Origin: an uncultured Pseudomonadales bacterium
GTDB lineage: Bacteria; Pseudomonadota; Gammaproteobacteria; Pseudomonadales; Azotimanducaceae
Assembly (NCBI GenBank): GCA_964548025.1
Contig: CAZJRI010000002.1
Coordinates: 26,175-90,174, forward strand
Direction: 5' to 3'
DNA: 64,000 nucleotides
Of the stretch, positions 1-64,000 are shown one piece after another. The translations under genes were made by a program, and so were the position numbers. Position 1 is the stretch's first letter; each line of letters begins with the position of its first letter. The notes below the pieces were generated by a model. That model was not told the origin of the DNA and did no database searches. It saw nothing but the letters and a program-made list of their open reading frames with translations.

Positions 1-455
1 CAGCGAGGGATCTGGGTGCCCTGCCAAATAATATGTGGCTTTACAATGTTGGACCGCAATGGGCGAAACGATTGACGCTAACCGGTGATACAGTCAGCGG
101 ACCGGAAGCACAGCAGATTGGCCTGGTGCTGAAATCTGTCCCCATGGAATTCCTGGAACAGGAAGTTGAACAATTGGCTGATCGGTTGCAGATGATTGAC
201 CCGGACCTGCTCTCCGCGAATAAGAGGATTATCAACACAGCACTGGAACTGATGGGTGCAAGAACCCTTCAGAGAATGGCGGCTGAGAATGATGTACGCG
301 GGCACAACACAAAGGGTGCTGCTGGATATATGAAATCATTCGCCGAAAAAGGCCTCAAGGAAACACTGAGAGACAGAGATGCGAAATTCGGTGATGGTCG
401 GGCGAAGGTCAATGGCCCCGAACTGCGGGATGAAGCGGGGCGGTTGATCGAGTAG
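1..455 (+). CDS. enoyl-CoA hydratase/crotonase family protein, C-terminal part (5' end outside window)
   Basis: The frame is open from the window edge. LTLTGDTVSGPEAQQIGLV and the following helical tail match the C-terminal half of crotonase-fold hydratases. Confidence 0.6.
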   Translation, partial: ARDLGALPNNMWLYNVGPQWAKRLTLTGDTVSGPEAQQIGLVLKSVPMEFLEQEVEQLADRLQMIDPDLLSANKRIINTALELMGARTLQRMAAENDVRGHNTKGAAGYMKSFAEKGLKETLRDRDAKFGDGRAKVNGPELRDEAGRLIE

Positions 456-1404
456 CGGGCAGGGAGGCAAGTCGATCTAGCATGCCATCGACAAGTTTTG
501 TTTCGATCCTCTCTTGCATGACATCGTTTATCTGACGAATGGCTGAAGGTGAGGTGATATTGATTTCGGTGAGATATGAACCGATGAAATCAAGCCCGGC
601 GAAAAAGATGCCTTCATTGCGCAGAAAAGGTGCGATCTTTCTTATAGCCGTCTGTTCAAATTGAGTGAGGCCGGTGGGTTCGCATCTGGCACCCTGGTGT
701 ATATTGGCTAGAAAGCTGTCTGGCTGGGGAACCCTGTTGACCCAGCCAACCGGTTCGCCATCTACCAGATAAATTCGTTTATCACCCCTGGCTATTTCAG
801 GCAGAAATCGCTGTGCGATAAAATATGAAGACGCGCCACACAGCGATTGTTTGTAGTGCTCAATATCAGTTGCCGTGGTTTTCTCATGCTCAATCCGAAT
901 AATCCCCCTGCCTGAACAGTCGTCGAGTGGTTTCAGAACAGCCGTTTTGTGTTTTTTCAGAAACGCCAGAACAAGTTCGGTATTGGCGCTGACAAGTGTC
1001 GGGGGGCTGAGTTCGGGCCAACGCAGCGGAAGGAGCTTCTCGTTGAAATTTCGGAGGGCTGACGCACTGTTAAATTGCATCAGCCTGTCGGGTAGTTGAT
1101 CCAGCAAGAGGGTCAGATGCAGGTATTGTTGATTGAAAGGCGGATCTTTGCGTATCAGTAGCGCATCAAATTTCTCAAGCGGTTCAGGCGTCGTCTTCTG
1201 CATTTCAAAAGGTTGGATATTCTCGACTTCGCTGACTCGACCCCAGGGGGTGCCTTCATTGAGATAGAGTTCCGGCTCCTCCAGCCAGAAGACCCGATGA
1301 CCACGTGTCAGCAGTTCAGCCATCATCGCCAGAGAGGTCTCGGTCTCAAGATTCAGCGTCGGATAAGGATCCATCAGAAATAGAAAACGATACGAGGTAT
1401 TCAT
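409..1404 (-). CDS. gshB: glutathione synthetase (ATP-grasp)
   Basis: Collinear with E. coli GshB as I recall it: RKDPPF, NEKL, LKPLD, GDKRIYLVDGEP, TEINITSP. The 3' end overlaps the convergent hydratase gene by 47 nt. Confidence 0.85.
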   Translation of the reverse strand: MNTSYRFLFLMDPYPTLNLETETSLAMMAELLTRGHRVFWLEEPELYLNEGTPWGRVSEVENIQPFEMQKTTPEPLEKFDALLIRKDPPFNQQYLHLTLLLDQLPDRLMQFNSASALRNFNEKLLPLRWPELSPPTLVSANTELVLAFLKKHKTAVLKPLDDCSGRGIIRIEHEKTTATDIEHYKQSLCGASSYFIAQRFLPEIARGDKRIYLVDGEPVGWVNRVPQPDSFLANIHQGARCEPTGLTQFEQTAIRKIAPFLRNEGIFFAGLDFIGSYLTEINITSPSAIRQINDVMQERIETKLVDGMLDRLASLPATRSTAPLHPAVRGH

Positions 1405-1500
1405 TTTCTATTTTCCGTTTCCTGGGTCATTAGGTGTATCCATAATTCTAGATCTATCGAATTAATTGAGTATAAGTATCAGTCATTTTCTTCTCTAAAT

Positions 1501-1836
1501 TCAGTTCTGTTCGACGACTGATTCCGGCGTTGTTACTTCCATGGGTGCACAGGTCTGACAACAACAATTGTCGACCAAAAAACGGATCAGGGAGTTCATA
1601 TTTTCATAATCAGCCATGCAGAACAGCGTTCTGCTTTCTCTGTTCTGGTGCACGAGTCCTGCCTGGACAAGTTTGGCCACGTGATGAGAGAGTGTAGAGG
1701 CAGGAATATTCAATTCTTTCTGCACACTGCCGACCGGCACGCCACCCGGTCCCATTTGAATCAGAAATCGATAGACCGATAGACGGGTCGGATTTCCAAG
1801 CGCTTCCAGTTGTTTTGCAGCATATTCGAGTTTCAT
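1501..1836 (-). CDS. ArsR/SmtB-family metalloregulator with C-terminal Cys cluster
   Basis: Winged HTH: LGNPTRLSVYRFL ... ASTLSHHVAKLVQAGLV. The C-terminus carries NCCCQTC. Start placed at ATG 1836 (MKLEY); the ORF is open to 1872. Confidence 0.8.
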   Translation of the reverse strand: MKLEYAAKQLEALGNPTRLSVYRFLIQMGPGGVPVGSVQKELNIPASTLSHHVAKLVQAGLVHQNRESRTLFCMADYENMNSLIRFLVDNCCCQTCAPMEVTTPESVVEQN

Positions 1837-1947
1837 GAGTCGAATCTTAGGCTTGTCACGAAGATAAAGCAACTATATTTCGAGAAATATGGAAATGTTA
1901 TGAAAAGTGATTCCAATATGGTATTGGAATCTGGTCTTAAAGTTGTC

Positions 1948-3333
1948 TTACTTCTTAATTTCAAGCATGTATTTTGCGACTTCCAGCCTGACTTCCTCAG
2001 AAATATAGTTCTGTGGCGGCATTTCAGGATAGTCCTCTCGGACCTTGACCGGGTTAGCGATATAGGCTGCAAGTGCTTCTGGTCTGCCCTGGTACATTGC
2101 CTGTATGGTCACGGTTGGTGGGCCGATCATTTTCACTGTATAGGAATGACATCCGGCACAAATACCGTAATAAGCTGCTTTACCCTTTTCGTCAGCCGCA
2201 ATCTGCCTCACCGGAACAGGCTCTGCCAGCGTATAGGTTGGGGTATCTGCCGTGGAGGTTTTATCGCAGGTTTTGTACCTGTCTAGCCCCACACTCTTAT
2301 AACGGCCCTTCTCCAGAATACAGCTACCGGAGCCTTTGCTGACATCGGCTATATCCACGTAGACCGCGTTTGGATTTACTGCCTTTCGCGCAGCCAGCAC
2401 ATCGGGCAGTGCATTTTTTCCATTCTCCCACATTAAATTGTTCAGTATTTTCACCCTATCAGGATTAGGCTCTGATTCCGGGTCGCTTCTTATATCAGCA
2501 ATGAATTCGAGACCTGCGATACCGATACCGATAAAGTCATTGCCGGTGATAATGTTGTTTTCTACAACGACGTCATCCGCCGCCATGATGGTTATGCCCG
2601 TGCCCTGGGCCACGAAGGATACGATTGATCCGGGAATGGCGAAATTTACATGGTTGTTGTTAACAACAAAGTTGTTGCGGATGATGACATCATAGGTCGT
2701 TTTGATCGGAAGACCCGGCGTAATAAAAGCGAGGATACCGCCGGTATTGTCATGCACGTAATTACCATCGACAATTGCATGGCGGGTATTCTCAATTTCG
2801 ATACCCGCAACACTGTCGAATACCTCGTTATGCAGCACATCCACGTTGTCGCACATACCGACGTAGATCGCAGCATCTTCGATACCGGAGAGAACATTGT
2901 GCTCGATGAGTCCGTTCTTGCCGAATTCGGGAAAGATCCCATAGACCCCAGCGTCGATAATCCAGTTGTTGCGGATAACAAAGTTGTTCCCCGCCTGACC
3001 CATGATGCCGTTACCCTTGAAGTTAATTATCTTGAGGTTTTCAATCGTAATACCGCTACCGGAATAGAGAACGGCGTCATTTCGAATCTTCTCGCCTTCA
3101 AGGGTTGGCCAGCTACCTTCCCTGATAACGCCCCTGAGAGTGATGTTGTCCTTATCAATATAAACCGTCTCTTTGTAGACTCCGGGCTCAACCAGGATGA
3201 CATCGCCGGACACAGCTTTTGTGACGGCTGACTGAATAGTCTGTCCGGGCTTGACGATAATTTCTTTGGCCCAGACTGACGTGCTCATTAAGGCACAGAG
3301 AGTCATGAGTACAAATAGTGCTCTGGATTTCAT
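1948..3333 (-). CDS. secreted right-handed parallel beta-helix (NosD-like) protein fused to a C-terminal mono-haem cytochrome c domain
   Basis: Signal peptide ending VWA-KE. Repeated G-x-I/V-x-N beta-helix turns (ITIENLKIINF, NNFVIRNNWII, HNVLSG, LHNEVF, DGNYVHDN, IRNNFVVNN). C-terminal CAGCH haem motif. Confidence 0.75.
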   Translation of the reverse strand: MKSRALFVLMTLCALMSTSVWAKEIIVKPGQTIQSAVTKAVSGDVILVEPGVYKETVYIDKDNITLRGVIREGSWPTLEGEKIRNDAVLYSGSGITIENLKIINFKGNGIMGQAGNNFVIRNNWIIDAGVYGIFPEFGKNGLIEHNVLSGIEDAAIYVGMCDNVDVLHNEVFDSVAGIEIENTRHAIVDGNYVHDNTGGILAFITPGLPIKTTYDVIIRNNFVVNNNHVNFAIPGSIVSFVAQGTGITIMAADDVVVENNIITGNDFIGIGIAGLEFIADIRSDPESEPNPDRVKILNNLMWENGKNALPDVLAARKAVNPNAVYVDIADVSKGSGSCILEKGRYKSVGLDRYKTCDKTSTADTPTYTLAEPVPVRQIAADEKGKAAYYGICAGCHSYTVKMIGPPTVTIQAMYQGRPEALAAYIANPVKVREDYPEMPPQNYISEEVRLEVAKYMLEIKK

Positions 3334-3349
3334 TGTATTTGTTGCTCCT

Positions 3350-4546
3350 TCATGGTTTGGATTCTTCAGAGAATCCGCCCGGCAGTTTACCCACAGGTAT
3401 TAACCCGGATGGTACATGTTTTGGTATCTCTGGTGCCAGCGAGTTGTCGGTCAGCGTACCAAGAAATGCAACCAGCAGGTCGAGTTCACGGTCAGATAGA
3501 TCCGGCTCCCAGATATGCCAGTGAATACTGAGGTTTTCCCCGGCTGGTACGGCATGGCCTCGTCCTTTGGTATAGAAACCAACGGTTTCACGAAGGTCTG
3601 AAAAACGTCCCGAGTGCATATAAGGTGCTGTAGCTGTAATGTTACGCAAACCGGGTACCTTAAATCCGCCTCGTTGGGTAGGATCTTTTGTCAGGGCACC
3701 TTCGCCCTCATCAAATGGCATGCCCGGAGGTTCAGGTGTGCCGATGATGGCCATCTCCTGGTTGGTGAACAAGGGTGGTGTATGACATTCGGAACATCGT
3801 GCTACGAAAGATCTGAATATATTCATCCCCTCAATTTCTTCGTTGGTCAATGCTGCATGGTAGCCATGGGCATATTGATCATAACGACTGTTGAGCGATA
3901 TCAGCGAAGCTTCGAATGCTGCGATTGCAGTATAAATCTGTTGCGGCGTGATCGGCAATTTACCGTAAGCTGTTTTGAACAGGCGTTTGTAATCTGGATT
4001 TGCGTTAAGACTTTTTATCAGATTCACCTCTGTATTACCCATTTCATCCGGGGCATATAGTGGACCCAGCGCCTGTTCTTCAAGTGAATCAGCTCGAGCG
4101 TCCCAGAACAGACGATCAAGAAAACCGACATTCCACAATGAGGGGGACGAACGCTTTACTTTCTCACCGGCAATGCCGACGCTGCGATCCACTCCGTCGC
4201 TGAATCCAAATTGAGGATGATGACAACTGCCGCATGACAGGGTACCGTCTCCAGACAGCATAGGATCGAAAAAGAGATATCTTCCCAGATCAATCTGTTC
4301 CGGTGTAAAGCCATCCCTGATCGGCGGCAGGCCTGTCTTCAATCCCCCGACACCGGCATTTTGCAGAGAATCGTATAGCTGATAAAGATTTCGAAGATAA
4401 CATTGACCTTCTACCTTCTCGAAGCCGGGTGGACAGTCCGCACTCAGTCGAATCAAAGAGGCAGCATGTGGTCTTTCTTCAGCACCAGAAGGCAGAATGA
4501 CGAGAAAGACAAATAGCCCGATAAGAAAAAGCCTGACCTGGCTCAT
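3350..4546 (-). CDS. di-haem cytochrome c peroxidase / MauG family protein
   Basis: Signal peptide and two CxxCH motifs (CGSCHH, CSECHT). The GFKVPGLRNI and PYMHSG blocks are typical of the CCP/MauG family. The ATG overlaps the upstream stop (ATGA). Confidence 0.85.
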   Translation of the reverse strand: MSQVRLFLIGLFVFLVILPSGAEERPHAASLIRLSADCPPGFEKVEGQCYLRNLYQLYDSLQNAGVGGLKTGLPPIRDGFTPEQIDLGRYLFFDPMLSGDGTLSCGSCHHPQFGFSDGVDRSVGIAGEKVKRSSPSLWNVGFLDRLFWDARADSLEEQALGPLYAPDEMGNTEVNLIKSLNANPDYKRLFKTAYGKLPITPQQIYTAIAAFEASLISLNSRYDQYAHGYHAALTNEEIEGMNIFRSFVARCSECHTPPLFTNQEMAIIGTPEPPGMPFDEGEGALTKDPTQRGGFKVPGLRNITATAPYMHSGRFSDLRETVGFYTKGRGHAVPAGENLSIHWHIWEPDLSDRELDLLVAFLGTLTDNSLAPEIPKHVPSGLIPVGKLPGGFSEESKP

Positions 4547-5217
4547 CGCGACTCCACATTGACAGTCTGAAGGTAGGCGATGATTGCCTTGAGTTCAGCT
4601 TCACTATTGAGACTTTTCATAATGTAGACCATCTGCTGGCCAAATCTGTCCTCGCTTGAACTGCCGCGAATGCCTGATCTGAATTTTTCGAGTTGTGATG
4701 CCATATACCAGTCTTCGAGGCCCCAAAGACCGGGTGCGCCGATTGCCTTGATGCCTTTTCCTGAAGGGCCGTGACAGGCTCCGCAGAGATGATCATAATA
4801 GGCTTTGCCCCTCCCGGCATCTTCATCAGGCAAACTACCCGGTTTGACTGATGGAAGGGCAGATATGGTTCTCACCAGTTCCTTGATGTCCTGATCACTG
4901 TAGTTCAGGGTCGCGATGCGCATGATGTTTCCTTCAATATCCTTCGGGTCGGCACCCCTGATGCCATTTTTGAAGTTCAAAAGCTGACGTTCCATATAGA
5001 TGGATTCTAGATTTGTCAGACTCGGTGCTTTTAGCGTCGTGTTTCCTTCCAGTTTTTCACCATGACAAGTGCGGCAGGCCGCTGTGATCGAAACCGGTTG
5101 AATCTCAGGTGCAGACTGTCCAACTTGAGTCATCGTATCTGACGCACAGCCAGACAGCGCGATAACTGGAACCAATAATACATGTCTGAAAAAAGGCAAC
5201 ATCAGAATAGCTGGCAA
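4543..5217 (-). CDS. di-haem c-type cytochrome (c4-like), probable lipoprotein
   Basis: LSGC lipobox-like signal. Two CxxCH motifs (CRTCHG, CGACHG), each followed by a Met-containing helix. First gene of a 4-gene minus-strand cluster. Confidence 0.8.
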   Translation of the reverse strand: MPAILMLPFFRHVLLVPVIALSGCASDTMTQVGQSAPEIQPVSITAACRTCHGEKLEGNTTLKAPSLTNLESIYMERQLLNFKNGIRGADPKDIEGNIMRIATLNYSDQDIKELVRTISALPSVKPGSLPDEDAGRGKAYYDHLCGACHGPSGKGIKAIGAPGLWGLEDWYMASQLEKFRSGIRGSSSEDRFGQQMVYIMKSLNSEAELKAIIAYLQTVNVESR

Positions 5218-5331
5218 GGTACTCGTATAGGTCTTGATTGACGGAGTGTTAGCATTGTGGCATCAAATTGGCATCATAGCGCGATGATTATGCGCATCGC
5301 GCTCGGATCAGCCCGGTACACAAGTCCAATA

Positions 5332-6066
5332 CTAATGAACCGTGGCAGCAGACTCCCCATTCTGTGCCGGTAGTACGGGTGCTCCCGGTGACCTCATCTG
5401 CTCGTATTCCGGTGCAGGGCCGACATTGAGGGTTTCGCGCAGTTTCTCAAGTGATTGAGGCAGGAGTTCTTCCCAGTTCTGATCAACCAGCCACTGGGAA
5501 CGTCTTCCCCGCAGGTATCCCTGACGTATCAGCTTGCCGGTATCTGAGCGCCAGCCATTACCCCTTAGTGAGCGCAGGACCATGTATCCAATACCGGTAT
5601 TCTTCGTCTGTGCGAAAGTGAATGCCAGTACTGCCATTTCGCCTCGCATATCTCTGCCATAACCGGTGATTACATGAAATACATCGTGTAGTTCTCGAAC
5701 TCGACGTCCGAGGAAGGCCTGATCTGTGGCCGCTTGATTTGGTTGCGGCTCATCTGAGGCTGCTTCACTGGCCCCTTTCAGACCCTGTGCGCTTAGCTGC
5801 TCGGTTGTATAGAATTCCCAGATACTCTTGCCGAGAGACCCTTCCGGCATCGACCCGAGGCGGTCAAGATCAGCCATGATGTCGTATAACTCCGGCTTGT
5901 CTTTGAGGAGCTGATTGCCGTTGGCAGAAAGCTTGAATTTCTTGAACAGTCGCTCGGCGGAATCGCCAGACATTGCATTGATGGCTCTAATCGCCTGCTC
6001 TGTATCATCCGGATTGGAGCTGAGTTTTGCCAGGGCGTTCTGGGCTTCTCTGAGTCTCAAAGACAT
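5332..6066 (-). CDS. Coq4-family protein
   Basis: LHDVFHVITGYGRDMRGEMAV fits the Coq4 HDxxH-x(10-13)-E metal-binding motif. The upstream GSLGKSIWEFY block is also Coq4-like. Confidence 0.7.
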   Translation of the reverse strand: MSLRLREAQNALAKLSSNPDDTEQAIRAINAMSGDSAERLFKKFKLSANGNQLLKDKPELYDIMADLDRLGSMPEGSLGKSIWEFYTTEQLSAQGLKGASEAASDEPQPNQAATDQAFLGRRVRELHDVFHVITGYGRDMRGEMAVLAFTFAQTKNTGIGYMVLRSLRGNGWRSDTGKLIRQGYLRGRRSQWLVDQNWEELLPQSLEKLRETLNVGPAPEYEQMRSPGAPVLPAQNGESAATVH

Positions 6067-6240
6067 TTTAGTTCTCCAGTTTCTGTCAGGTATCTTCGAT
6101 CAGGTCACCAGCCAGGATCGAGTTCAAAGGATTCTGTACATAAAACCCCAGCTAAAATCATAATGATTCAGTGATAAATAAAAATAGATCCAGATCAATA
6201 CTCTGGGATTAAATTTGTTGCTGCCTTCGCCTAAATCCTC

Positions 6241-8661
6241 TTATTCATATCGAAGCGCATGAATGGGATTCTCAGAAGCAACGCGAATTGCGTGAATCGA
6301 TACAACGCTCCAGGAGAGGAGAATGCCCACAATTCCAGCGACGATGATGCTGATAACTGGCAGTTCCAGACGGTTTGAGAAAAATTCAAGGTAGGTATCA
6401 GCAGCAAGATATGCAACTGGCAGCGCAATCCCGGATGCGAGTAGTACGGGTTTTGAAAACTGCCAGATCAGAAGTCGCATAATCTGACCCATGCTTGCAC
6501 CCATTATCTTGCGGATACCTATTTCGCGGGTGCGTCTTTCAACCATAAATGCGGCAAGACCAAACAGACCGACGAGGGAAAGAATCATTGCAACGAATGC
6601 GAATCCGATCAGCATTCTGGTTATTCCATCCAGTATCTTGAATATGTCATCGAACTTCTCATTGAGAAATTCTATCTGGATTGGGTAGTCCGGGATTATC
6701 CTGTCCCAGGTTTCTTCAATATCTGCGAGGGTCGCCTGCATAGCCCGTCCTTCAACTTTAATCGATCCAATGTTGTAGTACTCCGGTGCCATGAGGAAAA
6801 CCATGGGCCTGATCTGGTTGTGAAATCCAAGAAAATTCTGATCAGGGACAATGCCGACAATTGAATAGGTATGATTTGTACCTTCTTCAGTTAGACGATG
6901 AAAAATCGGGTTCATGGAATCCAGGGTATATCCCAAATCGCTCAGGAGCATTTCATTTACAACGACGTTTTGGTCGTAGACGCCCTCTCGCATCGTGTCG
7001 TTTGCGATATCCTCTGTTAATGGCCTGCCTTTCAGGATGTCGATATCGTAGGTTTCGAAAAAGCCCGGACTGACCCAGACGGTATTTGGTTTTATCGCAT
7101 TGTTCTCGTCCCCCGCAATGGCGCTGACCTTGATAAACGAATTACTCTGCTGAAATGGAACCTGGCTTGAATAACCAAGACCGGTAACACCAGGGATCGA
7201 CAGGACCTGATCGCGGAGAACTTCAAGATTAGATCTGATATCAGGCAATTCGAGGCGATTAAGTGTGATGATTTTCGAGCGGGGATATATATTCCCTGAC
7301 TCTTCCACCTCGGTATTCTGTAAATAAACCACGAGCACGATAGCCAGCATGAAGATTGATATGGCGAACTGTATACCGAGCATGGCAGAGCGGAACAGGC
7401 TACCACCGGCACTTTTGGAAACCTCATCCCTAAGTGCATCGATTGGATTGGCAAGTGTAATCAGGTAAGCAGGATATGCCCCGGCGATCATCCCTACTAA
7501 CAGGGTTGTAGATATCAGCCACAGGAGATTGTCGGCATAACTGATGACAAGCCCCTTGCCGAGTGAATCGTTAAACAGCGGTATCAGTAACTCGAGGAAA
7601 CCGATTGAAATAATCATGGAAACAATAACGATCAGAATACTCTCAACCTGAAACTGAATTAGAAGTTGGGTCTGATTCGCGCCCATGGTTTTCCTCAGGC
7701 CAACTTCCCGCGTTCGCTTCAGGGACTGTGCAGTTGCCAGGTTCGTATAGTTTACGATCGCGATTATAAGAACCAGCAGAGCCAGTAATTGAATGGATTC
7801 GATTACTGGCAGTCCGGTCGCCGACCATAGGAAGGTATTTGCGTCGGTGAGATCATTGACTTCAAAACCGGATACCAGCTCTCTATTGGGTAATGGATAG
7901 TGGCTGTCGTAGATCCCATCCATACGTGTTTGTAACCAGCCAGTATCAACATTCCCGGGTACCAGCAAATAGGTAAGATCACCCAGGTTCAGACTGCCCC
8001 AGTTGCCCAGTTCCTCGTTGGCGTGCTCCGTGTTGAGAACTGAAATATGAGCCACTAATTCGAACTCGGCCGGTAGTACCAGTGAGGAGTTGAAGTGTGA
8101 ATTAGCAGGCAGGTCCTCGACCACGGCGGTTACCCTGAGCAGTTTTTCATGATCCAGTTCGATGGACTTGCCCACTGCCGAGCCTTGTCCAAAATATTTG
8201 GTGGCAGCGCTACGTGTTATCAGGAGACCAGAGGGGCTGTCCAGGGCAGATTCGTCACCTTCTATATAGTTGAAATCAAAGATTCTTGGAAAGTCATGAT
8301 CAACGAAGCGAATATTCTGATAATAGTCATTGTCGTCAATCGACAGTAGAAATTCGCGACGGATCGAGCGAGAGATGTATTCGATCTCGGGAATCTCTGT
8401 CTTGATGATTGGACCCACCGCACTTTGGACGCTGTCGATGGAAATAAGACCGGCGAGTTCGGTATTTGGAAATACTGAACCTACAGTAAATATCCTTTCT
8501 GAGTTCCTGAAAAAAGCGTCATGTGTCCGTTCGTACTCAGCGAGGAGAGAACCGAACAGATAAACGCTGAGACCTACAACCAGTCCCAGTATGTTAATAG
8601 CCGAATAGAGTTTGTTTTTGAGTATATGGCGCCAGGCAACAAGGAGGTAGTTATTCAACAT
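6241..8661 (-). CDS. FtsX/MacB-type ABC transporter permease (double FtsX domain)
   Basis: 806 aa. Each half has an N-terminal TM, a large periplasmic domain and a 3-TM FtsX block (RTREVGLRKTMGA and RTREIGIRKIMGA). No ATPase gene is adjacent. Confidence 0.8.
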   Translation of the reverse strand: MLNNYLLVAWRHILKNKLYSAINILGLVVGLSVYLFGSLLAEYERTHDAFFRNSERIFTVGSVFPNTELAGLISIDSVQSAVGPIIKTEIPEIEYISRSIRREFLLSIDDNDYYQNIRFVDHDFPRIFDFNYIEGDESALDSPSGLLITRSAATKYFGQGSAVGKSIELDHEKLLRVTAVVEDLPANSHFNSSLVLPAEFELVAHISVLNTEHANEELGNWGSLNLGDLTYLLVPGNVDTGWLQTRMDGIYDSHYPLPNRELVSGFEVNDLTDANTFLWSATGLPVIESIQLLALLVLIIAIVNYTNLATAQSLKRTREVGLRKTMGANQTQLLIQFQVESILIVIVSMIISIGFLELLIPLFNDSLGKGLVISYADNLLWLISTTLLVGMIAGAYPAYLITLANPIDALRDEVSKSAGGSLFRSAMLGIQFAISIFMLAIVLVVYLQNTEVEESGNIYPRSKIITLNRLELPDIRSNLEVLRDQVLSIPGVTGLGYSSQVPFQQSNSFIKVSAIAGDENNAIKPNTVWVSPGFFETYDIDILKGRPLTEDIANDTMREGVYDQNVVVNEMLLSDLGYTLDSMNPIFHRLTEEGTNHTYSIVGIVPDQNFLGFHNQIRPMVFLMAPEYYNIGSIKVEGRAMQATLADIEETWDRIIPDYPIQIEFLNEKFDDIFKILDGITRMLIGFAFVAMILSLVGLFGLAAFMVERRTREIGIRKIMGASMGQIMRLLIWQFSKPVLLASGIALPVAYLAADTYLEFFSNRLELPVISIIVAGIVGILLSWSVVSIHAIRVASENPIHALRYE

Positions 8662-8772
8662 AGTGCAAAGTACCAGCCTAAATTTCCAACAGAGATTCCT
8701 CCAGATTACCGGAGGTTAGATGTATTTCAAGCCTGATCGAAATATAAAAAGTACAGGATTTGAGCAGTTACT

Positions 8773-9693
8773 CTAGGGTTCTACCAGCACTTTCACCTGA
8801 TCGGTCTGTGGTTCAATCAGCTTATCGAAACCGTTAGTTGCGATATCATCCAATGCAATTGTGCTCGTTATCATTTCCTCGGGTTTGATGTCTTTTGACC
8901 CAACCCATTCCATTGCCAGATCCATGTCAATGGAATTGGTCCCTATCATGGTTATTTCCCGGGTGACAAATCCCAGCATATGCACAGGTACCCGATCAGT
9001 AAATATGCCCTGTACCACAACGGTTCCCCGATAGCGGGTAGAGGCCAGGCAATCCTTCAGGCTATCCTGCACGCCCACAGCCTCGATTGAAACATCCACG
9101 CCATTGCCATCGGTCATCTCTTTAATCTTCGACGGAACATGTACTTGTACCGGGTTAAAAACTTCGGTTGCTCCCATTGCCATGGCTTTATCAATCCGGG
9201 TTGGAGAGAGTTCTGTCATATAGATGGTCTTTACGCCGGTGGCTCTTGCAGAAAGAAGTAACATCAGGCCAACCGGACCTGCACCGGTTATCAGCAGCGT
9301 ATCATCGGCTTTCAAACCGCTGCGCTTGACTGCGTAGGCCGCACCAGCCAGAGGTTCCATGACCACTGCTCGCTCCCAACTGATCGAGGGACTCAGGGGT
9401 GTTACCGTATTTTCTGATGTTGTGAAATATTCAGCATAAGCCCCCGGGCCGAATGCCAGCACACGGTCTCCAACGTCCACCCGGGACACATCGGAACCCT
9501 TCTCGACGATCTCGCCACAGGCTTCATGGCCGAATGGACTCCGGGGAAATGGACCATGGAGATATTCATGAACATCCGAACCACAGATTCCGCAGTACTT
9601 AATCTTCACACGTACCTGATCAGACTCGAGTTCCGGCAGATCAACTGCTTCTACCCTGATGTCCTGGATTCCATGATAGTTAGCTTTCTTCAT
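8773..9693 (-). CDS. zinc-dependent medium-chain alcohol/polyol dehydrogenase
   Basis: GICGSDVHEY and GHEACGEIV catalytic-zinc motifs. GAGPVGL Rossmann motif. Start placed at ATG 9693, which follows AAGAGGAAG; the ORF is open to 9711. Confidence 0.8.
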   Translation of the reverse strand: MKKANYHGIQDIRVEAVDLPELESDQVRVKIKYCGICGSDVHEYLHGPFPRSPFGHEACGEIVEKGSDVSRVDVGDRVLAFGPGAYAEYFTTSENTVTPLSPSISWERAVVMEPLAGAAYAVKRSGLKADDTLLITGAGPVGLMLLLSARATGVKTIYMTELSPTRIDKAMAMGATEVFNPVQVHVPSKIKEMTDGNGVDVSIEAVGVQDSLKDCLASTRYRGTVVVQGIFTDRVPVHMLGFVTREITMIGTNSIDMDLAMEWVGSKDIKPEEMITSTIALDDIATNGFDKLIEPQTDQVKVLVEP

Positions 9694-10259
9694 TGGTATC
9701 TTCCTCTTCATGCTGATATCGACATCCCGGATCGGTATCGATTGATGCCAATCCGGTATTCTTCGGGTCTAAATGCCGGATTTACAAATCTACCACTATT
9801 AACAATTCAAATGAATGTAACTCGACCCGGTCATGAGATTTTCGACACGGCTTGTGCTTCGTAGGTTCTACTTTTGTATCAGAACACTGACCTTATCTGA
9901 GCATTTGACTATCATTGTAAGACTGGAATCTTCATTTTCGTGGAGCATGTAATGGTGGGCACACTGATATCCACTGTTGGAATTTGTACCATCCTGTCTG
10001 CCTCATTTATTTTAAGGGTCTACGCAGCAAAAACTCGAATCTGGATGGGTATAATGCACATCCAGGCCGAATTCCGCTGGATGAAAAAAACACCCGTGAA
10101 TCTGTTGGTGCTGAATTGTCTCTTGTCATGAATCTTGAAGAACTGGATAAAGCACCTGAACTTTTATTGAATCAGATAATATGGAAGTCGATTAAAAAAC
10201 CTGGCTCGGGAATGCCAATGCCCCTTACAAGTCGTGACTGGGTGCGTGATCTGGATTAA

Positions 10260-10676
10260 ATGCAGAAACTTATTAAAAACAGGTTATACAAGGTACTGGG
10301 ATTTGTATTCCTGGGGCTTGCGATTATTGGCGTTCCGCTGCCAGTCATGCCGACAACGCCCTTTCTCCTGCTATCTGCCTGGTTTTTTGCGCGGTCATCT
10401 GAAAAATGGCATACCTGGCTTCTGGCGAGTGAACTATTTGGGCCGCTGATTCGAAACTGGGAAGCTAATCACTGCATCAGCCTTCGTACCAAACAGGTGG
10501 CAATTGCCGGAATGGTTGTACTTGGCGGGACATCGATCACTTTCGCGGTCGATGTGCTGTGGTTGAGGATAGTTGCGGGGATGTTAATGCTCTCGGGCAG
10601 CATTGTTGTGCTTTGCATCAAAACCTGCCCGGACTGCGTATTGGAGAGTTCGCTGGAGGGCGAGAAGAAAAATTAG
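10260..10676 (+). CDS. YbaN/DUF454 family inner-membrane protein
   Basis: PLPVMPTTPFLLLSAWFFARSSEKWHTWL is the characteristic DUF454 N-terminal block. Four predicted hydrophobic helices. Confidence 0.75.
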   Translation: MQKLIKNRLYKVLGFVFLGLAIIGVPLPVMPTTPFLLLSAWFFARSSEKWHTWLLASELFGPLIRNWEANHCISLRTKQVAIAGMVVLGGTSITFAVDVLWLRIVAGMLMLSGSIVVLCIKTCPDCVLESSLEGEKKN

Positions 10677-10771
10677 ATGATCAAGGCGATTAACTCGGGA
10701 TGGGATAAGAAAGAGCGTAGAGACCTGCTATTCAGCAGTAAATTGGGAATGCTTTATAAGGATCGAATATA

Positions 10772-11941
10772 GTGAAAGTGCTGATAGCAGGAGGTGGTAT
10801 TGGTGGTATGAGTGCAGCCCTGTGTCTGGCTCAAAGTGGTTTCGACGTGGAGATATTTGAGCAGGATCCTGAGTTCGGTGAAATTGGTGCAGGTCTGCAG
10901 TTAAGTGCGAACTGCATGCGTGTTCTGCACTATTTGGGTTTGGAAAACGAAATCAGGGATGTCAGCTTCTATCCCGAGGGCGTGGAAATTCGCCATTGGA
11001 AAAACGGCGCGACAATCTCTGAAACAAACCTGGGTGAGAGCGCAACGAAGAAGTATGGATATCCCTACTATCATATTCATCGGGCGGATTTGTTGAATGT
11101 ACTATGCCAGGCTGCAGGAGAAGCGGACAATATCGTGCTGCATGCTGATAGCAGAGTGGCTGGTTTCAGTCAGCGAGAGAAAGGCGTCACGGTATCAGCC
11201 AGGGGGCAGGAATACAGCGGAGATGTTCTGGTAGGTGCAGACGGTATCCACTCTGTTGTGCGTGAAGGTCTCTTTGGAAAACAGCAGCCTGTTTTTACCG
11301 GCAATGTAGCCTGGCGAGCGCTCGTACCGGTTGAGAGATTACCCGAATCGCTGATACGACCGGTGGCAACAGCCTGGTGGGGTCCCCAGAAGCACTTCAT
11401 TCACTATTATGTTCGCCGGGCAGAACTGGTCAATTGCGTCTGTGTGGTGGAAAAGACCGGTTGGGAGGAGGAATCCTGGACGGTCCGGGGAGAACCAGGC
11501 GAGATCAGAGGTGATTTTGCTGGCTGGAATGAGACAGTAAAAACCCTGGTTGAGCAAATTGACGATGATACCTGTTACAAGTGGGCACTTTTCGACAGAC
11601 CGCCAATGAAACAATGGAGCCACGGCAGGGTTACCTTGTTAGGAGATGCATGCCATCCGACCCTTCCTTACCTCGCGCAGGGAGCAGCGATGGCGATTGA
11701 AGATGCCGCTGTTCTTGCAGGATGCCTGAAAGAGATAGAAGGAGTGAGATCAGCGTTGATGCAATACGAAGAATTGCGAATGGATCGTACAGCTCGAATT
11801 CAACTGGGGTCTCGTCGAAATTCGCGTATTTTCCACATGAGTGGATTTGGCGCCTGGCTACGAAACAGGGTGGCTAAGCAGCTTGGTAACAGACTGATCG
11901 ATCGTATCTATCGATATGATGCACTCAATGCATTGAAATGA
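10772..11941 (+). CDS. FAD-dependent aromatic-ring monooxygenase (salicylate / 3-hydroxybenzoate hydroxylase-like)
   Basis: GGGIGGMSAAL dinucleotide motif, GADGIHSVVR, and LLGDACHPTLPYLAQGAAMAIEDA. Confidence 0.8.
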   Translation: MKVLIAGGGIGGMSAALCLAQSGFDVEIFEQDPEFGEIGAGLQLSANCMRVLHYLGLENEIRDVSFYPEGVEIRHWKNGATISETNLGESATKKYGYPYYHIHRADLLNVLCQAAGEADNIVLHADSRVAGFSQREKGVTVSARGQEYSGDVLVGADGIHSVVREGLFGKQQPVFTGNVAWRALVPVERLPESLIRPVATAWWGPQKHFIHYYVRRAELVNCVCVVEKTGWEEESWTVRGEPGEIRGDFAGWNETVKTLVEQIDDDTCYKWALFDRPPMKQWSHGRVTLLGDACHPTLPYLAQGAAMAIEDAAVLAGCLKEIEGVRSALMQYEELRMDRTARIQLGSRRNSRIFHMSGFGAWLRNRVAKQLGNRLIDRIYRYDALNALK

Positions 11942-12016
11942 GTCGCCGGTAAAGTTGCTGATTGAGTAGCTGGTATCGAGGGTTGATTGTTGGAACTCCC
12001 AACAGCAATCCGCCTT

Positions 12017-12667
12017 CTAGCCTTCATAAAATTCAAAGATCCAGCCAAGATCCTCTGGTTTTTCGATGACGACATCAGCACCCGCGCTGATTAACTCATC
12101 CTTGGTGCCATAACCCCACAAGACCCCAACTGTTTGTATCTCGTTAGCAAGACCGCCCTTGATATCGTGTGATCGATCGCCGACCATGGTTGCATAGCGG
12201 GTGCGAATCTTCTCGCTTTCGAGCAGGTATTTAATCAGTTCAGCCTTGTCGCCTCTTGTGCCATCCAGTTCGCTGCCATAAACCCCCTTAAACAGATGAT
12301 CGAGCTTAAAGTGTTCCAGAATCCGGACTGCGAAAACCTTTGGCTTGGACGTTGCAACGTATAGACCCACACCCCACTCATTAAAGTCTTCCAACGATTG
12401 TTTGATGCCGGGGTAAAGAGAATTTTCATAGATTCCTTCATCCGTAAATCGCTCTCGATAGAGAGTAATTGCCTGATTAACGTCTGCCTCTGTCGAGTTG
12501 GGTATGAGCTTGCCAAAAGTTTCCTGAAGGGGTGGTCCAAGCAGGTTGGTCATTTCTTCTTCGCCTGGCACAGGTAAGCCGAGTTTGACGAGTGCATATT
12601 CGATACTTCTGGAAATTCCAGGCCTCGAATCGGTGAGTGTTCCGTCCAGGTCTAAGAGCAGGTTCAT
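12017..12667 (-). CDS. HAD-superfamily hydrolase (phosphoglycolate phosphatase-like)
   Basis: DLDGTLTDS motif I, ATSK motif II, VGDRSHD motif IV. Start placed at MNLLLDLDGT; the ORF is open to 12778. Confidence 0.8.
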   Translation of the reverse strand: MNLLLDLDGTLTDSRPGISRSIEYALVKLGLPVPGEEEMTNLLGPPLQETFGKLIPNSTEADVNQAITLYRERFTDEGIYENSLYPGIKQSLEDFNEWGVGLYVATSKPKVFAVRILEHFKLDHLFKGVYGSELDGTRGDKAELIKYLLESEKIRTRYATMVGDRSHDIKGGLANEIQTVGVLWGYGTKDELISAGADVVIEKPEDLGWIFEFYEG

Positions 12668-12872
12668 AATGTTTTCAAGTTTTTCCCAAAGCGTGGATAA
12701 ATTACGGCAGGTCTTGTTACCTGGCAGAAAGCCTACCTTTTCTGCCGGTGTCTTGTACAGATTTACTCTTAGGTACAATGATTATGTTATTCGATTGTGG
12801 CCTCTTCACCCGGTTGCCACGGGAACACATCTCAGATACAGTTTCGCGAACCCTGTCTATGGAAAGTGCTAA

Positions 12873-13979
12873 ATGAACCCTCCTGTTGCAACGGAACTCA
12901 CTATTGATCAGAAACGGTCTCTTTATAGAGATGGATATGTCGTTCTCAAGAATGCCGTACCGGCAGAAATTATTGAGGCTGCCAGGGCACGTATACGCAG
13001 AGCCAAAAAAGGGGAGAATCTGGGTACAGAAAAAGAGATGACGGACCTGGTCAATGCTTCATCGATTACACCGGTTCTAAGGGAAGCAATCGGCCAGTTT
13101 GATCCGCCTATGGCTTGCCAGGTGGGTGTATTAAAGATTTCGAAACCGGGTAATCATTTCAACAATACTGGCTATCGCGATAAAGATATGCCTTATTACG
13201 GCGCTGAGACCCATATGGATGGCAGCATAACCATTGCAGCACCCCAGGAGGTTCAGGAGGGTACGCCGGAAGAAATCTATCATCGCTATTTTGCGTCAGG
13301 ACCGAAGGGCGATCTCGGCAGAAGCCCGGATGTTATAGGCCATAATATGGTTCCAATGTTTGAGGATCCGGAAATGACCCTTGGTCTGGGCAGCTTCACA
13401 GCATTTGTCTTTGTATGCCTGAGTGATCAGATGGTGGAGGGATGTGGGCAGACATCACTGTTGAAAGGTGCACATCATGCCGTCGAGAAATTCTTCCGTA
13501 TGCAAAGGGAGACCAATAACTGTCTCGGTCCGGAAGGGCCGGGATGGCCCCGTCTGGATTATGAGTCTCCCAACCGCAGTGGGCTGGTCTATTTGCCTGA
13601 AGCCGTTCGTAATCAGTTTCTTGATGAGTCATCGGCATCAACTCCGGATGGTAAGCGTTGGCCGAGACCGACACAGATAATGATGCAGCCGGGGGATGCC
13701 TGCATAGCTGTCTACCAGATCCCACATTCAGGCAGCCGTAACGAGAATGGCACCGAATCCAGAAAGAACATCATCTTTCGCATACGTAACAAAATACGGC
13801 AACCCGATAAGATGGTGAATGGTGTAACCGATCACCCGGACAGGGGCCAGATGGGTGAGTGGCTGGACTACGATGAGGGCAATGATCCCTGGGAGCGTTC
13901 GAAACATGCCATGTGCAATATGTGGGAGGAATGGGAAGGGATGCAGGAGGTCGTCGCCGAGGAAGAGGGCAAGAAATAG
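12873..13979 (+). CDS. phytanoyl-CoA dioxygenase (PhyH)-like Fe(II)/2-oxoglutarate dioxygenase
   Basis: PhyH-like N-terminus (LYRDGYVVLKNAVP), an HxD triad candidate (THMDG) and a distal His (IPHSGSRN). Confidence 0.55.
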   Translation: MNPPVATELTIDQKRSLYRDGYVVLKNAVPAEIIEAARARIRRAKKGENLGTEKEMTDLVNASSITPVLREAIGQFDPPMACQVGVLKISKPGNHFNNTGYRDKDMPYYGAETHMDGSITIAAPQEVQEGTPEEIYHRYFASGPKGDLGRSPDVIGHNMVPMFEDPEMTLGLGSFTAFVFVCLSDQMVEGCGQTSLLKGAHHAVEKFFRMQRETNNCLGPEGPGWPRLDYESPNRSGLVYLPEAVRNQFLDESSASTPDGKRWPRPTQIMMQPGDACIAVYQIPHSGSRNENGTESRKNIIFRIRNKIRQPDKMVNGVTDHPDRGQMGEWLDYDEGNDPWERSKHAMCNMWEEWEGMQEVVAEEEGKK

Positions 13980-14015
13980 CTTTATTGGTTTTGAGGTATT
14001 GGATCCTTCCTGGTC

Positions 14016-14041
14016 AATGAGAAACTAGTCTTTCTCATTTT
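14016..14041 (+). terminator. probable intrinsic terminator after the PhyH-like gene
   Basis: AATGAGAAA-CTAGTC-TTTCTCATT is a perfect 9-bp stem. It is followed only by TT and is AT-rich. Confidence 0.5.
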
Positions 14042-14191
14042 AGGTCCAGCGGTCAGCATGAGTTGAATTTCCTCACTGGACCGCTGCGAATCAAGTTCGT
14101 TTCACGGGGTTGATATTATCTGGTCACGGCACCCAAAAATAGTACATTCAGGTATACTGCCGAACCGGAGAAAACCATCCAGCGAGTTCAA

Positions 14192-15829
14192 TTGAAAACA
14201 GAATTTCTCGGCAAGTCTATTACCGCTCCCTTCACAATCCCTTCAGGTATCGTTTCTACTTCAACCCATATCATCGACTATATATTCAGACATGTTCCTG
14301 AAATTGGTGTGGTAACTACCAAGAGCATTGGACCAGAGCCACGATTGGGTAACCGGGAACCGGTTTATAGCCAGTACGCAAAAGGTTGTTTCGTGAATGC
14401 TGTTGGCCTGACAAACCCCGGGGCCGATGCATCGATTTCAACGCTATCAAGTCTGAATATTCCGCCTGATCGATTTCTGCTGGTATCTATTTTTGGTGGT
14501 AGCGTTGAAGAATATGTTGAGGTTGCGGAAAAACTTGCCCCTTATTGTGATGGTTTGGAACTCAATCTCTCCTGCCCGCATGCAAAAGGATTCGGTATGG
14601 CAATGGGTCAGGACCCGAAACTGGTTAAGGAAATCACTCGGGCTGTCAAGAATGCCGTGGCTGTGCCGGTAATCCCTAAACTCACACCTAACGTACCCAA
14701 TTTACCCGAGATTGCACTGGCTGCCGCCGAGGGTGGTGCTGATGCGATTTGTGCGATCAATACAGTCGGACCAGGTCATCATACGTCTTTTGGGCATGCC
14801 GTCTTGTCCAATCAAGCTGGAGGACTATCCGGTAAGGGAATATTACCCATAGGTCTGAAGTGCGTCGCTGAAATAAGCGCTACGGTAGAGCTGCCTGTGA
14901 TCGGCTGTGGCGGAATCAGCAGTGCTGATGATGTCAGGGCCTACAAATCGGCTGGTGCAAATATTTTCGGGGTTGGTTCGGCCCTGACCGGGATGACAAC
15001 GTCTGAGCTCAAATCCTATTTCTCTCAACTAAGTCTGGATCTGGCGCAGGATGACAATTCCGCAGAAGAGATGATTCATTACGATGTTGATATGAGCTTT
15101 CGCCCTTGTACACTGGTTAGCAACGAGAAGATCGCTGATGATATTTCGATCCTCACATTTGACCGAAAAATTAATGTAAAAGCTGGAGAATTCATTTTTC
15201 TCTGGATCCCCGGGCTGGGAGAAAAACCATTTTCTGTATTAGATGATGATCCGATGTCGCTGGTGGTCATACAGGTGGGAGAATTCACCGAGAAGCTGAT
15301 TGACTTGAAACCAGGTACCCAGGCCTATACAAGGGGACCTTATGGGATAAAGGTCAGTCCGCCTTCCGAGGCAAAAATTATTGCGGTAGCTGGTGGTACC
15401 GGGCTGGCTGCTGTTTATCAGTTGGCCAGGGACTTTGGTGACTGCGACTTGTTTGTTGGCGCCAGGTCAAAAGACAGGCTCTACTATCTTGATCAGGCAT
15501 CGGCTTGTAGTGAGTTACACATCGCAACGGATGATGGCAGTGAGGGGTATGAGGGTTTCGTCACCGAGTTGTTGCGTCAGTATCTTATGACGTTGAGTGA
15601 GGATTCGCTTGGGAACCTGTATTTTTATAACTGTGGTCCGGAACCGATGGTTCATGCGGCGGTTAAAGTGCAGCAGGAATTTGCTTCCAACCATCAGATA
15701 TTTAGTGCCATTGACTATGTGACCAAATGTGGCGTCGGCGTCTGCGGTGCCTGTGCATCACCTGACGGGCGGCGGCTATGTATGGATGGCCCCTTTCTTG
15801 AAACGGTAGATTTTGAATCGGCTGTATAA
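14192..15829 (+). CDS. class-1 dihydroorotate/dihydropyrimidine dehydrogenase-family flavoprotein fused to a PyrK-like FAD/NAD(P) and [2Fe-2S] electron-transfer domain
   Basis: N-terminal TIM barrel: LGNREP, VGLTNPG, LELNLSCPHAKGFGMAMGQDP, KLTPN, GGLSG, GCGGI. C-terminal PyrK-like part: GEKPFSV, GPYG, VAGGTGLA, CGPEPM, CGVGVCGAC...LCMDGP. TTG start as in the ORF track. Confidence 0.8.
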   Translation: MKTEFLGKSITAPFTIPSGIVSTSTHIIDYIFRHVPEIGVVTTKSIGPEPRLGNREPVYSQYAKGCFVNAVGLTNPGADASISTLSSLNIPPDRFLLVSIFGGSVEEYVEVAEKLAPYCDGLELNLSCPHAKGFGMAMGQDPKLVKEITRAVKNAVAVPVIPKLTPNVPNLPEIALAAAEGGADAICAINTVGPGHHTSFGHAVLSNQAGGLSGKGILPIGLKCVAEISATVELPVIGCGGISSADDVRAYKSAGANIFGVGSALTGMTTSELKSYFSQLSLDLAQDDNSAEEMIHYDVDMSFRPCTLVSNEKIADDISILTFDRKINVKAGEFIFLWIPGLGEKPFSVLDDDPMSLVVIQVGEFTEKLIDLKPGTQAYTRGPYGIKVSPPSEAKIIAVAGGTGLAAVYQLARDFGDCDLFVGARSKDRLYYLDQASACSELHIATDDGSEGYEGFVTELLRQYLMTLSEDSLGNLYFYNCGPEPMVHAAVKVQQEFASNHQIFSAIDYVTKCGVGVCGACASPDGRRLCMDGPFLETVDFESAV

Positions 15830-15884
15830 CTAATGGGGCTTAATGGGTTTTAATGAGTAATTGAAAATAAGAAAGGAGTAATTA

Positions 15885-16283
15885 ATGTTTCGACATCGTG
15901 ACCAGATAATTCAGAGGTACCTTCTCACCGGATTGATCCTTCTCTCAACAGTTGCCTTTGGTTCTGTTACAGCGCAGGCCAAGTGCAATCCCGAAGAAGT
16001 GGGCTATGTCGCCACCTTCAATGTTAAGCCGGGCAGCGAGGCGGAGTTTGAGGCTGCCATTAGCAAGCTCTCCGAAACCGTGCTGCGACTTGAGCCGGGT
16101 GCGATTCTGTATGCGCCTTATAAAGGGGTGGGGGGCAAGTACTACATGATGGAAAGGTACAAAAATGAAGCTGCCCGTAAAGTCCATGCGACTTCTGATG
16201 AAGTTCGGGCGCTGTTCCCACCGCTTTTTGCCACCCTCGCGGGTCAAGCAGATGTTCAACCTGTCAGCGCCATTTGTCCCTGA
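15885..16283 (+). CDS. antibiotic-biosynthesis-monooxygenase (ABM) domain protein with signal peptide
   Basis: Signal peptide-like N-terminus ending TAQA-K. The ABM ferredoxin-like core runs YVATFNVKPGSEAEFE ... MMERYKNEAARKVH. Confidence 0.6.
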   Translation: MFRHRDQIIQRYLLTGLILLSTVAFGSVTAQAKCNPEEVGYVATFNVKPGSEAEFEAAISKLSETVLRLEPGAILYAPYKGVGGKYYMMERYKNEAARKVHATSDEVRALFPPLFATLAGQADVQPVSAICP

Positions 16284-16339
16284 GGCACTACCTTCAGTGT
16301 CGGCGTTAGCCGGGAGCGAATAACAACTGGGGACTTAAG

Positions 16340-17992
16340 ATGGCTGAAGACAATGTTACTGAAGAGAATGTTACTGAAGACAATATTGCTGAAGATAATG
16401 TAGATGTTCTGATCATAGGTGCTGGCGCTTCCGGTGCTGCGGCTGCCTACAGTCTTGCAGATACCGGCATGCACATCATGTGCATGGAACAGGGAGACTG
16501 GACCAGGCAGGCTGATTATCCGACCAATCATCGAAACTGGGAGGAACTCAGGGGCAAGCGAATGCCTGCGAGTCCCAATATCAGGGGCAGGGATGAGGAC
16601 TATCCCATCAACGATGCTGAAGATTCACCTATTTCGATTGTTAACTTTAACGGCGTGGGTGGCAGCACTATTTTGTTTTCGGCACATTTTCCCCGATTCC
16701 ATCCATCTGATTTCCGGGTGAAAACCCTGGATGGCGTTGCTGATGACTGGCCCATCGATTACCAGCAGCTCGAACCCTATTACAAGCAGAACGATGAACT
16801 GATTGGTGTATCAGGATTGGATGGAGATCCTGCATATCCCCATAAGGAAACTCCCCTGCCGCCCATTCCAATTGGCAAGATGGGAAATGTCATTGGTAAG
16901 GGATTCAACAAGCTTGGATGGCATTGGTGGCCTTCTGATTCTGCCATTATCAGTCAACCTCATGATGGGCGGGACAAGTGTATCAATCTTGGGCCCTGCA
17001 ATTCCGGTTGTACACAGGGGGCCAAATCCAGTGCTGATGTCACTTACTGGCCTCACGCGCTGCGGAAAGGCGTCGAGCTAAAAACTCACTGTCGTGTCAG
17101 GGAGATTGTAGTAAATGACAAGGGTATGGCGACTGGTGTCATTTACTATAACAAGCAGGGGGAAGAGTGCAGACAAAATGCCGAGGTCGTCATTGTTGCC
17201 TGCAATGGTGTTGGCACACCCCGGCTTTTACTTAATTCCAAATCAAGCCAGTTTCCGGATGGATTAGCCAATCGTTCCGGTCTGGTCGGCAAGAACCTGA
17301 TGTTACATCCCTGGGGTCATACCGAAGGTTTTTTTGAAGAAGGCCTGGAATCGTATCTTGGTCCCGGAGGCACCTGCATCCTGAGTCAGCAATTTTATGA
17401 GACGGACCCGAAGCGGGATTTTGTGAGGGGATATGGTTTTCAGATTACGAGGGGCTCTCCGCCGGTTGCGACTGCTATAAACGGATACGAGAGAGGTGAT
17501 ATACCATGGGGCCGCGGGCATCATGCAGCCTTCAGAAAACACTTTGGAACGAACGTTGCCTGTTCGGTATGTGTGGAAGATCTGCCCGAACTACATAATA
17601 CAGTCACCCTGGACCCGGAACTTACCGATTCAGATGGCATTCCTGCTCCCAAGATTAACTACACCTTAAGCGAGAACAGCCGAAAGATGCTGGCCCATGG
17701 CAGTGCGAGGAGCAGAGAGTTGATGGAAGCGGCAGGAGCCTGGAAGACTCTCGATCATGGGCTCTTGAGGTATGCGGGCTGGCATCTGCTCGGTACCGCA
17801 CGAATGGGCAAAGATCCTTCGAACTCAGTGGTCAATGAATGGGGGAGAAGCCATGATGTGAAAAATCTCTTTATAATTGATGGCAGTATCTTTGTGACAT
17901 CAGCGGCAGGAAATCCGACGACAACAATCCAGGCACTGGCACTTTATATTGCAGACACGATGAAGAAAAACCTGGCCAATCTGTTTGATTGA
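16340..17992 (+). CDS. GMC-family FAD oxidoreductase (gluconate 2-dehydrogenase flavoprotein-like)
   Basis: DVLIIGAGASGAAAAY FAD motif, and C-terminal GTARMG ... NLFIIDGSIF ... NPTTTI GMC blocks. An acidic pentapeptide-repeat N-terminal extension precedes the FAD motif. Confidence 0.85.
   Translation: MAEDNVTEENVTEDNIAEDNVDVLIIGAGASGAAAAYSLADTGMHIMCMEQGDWTRQADYPTNHRNWEELRGKRMPASPNIRGRDEDYPINDAEDSPISIVNFNGVGGSTILFSAHFPRFHPSDFRVKTLDGVADDWPIDYQQLEPYYKQNDELIGVSGLDGDPAYPHKETPLPPIPIGKMGNVIGKGFNKLGWHWWPSDSAIISQPHDGRDKCINLGPCNSGCTQGAKSSADVTYWPHALRKGVELKTHCRVREIVVNDKGMATGVIYYNKQGEECRQNAEVVIVACNGVGTPRLLLNSKSSQFPDGLANRSGLVGKNLMLHPWGHTEGFFEEGLESYLGPGGTCILSQQFYETDPKRDFVRGYGFQITRGSPPVATAINGYERGDIPWGRGHHAAFRKHFGTNVACSVCVEDLPELHNTVTLDPELTDSDGIPAPKINYTLSENSRKMLAHGSARSRELMEAAGAWKTLDHGLLRYAGWHLLGTARMGKDPSNSVVNEWGRSHDVKNLFIIDGSIFVTSAAGNPTTTIQALALYIADTMKKNLANLFD
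16346..16405 (+). repeat. four imperfect 15-bp tandem repeats inside the 5' end of the GMC oxidoreductase gene
   Basis: The units are gaagacaatgttact, gaagagaatgttact, gaagacaatattgct and gaagataatgtagat. They encode EDNVT-EENVT-EDNIA-EDNVD immediately before the GxGxxG motif. Confidence 0.9.
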
Positions 17993-17998
17993 GGCTTG

Positions 17999-18478
17999 AT
18001 GATGACAAAAGAAAGTATTATCCAAACTGATCAGGTGCTCAACAAGCAGCAGCTTGGTGCGCTTGAAGCCATGCTCGAGCTGATTATTCCGGCAAGTGAT
18101 GATGGCACTATGCCAGGGGCCAAAGATGTTGGATTTCAGGAATACCTGCTGGAAAATGCCGTTGATTTTATTCCGGAACTGAAGGAAGGCCTTAATGCGG
18201 TCATCGAAGGTTCCCAACAGATTCAGAAAAGTGAATTTCAGTCACTTGAAGAGGCCGATCAGCTATCGTTGATTGAATCGCTGCGTGGTGAACTCGGGCA
18301 CTTCCTGAGGAAGCTAACGCACAAGGTGATGTCATGTTATTACATACATGACCGGGTACTTGAAGGTCTTGGACTGGAAGCAAGACCCCCATTCCCTGAT
18401 GGCAATCAGGTAGACCCGGGTGATTTATCGTTACTTGACCCGGTAATTCAAAGAGGAAAGATATGGCGCGATGCTTAA
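17999..18478 (+). CDS. gluconate 2-dehydrogenase subunit 3-family small subunit (no Tat signal)
   Basis: LEAMLELIIPASDDGTMPGAKDVGFQEYL matches the subunit-3 family core. It starts 4-10 nt after the GMC stop. No twin-arginine leader is present. Confidence 0.65.
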   Translation: MMTKESIIQTDQVLNKQQLGALEAMLELIIPASDDGTMPGAKDVGFQEYLLENAVDFIPELKEGLNAVIEGSQQIQKSEFQSLEEADQLSLIESLRGELGHFLRKLTHKVMSCYYIHDRVLEGLGLEARPPFPDGNQVDPGDLSLLDPVIQRGKIWRDA

Positions 18479-18518
18479 CCCGGTTTTCTATTTATTTAAA
18501 ACAGACTGAACTTAGGCA

Positions 18519-19256
18519 TCAACTGCCTTTAAATTCAGGCTCGCGTTTTTCCTTGAATGCGAGTCGTCCCTCTGCACCATCAGCGCTCTGGCTAACTCCC
18601 AGTAGTTGATCCCTGGCAAGTGCGGAGAGTTCGCTCGGCCCCCGGGGAATCGTCTGGTTGACAAAGGACTTTATCGTCTGAACAACGAGAGGTGCACTGC
18701 GTTCAAAGATAGCAGCATATTCAAGTGCTGCCGTAAGCTCGTCACCCGGTGGAGTAAGCCGGTTTACCATGCCAACTTCGTAGGCGCGCTCGGCACCAAG
18801 GTCTTGCCCGAGCAACATAAATTCCATAGCGATTTTGTGAGGAACCCTGACGGCACATCCAGCGATGAGACCGCCTGTGAATCCAACCTGGGCCTCGGGG
18901 TACTTAAAGATGGTATTGGTTGCCGCTACGACCAGGTCGCACATTTGAACGAGAATATAGGCGCCACCTACACAGTACCCGTGAACAGCAGCAACGACTG
19001 GTTTGTCCAGTACAACACCAACACCTGGTACGCCCTGCCACATTTCCTTCGGTGGACTTTTAATGTCTGCCCCCACCGAGAATGCGCGATCGCCTTCTGC
19101 ACATAGTATCGCGCATCTTTCGTCGCCCTCGGCATAGCGTTGCCACGCACTTCGCAAATCCTGGATAAGATTCTCATCCAGTGCGTTGAGCTTTTCTGGT
19201 CTGTTGAGTCGGATAATGGCTGTGCGGCCTTCGACATCGTAGCTGACTGATTCCAT
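18519..19256 (-). CDS. enoyl-CoA hydratase/isomerase
   Basis: Crotonase fold: RPEKLNAL, FSVGADI, VAAVHGYCVGGA, YPEAQVGF. Confidence 0.85.
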   Translation of the reverse strand: MESVSYDVEGRTAIIRLNRPEKLNALDENLIQDLRSAWQRYAEGDERCAILCAEGDRAFSVGADIKSPPKEMWQGVPGVGVVLDKPVVAAVHGYCVGGAYILVQMCDLVVAATNTIFKYPEAQVGFTGGLIAGCAVRVPHKIAMEFMLLGQDLGAERAYEVGMVNRLTPPGDELTAALEYAAIFERSAPLVVQTIKSFVNQTIPRGPSELSALARDQLLGVSQSADGAEGRLAFKEKREPEFKGS

Positions 19257-19427
19257 GTTTTTACTCCCGCGCGACTGTATCTGATCCTAACATCATTTAT
19301 CCCCGGATGATCAATCATTGGAAGTGCTGTCACCCTGGGTGAGTGATTGCTGACTTGTCGGGGTAATTTGAATATCTTGAAAAACGTATGCTACATTCAC
19401 GCGCCTTGTTGAAAGGAGAAGTATGTA

Positions 19428-20366
19428 GTGAGTCAGAGTCAGGAACCGGCTTGGTTCAAGAGAGCAATTGATGCAGAAAGGCAGGACGGCGAGGTCATCG
19501 TCGAAGGCTGTAAAATCCATTACGCGACCTGGGGTGAGGAGGGACTGCCTGGTATTGTGATGATACATGGCAGCAATGCTCATCTGGAATGGTGGCGATT
19601 TGTCGCACCGTTTCTAACGGACCATTTCAGGGTGGCTTCGATCGACCTGTCTGGTCACGGAGATAGTGACTGGAGAGAAACATATAGCGGTGAGATTTTC
19701 GCCAAAGAGATAATGGCAGTATCTGAGGCCGCCAACCTCGGAGAAAAACCCTATGTGGTCGCTCACAGCTTCGGAGGATTTGTAGCACTGGAAACCGGCC
19801 ACCAATATGGCGATGAATTGGGAGGCATAGTCTTCTGTGATTTTACAATTACCGATCCTGACGAATACGTTGAGTGGGGGAAGAAGTTTAGTGAGCGCGG
19901 ACAACAGGCAGCCAGACCAACCAGAGTATATGAAGATATCAATACCGCGTTAGGGCGATTTCGTCTCGTGCCTGAACAGCCGTGCCAACATCCCTATATA
20001 TTAAGCTATCTCGCCCGCTGTTCATTGCGGGAAGTTGAAGGTGGCTGGACCTGGAAATTCGATCCCGCGCTATTCGATCACCTGGAAATGGGTGAATCCC
20101 AGCGGGATAAGTTTGTTGGTATTCCATGCAGAACGGCGGTGATTCTTGGTGAGCATAGTACTGATTCCGGCGCACAGAGCGGATCTTATATAGATGAGAT
20201 ATCCGAAGGAATATTACCGGTATTCGTGATTCCGGCAACCTATCACCACTTCATGTTTGATGAACCCATGGCGACGGTAACCGCAATCAAAGGACTGCTA
20301 CTGAGTTGGCGCAGGGAAGATGGGGCTGAAAAACTGTCGGACCTGTTTCGAGCCGTTCTCAACTGA
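19428..20366 (+). CDS. alpha/beta-fold hydrolase
   Basis: HGSNAH oxyanion region, nucleophile elbow AHSFGG, C-terminal HH. GTG start preceded by AAAGGAGAAG. Confidence 0.8.
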   Translation: MSQSQEPAWFKRAIDAERQDGEVIVEGCKIHYATWGEEGLPGIVMIHGSNAHLEWWRFVAPFLTDHFRVASIDLSGHGDSDWRETYSGEIFAKEIMAVSEAANLGEKPYVVAHSFGGFVALETGHQYGDELGGIVFCDFTITDPDEYVEWGKKFSERGQQAARPTRVYEDINTALGRFRLVPEQPCQHPYILSYLARCSLREVEGGWTWKFDPALFDHLEMGESQRDKFVGIPCRTAVILGEHSTDSGAQSGSYIDEISEGILPVFVIPATYHHFMFDEPMATVTAIKGLLLSWRREDGAEKLSDLFRAVLN

Positions 20367-20506
20367 ATATACAAGTTTACCCAGGTCAACGAATTATGCT
20401 GATCTGAGAGATTTTGTCGGTCTGGTATTGACTGTGATATAAGTCTCTCACCCGTTGGTAGTGTGGCTCGTTGCCAGTCATTCCTATAGAAGCCGTGGAA
20501 GTAAAA

Positions 20507-21175
20507 ATGATGAAAAATGTGTGGATTCTGGTTCTCTGTTTAATTCCAGCGCATCTGTATGCTGATATTAAGTCAGATCTGCGTCAATGCGCTGTGATTG
20601 AAGATTCGGCTGAACGACTTCGATGCCTTGATAATGTTGTGACAAGGCATGCCCCCGAAACAAGCGAACCTGCTGGCGGTGCATTGCCAGAGAGTAAAAG
20701 TATCAGCGAATCGAGAGAAATCCCGCGTGATCAGGTACCGAAGCCGCAAACAGGCCAACGTGACACAGAAGAAGAAGTTGTAAACCTTCGAAAAGTAAAG
20801 GAAAAACCCGCTCTGGACGAATCAGGAGAAAGAAAGGCAACGCAATCTGCTGAATCGGAGGTAACGCAGCAGGATGCCAGGCCTGAATGGGCGAAACCCC
20901 GACCCGAGGTGAAAAAAGAAGAGAAAAAAGAGGAGAAAAAGCGATCAAAGACCAGGGAGCAATTCAAGGGAGTGATAGCCGGAGTCAGAAAGTTACCGGG
21001 AGGACAGTACAAATTAACATTGAATGATGGTCAGATATGGCGCGAGGTAGAGGCAAAAAGACGCAGTCGGTATCGAATTGGGGATGAAGTTGTTATCAGC
21101 AAGGGATTTATCGGCAGCTTCGATTTGAAATCTGTTCGCACCGGCTTTCAGACTAAAGTTAAACGAGTTGACTAA
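20507..21175 (+). CDS. secreted hypothetical protein with Lys/Glu-rich linker
   Basis: Signal peptide MMKNVWILVLCLIPAHLYA, an ERLRCLDN motif, the low-complexity run KKEEKKEEKK, and a C-terminal beta-rich domain (GQYKLTLNDGQIWREV). I cannot assign a family. Confidence 0.5.
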   Translation: MMKNVWILVLCLIPAHLYADIKSDLRQCAVIEDSAERLRCLDNVVTRHAPETSEPAGGALPESKSISESREIPRDQVPKPQTGQRDTEEEVVNLRKVKEKPALDESGERKATQSAESEVTQQDARPEWAKPRPEVKKEEKKEEKKRSKTREQFKGVIAGVRKLPGGQYKLTLNDGQIWREVEAKRRSRYRIGDEVVISKGFIGSFDLKSVRTGFQTKVKRVD

Positions 21176-21368
21176 GTCATCCGGGCGTGGGCTCAAATAG
21201 GCTGATATAGAGGCCTGTAGAGAATTAGACGTGGATGTTAGAGCATTAAAATCCTTGACCTGATACTACCGATTTGTTATCTACTTAAGTCGAACATGCG
21301 TTAAGTTCGATTTACCTTCAAACGTGAATTATAGAAGGCGAAGAAGTCAATTAAATCTAGGGAGGATT

Positions 21369-24314
21369 ATGATGGGCTTATTACTCAGGAGGATACTAAT
21401 CGGTATCTTCACCATAGTACTATCGACGCTATTACCAACACTTTCATTCGCAGCCGAGGGCGATGATCTTGAAGAAGTGGTGGTCACCGGCAGTTATATA
21501 AAAAGACAAAATCAGGCAGATCTTCCGTCACCACTGAATACGGTGACGATAGAAGATATGCGGGCCAATGGATGGACTGACCTTGAAGATGTGACGGAAA
21601 CATTTACGTTCTCACCTTCTAACTATGGTCGAAGTGGCCTAACCAACGGTTGTTGCGGTAATGCCCGCGCGATTAATTTGAGGGGGCTCGGAGTATCGTC
21701 TACCCTCGTATTAACCAATGGCAAGCGAACCGCTTCAACATCAACAGGGCCATCCGGCGCTGACTACACCAATATCAAACATCTGATACCAATGATCGCA
21801 ATTGGCCGTATCGAGACCCTGCTTGATGGGGGAGCGGCATTGTACGGTTCTGACGCTGTTGCTGGTGTGGTGAACTTCAAAACCCGAACGGATTTCGAAG
21901 GCTTCGAAATGCGGGTCGGCGGTAAGGAAATTGAAGGTAGTGGTCAGTCCGAAGTTCAGTTCATTATCGGCGCCGGTAATGATGATATCCACGGTGTCTT
22001 CGCTTTTGGATTCGAGCATCAGGACGGTCTGCAGAACAGGGAACGGGATTTCAACCTGATCAACAATACATCAGGGAATGGTTCTCCAGGCACATACAAC
22101 CTGTCAAGTCGTCCGGTAGGCATCGGTGGTGGTGATGCGATTATTGACAACGGTGTCCATGGGCCGATTAACTACTCGACATTATGGGATGATGCTGTTG
22201 CTGGTGGCGCTACTAACATGACAGTTGCTGATCCCTATTGTCTTGCTGATCTCGTGCCAGCAGTAGGTCCTGTACCGGGTGGTGGTCAGTTTGCCGGAGA
22301 TGTCTTCCCACTGGGAACATGCCGATCAACCTATCAGCCCAATAATTCGACGACTCCTCAGGAAAATAGCTGGCAGCTTTATACCCATTGGGACTATGCG
22401 ATAAACCAGTATACAAATCTGAAGATCGAAGCGAGTATGTACCGCAGTCAAAACAGTACGACATTCATCGGTACCTTCCCCATGACTAACGGTCGACCGA
22501 TTGTACCGGCAAGCAACCCATTCAATCAGTTGGGTGTCGATCTTTCCTGGGCTGGTCGTCCGCTTGGACTTGCTTATCCTGCGATTAAAACCCAGGGAGA
22601 TGGCAATGGCAGCCGAATGGCGCTTAATCTTGAGGGCTCGTTTGAGCAGTTTTTCAAAGATGGTTTCCTGAGTAAGTGGGACTATGTATTGTCTGCGCAG
22701 TATTCCGGAGCCTATGGTGCGGGAGAAAATCCCGACACTGACCTCAGGAGAATGCAGCTTGCACTTGAAGGTTTCGGTGGATCGAATTGTGAGATTCGAT
22801 TTGACGGACCTGCTGCTTCGGCGGTAGCTGGTAAAGGTAACTGCCACTACTTCAGCCCTTTCGGAAAGGATATCTATCGAACCTTATATGATCCCCGATC
22901 CGGATATGGTGTCGCCGGTCAACTGGATGCAAATGGTAATCTTGTACTTTCGAGCGCCGCTGACACAGAAGATATAATCAGATTCAGTGCTCAGACCCAG
23001 TCAACCGAAATTAACGAGCGACGTCTGACTGTCTTTGAAGCGATTGCATCCGGTGAGATATTCGAATTACCCGGTGGAACTGCGGGACTGGCCATTGGTT
23101 ATCAGCAGCGTCATCAGATTCGTGAGCGTCTCGTACCCAACTTCCTGAATACATTGTCTCAGGGTTTCCTCTCACCTAGATCCAGCGGTAAAGGTGGTCG
23201 AATCGTAGATGCGTATTTTGCTGAACTTGCTTTACCTATCGCTGACAATATTGAGGTTCAGCTAGCCGTCAGAATGGAAGATTATGGTGATATTGACAGC
23301 ACTGATCCGAAAATCGGTATTAACTGGAATATCACTGATACCTTCTCTGCAAGATTTTCCGCGGGGACGTCGTTCAGAGCACCTTCCCTGGGTACGGTAG
23401 TAGGTAGAGACAAGCAATCAACAGTTGGTGAAGTGAGAGACCCGATTAACGTGGATGAGCAGTCTTCAGGTACGTTCCGAACGATCGTTGCCACCAAGAA
23501 TCCGGATCTGGAACCAGAAGAATCTGAAAACTACAATATTGGCGTTACCTGGGCACCTGCCGTTCCATGGGGTGATGGTGGCCATAGTTTCCAGGTTGAT
23601 TTAGATTACTTTGACTTTGAATTTGAGAACCAGATTCGGGCAGAGAATGCTAATGCTGTTGTTTCTGCAGATCCCTGCTCTGTACAGGTTCAGCGTGATA
23701 CGTTGATTCCATTGGTTACACCGGTATTAGCTAATCAGGGTCCAACAGCCTGTCCTGCCAATGTCGGTGCTGTATTGATCGTGAATGTTGGTTTCTTCAA
23801 CTCGGGTAAGACCGAGACTTCAGGTATGGATCTATCCATGACCTATTCGTTTGACTGGGGAGCCCATCAGTTTGATATCCGCAGTGAGACGACCTGGCTT
23901 GACACCTATGAAATTCAACCTTCAGATGGTGCCGCGACCATCGACGGGGTTGGCTTTAGGAATGAAGGAAATTCAGGTGTCACGGCACCTGAGATCAAAT
24001 CAAACCTGATGGTGAGCTGGGCGATGGAGAATCATTCAGCCAATCTCACCGTTCGATATATTGATGAAATTGAGGACGATGCTTTCGGTCTGAGGAGCGG
24101 CAACGGTGGCCTGTTTGGCGCAGTTGACGACCATACCGAGGTCGATCTGCAGTACAGCTATAGATATGGTGAGAACCAGAACTATAGCGTGACGATTGGT
24201 GCAATCAATATCCTTGACGAAGAGCCACCCGATGCGTTCTTCACTGGTTATGTAGAAGCCGTACATAACCCGTACATGCGGCAGGTATATCTGCGAGCAG
24301 GTGTTGAGCTATAG
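21369..24314 (+). CDS. TonB-dependent outer-membrane receptor
   Basis: Signal peptide, EEVVVTGS TonB-box/plug start, plug motifs (NLRGLG, LVLTNGKR, IETLLDGGAALYGSDAVAGVVN) and a long beta-barrel. Start placed at ATGATG after GGGAGG. Confidence 0.9.
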   Translation: MMGLLLRRILIGIFTIVLSTLLPTLSFAAEGDDLEEVVVTGSYIKRQNQADLPSPLNTVTIEDMRANGWTDLEDVTETFTFSPSNYGRSGLTNGCCGNARAINLRGLGVSSTLVLTNGKRTASTSTGPSGADYTNIKHLIPMIAIGRIETLLDGGAALYGSDAVAGVVNFKTRTDFEGFEMRVGGKEIEGSGQSEVQFIIGAGNDDIHGVFAFGFEHQDGLQNRERDFNLINNTSGNGSPGTYNLSSRPVGIGGGDAIIDNGVHGPINYSTLWDDAVAGGATNMTVADPYCLADLVPAVGPVPGGGQFAGDVFPLGTCRSTYQPNNSTTPQENSWQLYTHWDYAINQYTNLKIEASMYRSQNSTTFIGTFPMTNGRPIVPASNPFNQLGVDLSWAGRPLGLAYPAIKTQGDGNGSRMALNLEGSFEQFFKDGFLSKWDYVLSAQYSGAYGAGENPDTDLRRMQLALEGFGGSNCEIRFDGPAASAVAGKGNCHYFSPFGKDIYRTLYDPRSGYGVAGQLDANGNLVLSSAADTEDIIRFSAQTQSTEINERRLTVFEAIASGEIFELPGGTAGLAIGYQQRHQIRERLVPNFLNTLSQGFLSPRSSGKGGRIVDAYFAELALPIADNIEVQLAVRMEDYGDIDSTDPKIGINWNITDTFSARFSAGTSFRAPSLGTVVGRDKQSTVGEVRDPINVDEQSSGTFRTIVATKNPDLEPEESENYNIGVTWAPAVPWGDGGHSFQVDLDYFDFEFENQIRAENANAVVSADPCSVQVQRDTLIPLVTPVLANQGPTACPANVGAVLIVNVGFFNSGKTETSGMDLSMTYSFDWGAHQFDIRSETTWLDTYEIQPSDGAATIDGVGFRNEGNSGVTAPEIKSNLMVSWAMENHSANLTVRYIDEIEDDAFGLRSGNGGLFGAVDDHTEVDLQYSYRYGENQNYSVTIGAINILDEEPPDAFFTGYVEAVHNPYMRQVYLRAGVEL

Positions 24315-24345
24315 GATGCTTTGAAAGATCTTTCGTTTGATAAAA

Positions 24346-24370
24346 AGCCCACTCCGGTGGGCTTTTTTTT
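24346..24370 (+). terminator. rho-independent terminator after the TonB-dependent receptor gene
   Basis: AGCCCAC-TCCG-GTGGGCT stem-loop followed by a T7 tract, 32 nt after the stop codon. Confidence 0.85.
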
Positions 24371-24418
24371 GGCTTAAATCAGGTGCAAAAACAGCGTTTT
24401 TCATTAAGCTACAGCCTG

Positions 24419-25204
24419 ATGACCTCGTTAAAGAGAATAATTGTTTCCACGGTACTACTTTCAGTGGTATTTGTCGGTGGCATCCCGGTTCCTGTGATGG
24501 CAGAAGAATGTGTCATCCTGTTGCATGGGCTCGTGCGAACTTCTAATTCCATGAACAAGATTGAACGTGCGCTTGCTAAAGAGGGTTATGATGTTATCAA
24601 TATTGCCTATCCGTCGCGAAAAGCAACGATTGAAGAACTGGCACAACAGGCGGTTCCCGAAGGTATTGCTTACTGTCGTTCCAATGATGCTTCATCCATC
24701 AACTTTGTTAGCCATTCTTTGGGCGGTATTCTGATTCGGGAGTATTTGTCGCACGGTGATGTACCAGAACTGGCAAGAGTGGTCATGTTAGCCCCACCGA
24801 ATCAGGGAACGGAAATTGCCGAGGGTTTTTTCGCCAAACTACCTGGGTTTAATCTGCTTAATGGCCCTGCTGGCAGGCAGTTAGGTACGTCTGAGGAGAG
24901 TGTCCCACGAAAACTGGGGCCAGTGTCGTTCGAACTCGGTGTTATTGCGGGTACACGAAGTACAAATCCACTCTTGTCCGCGTTCCTCCCTGACAAGGAT
25001 GATGGCAAGGTGACAGTTCTGAATACCCGTATAGAGGGGATGTGCGGCTTTGTGGTAATGCCTGTTACCCATTCCCTGATGATGAGAAACAAGAAGGTGA
25101 TAAACCAGGTTAAGTCATTTCTGAAGGCAGGCAGATTTGAAGGTGAAAGAGCCGAAAATCTGAATTGTGTGAAGACGAATGGTATATCTACCTATTCCGA
25201 TTGA
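24419..25204 (+). CDS. alpha/beta hydrolase (lipase/esterase-like), exported or membrane-anchored
   Basis: LLHGL oxyanion region and SHSLGG nucleophile elbow. Hydrophobic N-terminus. An alternative GTG start lies at 24383. Confidence 0.7.
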   Translation: MTSLKRIIVSTVLLSVVFVGGIPVPVMAEECVILLHGLVRTSNSMNKIERALAKEGYDVINIAYPSRKATIEELAQQAVPEGIAYCRSNDASSINFVSHSLGGILIREYLSHGDVPELARVVMLAPPNQGTEIAEGFFAKLPGFNLLNGPAGRQLGTSEESVPRKLGPVSFELGVIAGTRSTNPLLSAFLPDKDDGKVTVLNTRIEGMCGFVVMPVTHSLMMRNKKVINQVKSFLKAGRFEGERAENLNCVKTNGISTYSD

Positions 25205-25258
25205 AGTCCAGAAGTTATAAGTAATATTTGTACGTTGCCTGGTGATATAACATTGCTA

Positions 25259-26008
25259 TTAGTCTTCGTCCAGATCTACCGGCGTGTCCTGCGCTACCTT
25301 TCTGCCGGTGAACATGGCGGAAATGATACCATTTCTCTCTCTGATCTCGGTCACGACAACTGCAGTGATGTGCGCAAGTATGGTAACCAGGAGCGTATAG
25401 AAAGAGTAAAGATGTATTGTGATAAACGGTTTTCGAAACGCCCGCATCTCCTTGTAGAGTTCAGGGTCAACGAATTCCTTGGAGCCGGGTTTTAAATTGG
25501 CGAGTTTAGCGGGGTCTCCATCGGTTACCCACTGTGCAATCTGATTGCCGAACGGTGGGTAGTAGATATCTGTACCAGCGAGAACCAGGCCGGTCGTCGC
25601 CTGTACCAGGAGCAGGAGAATAAGCAGGCTGATCATGAGTTGACCAATTGGATTATGACCGAGGTAGGTCTCTGATTGGCCGCAACCCCGGGCAGCAAGG
25701 GAACTTTTCAGTTTTATAATGAAGTTTTTGTTAATCGGCAGAAGGGATTGCCAGCCTGACCTGGATGAACTGAAGAATGCCCATACGAGTCGCCAGGCCA
25801 GATTGACTACGAAGACATAACCCACCAGAACGTGCATTTCTTTCAACAGAACCTTGCCGTCACCGCCAATCTGGATGGCCTTAGCATTCAATATAATCGT
25901 GCCGATAGCTATCAGCAGGAGAATGCAAATAAAGTTAATCCAGTGAAACCAGCGGGTTGTTTTGTCCCAGACGAAGTATTCTTTAAGTGGTTTATTGGGG
26001 TTCTCCAT
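25259..26008 (-). CDS. cytochrome b561 / Ni-Fe-hydrogenase b-type cytochrome subunit family membrane protein
   Basis: VWDKTTRWFHWINF N-terminal haem-ligand block, four TM helices, and conserved His residues in helices (HVLVGY, HLYSF, AH). Confidence 0.75.
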   Translation of the reverse strand: MENPNKPLKEYFVWDKTTRWFHWINFICILLLIAIGTIILNAKAIQIGGDGKVLLKEMHVLVGYVFVVNLAWRLVWAFFSSSRSGWQSLLPINKNFIIKLKSSLAARGCGQSETYLGHNPIGQLMISLLILLLLVQATTGLVLAGTDIYYPPFGNQIAQWVTDGDPAKLANLKPGSKEFVDPELYKEMRAFRKPFITIHLYSFYTLLVTILAHITAVVVTEIRERNGIISAMFTGRKVAQDTPVDLDED

Positions 26009-26102
26009 CAGATTGACCCTTGGTATCTAGGGAAATTTATCTCATCATCCTTTGAGATAAATGTCCATGACACTGGTCATGCAGCCTATAAAGGTAATAT
26101 GA

Positions 26103-27320
26103 CTAGGCTATATTTGATGCCAGCTCGATGAGAAGAAAGGATGTCGTCGTCAGAAACCCGAGTTTTGGCACCCAGGCCGGATACTCGGTAAATTGACCAC
26201 CATCTGGTTTCTTCTGTTTTATCCGAACAAGAGCCAGATTGACCAGGGAAAAGACACCTAGTACAAGGTAACTCGTCAGTTCTGCCAGGGTAACCAGAGG
26301 CAGCAGCAACGCAAATATCAGGATAGTTATGACAACCAGAATGGTGCTGTAAACGGGCGTTCTGGTGGTTGAATTTATCACGCCAAGCTTCGCAGGCAGC
26401 CACTGCCGGTAGGCCATTCCATAGATCAATCTGGATGCCATGATAATCTGGATGAGTGCACCGTTAACCACTGCGAATAATCCGATGACAGTGATCAATA
26501 CAGGAGTTTTGCCTGTTGCGTGCGAGTAGATATCCGCCAATGGTGCGTCTGACGCCGACAGTTGTGCCGGTGTCAGAATGCTGGTAGCAATCCAGGCCAC
26601 AGTTGCATAGAGCAACGTAGACATGACGACACAGATCAGTATGGCCATCGGCATATTCTTTTCCGGCTGCTTCACCTCCTCTGCGATATTAACCATATCT
26701 TCAAAACCTATGTACGCATAGAAAGCCAGGAATGCGCCTGACATTACACCTATCCAGGAAAAGGAGCTCAAACTTTGATCAGTTATGGGATCTGGTCCGG
26801 TATTCAGAAATTCATATCCGGTTGCAATGATCAGGAGAAGCCCGACTAGCTCTACGAGAGTCAGAATTGCAGCCAGCTTTACCGACTGGTCAATTCCCCA
26901 TGCGGCCAGCGCGCCGAGTGACAGGATAAGAAGCGTAATGATAACCGGAGTCGGGACGTCTATGAATGTTTGAAGATAACCCGCAAATCCGTGGGTAATT
27001 GCTGCTGACGATACGATGCCAGCAAGGGTAATCAGTAATCCAACGGTTCGTGAGAGTAGCGAGTTGTTGAAACCTTCCTGGATGTAGACTGCTTCTCCAG
27101 CACTGACCGGGTATCTTGTTGAGAGCTCGGAATATGAAAGTGCGGAGATACCTGCAATAACTGAGGCAACCAGAAATGCAGCAGGTGAATAGTATCCAGC
27201 CTCCCCGGCAACTTTACCGATGAGAACATAAATGCCTGCGCCCAGGATATTGCCTAGTCCGTAGAGACTGATAAGAGGGAGGGTAAGAGATCTTTTTAGC
27301 GAGTTGGTAGTTTCATTCAT
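26103..27320 (-). CDS. APC-superfamily amino acid/polyamine permease
   Basis: 12-TM pattern with GLGNILGAGIYVL and FYAYIGFEDM blocks. ATG at 27320 follows GAGGG; an alternative GTG lies at 27335. Confidence 0.85.
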   Translation of the reverse strand: MNETTNSLKRSLTLPLISLYGLGNILGAGIYVLIGKVAGEAGYYSPAAFLVASVIAGISALSYSELSTRYPVSAGEAVYIQEGFNNSLLSRTVGLLITLAGIVSSAAITHGFAGYLQTFIDVPTPVIITLLILSLGALAAWGIDQSVKLAAILTLVELVGLLLIIATGYEFLNTGPDPITDQSLSSFSWIGVMSGAFLAFYAYIGFEDMVNIAEEVKQPEKNMPMAILICVVMSTLLYATVAWIATSILTPAQLSASDAPLADIYSHATGKTPVLITVIGLFAVVNGALIQIIMASRLIYGMAYRQWLPAKLGVINSTTRTPVYSTILVVITILIFALLLPLVTLAELTSYLVLGVFSLVNLALVRIKQKKPDGGQFTEYPAWVPKLGFLTTTSFLLIELASNIA

Positions 27321-27345
27321 GGTTTGCCCTCTCACTAACTCCTCT

Positions 27346-29826
27346 TCATGCTTTAGAGGATTTTGAAGAGCGTAGAAACAGCATGCTTATTCCTAACTGG
27401 TCATAGGTAACTATAAGCAGGCTGGGCAATATTGTTAGATTTGCCAGCAGCGCGATCAGCATCGCCAGTGCCGTCAAAATACCAAAATAGACTGTAGGCA
27501 GAAAATTAGAGAAAGTGAGTATTGAGAAACCAATGATGATGGTCATTGAAGTAAAGTACATGGCTCTCCCAATTGTCAGATGCGCTCTTTTAATGGCAGC
27601 GTTGACATCGTGATCTACCGATACCTCTTCTTTAAACCTGTGCAAATAATGAATTGCATCGTCTACGCCGATACCAATGCTGATGGCTGCAATTGTAATG
27701 GTCATCATATCCATTGGAATACTGAGATAGCCCATAAATGCGAGTACAGAGGATGCAGCAATCAAATTGGGGATCAAGGCCAGTATGGCCAGAAGCATCG
27801 AGCGTAATAGCAGTGAAAACATAAAGAATGTGGCAAGCACAACATAAATCAGTGTTCGAAGCTGAGAATCTGCCAACTGTCTTAGCATGTCGTTGAAGAG
27901 AACCATCATACCGGTAACAACGAAGTCATCTTGTGCCAGACCCAATTCGTTTGTAGCGTATTTTTCAATATCCTCGATCATCTGTTGACGTGAGAATCGC
28001 GCACCAGTTTCGCTAAGACTCGCATTTATTCTGACGAGTCCATCTGCCGGACGAGCGTAGGGGTGCAGAAATTGTTCACGCAGGCTGGTGGGTAATTCTC
28101 CAATTACATAAGCGATTTCAAGCGTAGTGAGCTTCTTACCTTCGTTGAAGTCGCGAGAGATTTTCTCCAAAGTCGCAAGAGAAATAACTTTTCCGACATT
28201 TTTTTGTTGTTGCACAAATTCGTGTAATCGAGCAATCGTGTTTAATCTATCGAGGGTATACCAGTAACGGTCCGGGTATGTATCACTGCCCGTGAAAAAG
28301 TCATCCTCCTCATCGAGCGAGTCGAAAGCCTCGAATTGGATATAAATGTCGAAAGGCACGGTCCCGCCAAGATGATCGTTAATATATTTAAGACCTTCGT
28401 GAACATCCGTATCGCTGTCGAAATAATCAATAAAGCGATTATCGAATGAAATGAGCTTTAGTCCGTAAGCTGAAACCAAAGCCAGTACGATCGATATTGC
28501 CAGTACAGACCGACTGTTGTGTCTGGCGTGTTTGCTGAGAAACATGGTGAGTGCTACACGGGAGTTTAGCGTGGCGCTGGGGCTGGCCTCTCCCATTATT
28601 AACAACGCTGATGGAAAAACAGTATAGGTAACAATAAAGGCCAGGATAATACCAAGGCACATCATCCATCCAAAATCTTCAACAGGTACGATGTTGCTGC
28701 CAAGCATCGAGCCGAAAGCTAACAGTGTTGTTAAGGCTGTATAGAGGCAGGGTATGAACTTGCTCTGCATAGTCTGTAGTACAAGATCCATGTGGTTCAG
28801 GTCTGGTTTTGTGGAAAGAAGTTCACGATAGCGAACTATCAGGTGAATAGAGAATGAGATACAGATAATCGCCAGCAGCGATATAAAATTTGATGAAACG
28901 ACAGTAACAGGCTTTTGCAGATATCCCAAAAACCCGGTTGTAAATAATATGGTTATGGCGCTAATGACAATAGGTAGAAGCACCCATCTTCCACGACGAA
29001 AAAAATAATAGAGAAGTATTGCGGTACAAATAAATACAAGGCTGCCGAAGATCGCCAGGTCTGACCTGACGTAACGAATCATATCTGCCGCGATCATCGG
29101 TACGCCACTGATGAAGAGATTGGCACTCGTGGCATGCCTGTCGCGAATTAGCCTGATATTAGCAATAACCTCTTCACGGTGATCTACGTAAGATTTTCTG
29201 GCAACAATATATTCCTGTTCGGCGACATCAAGAAGTTCTGTTGGGTCCTCACTTTCTGTCGATGTGGTCCTCAATTTATCCCTGCGCTTCCTGATATCTT
29301 CCAGTTCGAATGCCTGGGTGAGGTCAAGTCTAATAATTGTTGACAATCCGTCAGATGAAAGCAGGTAATCTGCGAAAAGAGGACTATTTTGCAACTCTTC
29401 GCGCGCCAGATCCCGATCCACGTCGCTACTACGCAGGGTTTTGTAGTTTTGCGACATCTCTTCGATGTCACCAGGGAGGTTTTTGATCAATGGCGCATCA
29501 AGGATCGATAGCACACTTTCTACGCCTTCAATCGATGTTAGTTCGTTCTGAATTTCAGATATATGATCAAGTGATTCGTCAGTGAACAAACTGCCCTGGT
29601 CTTTGCGGGTATAGGTCACGACCAGAAATTCGTCACCACCGAAGATTTCGGTCATGTCCAGATAGGTTTTAAGCTTGGGATCGCCCTCAACAACCAGTGT
29701 GTCGGGGGAGGCATCGAACGTAAAATACTGGATATGATAGCTGGCCACAATCACGAGGCTAAACATGGCTGACAGTAATATCCTGGGATGTTCAAGGATA
29801 TATCGATAGATACTGATAATTGGCAT
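27346..29826 (-). CDS. RND-superfamily exporter (MMPL/HpnN-like, COG1033 type)
   Basis: Two 6-TM bundles separated by large soluble loops. Conserved GIGVDDAIHYL block in the second bundle. The stop lies 10 nt from the start of the APC gene. Confidence 0.85.
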   Translation of the reverse strand: MPIISIYRYILEHPRILLSAMFSLVIVASYHIQYFTFDASPDTLVVEGDPKLKTYLDMTEIFGGDEFLVVTYTRKDQGSLFTDESLDHISEIQNELTSIEGVESVLSILDAPLIKNLPGDIEEMSQNYKTLRSSDVDRDLAREELQNSPLFADYLLSSDGLSTIIRLDLTQAFELEDIRKRRDKLRTTSTESEDPTELLDVAEQEYIVARKSYVDHREEVIANIRLIRDRHATSANLFISGVPMIAADMIRYVRSDLAIFGSLVFICTAILLYYFFRRGRWVLLPIVISAITILFTTGFLGYLQKPVTVVSSNFISLLAIICISFSIHLIVRYRELLSTKPDLNHMDLVLQTMQSKFIPCLYTALTTLLAFGSMLGSNIVPVEDFGWMMCLGIILAFIVTYTVFPSALLIMGEASPSATLNSRVALTMFLSKHARHNSRSVLAISIVLALVSAYGLKLISFDNRFIDYFDSDTDVHEGLKYINDHLGGTVPFDIYIQFEAFDSLDEEDDFFTGSDTYPDRYWYTLDRLNTIARLHEFVQQQKNVGKVISLATLEKISRDFNEGKKLTTLEIAYVIGELPTSLREQFLHPYARPADGLVRINASLSETGARFSRQQMIEDIEKYATNELGLAQDDFVVTGMMVLFNDMLRQLADSQLRTLIYVVLATFFMFSLLLRSMLLAILALIPNLIAASSVLAFMGYLSIPMDMMTITIAAISIGIGVDDAIHYLHRFKEEVSVDHDVNAAIKRAHLTIGRAMYFTSMTIIIGFSILTFSNFLPTVYFGILTALAMLIALLANLTILPSLLIVTYDQLGISMLFLRSSKSSKA

Positions 29827-29991
29827 TAAGTTTCTAAAAGTCAGCAATCAATGTAATGATTTTTATCAGGAATGAGTCCAGTCTTTCGCATCTCTTTATA
29901 TCAGGTGCTATAGGCCATAGCGAACAGATTACCCTAAAGCAGGCATGAGAGTCTCTTGTTCGTAGAGAATTCAGGCTGGATTTGACATTGC

Positions 29992-30033
29992 TTGATTCGA
30001 ATCAATGTCGCATTTGATACATTCTCGGATAAT
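29992..30033 (+). promoter_or_regulatory. FNR/Anr box plus -10 hexamer (class II geometry) upstream of the usp-usp-cytochrome c-ftsH cluster
   Basis: TTGATTCGAATCAA (29992-30005) is a perfect TTGAT-N4-ATCAA. GATAAT at 30028-30033 puts the box centre near -41.5 relative to a TSS at about 30040. Confidence 0.6.
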
Positions 30034-30125
30034 ATAGATAGTGCTTTCCTGTACGGGTCGTAACTTGTATAAAGAGACAAACCTGTACTTGATAAATACC
30101 GCCGCCCTGAGGAAAGGAGAAGACT

Positions 30126-31022
30126 ATGATTACTCTCAAAAAAGTTGAAGTTGTAATCGACCCGAATAGTGAGTCTCAGCCATCCCTGGACAAAGCGCTA
30201 ATACTCGCGAAACTTCAGGACTTTGAGATCAAGCTAATAGCATGTGAGTATTCACAGTATCTGGTAGAGGGATACTACTTTGATGCCGTAGATATACCAA
30301 GGTTAAGAGATGAATACCTTGAGGAACACAGAAACCGACTGGAAACATTAGCCGCGCCCCTTAGAGAGAATGGCATTATGGTTACAACGGAGGCGTTGTG
30401 GGGTCATCCTGGATATGAAGTCCTCATCAAAGACGCTGTGAGTTGGGGGGCTGATCTCGTCATTCACAATACAAGACGACATTCAGCTTTATCTCGATTG
30501 TTCCTCACCAATGATGATTGGCAATTGGTTCGATGTTGCCCCGTTCCCCTGCTTCTGGTGAAAGACAAACTCTGGAAAGACAAACCGGCAATACTCGCCG
30601 CGGTTGATCCGAGCCATGGAAGGCATAAGCCAGAGGGGCTGGACCACAAGATTCTGAGAGTTTCATCAGATCTTAAGGAACTGCTTGATGGTGATATGTT
30701 CGTACTACATGCATATGGCCAGATTCCCTTGTCAGGTACTTATCCAAAGCAAGCCAAAGTAGAACATGAGAAATCTTTTACCGAGCTGATGTCTGATTTT
30801 GAAGTACCCCGTATGCAGCAACATCTGATGGAGGAGATTCCAGAGTATGCCCTTCGAACGCTTGAAAAAGATCTGCAAGCAGATCTGGTGGTTATGGGAG
30901 GGATCTCAAGGAATATACTCTCGGAAGCATTTATAGGCAGTACGACTGAGAAAGTGCTTGATTATCTCGAATGCGACGTACTCGTATTGAAGCCGGATAA
31001 TTTTATAAGCCCGGTGAAGTAG
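30126..31022 (+). CDS. tandem-domain universal stress protein (UspE-like)
   Basis: Two USP domains. The second ends in the VVMGGISRN...GSTTEKVLDYLECDVLVLKP ATP-binding motif. RBS GGAAAGGAGAAG. Confidence 0.8.
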   Translation: MITLKKVEVVIDPNSESQPSLDKALILAKLQDFEIKLIACEYSQYLVEGYYFDAVDIPRLRDEYLEEHRNRLETLAAPLRENGIMVTTEALWGHPGYEVLIKDAVSWGADLVIHNTRRHSALSRLFLTNDDWQLVRCCPVPLLLVKDKLWKDKPAILAAVDPSHGRHKPEGLDHKILRVSSDLKELLDGDMFVLHAYGQIPLSGTYPKQAKVEHEKSFTELMSDFEVPRMQQHLMEEIPEYALRTLEKDLQADLVVMGGISRNILSEAFIGSTTEKVLDYLECDVLVLKPDNFISPVK

Positions 31023-31055
31023 TTGAGAGGCAAACAGAGTAAAAGGAGACTGTAG

Positions 31056-31511
31056 ATGGCTAGATACAATAAAGTTTTATTAGCGTTGGACCTTCGGAGT
31101 GACAATGAGGAGATCATAGAGAAAGCAAAAGAGATAGTGGCTGACAATGATGCTGAATTGCTGATTGTGCACGTACATGAACGTATATCGCCTGCCTATG
31201 CAACGGAGGGTATGTCTACCTGGGGGAGCAATTTGATGTCACTTGAAGCAGATATTCGCCGCGAGTCCACAGAGAAACTCTCAGAGATGACAACGCGCCT
31301 GGGAATCAAGAAGGAGAACAGCTTTCTGTGTGATGGCAGGGCGGCGAATGAAATTCATACACTTGTTGATGAAAACGATATCGATCTGATTGTCATGGGG
31401 ACACACGGTCAACATGGCTTGCAACTGCTGCTGGGTTCAACGGCAAACAGCGTACTTCATGGGGCGAAATGTGATGTGCTTGCCGTGAGGGTTGGGAATA
31501 GCGGTAAATAA
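31056..31511 (+). CDS. universal stress protein (UspA family)
   Basis: Single USP domain with the terminal motif LIVMGTHGQHGL..LLGSTANSVLHGAKCDVLAV. Confidence 0.85.
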   Translation: MARYNKVLLALDLRSDNEEIIEKAKEIVADNDAELLIVHVHERISPAYATEGMSTWGSNLMSLEADIRRESTEKLSEMTTRLGIKKENSFLCDGRAANEIHTLVDENDIDLIVMGTHGQHGLQLLLGSTANSVLHGAKCDVLAVRVGNSGK

Positions 31512-31570
31512 ATCCTGTTCTCTTAAGAGAAACAGATGAATTCGGCTATCACGTATAAAGGAGCCAAAAT

Positions 31571-32170
31571 ATGAGAAACACTATAGGGAGCTTTTTTACC
31601 TGTATTTCACTGTTGTTCCTCCTCGGTTCCTGCAGTTACTACAATCCATTGGTGGATTACGACAATGTAACCCCGTCAACAATGCAGGAAGCCCCCGCTG
31701 GTCCAAGCGATTATCCCATTGAACAGGTGATGCGGGGTAAATACATGGCAGAGTTGCTGGCCTGCGGTACCTGTCATACAGATGGCGCTTTGATCGGTGA
31801 ACCTAATGCTAAAAGACTCTATGGCGGATCAGCGATTGGCATAGCCTATTCAAATCCTTTCGAGGAGAAACTGCCGGGAGTAATCTACCCGGCCAATATA
31901 ACCCCCGACAAAAGTACGGGTATAGGTAGCTGGACAGACGATGAAATCACCCGCTTGATTCGATCCGGCGTAGACAAGCATGGCAGACGTCAATTATCGG
32001 TGATGCCATGGCCCGGATATGCCAAAATCACAGATGAGGATGCCAAAGCGATTGTTGCATATCTGCGTAGTCTAAAACCGGTCCAGTACAGGGTACCGGC
32101 AAATGTCGATCCCGGGCAGAAGGCCGTTGCACCATTCGTTCACTTTGGAGTCTATAAAAGCAAACGCTAA
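31571..32170 (+). CDS. mono-haem c-type cytochrome lipoprotein
   Basis: LLGSC lipobox and CGTCH haem motif. NITPDKSTGIGSWTDDE and MPWPGY resemble domains of dehydrogenase-associated cytochrome c subunits. Confidence 0.75.
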   Translation: MRNTIGSFFTCISLLFLLGSCSYYNPLVDYDNVTPSTMQEAPAGPSDYPIEQVMRGKYMAELLACGTCHTDGALIGEPNAKRLYGGSAIGIAYSNPFEEKLPGVIYPANITPDKSTGIGSWTDDEITRLIRSGVDKHGRRQLSVMPWPGYAKITDEDAKAIVAYLRSLKPVQYRVPANVDPGQKAVAPFVHFGVYKSKR

Positions 32171-32182
32171 GCTCCTGGAGCG

Positions 32183-34027
32183 ATGGCTATGGATCAAGAC
32201 GACAGACCGGATCAGCAACGCCCGCTGACCTCCGGTTCGTGGTTGAATATTGCAATTTGGGTCATATTCGCAATGACAGTTGCGACAATGTTGACACGGG
32301 AAACGGTCTCGGACGAAATTCCTTATTCAGTATTCAAACAACAGGTTAGAGACGATCTTGTAGAGTCGGTCACCCTGCGTGGCAACGCGATTGCGGGCGT
32401 ATACCGTTTTTCTGAGCAACCCGACAAGAAGGGTTTCACCACACTGCTTCCGCCAATTGCCGATGCAGACCTGATCCCACTTCTCGAAGAAAAAAACGTG
32501 ATTGTCAAAGTGCAATCAACAGAGAATGCCACCTGGGTCACCATCCTGCTCAATATTGCGCCCTGGGTGTTTATATTCGGACTCTTCTTCATGAGTCGCC
32601 AGCTTTTAGGCAAGCAGCTTTTGCCAGGCAGCGGTGGGTTCACCAAATCAAAGGCAAGACTGGCAGAGGCTGAAGATATAAAAACCTCCTATGACGATAT
32701 AGCGGGCCTGGTAAATGCAAAAAAAGATCTGCAGGAGATTATTGACTACCTTAAGAATCCAGAGAAATTCAGAAAGCTTGGTGCCAGAATTCCAAAAGGT
32801 ATTCTGCTGATGGGTCCACCGGGCACCGGCAAGACTTTGCTTGCCAAAGCAACTGCTGGAGAAGCAGCAGTACCCTTTTTTAGTATTACCGGCTCGGAAT
32901 TTGTCGAGATGTTCGTTGGTGTGGGTGCTTCAAGAGTGCGTGATATGTTCCAGCAGGCTCGAAGTGCAGCACCGTCACTGATATTCATTGATGAAATAGA
33001 TTCAGTGGGTCGATCCCGCAGTGGCGCTTTCGGTATGAACAACGACGAACGGGAGCAAACACTTAACCAGATTCTGGCCGAAATGGATGGTTTCAATGAA
33101 GAGGAAACAGTCGTTGTACTTGCAGCGACGAACAGGCCGGACGTGCTGGATGCCGCTCTGCTAAGACCCGGCAGATTTGACAGAAAAGTCATACTCGATC
33201 TACCGCAAAAACAGGCAAGAGAAGATATTCTGAAAGTTCATACCAGGAAGGTGCCTTTATCCGAGGACGTTGACCTTGCGAGCATCGCATCCGGTACTGT
33301 CGGATTCTCGGGAGCGGACCTGGCGAATCTCGTAAATGAAGCAGCTTTGCTGGCAACCAGAAGAGAAAAGTCAGCAGTCTCACACGCAGAATTTGAAGGC
33401 GCGCGAGACAAGATCATCATGGGGGATCGCAGGGAGGCGCTGCTATCAGAGGAAGAGAAAAACCGAACAGCCTATCATGAGGCTGGTCATGCAATTACTG
33501 CATTCTATATGCCCCATGCCGATTCACTGCGCAAAATCAGCATCATCCCCAGAGGTAGGGCTCTCGGGATGACAGAACAGTCTCCTAAAGAAGACATGCT
33601 GAATTACTCCCAGCACTACCTGGAGGACAGACTGGCAATTCTACTTGGCGGTCGGGTGGCCGAGAATCTGGTTTTTGAAGAAGTGAGTTCCGGTGCTGCA
33701 GATGATCTGAAACAGGCCACGCATCTTGCCAGGCATATGATTTCGGAATGGGGCATGAATGAGAATCTGGGTCCCATTACCTTCAGAGAAGCGGAACAGA
33801 ATTTTCTCGGCCAGGATTTGACCTCAAACAGAGACTATAGCGAACATACCGCTGAGATGATTGACGAAGAGGTGAGCAGACTGATACTCGAAAACGAAAA
33901 AAGAGCCCTTGTGGTCCAGGAAGCACATCGGGATCAACTGGATAGCCTTGCCAGTGCATTGCTTGAATTTGAGTCACTTAATGAGGATGAAATAAACAAA
34001 TGCATGGCGGAGTCAGGTTCGGAGTAA
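32183..34027 (+). CDS. ftsH: ATP-dependent zinc metalloprotease FtsH (possibly a paralogue, judged from context)
   Basis: Two N-terminal TMs, Walker A GPPGTGKT, Walker B IIFIDEID, SRH TNRPDVLDAALLRPGRFD, zinc site HEAGHA. Confidence 0.9.
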   Translation: MAMDQDDRPDQQRPLTSGSWLNIAIWVIFAMTVATMLTRETVSDEIPYSVFKQQVRDDLVESVTLRGNAIAGVYRFSEQPDKKGFTTLLPPIADADLIPLLEEKNVIVKVQSTENATWVTILLNIAPWVFIFGLFFMSRQLLGKQLLPGSGGFTKSKARLAEAEDIKTSYDDIAGLVNAKKDLQEIIDYLKNPEKFRKLGARIPKGILLMGPPGTGKTLLAKATAGEAAVPFFSITGSEFVEMFVGVGASRVRDMFQQARSAAPSLIFIDEIDSVGRSRSGAFGMNNDEREQTLNQILAEMDGFNEEETVVVLAATNRPDVLDAALLRPGRFDRKVILDLPQKQAREDILKVHTRKVPLSEDVDLASIASGTVGFSGADLANLVNEAALLATRREKSAVSHAEFEGARDKIIMGDRREALLSEEEKNRTAYHEAGHAITAFYMPHADSLRKISIIPRGRALGMTEQSPKEDMLNYSQHYLEDRLAILLGGRVAENLVFEEVSSGAADDLKQATHLARHMISEWGMNENLGPITFREAEQNFLGQDLTSNRDYSEHTAEMIDEEVSRLILENEKRALVVQEAHRDQLDSLASALLEFESLNEDEINKCMAESGSE

Positions 34028-34148
34028 TTCATTCGCTCCGATCCGAATGGCACTTACTTAAAACACCAGTCCTGCTCGCCGCTAGCAGTTATTAGTGCCT
34101 AAAGTTAGTGCCATTCTACTCCAAGCCAAATTTCGCCACCTTCAGTCG

Positions 34149-35153
34149 CTAAGTCAACTCCTCCGCAAGAAATCGCATCGTATCGATATCTGCCGTACCG
34201 ACATTCAACTGAGTCACCGGGCTTTCTTTCCAGGCGGCCAGACGCTCGCGAATACGTTCTTTCGGTCCGCACAGTGAAATTTCATCAACAAGCTGATCCG
34301 GCACTGCAGCGATAGCCTGATCACGTTGACCGGACAGGAATAATTCCTGGATCTTGTCTGCTTCGGCACCAAATCCCTGACGTGTGATGTGGTCCTTGTG
34401 TACGTTGAATGTTTTTGCGCCCATGCCGCCAACATAAAAACCCACCTGCTGCTTGATCTGATTTAGCGCACGATCTACATCGTCATCAATAATGACAGGT
34501 ACCGCAGCAGCTATTTCAAAATTTGAGGACTTAATTGCCATAGCGTCTTTGTAGACATCCATCATGCGATAGGGTGACAAGAACATGGGTATCCATCCAT
34601 CACAGAGTTCTGCGCTTAGCGCCACGTTTTTGGGACCTTCAGCGCCCAGGTAGAGAGGAATATGATCGCGAATGGGATGCAGGATCAGTTTTAGTGGTTT
34701 GCCTAATCCTGTACCGCCAGGATACGGTAATTGATAATGCTTGCCATCGTGAGCGACAGGCTCTTCCCGGGAAACAATCTTGCGGAAGATATCAATCCAT
34801 TCTCGGGTTCGTGCCAGCGGTTTTGGATAAGGTTGACCGTACCAGCCTTCAACGACTTGTGGTCCGGATACGCCGATACCCAGAATCAGTCGGCCGTTTG
34901 AAAGATAGTCAAGAGAAACAGCGTGCATCGCAGCACTGGCAGGGGTACGGGCCGATATCTGCATAATCGAGGTACCCAGGTTTATGCGTTCAGTATGTGC
35001 GCCGATCCACGCAAGCGGCGTAAAACAGTCTGCGCCATAGATCTCCGGGCTCCAGATCGTGTCGTAACCGAGTGCCTCTGCTTCCTTGGCAAGTTCAATA
35101 ATCTTTGCACCACCTGGTGCCCCCATTGGTCCAACACCCAGTCCCAGTTTCAC
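34149..35153 (-). CDS. luciferase-like (LLM class) flavin/F420-dependent oxidoreductase
   Basis: The LGYDTIWSPEIYG, SARTPA, RLILGIGVSGPQVVEGWYG and C-terminal LCGP blocks are typical of the LLM family. Confidence 0.85.
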   Translation of the reverse strand: MKLGLGVGPMGAPGGAKIIELAKEAEALGYDTIWSPEIYGADCFTPLAWIGAHTERINLGTSIMQISARTPASAAMHAVSLDYLSNGRLILGIGVSGPQVVEGWYGQPYPKPLARTREWIDIFRKIVSREEPVAHDGKHYQLPYPGGTGLGKPLKLILHPIRDHIPLYLGAEGPKNVALSAELCDGWIPMFLSPYRMMDVYKDAMAIKSSNFEIAAAVPVIIDDDVDRALNQIKQQVGFYVGGMGAKTFNVHKDHITRQGFGAEADKIQELFLSGQRDQAIAAVPDQLVDEISLCGPKERIRERLAAWKESPVTQLNVGTADIDTMRFLAEELT

Positions 35154-35349
35154 GGCAGTCTCCTTTATTGATAGTTAGGGATAGCATACACGTGATGGGG
35201 GTTTGAGATAAATGGGATCGGAACAGAATGATACTAAAGTATGCACGTCACACTGTGTAGTTCGATATACCGTTGCGAGCCTGGGCTCTCCACTCAATGA
35301 GTTCCTTGATGTATATCTGTTAAATGAATTGAGAATACTCAATCAAAGT

Positions 35350-35369
35350 AACTGTTTATTTATACAGTA
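35350..35369. promoter_or_regulatory. LexA (SOS) box upstream of dinB
   Basis: AACTGTTTATTTATACAGTA contains an exact CTGT-N8-ACAG and matches TACTG(TA)5CAGTA at 17 of 20 positions. It lies 19 nt upstream of the dinB ATG. Confidence 0.8.
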
Positions 35370-35387
35370 TTAAAGTAAGCTGACTAC

Positions 35388-36605
35388 ATGAAAACCTGGC
35401 CTCGCATTGTCATACATGCTGATATGGACGCGTTTTATGCTGCCGTTGAACAGCTTGATAATCCGGCTCTTCGTGGCAAACCTGTACTGATTGGTCCGAA
35501 TAGCTATCGAGGTGTTGTGCTCACTGCAAGTTATGAAGCACGGCCCTTCGGCGTTGGCAGTGCCATGCCTGTAGCGGAAGCACGCAGAAGATGTCCCGAG
35601 GCGATCATGGTGCCGCCAAGGTTTAGTCGCTATCAGGAGATTTCAGAGAAAGTCATGCAGGTTTTTGGTGATTTTTCGCCCTCTGTTGAAGCATTGTCAC
35701 TCGATGAAGCTTTCCTCGAGATGTCAGGTGCTGAACATATCTTTGGACCACCGGTTGAAATGGGGCGCAAGATCAAGTCGGCCGTCAGAGATGCGACGCA
35801 GCTTAACATATCTGTTGGGGTATCAGGAACCAAGTATGTTGCCAAGGTTGCAAGTGCGCATGACAAGCCTGACGGCCTGACAGTCGTTCCACAGACAGAC
35901 GCTGAATCATGGCTGGCGCCACAGTCTGTCACAAGATTGTGGGGGGTTGGCAAGAAGACAGCACCCAGATTACTTGCACTTGGATATAAGACCATAGGCG
36001 ATATAGCAACTGCAGATCCTGGCAGGCTGTCGAGAGAACTAGGCTCTTCAGGATCACATTTCTATGAACTTGCCCATGCGCGTGATCCGCGACGAGTCTT
36101 AAGGGGTCGTTCAGCGAAAAGCGTCGGTTCCGACCGGACTTTGAGTCACGATATATCCTCCATTGCGGAAATTGAGGTGCATTTGCGCCGATCAGCCAGT
36201 CGAATTGCGAGGCGAATCAGGAAGAAAAACTATGTTGCCGGTGGCATTAGAGTCAGACTTAAAACGAACAAGTTTGAGTTGCTGTCACGCCAGTGCCAGT
36301 TAAAAAAACCAGCAGATACCGCGAGTGCCTTTTTTAGTACCGCGCGAAAGTTATTAAGACAGTTTGACCACAAAGGTCCATTTCGACTGGTCGGCATGGC
36401 GGCGTTTGACCTGTCCTTTAGAGATGAGCCTCTGCAACTGGACTTCTTCGAAGATCATGGTGATCGTGAGCTTGAGATCGTTATCGATGATCTGGCCGAT
36501 CGATTTGGCAGTGAAATCGTTGTCCCGGCCCGGGACCTGGGTAAGTCAGGTGTTATTGGCAACGGCGTGAATCTGGATTTCCTGGATCACATGGCGTCGG
36601 ATTAA
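35388..36605 (+). CDS. dinB: DNA polymerase IV (Y-family)
   Basis: IIHADMDAFYAAVEQ and SLDEAFLE catalytic blocks, VSGTKYVAKVAS, and a little-finger region. Preceded by a LexA box. Confidence 0.9.
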   Translation: MKTWPRIVIHADMDAFYAAVEQLDNPALRGKPVLIGPNSYRGVVLTASYEARPFGVGSAMPVAEARRRCPEAIMVPPRFSRYQEISEKVMQVFGDFSPSVEALSLDEAFLEMSGAEHIFGPPVEMGRKIKSAVRDATQLNISVGVSGTKYVAKVASAHDKPDGLTVVPQTDAESWLAPQSVTRLWGVGKKTAPRLLALGYKTIGDIATADPGRLSRELGSSGSHFYELAHARDPRRVLRGRSAKSVGSDRTLSHDISSIAEIEVHLRRSASRIARRIRKKNYVAGGIRVRLKTNKFELLSRQCQLKKPADTASAFFSTARKLLRQFDHKGPFRLVGMAAFDLSFRDEPLQLDFFEDHGDRELEIVIDDLADRFGSEIVVPARDLGKSGVIGNGVNLDFLDHMASD

Positions 36606-36720
36606 GGTCCATCCACCATTTTTGGTCTAATCCATTTATCCAACTAATTCTACCCTCCACCTATCGACTGACCCAGCCAAAAAGGTATTATTACAAGAAA
36701 ACACGCATGAGGATTAGCGA

Positions 36721-37137
36721 ATGGCGTACGACAAACCGATACCCAACCAGGGCACACATACCAAGCCCTTCTGGGAAGGGACGAAACAAGGAAAGCTGAT
36801 GTTACCCCGGTGTCAGGACTGCAATCGAGTGCACTGGTATCCGCGCTTTATCTGTCCCTCCTGTCATTCAACCAATTTGGAATGGATCGAAGGTAGTGGT
36901 GAAGGCACCGTGCATACCTATGCAGTTCAGCATTTGGCGTTTGGGCCATGGGCTGAAGAAGCGCCCTATGTCACAGCTTATATTGACCTTAAGGAAGGTG
37001 ATCGCATGCTAACTGTTTTGCGAGGGGTTGATCCCAATAAACCTGAAGAGATCAGGATAGGAAGCAAAGTGAAAGTAGAATTTGAAAAAGCCAACGACGA
37101 TATGCATATACCGTTCTGGCGCGTGGTGGGGGAGTAG
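36721..37137 (+). CDS. DUF35 Zn-ribbon/OB-fold protein (thiolase-associated)
   Basis: FWEGTKQGKLMLPRCQDCNRVHWYPRFICPSCHS four-Cys ribbon followed by an OB fold. Stop is 2 nt before the thiolase-like gene. Confidence 0.8.
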   Translation: MAYDKPIPNQGTHTKPFWEGTKQGKLMLPRCQDCNRVHWYPRFICPSCHSTNLEWIEGSGEGTVHTYAVQHLAFGPWAEEAPYVTAYIDLKEGDRMLTVLRGVDPNKPEEIRIGSKVKVEFEKANDDMHIPFWRVVGE

Positions 37138-37139
37138 TT

Positions 37140-38351
37140 ATGCCAGGTGAATTATACAAAGCTGCGGCCATAGCGGGTGCAGCAGAAGCAAATAATATCG
37201 GATTCCTGGAAGAACCGGTTACGGCGCTTCAATTACATATTGAAGCCATTAAAAATTTAAGCGATCAAACTGGTATTCCCATCAAGAAAATAGATGGTGT
37301 CTTTTCTACCGGCTGGTCATCCGAGCTATGTGAGCACCTCGGTATCCAGCCAAAGTACATAGATACAACGGCTGTCGGAGGCTGTTCATTCGAGATGCAC
37401 GTGCATCATGCGCTGGGTGCTATCCATGCAGGAATTATAGACATTGCGCTGGTGAGTCATGGAGAAAACGGCTTCTCTGCGCGCAAGATTGGCGGTGGTG
37501 GCTCGGGTAATTATGGTCGTGGAGGTGGCGCATCTTCACCAGGCGCTGAAATGACTATGGCCTATGGAATGGGTGGTGCGCCTTCCAACTATGCTCATGC
37601 AATGGTTCGCCACATGCATCGTTTTGGGACAACGACTGAAGATTTTGCCCATATCGCGAAAATCACCCGTGATTGGGCAACCCTGAATCCACGTGCAGCA
37701 ATGTACTCGAAAGAAAAACATCCATTTGGCGGACCCATCACCGTTCAACAGGTCGAAGAGTCAAGGTTGATCGCCTGGCCACTCACGATATTACACTGTT
37801 GCATGGTGGCAGATCACGGGGGTGCGGTATTTGTGGTGAGCCCGAAGGTTGCCGCAGGGCTGCGAACTAAACCAGTCTGGATTGCCGGGGCAGGCGAGAG
37901 CATGGGCCATTCGAATATGCTGGAGATGGATGATTTCACGGCAACGTCGGCATATCGCAGTGCAGAAGCTGCCTATACCATGGCAGGTATGGGACCAAGC
38001 GATATGGAGATGGCACAGATCTACGACTCGTTTACAATTACCGTTGCTATCACGGCAGAGATGCTGGGCCTTACCCCCAGGGGTGAAGGTCATACACTGT
38101 GGAAAGATGGACACGCAGCGCCAGGGGGTAAATTTCCCGTTAATACCAATGGCGGTGGCTTGTCATTTAATCACAGTGGTATGTACGGTATGCCCCTCTT
38201 GATTGAAGGATACCGTCAATTGTCAGGGACAGCAGAAGATGGCGTTAACGGTGATCCAGGCAAGCAAACCAGCGCACGTACGTGCGTAATCAATGGCACC
38301 GGTGGTAGTTTATCCACAACCGGAACACTGGTGCTGATGGCTGACGATTGA
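37140..38351 (+). CDS. thiolase-fold protein (SCP-x / lipid-transfer-protein type)
   Basis: Thiolase-like layout with C-terminal NTNGGGLSFNHSGMYG and INGTGGSL blocks. Paired with a DUF35 gene, as in sterol/acyl side-chain cleavage modules. Confidence 0.8.
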   Translation: MPGELYKAAAIAGAAEANNIGFLEEPVTALQLHIEAIKNLSDQTGIPIKKIDGVFSTGWSSELCEHLGIQPKYIDTTAVGGCSFEMHVHHALGAIHAGIIDIALVSHGENGFSARKIGGGGSGNYGRGGGASSPGAEMTMAYGMGGAPSNYAHAMVRHMHRFGTTTEDFAHIAKITRDWATLNPRAAMYSKEKHPFGGPITVQQVEESRLIAWPLTILHCCMVADHGGAVFVVSPKVAAGLRTKPVWIAGAGESMGHSNMLEMDDFTATSAYRSAEAAYTMAGMGPSDMEMAQIYDSFTITVAITAEMLGLTPRGEGHTLWKDGHAAPGGKFPVNTNGGGLSFNHSGMYGMPLLIEGYRQLSGTAEDGVNGDPGKQTSARTCVINGTGGSLSTTGTLVLMADD

Positions 38352-38409
38352 GTTAGACACCCGCTGCTGACCGTTGCTGATAGGTCTGCGCGAGCAAAAG
38401 GCTGAGAAC

Positions 38410-39432
38410 ATGGTTCTGCTTCGAATACTCAAGTGGATGATAATCGCCGCGATTGCAGTCATAGTTGGTTTTGCTGTGATGCTTCTCGGCGGTTCGCAGC
38501 TCTCGCTCGATAGGGACTATACCCACACGCAGGAAACCGCTGCGCTGCCAGCATTTACCCCTATCGGTGGTTCCGGGCTGGTCACGATTTCTGCTAACGG
38601 CCATCAGTTCAGAGCGCGAATAGCCGGTTTTGATGGTAATGACGAGAAACCGGCTGTCATGTTGCTGCATGGATTCCCGGTTACATCCGCCATGTGGGTT
38701 GATCTCATCCAACCTCTGGAAGATGCAGGATACCGGGTCGTGGCTTTTGATCAGCGCGGTTATAGCCCCGGAGCCAGACCCGAAGACATCAGTGAATATA
38801 CCATTGATAAGTTGAGCGCAGATGTTATCGCCGTTGCCGATGCGACCGGGATGGATCGTTTTCACCTGATCGGTCATGATTGGGGCGCTGGTGTGGGCTG
38901 GTCGATAGTTCTGGGCCAGCCGACACGTCTTCTAAGCTGGACAGGATTGTCCATAGCACATCCCGCGGCATTTACAGATGCACTCGCCAATGACCCGGAT
39001 CAGCAGGCGCGTAGCAGCTATTTTCTCTTTTTCCGAACGCCCTTGCTGCCTGAGACCGTTTTCACGTTTAACGGTCTCCAGATATTAATGAGTTTTTATG
39101 GCGAGATGTCCAGGCTCCAGCGGGATGAATACTTTTCTGTATTCAGTGAGCCAGGCGCGCTGACGTCTGGTTTAAACTGGTATCGCGCGATGAATCAAAG
39201 TCTGACCGGGGGAGATGAGATTGAATCTGATGTCAGTATCCCAACATTATTCATCTGGGGGAACAATGACGGCGCGGTCGGGCGGGTCGCAGTTGAATCA
39301 ATGGCGCAGTATATGAAAGGACCCTATCTGGAAATCGAGCTGGATGCCGGTCATTGGTTGATGGTGGACTATCCTGCCGAAGTAACGGATGCCGTATTGG
39401 ATCACCTTGCAGCGTTTAGTCGTACCCCGTGA
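38410..39432 (+). CDS. membrane-anchored alpha/beta hydrolase (epoxide hydrolase / haloalkane dehalogenase-like)
   Basis: N-terminal TM, LLHGFP oxyanion region, GHDWGA nucleophile elbow with Asp, C-terminal GHW. Confidence 0.8.
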   Translation: MVLLRILKWMIIAAIAVIVGFAVMLLGGSQLSLDRDYTHTQETAALPAFTPIGGSGLVTISANGHQFRARIAGFDGNDEKPAVMLLHGFPVTSAMWVDLIQPLEDAGYRVVAFDQRGYSPGARPEDISEYTIDKLSADVIAVADATGMDRFHLIGHDWGAGVGWSIVLGQPTRLLSWTGLSIAHPAAFTDALANDPDQQARSSYFLFFRTPLLPETVFTFNGLQILMSFYGEMSRLQRDEYFSVFSEPGALTSGLNWYRAMNQSLTGGDEIESDVSIPTLFIWGNNDGAVGRVAVESMAQYMKGPYLEIELDAGHWLMVDYPAEVTDAVLDHLAAFSRTP

Positions 39433-39450
39433 TCGGGCATTGGTCCGTAT

Positions 39451-39470
39451 TTCTTAAAACTAACTTAACA
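39451..39470 (+). promoter_or_regulatory. candidate Pho box upstream of phoB (11-bp-spaced direct repeat)
   Basis: ttCTTAAaactaaCTTAAca: CTTAA recurs with an 11-bp period, as Pho box half-sites do. It does not match the E. coli CTGTCAT consensus. Confidence 0.3.
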
Positions 39471-39514
39471 AATCCATGGTAAATTTGATCGTTGTTCGCG
39501 ATTGAGTCGGTCGT

Positions 39515-40213
39515 ATGTCTGATCAAAAGAAAATCGTCATCATAGAAGATGAAGCAGATATTCTTGAGGTAATTCGATACAACCTGAAACGTGAAGGATT
39601 TGAGGTTTTCTCCTCCGTTGATGGAGCATCTGGCGTGGACTCCATAACAAGAAATCTGCCAGACCTGATCATACTTGACCTGATGTTGCCCGGTATTGAC
39701 GGCCTGGAAATCTGTCGACGGTTGAAGACGAACGACAGTACGGAACAGATACCGATCATCATGGTAACAGCGAAAGGTGAAGAGAGTGATATCGTTATTG
39801 GTCTCGGTCTCGGTGCAGACGATTATATTCCCAAACCCTTCAGTCCCAGAGAACTTGTCGCAAGGGTTAAGGCTGTCCTTCGCAGGAGCGCTAGATCAGA
39901 AATAGCGTACAAGGAAGAAACGATCGAATTTGAAGACCTGGTGATCGATCCCGTCAGGTATAAGGTATTGCTCAATTCATCTGTCATCAAATTGACCGCG
40001 ACCGAATTCAGGTTGTTGTTTCACCTGGCCAGCCATGCAGGGCAGGTGTTCTCGAGGGCACAATTACTGGATCAGGCGTTTGGCACGGATACCATTGTTG
40101 TTGACAGAAATGTTGATGTTCATATACGAGCGATTCGCAAAAAGCTGGGTGATAACGAGCTGTTTATCGAGACCATCAGAGGCATTGGTTATCGATTCAG
40201 GGAAAGAGAATAG
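39515..40213 (+). CDS. phoB: phosphate regulon response regulator (OmpR family)
   Basis: Receiver (DLIILDLMLPGIDG, KPF) plus winged-helix (LTATEFRLL, RGIGYRF) domains. Immediately upstream of a kinase and pstSCAB-phoU. Confidence 0.85.
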   Translation: MSDQKKIVIIEDEADILEVIRYNLKREGFEVFSSVDGASGVDSITRNLPDLIILDLMLPGIDGLEICRRLKTNDSTEQIPIIMVTAKGEESDIVIGLGLGADDYIPKPFSPRELVARVKAVLRRSARSEIAYKEETIEFEDLVIDPVRYKVLLNSSVIKLTATEFRLLFHLASHAGQVFSRAQLLDQAFGTDTIVVDRNVDVHIRAIRKKLGDNELFIETIRGIGYRFRERE

Positions 40214-41992
40214 ATGCCCCGGTTTGAGCCACGATTGTTTTCCCGACTTTATGCCGGGTACGTTGTCATCATCGTGCTCACAACGCTCATAGTCGGTGTT
40301 CTGGTCAGCAGACAGGTAACTCAAAACAGTACCAGAGAAATTCATCAGTCCCTTGCGGTTCGTTCCGAGCTACTCTCGGAGATCGCAAGGGAAGCACTGT
40401 TAAAAAGGGCAGGAAGCCTTCAGCAAACAGTGATTGAACTGGGGCGCAAAACCGGTAGTCGACTTACGATCATTTCAACCGATGGCGTTGTGATTGCAGA
40501 TTCCAGGGAATCCCCTTCGAATATGGACAATCACAGACAGCGCCCAGAGATTGTTGAGGCAGATAGAATGGGTTCAGCAATCACATCGAGGTATAGCGAA
40601 ACCCTGCAGCAACAGATGATCTACAGGGCTGTAACTGTGGTGGATCAGGGCAGAAATATTGGATTTGTTCGGGTCTCGTTACCTCTGACCTTCATTGATG
40701 AAAAACTGTTGCAACTGCGCCTGATTGTATTGTTCGGTGCAAGCATTGCAGCAATAGCCGCTTTGTTACTGGGATTCTATTTCGCAAGGCGGTTCTCTAA
40801 TCCGCTGGCCGACATGACGGAGATTGCAGAAGCGATTTCGAGAGGTGAATTCGAGAGGCGGATCGCGATTAATCGGCAGGATGAAATCGGCAAGCTTGCA
40901 GGTTCGATTAATAGAATGGCACGAAGTTCTGCCGCGAGAATGTCGGAGATTACGGCAGACCGGAATCTACTCGCCAAGATTTTCTCCAGTATGGTTGAAG
41001 GGGTAATTGGCATTGATCAGGATCAGCAAGTTATTCATATCAACCAGGCGGCTGCAGATCTTCTCGACCTGTCCGTTGAAGATTCCATTAGCAAACCCAT
41101 CTGGGAAGGCCTGCGAATTGAAGAGATAACCTCTGCATTGCAGCATGCGATGGAAACAAAGGATCTTGTGAAGGCCCAGATGCGCCGCTCTTTCGACAAG
41201 GGAGAGAGAGTGATTGATATTTCAGCGGTTGCACTTCGGGATGATGAAGGCCAGACATCCGGTGCGGTGATTGTTCTGCATGATGTTACAGAACTCGACA
41301 GACTGGCTCGAATAAGAAGAGATTTCGTTGCTAATGCCTCTCACGAGCTGAAAACTCCGATTACGGCAATCAGGGGGCTGGTTGAAACTATCCTGGATGA
41401 TGCAGAGATGCCTTCAGAGACTCGTGATAGTTTTGTCAATAAAATAAGAATGCAGAGCCTCCGTCTTTCCACATTGGTTAGCGATCTTATAACGATATCA
41501 AGACTGGAGTCTGATCAGAGAGTACAGGATTATCAAAATCAGAACCTTGCCAAGATTGTCGGGCGTTCGATTTCCGAAATAGAACAGGCATGTCATGAGA
41601 AGAATATCAGTATCCGTTTTAATGAGTCTGATGAAGACTTCCCCGTGAAAGGCGACCTCCAGGCACTGGGACAACTCATTGATAATCTTCTCGACAATGC
41701 CGTCAATTACACGCCGGAAGAAGGTGTGATAACCGTTAACCTGTCGAAAACGCGTTCAACGGTTCAACTTGAGGTGATTGATACTGGTATTGGAATTAGT
41801 CCCCAGTATCAGCAACGGGTTTTTGAACGCTTCTATCGAGTTGACAAGGCTCGTTCCAGGGAACTGGGTGGTACGGGGCTTGGCTTGTCTATCGTGAAGA
41901 ATATTGCTGAGCACCACAATGGCACAGTCTCGCTAAAAAGCAGACCTGGAGCCGGTTCAACATTCACCGTAAACCTGCCACTAGCACAATAG
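40214..41992 (+). CDS. phoR: phosphate regulon sensor histidine kinase with extended periplasmic domain
   Basis: TM1, about 130-aa loop, TM2, HAMP, PAS, H-box FVANASHELKTP, N box DNAVNYT, G boxes DTGIGI and GGTGLGLSI. Confidence 0.8.
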   Translation: MPRFEPRLFSRLYAGYVVIIVLTTLIVGVLVSRQVTQNSTREIHQSLAVRSELLSEIAREALLKRAGSLQQTVIELGRKTGSRLTIISTDGVVIADSRESPSNMDNHRQRPEIVEADRMGSAITSRYSETLQQQMIYRAVTVVDQGRNIGFVRVSLPLTFIDEKLLQLRLIVLFGASIAAIAALLLGFYFARRFSNPLADMTEIAEAISRGEFERRIAINRQDEIGKLAGSINRMARSSAARMSEITADRNLLAKIFSSMVEGVIGIDQDQQVIHINQAAADLLDLSVEDSISKPIWEGLRIEEITSALQHAMETKDLVKAQMRRSFDKGERVIDISAVALRDDEGQTSGAVIVLHDVTELDRLARIRRDFVANASHELKTPITAIRGLVETILDDAEMPSETRDSFVNKIRMQSLRLSTLVSDLITISRLESDQRVQDYQNQNLAKIVGRSISEIEQACHEKNISIRFNESDEDFPVKGDLQALGQLIDNLLDNAVNYTPEEGVITVNLSKTRSTVQLEVIDTGIGISPQYQQRVFERFYRVDKARSRELGGTGLGLSIVKNIAEHHNGTVSLKSRPGAGSTFTVNLPLAQ

Positions 41993-42006
41993 AGAAAGGC
42001 ATTGCC

Positions 42007-42038
42007 AAACTTCTTGAAAGTGTACTTTCGAGAAGTTT
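42007..42038 (+). terminator. hairpin after phoR (possible terminator/attenuator before pstS)
   Basis: AAACTTCTTGAAAG-TGTA-CTTTCGAGAAGTTT forms a 14-bp stem with one G-U pair. It is followed by T-rich sequence (TTTACGGTTTCTTTATTTT). Confidence 0.5.
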
Positions 42039-42045
42039 TACGGTT

Positions 42046-42064
42046 TCTTTATTTTATCTTTATG
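42046..42064 (+). promoter_or_regulatory. candidate Pho box upstream of pstS (11-bp-spaced direct repeat)
   Basis: tCTTTATtttaTCTTTATg: the hexamer CTTTAT occurs at 42047 and 42058, an 11-bp period, 55-70 nt before the pstS start. Confidence 0.3.
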
Positions 42065-42117
42065 CATCGTAGCAAGAATCAGTCACTCAGATAACTTTTA
42101 CTTTGTGAGCGGCAGTA

Positions 42118-43095
42118 ATGAATTGTAGAACCTTTAAGCTAATGATGATGGTTATTGTTCCGAGCTTGCTAAGCAGCATCTCAAATGCTGAACGACTAAA
42201 AGGCACGGTTTCTCTTGATGGATCAAGCACCGTATTTCCTATTAGTGAAGCAGTGGCAGAAGAATTTCTGGCAGTGCAACCTCGGGTTCGTGTGACCGTA
42301 GGGGTCTCCGGTACCGGTGGAGGATTCAAGAAGTTTCTTGCCGGAGAGACTGATATAAACGATGCGTCTCGACCGATTAAACCCAGTGAACTGAAGATCG
42401 CAGAAGAAGGCGACATTAGATTTATCGAATTACCGGTAGCCTTTGATGGTCTGTCCATCGTTGTAAATAAGAACAACCACTGGGTGGACTCTCTGACAGT
42501 TGCTGAACTAGGTAGGGTCTGGCAACCGGGTAGTACTATAAAAAACTGGAATGACATCCGCAGCGAATGGCCCGCTAAACCCATTCGGCTCTATGGGCCA
42601 GGACCAGATTCCGGAACTTTTGATTACTTTACCGAGACAATCAACGGTCAATCAGGTGCGTCGAGGCCGGACTATACAGCGAACGAGGATGACAATGCCC
42701 TGGTTCGGGGAATCAGCGGCGACAAGGGTGCTCTTGGTTATTTTGGTTATGCCTATTATGTGGCGAACCGGGATAAATTGAAGCTGGTGGCGATTGATGC
42801 TGGTGAAGGGCCGGTGAAAACTTCTTCAACCACCATCAACGACGGCTCATATTCACCCCTATCAAGACCTGTTTTTATATACGTTAGAGAAGATGCACTG
42901 GAACGACCTGAAGTGGTCGCATTTGTGAATTTTTATATCGAGAACGCCGCCCTGCTGGCCAGTGAGGTTGGTTATATCCCGCTGCCCTCCGGTGCCTATG
43001 ATTCATTGCGGCAGAGAGTAGCCCAGCAGGAGAGTGGCTCCGCCTATACAAGTCAGAGCAGATTGGCTGTATCAAATCCCCTGGGTACAAACTAG
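42118..43095 (+). CDS. pstS: phosphate ABC transporter substrate-binding protein
   Basis: Signal peptide. GSSTVFP, SGTGGGFKKF and ASRPIK are PstS-family blocks. Confidence 0.85.
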   Translation: MNCRTFKLMMMVIVPSLLSSISNAERLKGTVSLDGSSTVFPISEAVAEEFLAVQPRVRVTVGVSGTGGGFKKFLAGETDINDASRPIKPSELKIAEEGDIRFIELPVAFDGLSIVVNKNNHWVDSLTVAELGRVWQPGSTIKNWNDIRSEWPAKPIRLYGPGPDSGTFDYFTETINGQSGASRPDYTANEDDNALVRGISGDKGALGYFGYAYYVANRDKLKLVAIDAGEGPVKTSSTTINDGSYSPLSRPVFIYVREDALERPEVVAFVNFYIENAALLASEVGYIPLPSGAYDSLRQRVAQQESGSAYTSQSRLAVSNPLGTN

Positions 43096-43113
43096 TACTT
43101 TGGAACCCTCAAA

Positions 43114-44037
43114 TTGAACCAGATTTCAGAGATTCCCGGTATCGACATCACAGCGAAGAAAAACCGTTGGGGTGAATCGTTGATCAGATCAGCACTGGCT
43201 CTTTGTGCACTGATTTCGGTTGCGACTACCTGTGTGATCATCTTTATTCTTTTAAGTGAAAATGCTGGCTTTTTCGAAGAGGTGAGCCCCGCTAGCTTCT
43301 TCCTGGGTACGAGGTGGGTTCCGCTTCTCGAACCAAGCTCATACGGTGTGCTACCACTGCTATGGGGCACCATGATCGTGACCCTTGGTGCTGCTTTGTT
43401 CTCCATTCCCATGGGTCTGGCCAGTGCGATTTATCTGAGTGAATATGCTTCAGAAAGAACACGCACGGTATTGAAACCTGTGCTGGAGGTTCTGGCCGGT
43501 ATTCCGACTGTGGTTTATGGCTATTTTGCCCTGACATTTGTAACACCGGTACTCAGCAGCATTGTTCCTGGTATTCAGGTATTCAATGCGTTGAGCGGTG
43601 CGATTGTTGTCGGCATCATGATACTACCGACAATCACCACATTAAGTGACAATGCGCTACGTGCTGTACCCGATTCACTAAGACAGGGTGCCTATGCGCT
43701 TGGTGCGACATCCTATGAGGTGACTACAAGCGTTGTGGTTCCGGCAGGTTTATCGGGTGTTATAGCGTCCTTTCTACTGGCAATCTCCAGGGCCATTGGC
43801 GAAACCATGGCGGTGACGCTTGCCGCTGGTGCCACACCAAATCTTTCTTTCACCTTCCTCGAAAGCATCCAGACAATGACCGCGTATATTGTGCAGGTGA
43901 GTATGGGAGATACACCTGCTGGTGGCATTGCCTATCAAACGTTATTTGCGGTCGCTGGTCTGCTTTTCGTCATCACCCTGTCACTCAATATCGTATCGCA
44001 ATGGATACTGAAGAGATTTCGTGAGGTCTATGAATAA
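43114..44037 (+). CDS. pstC: phosphate ABC transporter permease PstC
   Basis: 6-TM permease with the EAA-type loop [17 protein letters not shown] start as in the ORF track. Confidence 0.9.
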
Positions 44038-44915
44038 TGAAGACCTTGCTAGAAGCCACCAGCGGACAGACTCGACGCAGATATCGAAAAGCTCGATTAT
44101 TTGCTTACTTTTGTGCTGCCGTGACCTGGTCCGGCTGTATTCTGCTGGCGGTACTTCTTTACCAGATTTCCGTCGATGGATTTAAATGGCTCGACTTGCA
44201 ATTTCTGACGAGTTTCCCGTCCCGTTTTCCCGAGAAGGCCGGTATCAAATCAGCCTTGGTGGGTACATTGTGGCTGATAAGCATGGTTGCATTCATTTCT
44301 ATTCCAGTAGGTGTTGCCTCTGCACTGTATCTTGAAGAGTTGGCCGGTAAGGGACGAATCAATCGGCTGATTGAAATCAATACTGCTAATCTGGCAGGTG
44401 TCCCTTCAATCGTCTATGGCATTATTGGACTCGCCATTTTTGTTCGTGGACTGGGACTTGAACGCAGCCTGATATCAGGCGCGTTGACGATGAGTTTGCT
44501 GATCCTGCCTGTTATTGTCATTGCCAGTCGCGAAGCACTGAAAACGGTACCCTTGAGTATCAGGCAAGCGGCATTTGCACTCGGTGCGACCAGGTGGCAG
44601 ACAGCCTGGTCTCATGTCTTACCTGCTGCCTTCCCGGGGATTTTAACTGGGGTGATCCTTGCCTTGTCACGTGCGATTGGAGAAACGGCACCATTACTGA
44701 TGATCGGCGCTTTGACCTACGTCGCTTTTCTGCCCGAAGGGCCAATGGATTCATTCACCGCATTACCCATACAGATCTTTAATTGGGTATCAAGACCTCA
44801 ACAGGAATTTCATGAACTGGCTGCCGCTGGGATCATTATGCTATTAGCTGTTCTGCTGACGATGAATACTGCGGCAATTGTCATAAGGTATAAAACGGAG
44901 AAGAAACTACAATGA
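44037..44915 (+). CDS. pstA: phosphate ABC transporter permease PstA
   Basis: Permease with the loop [14 protein letters not shown]. The start overlaps the pstC stop by 1 nt. Confidence 0.9.
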
Positions 44916-45706
44916 TGTCTCAGACAGTGAGTACCAATAGTCTGCAGATCGTGCCTGCACAAACGATATTGCAGCTTAAAGAGGTAAAGATTTCATATTC
45001 AGGAATCCCAGCGGTAAATGCAGTTTCATTCCCGATCGCCAGAAACAGAATTACCTCAATCATCGGACCCTCAGGATGTGGCAAGAGCACACTGTTGAGA
45101 TCGCTCAATAGAATGAATGACTTTTATCCGGGGGTTTCGGTTGAAGGAGAACTCAGCTACAACGGTCAGAACCTATATGGCAAAGAGGTGGACCCGGTTG
45201 AGGTTAGACGGCAGATCGGCATGGTATTCCAGAAACCCAATCCATTCCCGAAGTCCGTATATAAGAATGTTTCCTGGGGTCCTTTAATACATGGCTTTGC
45301 CGGGTCGGTAGATGAGTTGGTTGAAGAGTCATTGAAGAAGGCGGCATTGTGGGATGAGGTTAAAGACCGATTACACGATTCCGCGCTTGGCTTATCGGGT
45401 GGTCAGCAGCAGCGTTTGTGTATAGCGAGGGCATTGGCAATGCAGCCAGATATTCTCCTGATGGATGAGCCCTGTTCCGCGCTTGATCCGATATCAACGT
45501 CCCATATCGAGGATTTGATTTTTAATCTGAAGAAGAACTATACGATCGTGATAGTCACTCACAATATGCAGCAGGCTGCACGAATTTCGGACTTCACAGC
45601 ATTTCTGGAGATGGGTGATCTTATTGAATTTGGGACGACCGATGAGATTTTCACCCGACCAGGTGAATCCCGCACGGAAGAGTATATAACCGGACGTTTT
45701 GGATAA
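44912..45706 (+). CDS. pstB: phosphate ABC transporter ATP-binding protein
   Basis: Walker [10 protein letters not shown], signature LSGGQQQRL, Walker B LLMDEP. ATGA overlap with pstA. Confidence 0.92.
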
Positions 45707-45720
45707 CTAACGAGATAACT

Positions 45721-46395
45721 ATGGCCCTGCATTTACAAAGAGACCTTGCTCAACTTAAGAAAGAACTGCTTCAACTGGGCGCAATGGTTGAAAGTGCGAT
45801 TGATGAATCACTCGATGCACTCAATAATCGCAAATCATCGCTTGCAGAAGAACTTCTGCAGAAAGAAGCACTGATCGATGAAAAGGAAGTTGAAATCGAA
45901 GAATCCTGTCTGAAGATCCTGGCCCTGCATCAGCCTGTTGCTGTTGACCTCAGGTTTATTGTTGTTGTCCTCAAGGTTAATAATGACCTTGAACGGATGG
46001 GCGATCTGGCAGAACATATTGCGGAGAGGGCAATCTTTCTGTCGAATGAAGAACCGATTCCATTCCCCGACAAATTTACTGACTTCATGCAATCGACCAT
46101 CCGAATGATGGTCCGAAGCAGCCTCGATGCCCTGGTGAACCTCGATGTCGATCTGGCGAAAGAAATCATCGCGATGGATGATCAAATTGATGCCTTTAAC
46201 CGCGAAATGTATGCCGATCTACAGGCTTGCATGACGGCAGATCCATCCACGATCAAGCGGAATGTTTCGCTCTTGTCAACTTCCCGTTACCTTGAAAGGA
46301 TCGCTGATCTTGCAACCAATATAGCCGAGGACGTTGTCTTTATGGTGGATGGTGAGGTGGTTCGGCACAGGGGTGAGAATCAGGTTAAGGTCTGA
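45721..46395 (+). CDS. phoU: phosphate signalling regulator PhoU
   Basis: Two PhoU repeats with the D-x-x-x-D-x-x-E-R type helices (NNDLERMGDLAEHIAE and YLERIADLATNIAED). Confidence 0.9.
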   Translation: MALHLQRDLAQLKKELLQLGAMVESAIDESLDALNNRKSSLAEELLQKEALIDEKEVEIEESCLKILALHQPVAVDLRFIVVVLKVNNDLERMGDLAEHIAERAIFLSNEEPIPFPDKFTDFMQSTIRMMVRSSLDALVNLDVDLAKEIIAMDDQIDAFNREMYADLQACMTADPSTIKRNVSLLSTSRYLERIADLATNIAEDVVFMVDGEVVRHRGENQVKV

Positions 46396-46400
46396 TAGAT

Positions 46401-46658
46401 ATGGGTTTGACTACACAAGATTTTAGTAACGAGTTAACAGAGATCTTGAAGGTGTCGGAAGATTTAGGCCTGATTGCTGTTGAAGTAAAGTCTGGAAACT
46501 TACATCGTCGAGTTGGTGGCTACCCAGGACAGAACCACAGGATGCCGATTTGTTGGGATGCAATGTACAAGGCTATGACAGTGACAGATTCTATTCTAAA
46601 GAAACATGACTCTGGAAAAGGAGCGAGTGTGGTAATCAGATACCAGTTTCCTCGTTAG
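46401..46658 (+). CDS. small hypothetical protein (85 aa), first gene of the AT-rich patch
   Basis: ATG lies 5 nt after the phoU stop. The block SGNLHRRVGGYPGQNHRMPICWDAM looks conserved, but I cannot name a family. Confidence 0.5.
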   Translation: MGLTTQDFSNELTEILKVSEDLGLIAVEVKSGNLHRRVGGYPGQNHRMPICWDAMYKAMTVTDSILKKHDSGKGASVVIRYQFPR

Positions 46659-46696
46659 CAATATTTCATGCATTAAAACACTCTATAGGTCTAATC

Positions 46697-46716
46697 AAAA
46701 CTTGACAAAACTTGAC
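46697..46716. repeat. tandem 10-bp direct repeat AAAACTTGAC x2 (putative operator)
   Basis: Exact duplication read directly. It creates two TTGACA hexamers. A third partial unit (CAACTT) follows about 10 bp later. Confidence 0.9.
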
Positions 46717-46729
46717 ATCAACTTATAAT
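46702..46729 (+). promoter_or_regulatory. consensus sigma70 promoter for the XRE-ImmA gene, predicting a leaderless mRNA
   Basis: TTGACA (46702-46707), a 16-nt spacer, then TATAAT (46724-46729). The ATG at 46737 is 7 nt past the -10 hexamer, where transcription would be expected to start. Confidence 0.6.
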
Positions 46730-46736
46730 CGACGAC

Positions 46737-47864
46737 ATGAATAAGCGCCTAAATACCGAATCGGCTTCGGCTGCGATGGTAAGTGCAGGGCTCAATCAAA
46801 ATGCGTTGGCTGAAGAACTGGGTGTCTCCCGAGAAGCTGTTTCACAGTGGTTGAAAAATAAGTCATTCCCTCGCCCCAATAAACTCTTGCAACTGAGCAA
46901 AGTACTCTCTTTGTCATTTGACGAGTTGGTTATTAAAGATGACCCAGCTCTGCCCATTGTTGCCTTCAGAAAGAAAAAGGGAACAAAAACAAAAGATCAT
47001 CATATTGAAAAAGCGCAAACCATGGGCATGATGTTAAGGCAATTGGTCAATTATCTGCCGTTCGATACATTAGAGATGCCACCAATTCTTAAAGCCCCCC
47101 AGTTAGATTATGAATATATTCAAAGGGTGGTGAAAAAAGTCCGCGATGATATTCGGGTTAGAGACGGTGATGTTGTTAACTTTTCTCACCTGACTCAGCG
47201 ATTCAAGGACTTACAGGCGGTGATCGTCCCTGTATTGTGGGGGGACAAAAAACAACATCAGAATGCGCTGCATATATATTTACCCGATTCTAGAACCACG
47301 TGGGTTTATCTGAATCTGGATGTAAATGTACACGATGCCAAGTTTTGGATGGCACATGAATTAGGACATTGTCTCACACCTACACTGTCTGGTGATGATG
47401 CTGAAGACTTTGCGGACAATTTCGCGGGAGCCCTTTTATTCCCGGAACATCATGCAGCAGAAGCCTGGGAAGACCTGGTATCTCTGGGTGCAAGAAAGCA
47501 AAAACTTCAAAAACTGAAGGATATTGCTGAGTGGGTGATGATTTCGCCGTATACCGTTTATCTTCAAGTGAACGCCTATGCCAGGCACAGTGGTAAAGAA
47601 GTGATTGACCTAAATCCTGATATCCATGCGTGGAGCACAAAACTAAACAAACAGTATCACAATATGAGTGAAACGCTGTTTCAATCAACAACGCAACCGG
47701 ATGTGCCAAAATATATTGAAGAAACACAGGCTTTTTTTGGTACACAATTCTTTGATGTGCTCAGTCGATATCTACGCGAGCAAAAAAAGGGCCCCGGGAT
47801 TGTTCAGACCTTGATGGATATACCATTACTTGATGCCAGGAGCATTCACGCTGGGTTGACGTAA
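46737..47864 (+). CDS. XRE-family HTH fused to an ImmA/IrrE (M78, COG2856) zinc metallopeptidase domain
   Basis: N-terminal HTH LNQNALAEELGVSREAVSQWL. Central HEXXH (MAHELGHC) followed by ADNFAGALLFPE, typical of ImmA/IrrE. Confidence 0.8.
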   Translation: MNKRLNTESASAAMVSAGLNQNALAEELGVSREAVSQWLKNKSFPRPNKLLQLSKVLSLSFDELVIKDDPALPIVAFRKKKGTKTKDHHIEKAQTMGMMLRQLVNYLPFDTLEMPPILKAPQLDYEYIQRVVKKVRDDIRVRDGDVVNFSHLTQRFKDLQAVIVPVLWGDKKQHQNALHIYLPDSRTTWVYLNLDVNVHDAKFWMAHELGHCLTPTLSGDDAEDFADNFAGALLFPEHHAAEAWEDLVSLGARKQKLQKLKDIAEWVMISPYTVYLQVNAYARHSGKEVIDLNPDIHAWSTKLNKQYHNMSETLFQSTTQPDVPKYIEETQAFFGTQFFDVLSRYLREQKKGPGIVQTLMDIPLLDARSIHAGLT

Positions 47865-48421
47865 TGCCCCAATCAAAGATTCTGGTTGATACCAATGTGT
47901 ATATTCGTCTTGCGCAGTCAATTAGACCTCTGTTGTTTACCCCTTTTGGTGATGCCGAGTATTGCCTATACGTTATACCCGATCTCAACAAAGAACTGTC
48001 GAACAGGCGGCTCTCAACAAAATTCGCTTGGGTAAATGAAGAAGAATACGTTGATAACAGAAAACACTACCCGAAAGTTAGCAGAAAACAACAGAAGAGT
48101 ATTCAAGATACTTTTCAGTTTGTGTGGGATCACGTTGAATCCGAGTTGCCTGGCCCTTCGCGGGTTGACGCATTGTACATAGCGCATGGGATGGAACTGG
48201 ATATTCCCGTTGTCACTGATGACAATGACATGATTGAATTGGCAGAAACCTTTGATGCTCAATTTATGCGCACGCTAGATTTGTTAAAATTAATGCTTGA
48301 TGCGGGTCACATAGACATGCAAAAAATAGATAGCGTGGTGGCATATTGGAAATACGTTAATGATGCTCCTGGGAACTTAGCAAAGCATTATAAAAAACTG
48401 TTCAAAAAGACAATTAAGTAG
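47864..48421 (+). CDS. PIN-like nuclease domain protein (DUF4411-like), putative toxin/effector
   Basis: ILVDTNVYI start and acidic residues at LNKELS, RVDALYIA and VVTDDNDM fit a PIN four-acid layout. The ATG shares one base with the upstream TAA. Confidence 0.65.
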   Translation: MPQSKILVDTNVYIRLAQSIRPLLFTPFGDAEYCLYVIPDLNKELSNRRLSTKFAWVNEEEYVDNRKHYPKVSRKQQKSIQDTFQFVWDHVESELPGPSRVDALYIAHGMELDIPVVTDDNDMIELAETFDAQFMRTLDLLKLMLDAGHIDMQKIDSVVAYWKYVNDAPGNLAKHYKKLFKKTIK

Positions 48422-48450
48422 TTCATGTGTATATTGATACTAGCGGTTGA

Positions 48451-49740
48451 CTAATGCAACGCATACAAAGCCCCAGTCTCTGAAATCCAATCCTGCCCAT
48501 CGAATTCACTATCACCAGACGCATCACGTGATGGGTATATAGGCAAATGCTTGCTAACTAAAAACTCTGGAATGACTTTCCCATCGCCATTACGGAAGTA
48601 CCACGAGCCTTCAAAATTTCTATGAATGGTATATCCACCTTCGTGGAGTAGACGATGATGCCTTCCACACAACAGAATCGTATTTTGTAAACTGGTTTCA
48701 CCACCATCGACCCAATGCATCACGTGATGCGCGTCAAGAAAATTCCTATGTGAACAACCTGGATATCGACAACATTTATCCCTACCGAGTAGTGCGCGTT
48801 TTAACGATGGTGAGACCGTTCTATGCTTTCTACCAGCGTTGAGAACGTTGCCTTTGTCGTCGTGAACAATAGAAACAAGACTTGCATCACAGCTAATCCG
48901 GCGGATTGATTCAATGGGTAGATCGCTCTTACCGGTTCTATGTAACAAGGCCGACTCATCGACGTGTACCATCACCTGGTAGTGATCAGCAGTAGAACTT
49001 GTTTGTTTCTCATCCCCTTTGAGATAGCTCTGAGCGACTAGAACAAGAGCGTCTGCCTGATTCTGAAAAAAGGAAGTTGTAGGTGATGCATCGTTCTTGT
49101 TTGGATAGTTTTCTGGACATTCAGGGAGTGGTTGTTCGTCGTGCGGCGGCTTGTTGTTGGCCAGAGAAGCTACAGCCATTTCAATTGCCTTCATGACCAA
49201 TTCACCAGATTCTCGAGTTAGTTCAATATTGATACTCATGGAGCCGTCGTCGCGCATATTACAACTCAGGTACCTGGATTTATGGACACGGTTGACATCA
49301 TCGGTTGATCTATTGCGTTGAACATTACGTAGTTGGCGACAGTGATCTTCTACTTGTGATGCTGTTGCCAGAGTGGCGAATTCAAGCAGAGAAGCTTCAT
49401 TAGCCGTGTCTGCAACACGGGTCAATGCTCTGGCTTTAGAGTAAGAAAGGTTTCCGCACCGAAATGCATCAGAACACTGCGGTAAATCGAAAAGGGCCAG
49501 GGCAACCCTGACTTTTTCACGTGCAGCACCAAGCGAGATACCACATTTCATATTCAGCCATTCTGCACAGTTGTTGAAGTGCCATGCTTTCCAACCCTGA
49601 CGAATTTCGAATTCTCGCACCATGACTAAGAATTCATACTCTGATGCACTAATTTGATGGGCGAGTGAGATGATTTCTCCTTCCAGTTGATCAAGCGAAC
49701 GGGTTGAGATTGGAGAAACTTTTTCATTAATAAAGCTCAT
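48451..49740 (-). CDS. DUF222 / HNH endonuclease (13E12-repeat-type)
   Basis: C-terminal CCRYPGCSHRNFLDAHHVMHWVDGGETSLQNTILLCGRHHRLLHEGGY is a classic HNH block. The long helical N-terminus is typical of DUF222. Confidence 0.8.
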   Translation of the reverse strand: MSFINEKVSPISTRSLDQLEGEIISLAHQISASEYEFLVMVREFEIRQGWKAWHFNNCAEWLNMKCGISLGAAREKVRVALALFDLPQCSDAFRCGNLSYSKARALTRVADTANEASLLEFATLATASQVEDHCRQLRNVQRNRSTDDVNRVHKSRYLSCNMRDDGSMSINIELTRESGELVMKAIEMAVASLANNKPPHDEQPLPECPENYPNKNDASPTTSFFQNQADALVLVAQSYLKGDEKQTSSTADHYQVMVHVDESALLHRTGKSDLPIESIRRISCDASLVSIVHDDKGNVLNAGRKHRTVSPSLKRALLGRDKCCRYPGCSHRNFLDAHHVMHWVDGGETSLQNTILLCGRHHRLLHEGGYTIHRNFEGSWYFRNGDGKVIPEFLVSKHLPIYPSRDASGDSEFDGQDWISETGALYALH

Positions 49741-49758
49741 ATCCGTAACTTCTACCTA

Positions 49759-49778
49759 TACTGTAATAATATACAGTA
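49759..49778. promoter_or_regulatory. LexA (SOS) box upstream of the DUF222-HNH endonuclease gene
   Basis: TACTGTAATAATATACAGTA has exact CTGT-N8-ACAG with TA flanks and matches the consensus at 17 of 20 positions. It lies 19-38 nt upstream of the minus-strand ATG at 49740. Confidence 0.75.
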
Positions 49779-50014
49779 TTGTAACCCAAAGCTATTCAGA
49801 CATAAAGGACTCGTTGGTAAATGTGTGAGCCAAATAGCTAACGGATTGTAGAAGTCGCTTTCTGATCTGCGGAGTTCTTTGATCCTGATTTGAACAGACG
49901 CGCGGTCATTTCTATTGGGAAGATAGAGATAATAAACCGCAGCAGTACACTATTCACACAAGACATGTATGATAAGCGTCAGCAATCCACTATTAATCGA
50001 CGAAGGAGCAGATC

Positions 50015-50443
50015 ATGGCAACTCTCGAAGACAGGATACGCATTCTCGAAGATCGTGAAGAGATTCGCGAACTTACCACCCGGTACTGTCATGCTGTTGC
50101 GGCGGGAGATGCGGCAGCAATTGTGGATCTGTTCTGTGAGGATGGTACGTTCAGCACGAACGAGCGGTCGACCAGCGGAAAGGAGGCGCTCATGCGTTTT
50201 TATACCAGTCTGGCTGAGCAACCACCGATTCCATTTATACAGAATCATGTGCTGGATGAGATTAATAACGATAGTGCAAAAGGGCGGTGTTCGGCAGAGA
50301 TTCGCATGGTCCAGAATGGGGAATCCATTACTACAGCGGGTTGGTACACTGACAGTTTCAGGCGAGTAGATGGCAACTGGAAATTCGCAACGCGTTTCTT
50401 CCATGTCTTTCACATGGTTCCGTTGAGAGAAGGCTGGGCCTGA
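50015..50443 (+). CDS. SnoaL-like / NTF2-fold protein
   Basis: LEDRIRILEDREEIRELTTRYCHAVAAGD ... DGNWKFATR is the typical SnoaL_4 pattern. RBS GAAGGAG. Confidence 0.75.
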   Translation: MATLEDRIRILEDREEIRELTTRYCHAVAAGDAAAIVDLFCEDGTFSTNERSTSGKEALMRFYTSLAEQPPIPFIQNHVLDEINNDSAKGRCSAEIRMVQNGESITTAGWYTDSFRRVDGNWKFATRFFHVFHMVPLREGWA

Positions 50444-50481
50444 GTGGCAATACAAAATTCGCATCACAAAGGAAATCACGA

Positions 50482-50937
50482 ATGGGATTATTAACCGATG
50501 AACATCGCGCCTGGATAGGTAAGGCTGAACCTTCGAAATCGGTCGAAGTCAGTCGGCGGGATATTGTCAAGTACGCGGTGGCGACAGAGCAGAAGCAACA
50601 GAAATATCTGGATGGTGATGAGGCGCCACCAATGTTCATCTTCAATCTGTTCGGCTCTATTTCACAGCTTGATAACCTGCGTCAGGATGGATTGGCAAGA
50701 GGGTCAGGACAGGGGCCAAGCCTGCCGCTCAAACGTGTGATGGCAGGCGGGACGGAAATTCATATTCACCGCCCGATAAGACCGGGAGACAAACTCGTAG
50801 GAACGCAGCGGATATCGGATATGTATGAAAAAGAAGGTTCCACGGGTCCCCTTATTTTTACAGTTAGAACATTAACCGTAACAACAGATTCAGGTGAACC
50901 GGTTCTCGATGAAGTGCAAACCGGTATAGCGAGGTAG
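50482..50937 (+). CDS. MaoC-N / FAS1-type hot-dog dehydratase subunit
   Basis: VSRRDIVKYAVATE ... PPMF ... GGTEIHIHRPIRPGD pattern of the N-terminal half of hydratase pairs. Confidence 0.7.
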   Translation: MGLLTDEHRAWIGKAEPSKSVEVSRRDIVKYAVATEQKQQKYLDGDEAPPMFIFNLFGSISQLDNLRQDGLARGSGQGPSLPLKRVMAGGTEIHIHRPIRPGDKLVGTQRISDMYEKEGSTGPLIFTVRTLTVTTDSGEPVLDEVQTGIAR

Positions 50938-50939
50938 GT

Positions 50940-51374
50940 ATGAGCCAAACAGAGAATGAGAATATTGATCTAGATGTATTGAATGTCGGCGATTCGCTCC
51001 CAACCAGAGAATATGTTGCAACCAATGTGAGTCTGTTTCTATACAATGCCGCTGTCTGGAATGCCCATAGAATTCACTATGATGAAACCTATACGACCCA
51101 GGTAGAGAAGCACCCTGGTGTTGTAATTGATGGACCGTTGCAGGGAGACTGGCTGAGTCAGTGCGCCATTAACTGGTTAGGCGACCAGGGTGAATTGGTA
51201 TCTTTTAGTTATAGTAACCGAAGGGCGGCATATCTCGGTGAGACCCTCACCACGGGCGGAAGCGTAACGGAGATTAACCATACTGATTCTACGGTCAACG
51301 TCGATCTTTTTGTTCAAAATGAGAAAGGTGAAGTTATCACACCGGGTGGTGCGGTCGTGAAGATCTTCAGTTGA
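50940..51374 (+). CDS. MaoC-family (R)-specific enoyl-CoA hydratase subunit
   Basis: The NAHRIHYDETY hydratase motif region and a hot-dog fold length. Starts 2 nt after the previous stop. Confidence 0.75.
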   Translation: MSQTENENIDLDVLNVGDSLPTREYVATNVSLFLYNAAVWNAHRIHYDETYTTQVEKHPGVVIDGPLQGDWLSQCAINWLGDQGELVSFSYSNRRAAYLGETLTTGGSVTEINHTDSTVNVDLFVQNEKGEVITPGGAVVKIFS

Positions 51375-51494
51375 GCACTATTTGAAAACTCATACCGGAT
51401 TGATAGCAAGCTAATTGTATTCTTAAATTCAGGATTATAGACTGAACCTGTTACAAAGGTATTAGGCTGTTCCATCCTTTCAAAGGGATTGAAA

Positions 51495-54400
51495 ATGGAC
51501 AATCTAAAAGTCTTTATATCCTCACCCGGTGATGTTGAAGTTGAACGAACACTGGTCTCAAAAGTCATCAATCTATTACAGATTGAGTTTGATGAGCAGG
51601 TGGTTTTGGAAGCTGTTCTCTGGGAAAGAGAAGTCCTGCTGGCAACCGCCAATTTCCAGGATCAACTCGATCTGCCTTCAGTTTGTGATATCGCAGTGTT
51701 TATTCTGGGGGATCGAATCGGCACGCCCCTGCCTCCTAATTATCATCGTGAAGATGGCAGCAGATACCTGTCAGGCACAGAGTTTGAATTTGAAGATGCT
51801 ATAGCCGGTTTCCGCAAAAATGGATATCCCCATATTCTCGTTTACAAAAAATACCGGGATAAATATATAAAACTTGACGATAGGGTTGATGAGATCCTTA
51901 ACCAGAAGCGTGAACTGGAAAAGTTTGTCAACAAATGGTTCCTGGACGATGAAAACAAGGCATTCTCCGGTGCTTTCTACTCATTCAATTCCTCTGATGA
52001 ATTTGAACACCTGGTCGAAACCCATCTATACAAACTGATAAGCCAGTTGGTTGTCGGCCATTCTGAGAATCGCAGCGGTGCAGAAAAGCAGTGGCTGAGG
52101 GGCAATCCGTATCTGGGACTCAATAGCTTTCGGTATGAGGATGCACCAATTTATTTCGGTCGCACCAGGGCGATATCGGAATGTATTGATCTACTGGACG
52201 ACGCTGATGATTTTGAGTGCCCTTTTCTTTTGATACTCGGTATGAGCGGTGGCGGCAAGTCCTCCCTCGTGCATGCCGGAATACTTCCGATGTTAACCGG
52301 CAGGGGAATTGACAGAGGAATCAGAATCAGTCGATGGGCATCAATACGTCCGACTGAATTGCAGGGCAGTCTGGTCCAGCACTTGATATCGACTGTAGTT
52401 AATCAGTTCACGGCACTGGATGAAAAGAAAGAAGTCTGGGGAAGAGAGAGACTTCTGCAGTTGGAGCAGCTTTCAGATGATGAAGAACTGACCGCGACAC
52501 TGCTAACCTTACTGAACAAAGAGAAGGAGTATGAAGACGAGAGGTTTGTTCTGGTGGTGGATCAATTTGAGGAGTTATTTACCAGCAGCGCAATATCGGA
52601 ATCGGAGCGTAACCGCTTTGTTGTTCTGTTAGACGCACTGGTGCGCGGTGCGTCTGTATGGTGCATCTGCACCCTGAGAAGCGACTTTTATCCTGAACTT
52701 ACAAGCTTGCCAATGCTGGTAACACTGAAGACTGACGGAGCCCAGTTTGATTTGCCCGCTCCAACCCCATCTGAAATTTCTCTTATGATCAGGGGACCTG
52801 CGATTGCGGCCGGTTTGCATTTTGAGAAAGACAGCACAACCGGTATTTCACTGGATGAACGAATACGCAATATCGCAGAGGACAATCCCGAAATTTTACC
52901 TTTGCTGGAGTATACCCTTTCGGAATTGTACGAGCAGTGTGATGCGGACGGTTGGTTGACGAACAAAGCCTATATGGATCTGGGTGGCGTTGAAGGAGCA
53001 CTCGCTAAATCCGCAGAAAGATGTTTCGAAAGCCTGTCTCGTGAAGAGCAGGAATCTCTTCCAATTGTCTTCAATACATTATTTGATTTCTCGCCTGATG
53101 GTAGTAGTGGTCGACGATGGGCAAGTGTTGAGGACCTTCAAAGCAGGGAGGCGCTTGGTTTCCTGAGTGCGTTTGTTGATGCTCGCTTGTTTGTGATGGA
53201 ACTCGATAGCAATGAACAGCAAATCGTTACCGTTACCCATGAATCACTATTCAGATACTGGCCGAGACTAAGCGAGTGGGTAGAAAATAACAGGGATCAG
53301 CTCCGGGTGAGATCACGGGTTAGTGCGGCATCAGAACTATGGGCGCAGCAGGGGCAGTCTGCTGATTTATTGCTGGGCAGGGGCATCCCGGCTGAAGAAG
53401 CAGGGTTGCTGGTCGACTCTGGTTTGAGTTTGAGTGAAACAACCAGGCAGTTTATTCAGACATCACTTGCCCGGGTGCAGTTGAATCGAAGATTCAGATA
53501 TGGCGGATTCTTTCTGGTCTTTGTATTTGCAATAGTTGCAGGGGTATCCGGCTACCTGGCGAATCTGTCAAACAATGATGCACTTCGGCGACTGGCACAG
53601 AATGACGATCTCATTACTTTTATGTTGGATGATCTTATCGAACAACTGAGACCCATCGGCCGATTGGAGCCGATCAGAATTGTTGGTGAGAAAGCCATTA
53701 ACTATTTTGAGACCATCGATGACAAAGACAGAACCGATACTGCGCGGCTCAAACATGCTCAGGCGTTGCGTCAGGTGGGGCAGATCTATTTTGAAGCTGG
53801 TGAATTTAATGTGGCCACACAGGCATTCAGTGAATCTTTGAGGCAGGCCAGGATACTTCATGAACTTGATCGGCTGAACACCGACCGGGAGTTTGAACTA
53901 GGGCAGGCGTACTATTGGGTTGCCTTGTCCAAGTTTGACAGCGGGAAACTCAATGAGGCTGAAGAATTCCTTCTACGCTATTTTGAGATTTCAGAATCCC
54001 TTGCGAAGAAAAGACCGGACAATGTCGACTGGCAGATGGAACTTGGCTATGCGTACCAGAATTTAGGTGCCCTGGAAGAAAGGCGGAATCAAAATAGCGA
54101 AGCACTGGTCTATTTTGATTCCGCTACCCGTATATTTTCAACCCTGGTTGAGACCTACCCGGACCGTGGCTACATAGCAAGAGAGCTGGCAGAAAATTAC
54201 TCCTGGCTTGGCTCGAACTATCGAGACATGGGTGATTTAGATCGGTCACTGACCTATTTCCTGAGAGAAGAAGAAATCACGCGACGACTTGTAGAAGAGA
54301 ATGACGATGCCAACTGGCGATACAGTCTGATGCATGCCTATAGGCACCTCGGAGAACTCTACATTGATCTTGGCAACCTGGGAGAAGCCAGAGATCAATT

Positions 54401-55010
54401 CAATCTCGGCCTGAATATAGCAGACAAGTTGGTTGCCAGCGATGATCAGAATATTGACTGGATCTATGGCAAGGCGCTGTGTCGTTTCTATCTGGCCCAG
54501 ATCAGTGTCTATATGGACGACAATACTACCGTAAAGCAATCTCTTGATAGGGCTCTAGCTGCAATCGACCGACTCCGGGACAGTGACAATCTTAACTGGC
54601 GGATATTAGAAATCAGAGCTCAGCTATTACAGGCGGTTCACAATTTCAGGGTCAACGAGATCAATATGGCGAGCGAAATGATTGTAACAACTGACGATGA
54701 TATTAAGGCGTTGCTGCTGGAGTATCCGGACAATCTTGAGCTGAGGAGACTGGCATTGAAGAGTAATTTAGTTCTCTTGATGCGAAATGAAGATCTTGCA
54801 GAAAGAGCGCAGATACTGGCCGATGCCTCGGAACTGGTAACACAACAACTGCTTTCTTCGGACAGGCCAGAGGACCTGATAGCGATGTTGATGTTTTATG
54901 CAAATAGAGGAGATGAAAATGATCAACTGACGAACTACCGGGATAAGCTAGAAGGGATAGGTGTGAAACACCCTGAAATAGAACAAATAATGACGGCGGA
55001 ATATTACTAA
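51495..55010 (+). CDS. DUF4062/TIR-like N-terminal domain - STAND P-loop NTPase - single TM helix - TPR array protein
   Basis: KVFISSPGDVEVER...SGTEFEFEDA...HILVYKK (N-terminal Rossmannoid). GNPYLGLNSFRYEDAPIYFGR, Walker A GMSGGGKSS (52239-52262), Walker B FVLVVDQFEELFT (from 52548). Hydrophobic helix GGFFLVFVFAIVAGVSGYLA (about 53502-53564). About 470 aa of TPR-like repeats. ATG 51495 follows AAAGGGA; a TTG lies at 51489. Confidence 0.8.
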   Translation: MDNLKVFISSPGDVEVERTLVSKVINLLQIEFDEQVVLEAVLWEREVLLATANFQDQLDLPSVCDIAVFILGDRIGTPLPPNYHREDGSRYLSGTEFEFEDAIAGFRKNGYPHILVYKKYRDKYIKLDDRVDEILNQKRELEKFVNKWFLDDENKAFSGAFYSFNSSDEFEHLVETHLYKLISQLVVGHSENRSGAEKQWLRGNPYLGLNSFRYEDAPIYFGRTRAISECIDLLDDADDFECPFLLILGMSGGGKSSLVHAGILPMLTGRGIDRGIRISRWASIRPTELQGSLVQHLISTVVNQFTALDEKKEVWGRERLLQLEQLSDDEELTATLLTLLNKEKEYEDERFVLVVDQFEELFTSSAISESERNRFVVLLDALVRGASVWCICTLRSDFYPELTSLPMLVTLKTDGAQFDLPAPTPSEISLMIRGPAIAAGLHFEKDSTTGISLDERIRNIAEDNPEILPLLEYTLSELYEQCDADGWLTNKAYMDLGGVEGALAKSAERCFESLSREEQESLPIVFNTLFDFSPDGSSGRRWASVEDLQSREALGFLSAFVDARLFVMELDSNEQQIVTVTHESLFRYWPRLSEWVENNRDQLRVRSRVSAASELWAQQGQSADLLLGRGIPAEEAGLLVDSGLSLSETTRQFIQTSLARVQLNRRFRYGGFFLVFVFAIVAGVSGYLANLSNNDALRRLAQNDDLITFMLDDLIEQLRPIGRLEPIRIVGEKAINYFETIDDKDRTDTARLKHAQALRQVGQIYFEAGEFNVATQAFSESLRQARILHELDRLNTDREFELGQAYYWVALSKFDSGKLNEAEEFLLRYFEISESLAKKRPDNVDWQMELGYAYQNLGALEERRNQNSEALVYFDSATRIFSTLVETYPDRGYIARELAENYSWLGSNYRDMGDLDRSLTYFLREEEITRRLVEENDDANWRYSLMHAYRHLGELYIDLGNLGEARDQFNLGLNIADKLVASDDQNIDWIYGKALCRFYLAQISVYMDDNTTVKQSLDRALAAIDRLRDSDNLNWRILEIRAQLLQAVHNFRVNEINMASEMIVTTDDDIKALLLEYPDNLELRRLALKSNLVLLMRNEDLAERAQILADASELVTQQLLSSDRPEDLIAMLMFYANRGDENDQLTNYRDKLEGIGVKHPEIEQIMTAEYY

Positions 55011-55033
55011 GATGGATAAAAGGAGTGATTACC

Positions 55034-55663
55034 ATGGCGTTAGTTTTTGACATAACACATCTCGGACCTTATCTTCCTGACGAACCTAACGGCAAATGGA
55101 TTGCTGCCAACGCAGTAAAGGTTAATGCGGGATACAACCTTCGTTTCATGCACCCGGATGGGTGGATCTTGAAAGACTACCGGGTTTTTCAGGTAGACCC
55201 TAACGAGGACGGAAGTAAGCCTGTCTTAACCGCAACCAAGACAGCAGCACCTGAAGGCTCACCGGCGAGGCCGGCAATAGGGCAAAAGGAGGTCCTTGCC
55301 CCGAATCCGGTAAATAACGGGAATACCGTCGGCAGTGCTGTGGATACCAAAAGAAAGATCATGAAAAAGTTTCTGAAAGACGGCACGATATTGCCCGCGT
55401 ATATCAATTGGCCAGATCCGGAATCGGACCCGATTACAAATCCAACACCGGTTCGATACCACAACCCGAATCAACCGGGTCAATCTACGTTCAAGAGATT
55501 TTCGACGAGTATTCCCAATGCGGTCGTAATCAGAAACCGGCAAAATCGAGGGTATATCAAAGGCGGGATCGTACCGGTTTTTGAGGTCATTCTTCGATTT
55601 GAAGATACCCTAAACGGCAACGCCCAGATACTGATAGATCCACCTATCAGAAACCAACGCTAG
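55034..55663 (+). CDS. hypothetical protein (209 aa), partner of the STAND gene
   Basis: ATG preceded by AAAGGAG at proper spacing, 23 nt after the STAND stop. No Cys, Pro/Asn-rich, no signal peptide or TM, no recognisable motif. Confidence 0.55.
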   Translation: MALVFDITHLGPYLPDEPNGKWIAANAVKVNAGYNLRFMHPDGWILKDYRVFQVDPNEDGSKPVLTATKTAAPEGSPARPAIGQKEVLAPNPVNNGNTVGSAVDTKRKIMKKFLKDGTILPAYINWPDPESDPITNPTPVRYHNPNQPGQSTFKRFSTSIPNAVVIRNRQNRGYIKGGIVPVFEVILRFEDTLNGNAQILIDPPIRNQR

Positions 55664-55725
55664 CTCTCCCCCTGGTATGCCGGTTGGTGATCGCCTTGAT
55701 CATCAACTGGCTTGTCTGAACTGAC

Positions 55726-56502
55726 TTATGCGTCTTTCAGATACCAGCGCGTACCGCAGATATCAACCTGATCATCGCTGACATAGCATCCACGCTTTTT
55801 TGCCTCAGTGAGAATATGCTCGCGATTATTAACGGCGATATCAAGACCACCCAATCCTGCACCGCGACCATCCTTTGCTTCAACGAATCGAATGGTAACG
55901 TTGTTAAAAGCCATGGAGAGTTCCGCACCGTTTCGCTCGACCGGTAAGTCAACAACCTTGCCCCACAATTCAGCAAGCCCAACAGGATCAGGACTTTGCA
56001 GTTCGACTGCCAGATAGTCACGGGTGATATCCTGTTTCACCTTGTCTTCCCAGCCAAGGCCGCCGACAGGATTCCAGTTTCCATTGAAGTCTTCATGGTT
56101 ATCGTACTGGACTTCGAGGAATGCAGCGATCATGTCACCGGGGTGAAGCTGACACAAATTCCAGTTCTCACTGCTTGCCTCCCAGGCAACCCGCACGTTG
56201 TTATCAAGCGCCCGCTGGCGAACTGCCTGTTGATTTTCAAGGGTATCCAATTGAGTAATCACCATATACCCGCCGTCACCAGCCCGGCGGTCCAGATATC
56301 TGCCCCCGGCAGTATTCTCTTCTACCGGAGCCACCACCTCCAGAAAATTCCGCCCTATTGGCATTAGTGTATTCTCAAGTCCGAATGTGCCAACACCGGG
56401 GTCGATGAAACACCTGTTAATACCAAGAATATTGGTCAGGTCATCGAGTACTGGTTCCAATTCGCTTGCAACGAGGCAGATCTGTCTTAGTTGAATTGTC
56501 AT
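55726..56502 (-). CDS. glyoxalase-like / VOC-superfamily protein
   Basis: N-terminal LRQICLVASELEPVLDDL...FLEVVAP resembles the glyoxalase-like domain. Family call is tentative. Confidence 0.55.
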   Translation of the reverse strand: MTIQLRQICLVASELEPVLDDLTNILGINRCFIDPGVGTFGLENTLMPIGRNFLEVVAPVEENTAGGRYLDRRAGDGGYMVITQLDTLENQQAVRQRALDNNVRVAWEASSENWNLCQLHPGDMIAAFLEVQYDNHEDFNGNWNPVGGLGWEDKVKQDITRDYLAVELQSPDPVGLAELWGKVVDLPVERNGAELSMAFNNVTIRFVEAKDGRGAGLGGLDIAVNNREHILTEAKKRGCYVSDDQVDICGTRWYLKDA

Positions 56503-56592
56503 CGTATTCCCCTCATAGTGTTCCCCTCATGGTATTTGTTGGTAGGTGTGGTCCGGGTCGACACTTCACAAGATCGAAATTTTTGAACTTTG

Positions 56593-57804
56593 TTAAACTA
56601 TTCCTTTCTCGATCAGTTCGTTGATCGCCTCATCGTCGTAGCCAAGTTCCTGCAGGATTTCCGCCGAGTGTTCCCCGTGACCTGGTGGTGGTTTGGGTTC
56701 AACATGGGGAACGCTAGTGACCTTTACCGGATGATTCACCAGAAGTTCAACCCCCATGCCGGGGTCCTTTGGACGAATGGCCATCCGATTTTCCAGAATT
56801 TGCTGATCGGTTGGTTTCTCTTCCACGATTGCCACACGGTTAACTGGCAGGTCCAGTTCGGTAAATAGCGCCATCCAGGTGTCTGAATCCTGGTTAGCAA
56901 TGATGTCCTGGATTCTGTCACCCAGTTCGGCTCGATTTTCCCACATCAGCTCAGGCGTACTAAATCTCTCTTCGAGCATTATTTCCGGTATTTCGAGTGC
57001 CGTGAGCAGCATCGTGAGAAGTTCAGTATTTCGAATCATATTGAATTGCAGCCAGCGATCATCTTTGCACTGGTAGACTCTGAACATAGCCGGTAGGTTT
57101 TCACGCATGTCTCGAAATTGACTCACATTGCCACCAGCGAGAGTGCCCTGGGCAATAGCAGCGCAAGACCAGAGGCCGTTTGCGAGCAGAGATGTATGCA
57201 CCATCGCACCTTCCCCTGTTTTCTCCCGGCGAAGAAGGGCAGTCACGATGCCTGCGTATATGGCCACACCTGTCGGATGATCACCCATACCGGACAATCC
57301 CTGAATCGGTCTTGTATCCCGACCGCGCATAAGATCCATCAGGCCGCTTCTGGCCCAGTAGGCAAGCTGGTCGAATCCCTTGCGGGTTCGCTCGGGTCCC
57401 TTTTCACCATAGGCAGTCAGCGAAGCGTATATCATGTCGGGTTTGAGGGCTTTTAGATCCTCATAGGTAAGTCCAAGAGATTCACGCACGGTTAGCGGAT
57501 GATTAGTGATGAATACATCGCACTGTTTAACCAGTTTGTGAAGTATGGCCATGCCTTCATCTGATTTGAGATCGAGTACAATGCCTCGCTTGTTTCGACC
57601 ATCCATCTGCCACATATAGTCTTCGGCTTCCTCCGGCGTTTCCTGCAGATCCTTGATGATACGAAGCATGTCGCCTTCACCCGGCTGCTCAACCTTGATG
57701 ACATCAGCACCAAAATCAGCAAGCATCATCGCAGCAGCCGGTGCTGCAATAACCGTCGCTACATCAAGTACTTTTAAACCTGAGAAGAGATAGTCGTCCA
57801 TCAA
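56593..57804 (-). CDS. family III CoA-transferase (CaiB/BaiF)
   Basis: LSGLKVLDVATVIAAPAAAMMLADFGADVIKVE, DVFITN, and GMGDHPTG with the catalytic-Asp region. Confidence 0.9.
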   Translation of the reverse strand: MMDDYLFSGLKVLDVATVIAAPAAAMMLADFGADVIKVEQPGEGDMLRIIKDLQETPEEAEDYMWQMDGRNKRGIVLDLKSDEGMAILHKLVKQCDVFITNHPLTVRESLGLTYEDLKALKPDMIYASLTAYGEKGPERTRKGFDQLAYWARSGLMDLMRGRDTRPIQGLSGMGDHPTGVAIYAGIVTALLRREKTGEGAMVHTSLLANGLWSCAAIAQGTLAGGNVSQFRDMRENLPAMFRVYQCKDDRWLQFNMIRNTELLTMLLTALEIPEIMLEERFSTPELMWENRAELGDRIQDIIANQDSDTWMALFTELDLPVNRVAIVEEKPTDQQILENRMAIRPKDPGMGVELLVNHPVKVTSVPHVEPKPPPGHGEHSAEILQELGYDDEAINELIEKGIV

Positions 57805-57952
57805 ATTCAGCCTTGGTCGGGTTAATGAGTCTGATAATAACCTTGCGAGGGGACCAGAGGGAAATCTTAAGGTTTGCGTCAGAAGATCGTGAAGCCACCT
57901 ACTCGCAAATGGCGCCTGGTATAGGCATTATTGGGCGTTATTCAATCGAGGT

Positions 57953-58747
57953 ATGGTCATGGATCTAGGCGTAGAAGGAAAAGTTGCCGTCATCACTGGC
58001 GGAAGCAATGGAATTGGTCGGGCTGCGGCAGAAAGGCTGTCAATCGAGGGTGCCCTGGTTGCCATCGTATCCAGAACCCAGTCTGATCTTGATCGTGTCG
58101 CAGAAGAAATCAGCAATGCATCTGGCCATGAGGTCGTAGGAATTGCAGCGGATGTCAGGGACGAGGAGTCAGTCCGGGCCATGATCGAGTCTGTTGTCTC
58201 CCGATGGGGTGGTATTGATATTCTGGTTAACAATGCAGGAACCTCCTCGGCCTCGAGGTTTGAGAAGATGACCAATGATCAGATCGAAGAAGACTTCACC
58301 CTGAAAGTGATGGGTGCGATCTATTGTGTACGCCATGCCCTGCCCCATTTGAGAACGCGAAAAGGGGCAATATGTAATACCACAACCCCAGGTGGCAAGG
58401 CACCTGGTGCTGGAAGTCAACCCACAGCATTATCACGCGCATCGGGCATTTCACTTACCAAGACCTGGTCAAAGGAATTCGCAGCCGATGGGATTCGAGT
58501 CAACACGGTATGTGTAGGGTTGCTCAAGAGTCGGCAACATCTTCTTCGCTGGGAGAAAGCCAACGAAAAGGATGCCGATTATTCCCTGGATGATCATTAT
58601 GAGAATATGGGTAAATCTGTCCCGCTTGGCCGAGTTGGAGAAGCGGCTGAAGCGGGCGATATCATCGCGTTTTTATGCTCTGCCAGGGCGAGTTATGTCA
58701 CGGGTAGCGCCATTAATGTCGACGGCGGTGTCTCTCCGGTCGTCTAA
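57953..58747 (+). CDS. short-chain dehydrogenase/reductase (SDR)
   Basis: TGGSNGIG cofactor motif, NNAG, and IRVNTVCVG. Confidence 0.88.
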   Translation: MVMDLGVEGKVAVITGGSNGIGRAAAERLSIEGALVAIVSRTQSDLDRVAEEISNASGHEVVGIAADVRDEESVRAMIESVVSRWGGIDILVNNAGTSSASRFEKMTNDQIEEDFTLKVMGAIYCVRHALPHLRTRKGAICNTTTPGGKAPGAGSQPTALSRASGISLTKTWSKEFAADGIRVNTVCVGLLKSRQHLLRWEKANEKDADYSLDDHYENMGKSVPLGRVGEAAEAGDIIAFLCSARASYVTGSAINVDGGVSPVV

Positions 58748-58782
58748 CGAAGAAGAAAGAAAAGCTGCTGATAACAGTACAA

Positions 58783-59685
58783 TTAGTCTTGCAGCGTCCG
58801 CTGCAATACTTCCAGTGGATCAGATCCTCTGCCCGCCTTTTCATCTTCGAGTTTCTTCTCGGCCAGTGCGATAAATCCGGCAATTGATTCTGTGAAGCCC
58901 ACGGGATCTACAAATGGATGAGGTTCTCCTGATTGACGCGTCTTCAACTGTTTACCCCGTTGAAATACCCGCCCCATAGCGGCATGGTTGGGGAGACTCA
59001 CCTGTATCTTGTCCTGCATTGATTTAATACGCGCATAGCTCTTCAGATAACTTTCCGTTCTGGCGACACCGGAGAAATTCAACCCAACGCCACCGAGGGT
59101 CATCGCCTGATATGACTGATTGCCGTCACGTACCTGGTAGGTCGTGGTCAGCACGCCTGTGGTATGTCCGGGTGTTTTAAAGAAAGTAACCCTGTTGTCG
59201 CCGAGATCAAGTTGATATCCATCGTCTACAACCTGCACAGAAGGAACACCAAATGCGAATCTCGGATCCTGGGCAGGTTGTCTGGATAACGCAAGGTCTT
59301 CTGCAGACATGAGCACTTTGGCGCCATACCTGTCCTGTAACACTTTGGCACCACCAGCATGATCGAAGTGGCCGTGTGTAACCAGCACGTAGCTAATATC
59401 TTTAGGGTCCAGTCCCAGTTTCACCATGCCATTGATGAGGTGGTCCACCCAATCGCCGTATAATGCATCGATCACCACGAGACCTTTGTCTGTTACCAGA
59501 ACATAGGCAGCGACCCACTCCATACCCACATAGTAAAGGTTGTCAAAAATCTTGAATGCAGGTATGGACTGCGTTTTCCTGTCGTTCCAGGTGGCCCACA
59601 AGGTTGCCAGTGGATCTTCTGCTTCTCCTGAATACGCACTAAACGTGGGACAGCATAACAGGCACAGAATAATCAACTTCTTCAT
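58783..59685 (-). CDS. secreted metallo-beta-lactamase-fold hydrolase, subclass B3-like
   Basis: Signal peptide. FKIFDNLYYVG, THGHFDHAGG (HxHxDH), PGHTTG and NHAAMG follow the order of B3 zinc ligands. Confidence 0.75.
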   Translation of the reverse strand: MKKLIILCLLCCPTFSAYSGEAEDPLATLWATWNDRKTQSIPAFKIFDNLYYVGMEWVAAYVLVTDKGLVVIDALYGDWVDHLINGMVKLGLDPKDISYVLVTHGHFDHAGGAKVLQDRYGAKVLMSAEDLALSRQPAQDPRFAFGVPSVQVVDDGYQLDLGDNRVTFFKTPGHTTGVLTTTYQVRDGNQSYQAMTLGGVGLNFSGVARTESYLKSYARIKSMQDKIQVSLPNHAAMGRVFQRGKQLKTRQSGEPHPFVDPVGFTESIAGFIALAEKKLEDEKAGRGSDPLEVLQRTLQD

Positions 59686-59829
59686 CTTGGATTCTCCACT
59701 GCAATTTCGCCTGATTTAAACAGACTTCAGTTTCCGAAAACTATTACACTAGGTGATAATATGCGAGTACTGATTTCCAACAATTGAATTACCTTCATCA
59801 AGTCGTGATAACAACCGGGAGAAATACCA

Positions 59830-60384
59830 ATGAGCAGGATTGAGGCGTTAAGAGAACAACTCGGTGGAATTCACCCGTTGGCCGCAGTGAAGGTGAAGGA
59901 CCATCTCGAACCCTACGTACGCGCGTATATCGAAAATGCGCCCTTTGCGGTCATGGCAAGCAGCAACTCAGATGGTGACTGCGATGCTTCACCCAAGGGC
60001 GGATTGCCTGGCTTCATCAAGATCGTGGATGATCGGACATTGCTCATTCCCGATGTTGGTGGCAATCGCCTGTTTCAGACCTACGACAATCTCGAAACCA
60101 ATGCCAAGGTCGGTCTGGTAATCATGATTCCCGGCATGGAGGTAACGGTGCGGGTAAACGGGAGCGTTCAGTTGCTCGAAGCAGGCGAACTGGCAGAAAG
60201 GAAGATTGAATCAGAGGTCTACGATCCTGACGACAATGCTGGCATCACGCAGGGCTTATTGCTTTCTATCGACGAGGCCTACTTCCACTGTCCACGGGCC
60301 ATGCGCTTCTCCAAAGTCTGGGATACTGAAACGATTGAGCAGAACAAAAAGAGATCGATCAAGGATCTGAAGCAGGACGACTGA
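59830..60384 (+). CDS. pyridoxamine 5'-phosphate oxidase-family FMN-binding protein
   Basis: NAPFAVMASSNSDGDCDASPKGG...IPDVGGNRLFQTYDNL...VGLVIMIPG is a PPOX-type split-barrel pattern. Confidence 0.7.
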   Translation: MSRIEALREQLGGIHPLAAVKVKDHLEPYVRAYIENAPFAVMASSNSDGDCDASPKGGLPGFIKIVDDRTLLIPDVGGNRLFQTYDNLETNAKVGLVIMIPGMEVTVRVNGSVQLLEAGELAERKIESEVYDPDDNAGITQGLLLSIDEAYFHCPRAMRFSKVWDTETIEQNKKRSIKDLKQDD

Positions 60385-60401
60385 GAGAAGCCGTTGATAG
60401 T

Positions 60402-61251
60402 TTAGACTTCATCGGTAATAAATTTCTTCATGACTTCAAAGGCTTTTGGATCATCCCTGTGGACCCCGTGGCCGCAGTCTGAAAATCTTTCCATCTGTAA
60501 ATGTGACGATGGTATCTGATCTGCCAGTTCCTCGATCGCTTCTATTGGTGTAATCGGATCAAGATCCCCGGCAGTGACGAGCGTCGGGCAGTTGATTGAT
60601 GAGAGCCCCTCCCGAAAATCAAATGTCCAGTTTTCGCCACCGGGCTGTGAAAAATGAAATAACTTCCGGTCTCATGACTGCCCTTTGCATTGAATCCGGA
60701 TCTTGTTGAGTTCTGCTATACAGCGGAAAACACTCTTTCACATAGATTTTTGTATTGTCCTCGTTTGGCCCGCCCCAGAAGTCGACCGCCGCATCTCGAG
60801 CGCTGTTACCGCCGAAGCGCTGGAATGCATCGAACACCCTTTCAGGCACCATTCTGGCAACGGTGCTTGCCAGAATCAGCTTGTGAAGCCGGTCGGAGTG
60901 ACGGATTGCATAGTTCTGCGCAACGAAACCGCCAAATGAAAGTCCGAGCACAATCGGTTTCTCAACGCCCAGCACTTCTGTCAGCCCGCGAAGGTCATCG
61001 GCCCACTGATCAAGGTTCCAGTTTTCCGATTTGTCGCTGTCACTGCGCCCCTGACCACGGTGATCGTAATAAATCAACTGGGCTACATCGGCCAGCGGAT
61101 TGAAATCAGGCTTCATGGTTGAGTGATCGAAACCCGGACCGCCATGCAGAACGAATACCACGGGACGTTCGACCATTTCTGGTCCGCTTGCGACCAATCC
61201 GGAACCGACAACGTCAACATAGAGACGGCAGCCGTTCACTTCGATACGCAT
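60402..61251 (-). pseudogene. alpha/beta hydrolase (prolyl aminopeptidase-like) interrupted by a +/-1 frameshift
   Basis: The listed ORF ends ...VMRPEVISFFTARWRKLDI* at 60619. My hand translation of the adjacent frame continues LFHFSQPGGENWTFDFREGLSSINCPTLVTAGDLDPITP...FSDCGHGVHRDDP...DEV* (stop at 60402-60404). That stretch supplies the catalytic Asp and His. Nucleophile GLSFGG is upstream of the shift. Confidence 0.7.
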
Positions 61252-61312
61252 TCTTTTCTCCTGCGACCTTGATAGTGTTAGTCTTACATGACACGTAGGG
61301 TGGAGCAATCTA

Positions 61313-61681
61313 TTGCACAAGTTATCAGGCGTTATATTGCTGTTGACTGTATCCACAGCTTTCGGCGAATCAAAACCGGCAACGGCGAAGGACTACACGA
61401 CCTGTGCTGTCTATCATCGAATGGTGGTAGGTTCGTTTATGCAGCGTGATGGCAATATGCAGATCATGGTGGATCTTGAGCGGGAGAAGATGGACGCGTT
61501 GATTGCAAAAGCGAAGTCAGCCGGAATTAAAGAACATGGAGAAGACGCTGCAGAAGACATCTTTTTGAAGGCGTGGCGCAGTACCCTTGCGGATATGACA
61601 GACAGGATTAACCGTAACTATGAGAATATCTCACAACTGAAATATACCTACAAAGAACGTTGTGACGAATTGTTGAAGTGA
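61313..61681 (+). CDS. hypothetical secreted protein
   Basis: TTG start 8 nt after GGTGGAG. Signal peptide KLSGVILLLTVSTAFG, then a helical acidic/basic body. I recognise no family. Confidence 0.45.
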   Translation: MHKLSGVILLLTVSTAFGESKPATAKDYTTCAVYHRMVVGSFMQRDGNMQIMVDLEREKMDALIAKAKSAGIKEHGEDAAEDIFLKAWRSTLADMTDRINRNYENISQLKYTYKERCDELLK

Positions 61682-61724
61682 TTGCTGTCAGCAGGCAACT
61701 TTTGTTTCAATCTTTTAGCGTTTA

Positions 61725-61750
61725 CAGGTCACCTCCGGGGAAGTGACCTG
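61725..61750. terminator. 8-bp GC-rich hairpin between the convergent hypothetical and BVMO genes
   Basis: CAGGTCAC-(10 nt)-GTGACCTG. No U-tract on either strand, so function is uncertain. Confidence 0.3.
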
Positions 61751-61760
61751 CCGGTCGGCG

Positions 61761-63239
61761 CTAGTTGTAATTGAATATGGGGTCTTCCAGATCAACCTTG
61801 GGCAATTCATCCTTCTCAACCCAATAATCCTGGGTGTGTTGCCACTCGGGTTTGTCACCTCTCTTTGGCATCAGATGCATCGATCGCATCAGATAACCAG
61901 GATTAAAGTTTTCAGGATCCATCCACGAGTGAAGGGGCATGTCCTGGTCCTCAGGACGGAGTACAGGAACAATAGACTTCTGACCATTTTCCTTCATCGA
62001 ATTCAATAGACGGCAAACGAAATCACTGACCAGATCGACTCTGAGTGTCCAGCTTGCGCGGAAGTACCCAAAGATCCACACCATATTCGGTACACCGGTA
62101 AACATCATGCCCCGATAGGTGACTGTGTCGGCGAAATCAACTGGTTTGTCATCAACAGAAAAGTTGATACCTCCCAGGACGCTGAGGTTGAAGCCCGTGG
62201 CGGTGACAATGATGTCTGCTTCCAGTTCTTTACCGGATTGAAGCAGGATGCCTTTCTCGGAAAACCGGTCAATTTCATCGGTCACCATGGTTGCTTTACC
62301 AGCTTTAATACCCTCGAATATGTCGCCGTCAGGCACAAAGGCGATCCGTTGCCGCCAGGGTCGGTACTTGGGTGTGAAATGCGTATCCACATCGTAGTCA
62401 GGCTCCAGGTATTCCTTTACGCCTGATAACAGTTCTTCCTTCACCGCCTCCGGTTCTTCAAACGAACGGCGGGTGAATTCATCCTGAAGGTAAAGAATCT
62501 GACGGCGGGCAATTTCATGAATCCAGGTCTCTTTGATGCCCAGTTCACGCAGTTGATCTGCCAGTTCATGTGCATTACGACCGGGAATGAAATAAGTTGG
62601 CGAGCGTTGCAGCACTGTAACGTGATTACAGTCAGCGGCGATGGCAGGAACCACAGTAGCTGTAGTTGCGCCCGAGCCGATAACCAGCACATTCTTGTCC
62701 TTGTAGTCCAGATCCTCCGGCCAGGTTTGTGGGTGGATGATCTCACCTTTGAACTTGTCCATGTCCTGCCATTCGGGCGTATAGCCCTGGGCATGCTCAT
62801 AATACCCCTGGCACATCCAGAGGAAATTACCGGTGAAGCGGACTGTCTCACCTGTATCTTTGCGGGTACCCTCAAGTGTCCAGAGCTTGTCCTCGCTGGA
62901 CCACTGGGCTGAACCGATATGATGGTTGTATCGGATATGCTGGGCGAGATCGTTCTCATCAATCACCTCGCCCATATAGCTTAGAATCTCTTCAGCCGTT
63001 GCAATCGGAGCCCCGATCCAGGGTTTAAATCTATATCCAAATGTATAAAGGTCACTGTCTGATCGTATCCCGGGATAGCGGTGCATGTACCAGGTACCAC
63101 CGAAGCTCTCTAATCCTTCAAGCACGACATAGCTCAGGTCAGGGCACTGATCCTTCAAATGGTAAGCGCCACCTACACCGGAAATACCGGCGCCGACAAT
63201 CAGGACGTCAAAATGTTCAGTCTTTTGTGCTGCATTCAT
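61761..63239 (-). CDS. Baeyer-Villiger-type flavin monooxygenase
   Basis: GAGISG FAD motif, BVMO fingerprint FKGEIIHPQTWP (FxGxxxHxxxWP), and second Rossmann GSGATT. Confidence 0.85.
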   Translation of the reverse strand: MNAAQKTEHFDVLIVGAGISGVGGAYHLKDQCPDLSYVVLEGLESFGGTWYMHRYPGIRSDSDLYTFGYRFKPWIGAPIATAEEILSYMGEVIDENDLAQHIRYNHHIGSAQWSSEDKLWTLEGTRKDTGETVRFTGNFLWMCQGYYEHAQGYTPEWQDMDKFKGEIIHPQTWPEDLDYKDKNVLVIGSGATTATVVPAIAADCNHVTVLQRSPTYFIPGRNAHELADQLRELGIKETWIHEIARRQILYLQDEFTRRSFEEPEAVKEELLSGVKEYLEPDYDVDTHFTPKYRPWRQRIAFVPDGDIFEGIKAGKATMVTDEIDRFSEKGILLQSGKELEADIIVTATGFNLSVLGGINFSVDDKPVDFADTVTYRGMMFTGVPNMVWIFGYFRASWTLRVDLVSDFVCRLLNSMKENGQKSIVPVLRPEDQDMPLHSWMDPENFNPGYLMRSMHLMPKRGDKPEWQHTQDYWVEKDELPKVDLEDPIFNYN

Positions 63240-63411
63240 ATACTACTCTTTTGTTTACCGGGTTCTGATAAGGTCGAAGTTGCAAGGTCAGGGCCTGGAA
63301 ACAAAATCGGAATCAAAACAACTTATTTTAAGTGAAAGGTAATAGTCTCATCCCAGTGCGGTCTCAAACAAGACCAAAAGCCTGGACCAGGCTCTTTCTG
63401 CCTGGGCTTCG

Positions 63412-64000
63412 TTATATACCGCCGAATCTGGTGGACACCAGCCGTGAAGTGCTCCCTCGTAAACTTCTAATCTTGGCCTTTGGATCTTTTTCATCATCAT
63501 TTGCGGCAATCGCAAAGAGAAAGCTGGCCTTCATTTCAGGAACCAGCAGGTGTGGGCTGTCTTCGGTGTCGGTGACCAGTCTGCCACCGTGGAACGAAGC
63601 GCCTGCACCGATGCGCGAGGGGAGTGCCGCGGCTGTTCGCATGGTGAAAGGTCCGCCCATGCAATATCCCATGGTGCCTATTTTCTGCTTTGTATTCACC
63701 GCTTTCTGAGCATCGAGAAATTCAACGAATGCAGTTGCATCAGTGACAACCGTCTTTGGAGATAATGAGCGAGCTAACGGAAATAACTTGTTGCGAACGT
63801 CAGGATTCTGAAAACTTGCACCTTCCTCCACCACGGGAGACTTCTCGCTCCGATAGTAGGGATTGACCACCAGTACCGAATAGCCTGATTCCGCAAGTCT
63901 TTTACCCATTGATCTGAATGCTGGTCTGAGTCCCAGGATGTCGGGCCATATGAGCACGCCAGGGTGGCTACCGCTGGATGGATGCACGAAATAACAATCA
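63412..64000 (-). CDS. dienelactone hydrolase-family protein (5' end outside window)
   Basis: GVLIWPDILGLRP, nucleophile region GYCMGG, and C-terminal HG. The frame stays open to the window edge. Confidence 0.8.
   Translation of the reverse strand, partial: DCYFVHPSSGSHPGVLIWPDILGLRPAFRSMGKRLAESGYSVLVVNPYYRSEKSPVVEEGASFQNPDVRNKLFPLARSLSPKTVVTDATAFVEFLDAQKAVNTKQKIGTMGYCMGGPFTMRTAAALPSRIGAGASFHGGRLVTDTEDSPHLLVPEMKASFLFAIAANDDEKDPKAKIRSLRGSTSRLVSTRFGGI

What the first reader, a model, noticed from the sequence alone, without database searches (positions are those of the whole stretch)
51495..55663. AT-rich two-gene cassette: DUF4062/TIR-like - STAND NTPase - TM - TPR protein plus an orphan partner (best candidate for an undescribed system)
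The large ORF has three parts. (i) An N-terminal Rossmannoid module (KVFISSPGDVEVER ... SGTEFEFEDA ... HILVYKK) resembles DUF4062, TIR and nucleoside 2-deoxyribosyltransferase-like effector domains. (ii) A STAND-type P-loop NTPase carries the signature GNPYLGLNSFRYEDAPIYFGR, GMSGGGKSSLVHAGILP and FVLVVDQFEELFT. (iii) A long TPR array follows. A 209-aa ORF with its own AAAGGAG RBS starts 23 nt downstream and has no motif I can name. Single 60-nt lines hand-counted inside the large gene give 18/60 and 23/60 G+C, against 32/60 in the pst operon, which suggests horizontal origin. Effector-STAND-repeat architecture is the hallmark of Avs/bNACHT-type antiphage and other conflict systems. I cannot assign this domain combination, with a TM helix and a conserved-looking partner, to any named system. 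A possible promoter, TTGATA-N17-TTAAAT, sits at 51400-51428.
Basis: partly seen in the sequence, partly recalled or inferred. Interest (0 to 1): 0.8.

Follow-up and report, generated by a model that had tools for sequence, protein, structure and literature searches.

The report
Membrane-spanning NADase immune-type receptor plus orphan partner
This is a two-gene unit: a large membrane-anchored relative of bacterial immune receptors that carries a probable NAD-destroying enzyme domain, and a small protein of an almost unknown family that always follows this receptor's sensor arm; its building blocks are known, but this arrangement and the partner are undescribed.

Summary
Gene A (51495-55010, 1171 aa) has four parts:
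- a divergent DUF4062/"NIR" TIR-like domain with the catalytic-type Glu98 intact;
- a full-length nSTAND1 P-loop NTPase (PF20703, E=2e-90);
- one strongly hydrophobic TM helix (aa 670-692);
- a TPR array.

Gene B (55034-55663, 209 aa) starts 23 nt downstream behind AAAGGAG.

The "AT-rich/horizontal origin" claim fails: cassette GC is 0.472 against 0.481 for the window.

The A architecture is not rare. There are at least 1356 homologues and 278 species hits, and the TM helix is present in 111 of 111 full-length relatives. Its charge bias predicts an extracytoplasmic TPR.

Three 2026 preprints show DUF4062 domains are NADase effectors of anti-phage systems, including STAND-TPR (Avs2) proteins. 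The kind is therefore known.

B is what is new. It belongs to a tiny family (15 hits among 1.84 billion representatives) with no Pfam, PADLOC, PDB or viral-structure match. At the 10 of 13 distinct B-family loci where the upstream protein could be placed, it lies directly downstream of a protein ending in this TM-TPR subclade, including a TIR-TM-TPR protein without a STAND core.

Most likely this is an envelope-sensing NLR-like NADase with an accessory subunit. Verdict: new variant of a known kind, moderate interest.

The parts
51400..51428 (+). Candidate sigma-70-type promoter TTGATA-N17-TTAAAT upstream of gene A
   Evidence: The sequence was read directly. The scan lists it at 9/12 matches, but promoter-like sites are not enriched over shuffles (5 found, 6.6 expected). 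It is a candidate only.
51482..51488 (+). AAAGGGA ribosome-binding-like motif 6 nt before the ATG of gene A
   Evidence: Read from the sequence.
51495..55010 (+). Gene A: 1171-aa DUF4062(NIR)-nSTAND1-TM-TPR protein
   Evidence: ORF list. The exact 1171-aa product is in public collections. Pfam domains. Relatives: 62% identical orthologues in L001 and L007, at least 1356 homologues and 278 species hits.
51495..52064 (+). N-terminal DUF4062/NIR TIR-like domain (aa 1-190)
   Evidence: - DUF4062 PF13271 covers aa 5-102 against the whole 82-position profile: 21 bits (E=4e-4) in the whole-protein scan and 23.4 bits (E=7e-5) on the domain alone, against a cut-off of 24.7.
- 25 of 30 aligned relatives hit DUF4062, best E=1.4e-6.
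- The AF2 model has pLDDT 88.9 and a beta-alpha Rossmannoid fold.
- Foldseek top hits are TIR-STING 9lmq, then nucleoside deoxyribosyltransferase 8qc0 and DNPH1 9rpo. They are weak (TM-scores 0.34-0.37 on the query for the ones named; 0.44 for a related TIR-STING entry, 9lmr).
- PADLOC PDC-S60 matches the N-terminus at E=7e-7.
51771..51800 (+). Catalytic-type motif S93-G-T-E96-F-E98-F-E100-D-A102; E98-F99 corresponds to the DUF4062 'E-Y' catalytic region
   Evidence: - G94, E98 and A102 are invariant, and S93, T95 and E96 nearly invariant (at least 90%), in the 30-sequence domain alignment. All of them, and E100, are invariant in the 15-sequence full-length alignment.
- Catalytic Glu positions in characterised DUF4062 proteins are E97 (KpSwz), E98 (Vulcan), E103 (VstA) and E108 (PsAvs2). 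The 'E-Y' motif is described.
- The assignment of E98 is by position and motif. It was not made by direct alignment to those proteins.
52107..53363 (+). nSTAND1 P-loop NTPase module (aa 205-623)
   Evidence: PF20703 at E=2.1e-90 and 304.5 bits against a cut-off of 27.1, covering profile positions 1-378 of 379.
52239..52265 (+). Walker A, G249-M-S-G-G-G-K255-S-S257
   Evidence: Read from the translation. G249, S251, G252, G254, K255, S256 and S257 are invariant in the family alignment.
52545..52574 (+). Walker B, F351-V-L-V-V-D356-Q-F-E-E360
   Evidence: Read from the translation. D356, Q357 and E360 are invariant.
53502..53570 (+). Single transmembrane helix (aa 670-692, GGFFLVFVFAIVAGVSGYLANL), preceded by RVQLNRRFRY
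   Evidence: - The Kyte-Doolittle 19-residue mean is 2.22.
- An equivalent segment (1.6 or higher) occurs at positions 665-705 in 111 of 111 full-length homologues.
- The 15 residues upstream average 4.9 K/R and 0.28 D/E. The 15 downstream average 2.9 K/R and 2.4 D/E.
- N-in / C-out topology is an inference from the positive-inside rule.
53592..55007 (+). TPR array (aa 700-1171), the most divergent part; predicted extracytoplasmic sensor arm
   Evidence: - TPR_12, TPR_2, TPR_8 and related families match.
- Identity to L001 is 69% (N-domain), 65% (NTPase) and 57% (TPR). Identity to P0004 is 56%, 53% and 35%.
- The TPR region is BLAST-detectable in only 31 proteins of the comparison set, against about 205 for the N-domain and NTPase.
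55019..55025 (+). AAAGGAG ribosome-binding site of gene B, 8 nt before its ATG
   Evidence: Read from the sequence.
55034..55663 (+). Gene B: 209-aa soluble beta-rich protein of a very small uncharacterised family
   Evidence: - ORF. The exact product is in public collections.
- There are 3 homologues among 5.8e9 clusters and 15 among 1.84e9 representatives.
- No Pfam hit for B or its relatives.
- The AF2 model has pLDDT 71 and pTM 0.73, a beta-sandwich plus helix.
- No PDB or BFVD structural match.
- No hydrophobic N-terminus; the maximum Kyte-Doolittle 19-residue mean is 0.91.
55631..55660 (+). Extreme C-terminal signature of the B family (ILIDPPIRNQR; family consensus LVDPP[IV]RNEY at the C-terminus)
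   Evidence: D202, P203 and N207 are invariant and V201 and R206 nearly invariant across 13 family members. The tail is retained in all 9 paired loci compared.

Best explanation
A and B form a two-gene conflict (most likely anti-phage or anti-invader) module.

A is a single-pass inner-membrane, NLR-like receptor.
- Its cytoplasmic part is a DUF4062/NIR TIR-like NADase domain followed by an nSTAND1 ATP-driven oligomerisation switch.
- One TM helix follows, and then a divergent TPR array that is predicted to face the periplasm.

Proposed sequence of events:
1. A cue is bound by, or disturbs, the TPR arm.
2. The STAND module exchanges nucleotide and oligomerises.
3. The N-terminal NIR domains are brought together and activated.
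4. NAD+ is hydrolysed to ADP-ribose and nicotinamide.
5. The cell arrests, as in abortive infection.

B is an accessory subunit dedicated to this TPR subclade. It is either a co-sensor/adaptor or a brake that holds the NADase off. It travels with the TM-TPR module whether the cytoplasmic part is NIR-nSTAND1 or a plain TIR domain.

Shown here: the domain identities, the intact motifs, the conserved TM helix and its charge bias, and the strict, co-diverging gene pair.

Inferred: NADase chemistry, topology, a defence role, and any specific role for B.
For: Domains and motifs:
- nSTAND1 matches over its full length.
- The DUF4062 assignment rests on sub-threshold hits in the window copy, on 25 of 30 relatives hitting the family, and on a confident TIR/NDT-like model.
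- Glu98, Walker A Lys255 and Walker B Asp356 are invariant.

Published function of the parts:
- DUF4062 domains are NAD+ -> ADPR + Nam hydrolases that need the equivalent Glu and act as effectors of Avs2 (STAND-TPR), Swarozyc, Vulcan, Vesta and Evangelion. NIR genes are enriched near defence genes, 20% against 3.9% expected.
- nSTAND1 was defined as a counter-invader STAND clade.

Membrane topology:
- The TM helix is conserved in 111 of 111 relatives with a positive-inside bias.

Sensor-like behaviour of the TPR arm:
- It is the fastest-diverging part of the protein.
- The family is spread patchily across Gammaproteobacteria, Burkholderiales, Acidobacteriota, Bacteroidota and Planctomycetota, with paralogues side by side in L020 and L021.

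The A-B pair:
- B or B-like genes lie directly downstream, on the same strand, at 10 distinct places: the window, L001/2, L006-8, L009, L010, L011, L017, L099, L100 and L101. The flanking genes differ among those places where they can be seen.
- The upstream protein in L100 is TIR-TM-TPR with no room for a STAND module.
- A's TPR arm is most similar to exactly the B-linked proteins.
- Pairwise identities of the TPR tail and of B correlate: r=0.67, Mantel p=4e-4.

Defence-type neighbours:
- An RmrA-like (Rosmer) gene lies 3.6 kb upstream in the window.
- A PifA/QatA-like KAP NTPase lies next to B in L006.
Against: - There is no experimental datum for this family.
- The window copy of the N-domain scores just below Pfam's DUF4062 cut-off, and the Foldseek matches are weak (TM-score 0.45 or below).
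- PADLOC's Avs and NLR models do not match A. Only a candidate model (PDC-S60, N-terminus) and a generic TPR model match.
- The immediate neighbours in the window are metabolic genes (SnoaL, MaoC-like, CoA-transferase, SDR). It is not a classical defence island.
- An extracytoplasmic sensor is atypical for characterised Avs and bNACHT proteins.
- B has no signal peptide. If the TPR arm really is periplasmic, B cannot bind it directly. B's linkage to the TPR subclade may then reflect co-inheritance or an interaction with the TIR-like domain or the TM region.
- The mirror-tree correlation would also arise from simple co-inheritance.
- Three further B-family loci (L012/L013, L014, L016) lie on short contigs and show no recognisable A-type protein upstream. 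In L012 the neighbour is a divergently transcribed TIR_2 protein.
- In most other clades of the A family the downstream gene is different, often a secreted protein.
Confidence: 0.5

Rival explanations
1. A is a non-immune transmembrane signalling receptor. The family would be a housekeeping or environmental envelope sensor of sediment and soil bacteria. The periplasmic TPR arm would bind a cell-surface or secreted self protein or an envelope cue. The cytoplasmic STAND/NIR part would adjust NAD+/ADP-ribose levels or signal reversibly rather than killing the cell. B would be a pathway-specific accessory factor.
For: - The family is large and vertically well represented in Woeseiaceae and Steroidobacteraceae, with conserved synteny to one downstream secreted, weakly C-type-lectin-like protein in 20 of 80 loci. 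Other clades pair with PEP-CTERM or other secreted proteins.
- The window neighbours are metabolic genes and there is no compositional anomaly.
- No PADLOC system model matches.
- By my recollection, not checked here, the same TM-TPR module type also occurs on protein kinases.
Against: - Every experimentally characterised bacterial DUF4062 domain so far acts in anti-phage defence by NAD+ depletion.
- nSTAND1 is known from conflict-system contexts.
- The phyletic spread is patchy, the sensor arm diverges fast and paralogues sit side by side, which is typical of immune receptors.
- In one clade the partner gene overlaps A's stop codon and weakly resembles SLATT-type membrane effectors.
- Defence-type genes lie nearby in the window and in L006.
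Confidence: 0.22
2. A is a self-sufficient single-gene NLR-like system. B is an unrelated passenger gene that is merely co-inherited within a narrow lineage.
For: - Most members of the A family lack B (only L017 among 80 genome loci).
- Characterised NIR-STAND proteins such as PsAvs2 work alone.
- VstB of Vesta is operon-linked yet dispensable.
- B has no recognisable functional motif.
Against: - The pair is kept, on the same strand and adjacent, at 10 distinct places while the flanking genes differ among those places where they can be seen. Identity of A to the five upstream proteins compared with it directly is 37-63%.
- The pair survives replacement of the whole NIR-nSTAND1 part by a TIR domain.
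- The intergenic gap is 23-26 nt, and in the window the gap holds B's own RBS.
- B is conserved as well as or better than the TPR tail at long range.
Confidence: 0.13
3. B is the downstream effector or signal receptor. The NIR/TIR domain would produce an NAD+-derived signal rather than deplete NAD+. B would bind that signal to execute or relay the response, by analogy with Thoeris ThsB -> ThsA.
For: - B follows proteins whose common cytoplasmic element is a TIR-like domain, either NIR or TIR.
- B is cytoplasmic by sequence.
- In another clade of the family the coupled partner weakly resembles SLATT/DUF4231 nucleotide-responsive membrane effectors.
Against: - Characterised DUF4062 domains yield ADPR plus nicotinamide and act by depletion.
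- B is a small beta-sandwich with no similarity to known nucleotide-binding or effector folds.
- B's similarity pattern tracks the TPR subclade, not the N-terminal enzyme type.
Confidence: 0.1

Closest known systems
NIR(DUF4062)-effector Avs2 / NIR-bearing NLR-like proteins (Le Mouellic et al. 2026, bioRxiv 10.64898/2026.09.04.749371)
   Same: - Tripartite logic: N-terminal DUF4062/NIR domain with a conserved catalytic Glu, a central STAND P-loop NTPase and C-terminal TPR-type repeats.
- The expected output is NAD+ hydrolysis.
   Different: - The NTPase here is nSTAND1, and no PADLOC Avs model matches it.
- A conserved single TM helix separates the NTPase from the TPR arm, so the sensor is predicted to be extracytoplasmic.
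- A dedicated small partner gene is present.
nSTAND1 conflict-system proteins (Pfam PF20703; Kaur, Iyer, Burroughs & Aravind 2021, eLife 10:e70394)
   Same: The same NTPase family, with a full-length profile match. The general layout is also shared: N-terminal effector or adaptor, STAND core, C-terminal repeats or sensor.
   Different: - The described examples carry EADs, TIR, caspase or trypsin domains together with FGS/CLec or repeat sensors, mostly in multicellular bacteria.
- Neither DUF4062 nor the term 'TM-TPR' occurs in the main text of that paper.
- The B partner was not found in any paper searched or read.
Swarozyc, Evangelion, Vulcan and Vesta (DUF4062 defence systems, 2026 preprints)
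   Same: The same effector domain family and the same catalytic Glu position (E97, E98, E103).
   Different: - Those are DUF4062 fused to an auxiliary domain, to HEAT repeats, or paired with an alkaline phosphatase.
- As described, none has a STAND NTPase or a TPR arm, and no membrane anchor is mentioned for any of them.
Bacterial NACHT (bNACHT) proteins with TM regions (Kibby et al. 2023; Kaur et al. 2020/2021)
   Same: The precedent that some bacterial STAND/NLR-like proteins carry TM segments and are proposed to sense intramembrane or periplasmic signals.
   Different: - The NTPase clade differs: no NACHT hit appeared in the Pfam scan.
- Those are typified by multiple TM segments rather than one helix followed by a large TPR ectodomain.
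Eukaryotic NPHP3/TTC41/NWD1-type NIR-STAND-repeat proteins
   Same: The same domain order (NIR-like, STAND, TPR). Precomputed Pfam hits on most listed bacterial relatives of A include PF24885, the nephrocystin-3 TPR domain (the family is named).
   Different: - The window protein itself does not hit PF24885.
- The eukaryotic proteins lack the TM helix.
- The relationship was not tested phylogenetically here.

Membership tests
nSTAND1 (Pfam PF20703) | Profile match above the curated cut-off over the whole NTPase module | tested here: met
   304.5 bits against 27.1, E=2.1e-90, profile positions 1-378 of 379, aa 205-623.
STAND P-loop NTPases | Intact Walker A (GxxxxGK[ST]) and Walker B (hhhhD) motifs | tested here: met
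   GMSGGGKSS (K255) and FVLVVDQFEE (D356) are present and invariant in the family alignment. ATP binding and hydrolysis were not tested.
DUF4062 / NIR (Pfam PF13271) | Profile match above Pfam's gathering score | tested here: inconclusive
   The window copy scores 21.0 bits in the whole protein and 23.4 bits on the domain alone, against a cut-off of 24.7. The match covers the full 82-position profile. 25 of 30 aligned relatives match at E<=0.01, best 1.4e-6.
DUF4062 / NIR | Conserved catalytic glutamate ('E-Y' region) at about residue 97-108 | tested here: met
   SGTEFE98F is present. E98 is invariant in 30- and 15-sequence alignments. The position agrees with E97, E98, E103 and E108 in characterised proteins. 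Equivalence was inferred from motif and position, not from a direct alignment to those proteins.
DUF4062 / NIR | TIR-like flavodoxin/Rossmannoid fold | tested here: met
   The AF2 model has pLDDT 88.9 with alternating beta-alpha topology. The best PDB matches are TIR-STING, then NDT and DNPH1, but TM-scores are low at 0.34-0.37 for those named (0.44 for a related TIR-STING entry). There is no sequence-level match to any PDB chain.
DUF4062 / NIR | NAD+ hydrolase activity giving ADPR and nicotinamide | not testable with these tools
   Needs an enzyme assay.
Avs (antiviral STAND, Avs1-5) | Match to Avs NTPase/sensor profiles | tested here: not met
   PADLOC-DB returned only PDC-S60 (N-terminal domain) and a generic TPR model for A.
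Avs / NLR-like defence proteins | Effector - STAND - repeat-sensor tripartite architecture | tested here: met
   Pfam domain order is DUF4062, nSTAND1, TPR.
Avs / NLR-like defence proteins | Protection against phage; activation by a phage protein | not testable with these tools
   Needs phage challenge and co-expression assays.
bNACHT | NACHT module | tested here: not met
   No NACHT family appears among the Pfam hits at E<=1. Only nSTAND1, AAA_16 and a weak nSTAND6 hit are listed.
Swarozyc / Evangelion / Vulcan / Vesta | DUF4062 coupled to the system-specific auxiliary domain, HEAT repeats or an alkaline phosphatase partner | tested here: not met
   The architecture here is nSTAND1-TM-TPR with partner B. 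No HEAT or alkaline-phosphatase hit was found. No profile models of these 2026 systems were available for a direct test.
Proposed A-B module (this report) | B-family gene immediately downstream, on the same strand, of a protein ending in the related TM-TPR arm | tested here: met
   - Ten distinct places show the pair: the window, L001/2, L006-8, L009, L010, L011, L017, L099, L100 and L101.
- In L014 and L016 the upstream fragments did not match the A profile. By eye they share a similar C-terminal ending. In L012 the neighbour is a divergently transcribed TIR_2 protein.

The most novel reading that the evidence does not exclude
The locus represents an undescribed class of envelope-surveillance immune receptor. 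It would be a membrane-spanning NLR-like protein whose TPR ectodomain detects an extracytoplasmic event, such as phage components or damage in the periplasm, and transmits it across the membrane to a STAND-gated NADase. It would work with an obligatory small co-factor of a new fold family. That co-factor is matched to the sensor module and can be re-used with either NIR-STAND or plain TIR cytoplasmic heads.
Probability: 0.3. Interest if true: 0.75.

Novelty: new variant of a known kind. Interest (0 to 1): 0.55.

Why it matters
- Characterised bacterial STAND/NLR-like defence proteins sense phage proteins in the cytoplasm. A widespread family with a conserved TM helix and an outward-facing TPR arm would mean NLR-type switches are also used for transmembrane sensing.
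- This family offers a tractable case, because its effector domain now has a known activity (NADase).
- The partner B defines a new, very rare protein family. Its strict linkage to one sensor subclade, regardless of the cytoplasmic head, gives a direct handle on how such receptors are regulated or what they recognise.
- The family may also bear on the origin of eukaryotic NIR-STAND-TPR proteins such as NPHP3.

Tried and rejected
- **AT-rich or horizontally acquired island: rejected.** GC and GC3 are ordinary, there is no tRNA and there are no flanking repeats.
- **Known defence-system membership by PADLOC: no system-level hit**.
- **NCBIfam:** only sub-threshold TPR noise.
- **B against Pfam, NCBIfam and PADLOC:** nothing.
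- **B structure against PDB and BFVD:** only chance-level Ig-like or CopC-like matches, with E>0.4.
- **N-domain profile against PDB sequences:** nothing, so no solved DUF4062 structure was available for a direct comparison.
- **Phage origin: rejected.** No B relative was found in IMG/VR, and only one weak N-domain relative.
- **Metagenome pattern scan for B:** two short contigs only.
- **Word-indexed homologue search for A:** Its ranking is therefore not a phylogeny.
- **B as a secreted ligand of the TPR arm:** considered, but B and its relatives have no signal peptide.
- **Promoter call:** the sequence is present, but promoter-like sites are not above chance.
- **Terminator after B:** none predicted.

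Full report
**1. The observation**

Gene A runs from 51495 (ATG; an in-frame TTG lies at 51489) to 55010 and encodes 1171 aa. Gene B runs from 55034 to 55663 and encodes 209 aa.
- A's stop codon is at 55008-55010, AAAGGAG is at 55019-55025 and B's ATG is at 55034, so the 23-nt gap and the RBS are confirmed.
- Exactly these two products (1171 aa and 209 aa) exist in public collections, on a 92-kb contig and on short JGI and ENA metagenome contigs.
- TTGATA-N17-TTAAAT is at 51400-51428. Promoter-like sites are not more frequent than in shuffled sequence (5 found, 6.6 expected).
- The "AT-rich" claim does not hold. Cassette GC is 0.472 against 0.481 for the window (sd 0.017 for windows of equal size; 25th percentile), and GC3 is like that of the neighbours.
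- There is no tRNA in the window and no flanking repeat.

**2. Gene A, domain by domain**

*NTPase.* Pfam gives a full-length nSTAND1 match: PF20703, E=2e-90, aa 205-623, profile positions 1-378 of 379. Walker A (GMSGGGK255SS) and Walker B (FVLVVD356QFEE) are invariant in the family.

*N-terminal domain (first ~200 aa).*
- It scores just under Pfam's DUF4062 cut-off: 21 bits in the whole protein and 23.4 bits on the domain alone, against 24.7, but across the entire profile.
- 25 of 30 aligned relatives hit DUF4062.
- An AlphaFold model built from that alignment is confident (pLDDT 88.9) and is a beta-alpha Rossmannoid fold.
- Its best PDB matches are a TIR domain (TIR-STING), followed by nucleoside 2'-deoxyribosyltransferase and DNPH1. 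TM-scores are low, 0.34-0.37 for those named and 0.44 for a related TIR-STING entry.
- The motif SGTE96-F-E98-F-E100-DA has E98 invariant in both alignments.
- PADLOC matches only the N-domain, to the candidate PDC-S60, plus a generic TPR model. No Avs or NLR model matches.

*Transmembrane helix.*
- A single very hydrophobic segment (aa 670-692, Kyte-Doolittle 19-residue mean 2.22) follows RVQLNRRFRY.
- An equivalent segment is present in all 111 full-length homologues at positions 665-705.
- The 15 residues upstream average 4.9 K/R and 0.28 D/E. The 15 residues downstream average 2.9 K/R and 2.4 D/E. Only 3 homologues have a second such segment.
- By the positive-inside rule the enzymatic parts are cytoplasmic and the TPR array (aa 700-1171) is extracytoplasmic. 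This is an inference.

**3. How common A is**

- The complete layout is shared by all 120 best hits.
- At least 1356 proteins match A, and 278 GTDB species representatives encode a relative. The 80 best genome loci come from Woeseiaceae, Steroidobacteraceae and other Gammaproteobacteria, Burkholderiales, Thermoanaerobaculia, Bacteroidota and Planctomycetota.
- These proteins are usually annotated "tetratricopeptide repeat protein".
- The N-domain also occurs alone, with a receiver domain, or with EAD8.
- Conservation falls from the N-domain to the TPR arm. Identity to L001 is 69%, 65% and 57%. Identity to P0004 is 56%, 53% and 35%. The TPR arm is BLAST-detectable in only 31 proteins of the comparison set, against about 205 for the other two parts. 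That is the pattern of a diversifying sensor.

**4. What is already known about the parts**

- nSTAND1 was defined as a STAND clade of counter-invader systems (Kaur et al. 2021, PMC8195603). It also appears in DGR-diversified putative antigen sensors.
- Three 2026 preprints establish DUF4062 as a TIR-like NADase that converts NAD+ to ADPR plus nicotinamide and depends on a conserved Glu:
  - KpSwz E97 in Swarozyc (10.64898/2026.05.01.722283);
  - Evangelion, with its "E-Y" catalytic region (10.64898/2026.06.25.731849).
- E98-F99 of A fits that motif and position.
- TM-bearing bacterial NACHT proteins have been proposed to sense membrane or periplasmic signals.
- The effector-STAND-repeat kind, including its DUF4062 version, is therefore known.
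- None of the papers read for this point mentions a membrane helix in a DUF4062 protein, or the partner.

**5. Gene B**

- B is real and conserved but extremely rare. There are 3 homologues (46-60% identity) among 5.8 billion clusters. A profile search of 1.84 billion representatives gives 15 hits: six share at least the C-terminal half or more with B, seven are ~130-165-aa relatives matching mainly the C-terminal part, and two are long proteins hit only on short repeated stretches.
- Family hallmarks are an N-terminal W...F.AP..W...FKVFQV.P block and an extreme C-terminal VYDFIL.F.D...LVDPP[IV]RNEY tail.
- No Pfam family matches any member.
- The model (pLDDT 71, pTM 0.73) is a beta-sandwich with one helix and a low-confidence Pro-rich insert.
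- Foldseek finds nothing in the PDB or BFVD.
- There is no signal peptide or hydrophobic segment.

**6. Linkage of B to the receptor**

- At the ten distinct places where the upstream protein can be placed, a B-family gene sits directly downstream, on the same strand, of a protein ending in the A-type TM-TPR region.

| Locus | Upstream protein |
|---|---|
| window | gene A |
| L001/L002 | A orthologue, 62% identity |
| L006-L008 | A orthologue, 62% identity |
| L009 | fragment matching the A C-terminus |
| L010 | A relative, 47% identity |
| L011 | TPR fragment matching the A profile |
| L017 | A relative, 38% identity; the only one of 80 genome loci with a B-like gene |
| L099 | TPR fragment matching the A profile |
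| L100 | TIR-TM-TPR protein |
| L101 | TPR fragment matching the A profile |

- The flanking genes differ among the places where they can be seen.
- The upstream protein in L100 is a TIR domain followed after about 70 residues by the TM helix and the TPR arm. There is no room for a STAND module.
- A's TPR arm is most similar to exactly these B-linked proteins. It is 35% identical to the L100 TIR-TM-TPR protein, more than to most proteins that share A's N-domain and NTPase.
- Pairwise identity of B and of the upstream protein's last 215 residues correlate: r=0.67, Mantel p=4e-4. This shows co-divergence as a pair, not contact.
- B therefore follows the TM-TPR sensor subclade, and a TIR-like cytoplasmic head, rather than the NTPase.
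- Three further B-family loci on short contigs do not show this. In L014 and L016 the upstream fragments did not match the A profile, and in L012/L013 the neighbour is a divergently transcribed TIR_2 protein.
- Other clades of the A family have other conserved downstream genes:
  - a secreted protein weakly resembling C-type lectins (20 loci);
  - a ~570-aa protein with weak SLATT_1/DUF4231 similarity whose start overlaps A's stop in three loci (8 loci);
  - PEP-CTERM proteins (6 loci);
  - a secreted ~730-aa protein (5 loci, plus a similar-sized ORF beside the second copy in L020).

**7. Genomic context**

- The immediate neighbours are metabolic: SnoaL, two MaoC-like dehydratase genes, a glyoxalase-like gene, a CoA-transferase, an SDR and a metallo-beta-lactamase-fold gene.
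- Upstream, at 46.7-49.7 kb, lie an HTH-peptidase_M78 gene matching PADLOC RmrA (Rosmer) at E=2e-15, an unknown 185-aa gene and a DUF222-HNH endonuclease, in slightly lower-GC DNA.
- In L006 the gene after B is a PG_binding-KAP NTPase resembling PifA and QatA.
- This gives modest support for a defence neighbourhood.

**8. Interpretation**

- The best-supported reading (confidence about 0.5) is a two-gene conflict module. A membrane-spanning NLR-like receptor has an outward TPR arm. When triggered, the arm drives nSTAND1 oligomerisation and activates the NIR NADase. B is an accessory subunit tied to this sensor subclade.
- B's lack of an export signal is unexplained if it is meant to meet a periplasmic TPR arm. 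It may instead act on the TIR-like head or at the membrane.
- The rivals are a non-immune envelope-signalling receptor (0.22), B as a passenger gene (0.13), and B as a receptor or effector for an NIR-derived signal (0.10).

**9. Verdict**

- This is a new variant of a known kind.
- The large gene is a member of nSTAND1 and, very probably, of DUF4062/NIR. It is not a member of Avs or bNACHT by profile.
- The conserved single-pass topology and the B family are the novel elements.
- Interest is moderate (0.55).

Noticed in passing
window 46737-48421 (+): An HTH_3 + Peptidase_M78 gene (375 aa) matches many PADLOC RmrA (Rosmer) models, best E=2e-15. Its end overlaps the start of an unknown 185-aa ORF that has a weak PIN hit (E=0.006). 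This looks like a Rosmer-like two-gene defence or toxin-antitoxin candidate. It lies in slightly lower-GC DNA (0.41-0.45).
   Followed up: partly
window 48451-49740 (-): A DUF222 + HNH endonuclease gene (429 aa) with low GC3 (0.395) lies between the Rosmer-like pair and the metabolic genes that precede gene A.
   Followed up: no
L100 2-2378: A TIR(ThsB_TIR/TIR_2)-TM-TPR protein without any STAND module is followed 20 nt later by a B-family gene. The same sensor arm and partner are thus re-used with a different cytoplasmic head.
   Followed up: partly
L060, L064, L067, L076, L080, L082, L083 (and L057); e.g. L060 11488-13209: In one clade of the A family the downstream ~570-aa gene abuts A's stop codon, overlapping it in three loci. 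It begins with an 'IGVTGHRDL' domain and has C-terminal TM segments with weak SLATT_1/DUF4231 similarity (E 0.0045-0.29). It may be a membrane effector coupled to the NIR domain.
   Followed up: partly
L020, L022, L025, L027, L028 and 15 further loci; e.g. L020 13708-15168: Twenty A-family loci share a downstream secreted ~490-560-aa protein with a signal peptide and a weak C-type-lectin hit (E 0.011-0.21). Six further loci have PEP-CTERM proteins, and five have a secreted ~730-aa protein. Downstream partners of this receptor family are often extracytoplasmic.
   Followed up: partly
homologues listed: Precomputed Pfam hits on most listed A-family relatives include PF24885 (nephrocystin-3 TPR domain); the window protein does not hit it. 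Human NPHP3 is reported to carry a borderline NIR/DUF4062 domain plus STAND and TPR, so this bacterial family may be close to the ancestry of that eukaryotic architecture.
   Followed up: no
L001 10764-12337; L006 1545-3413: Genes after B differ between loci. L001 has an unknown 218-aa protein plus a DUF900 alpha/beta hydrolase. L006 has a PG_binding_1 + KAP NTPase protein resembling PifA/QatA (PADLOC E=2e-22).
   Followed up: partly
L102 4236-4556: Downstream of P0005, an A relative with the next most similar TPR arm, lies a 106-aa protein ending in '...LEEDPTIVNQ'. That ending is reminiscent of the B-family C-terminal tail. It matches the B profile only marginally (E about 0.009 in a tiny search).
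   Followed up: partly
L020 521-3259 and 10001-13585; L021; L092: Two A-family paralogues lie within about 7 kb of each other in some genomes. The second copy in L020 and L021 is followed by a 735-aa ORF.
   Followed up: no
method note: The word-indexed homologue search for A did not return the 62%-identical orthologues that were found through the partner gene.
   Followed up: yes
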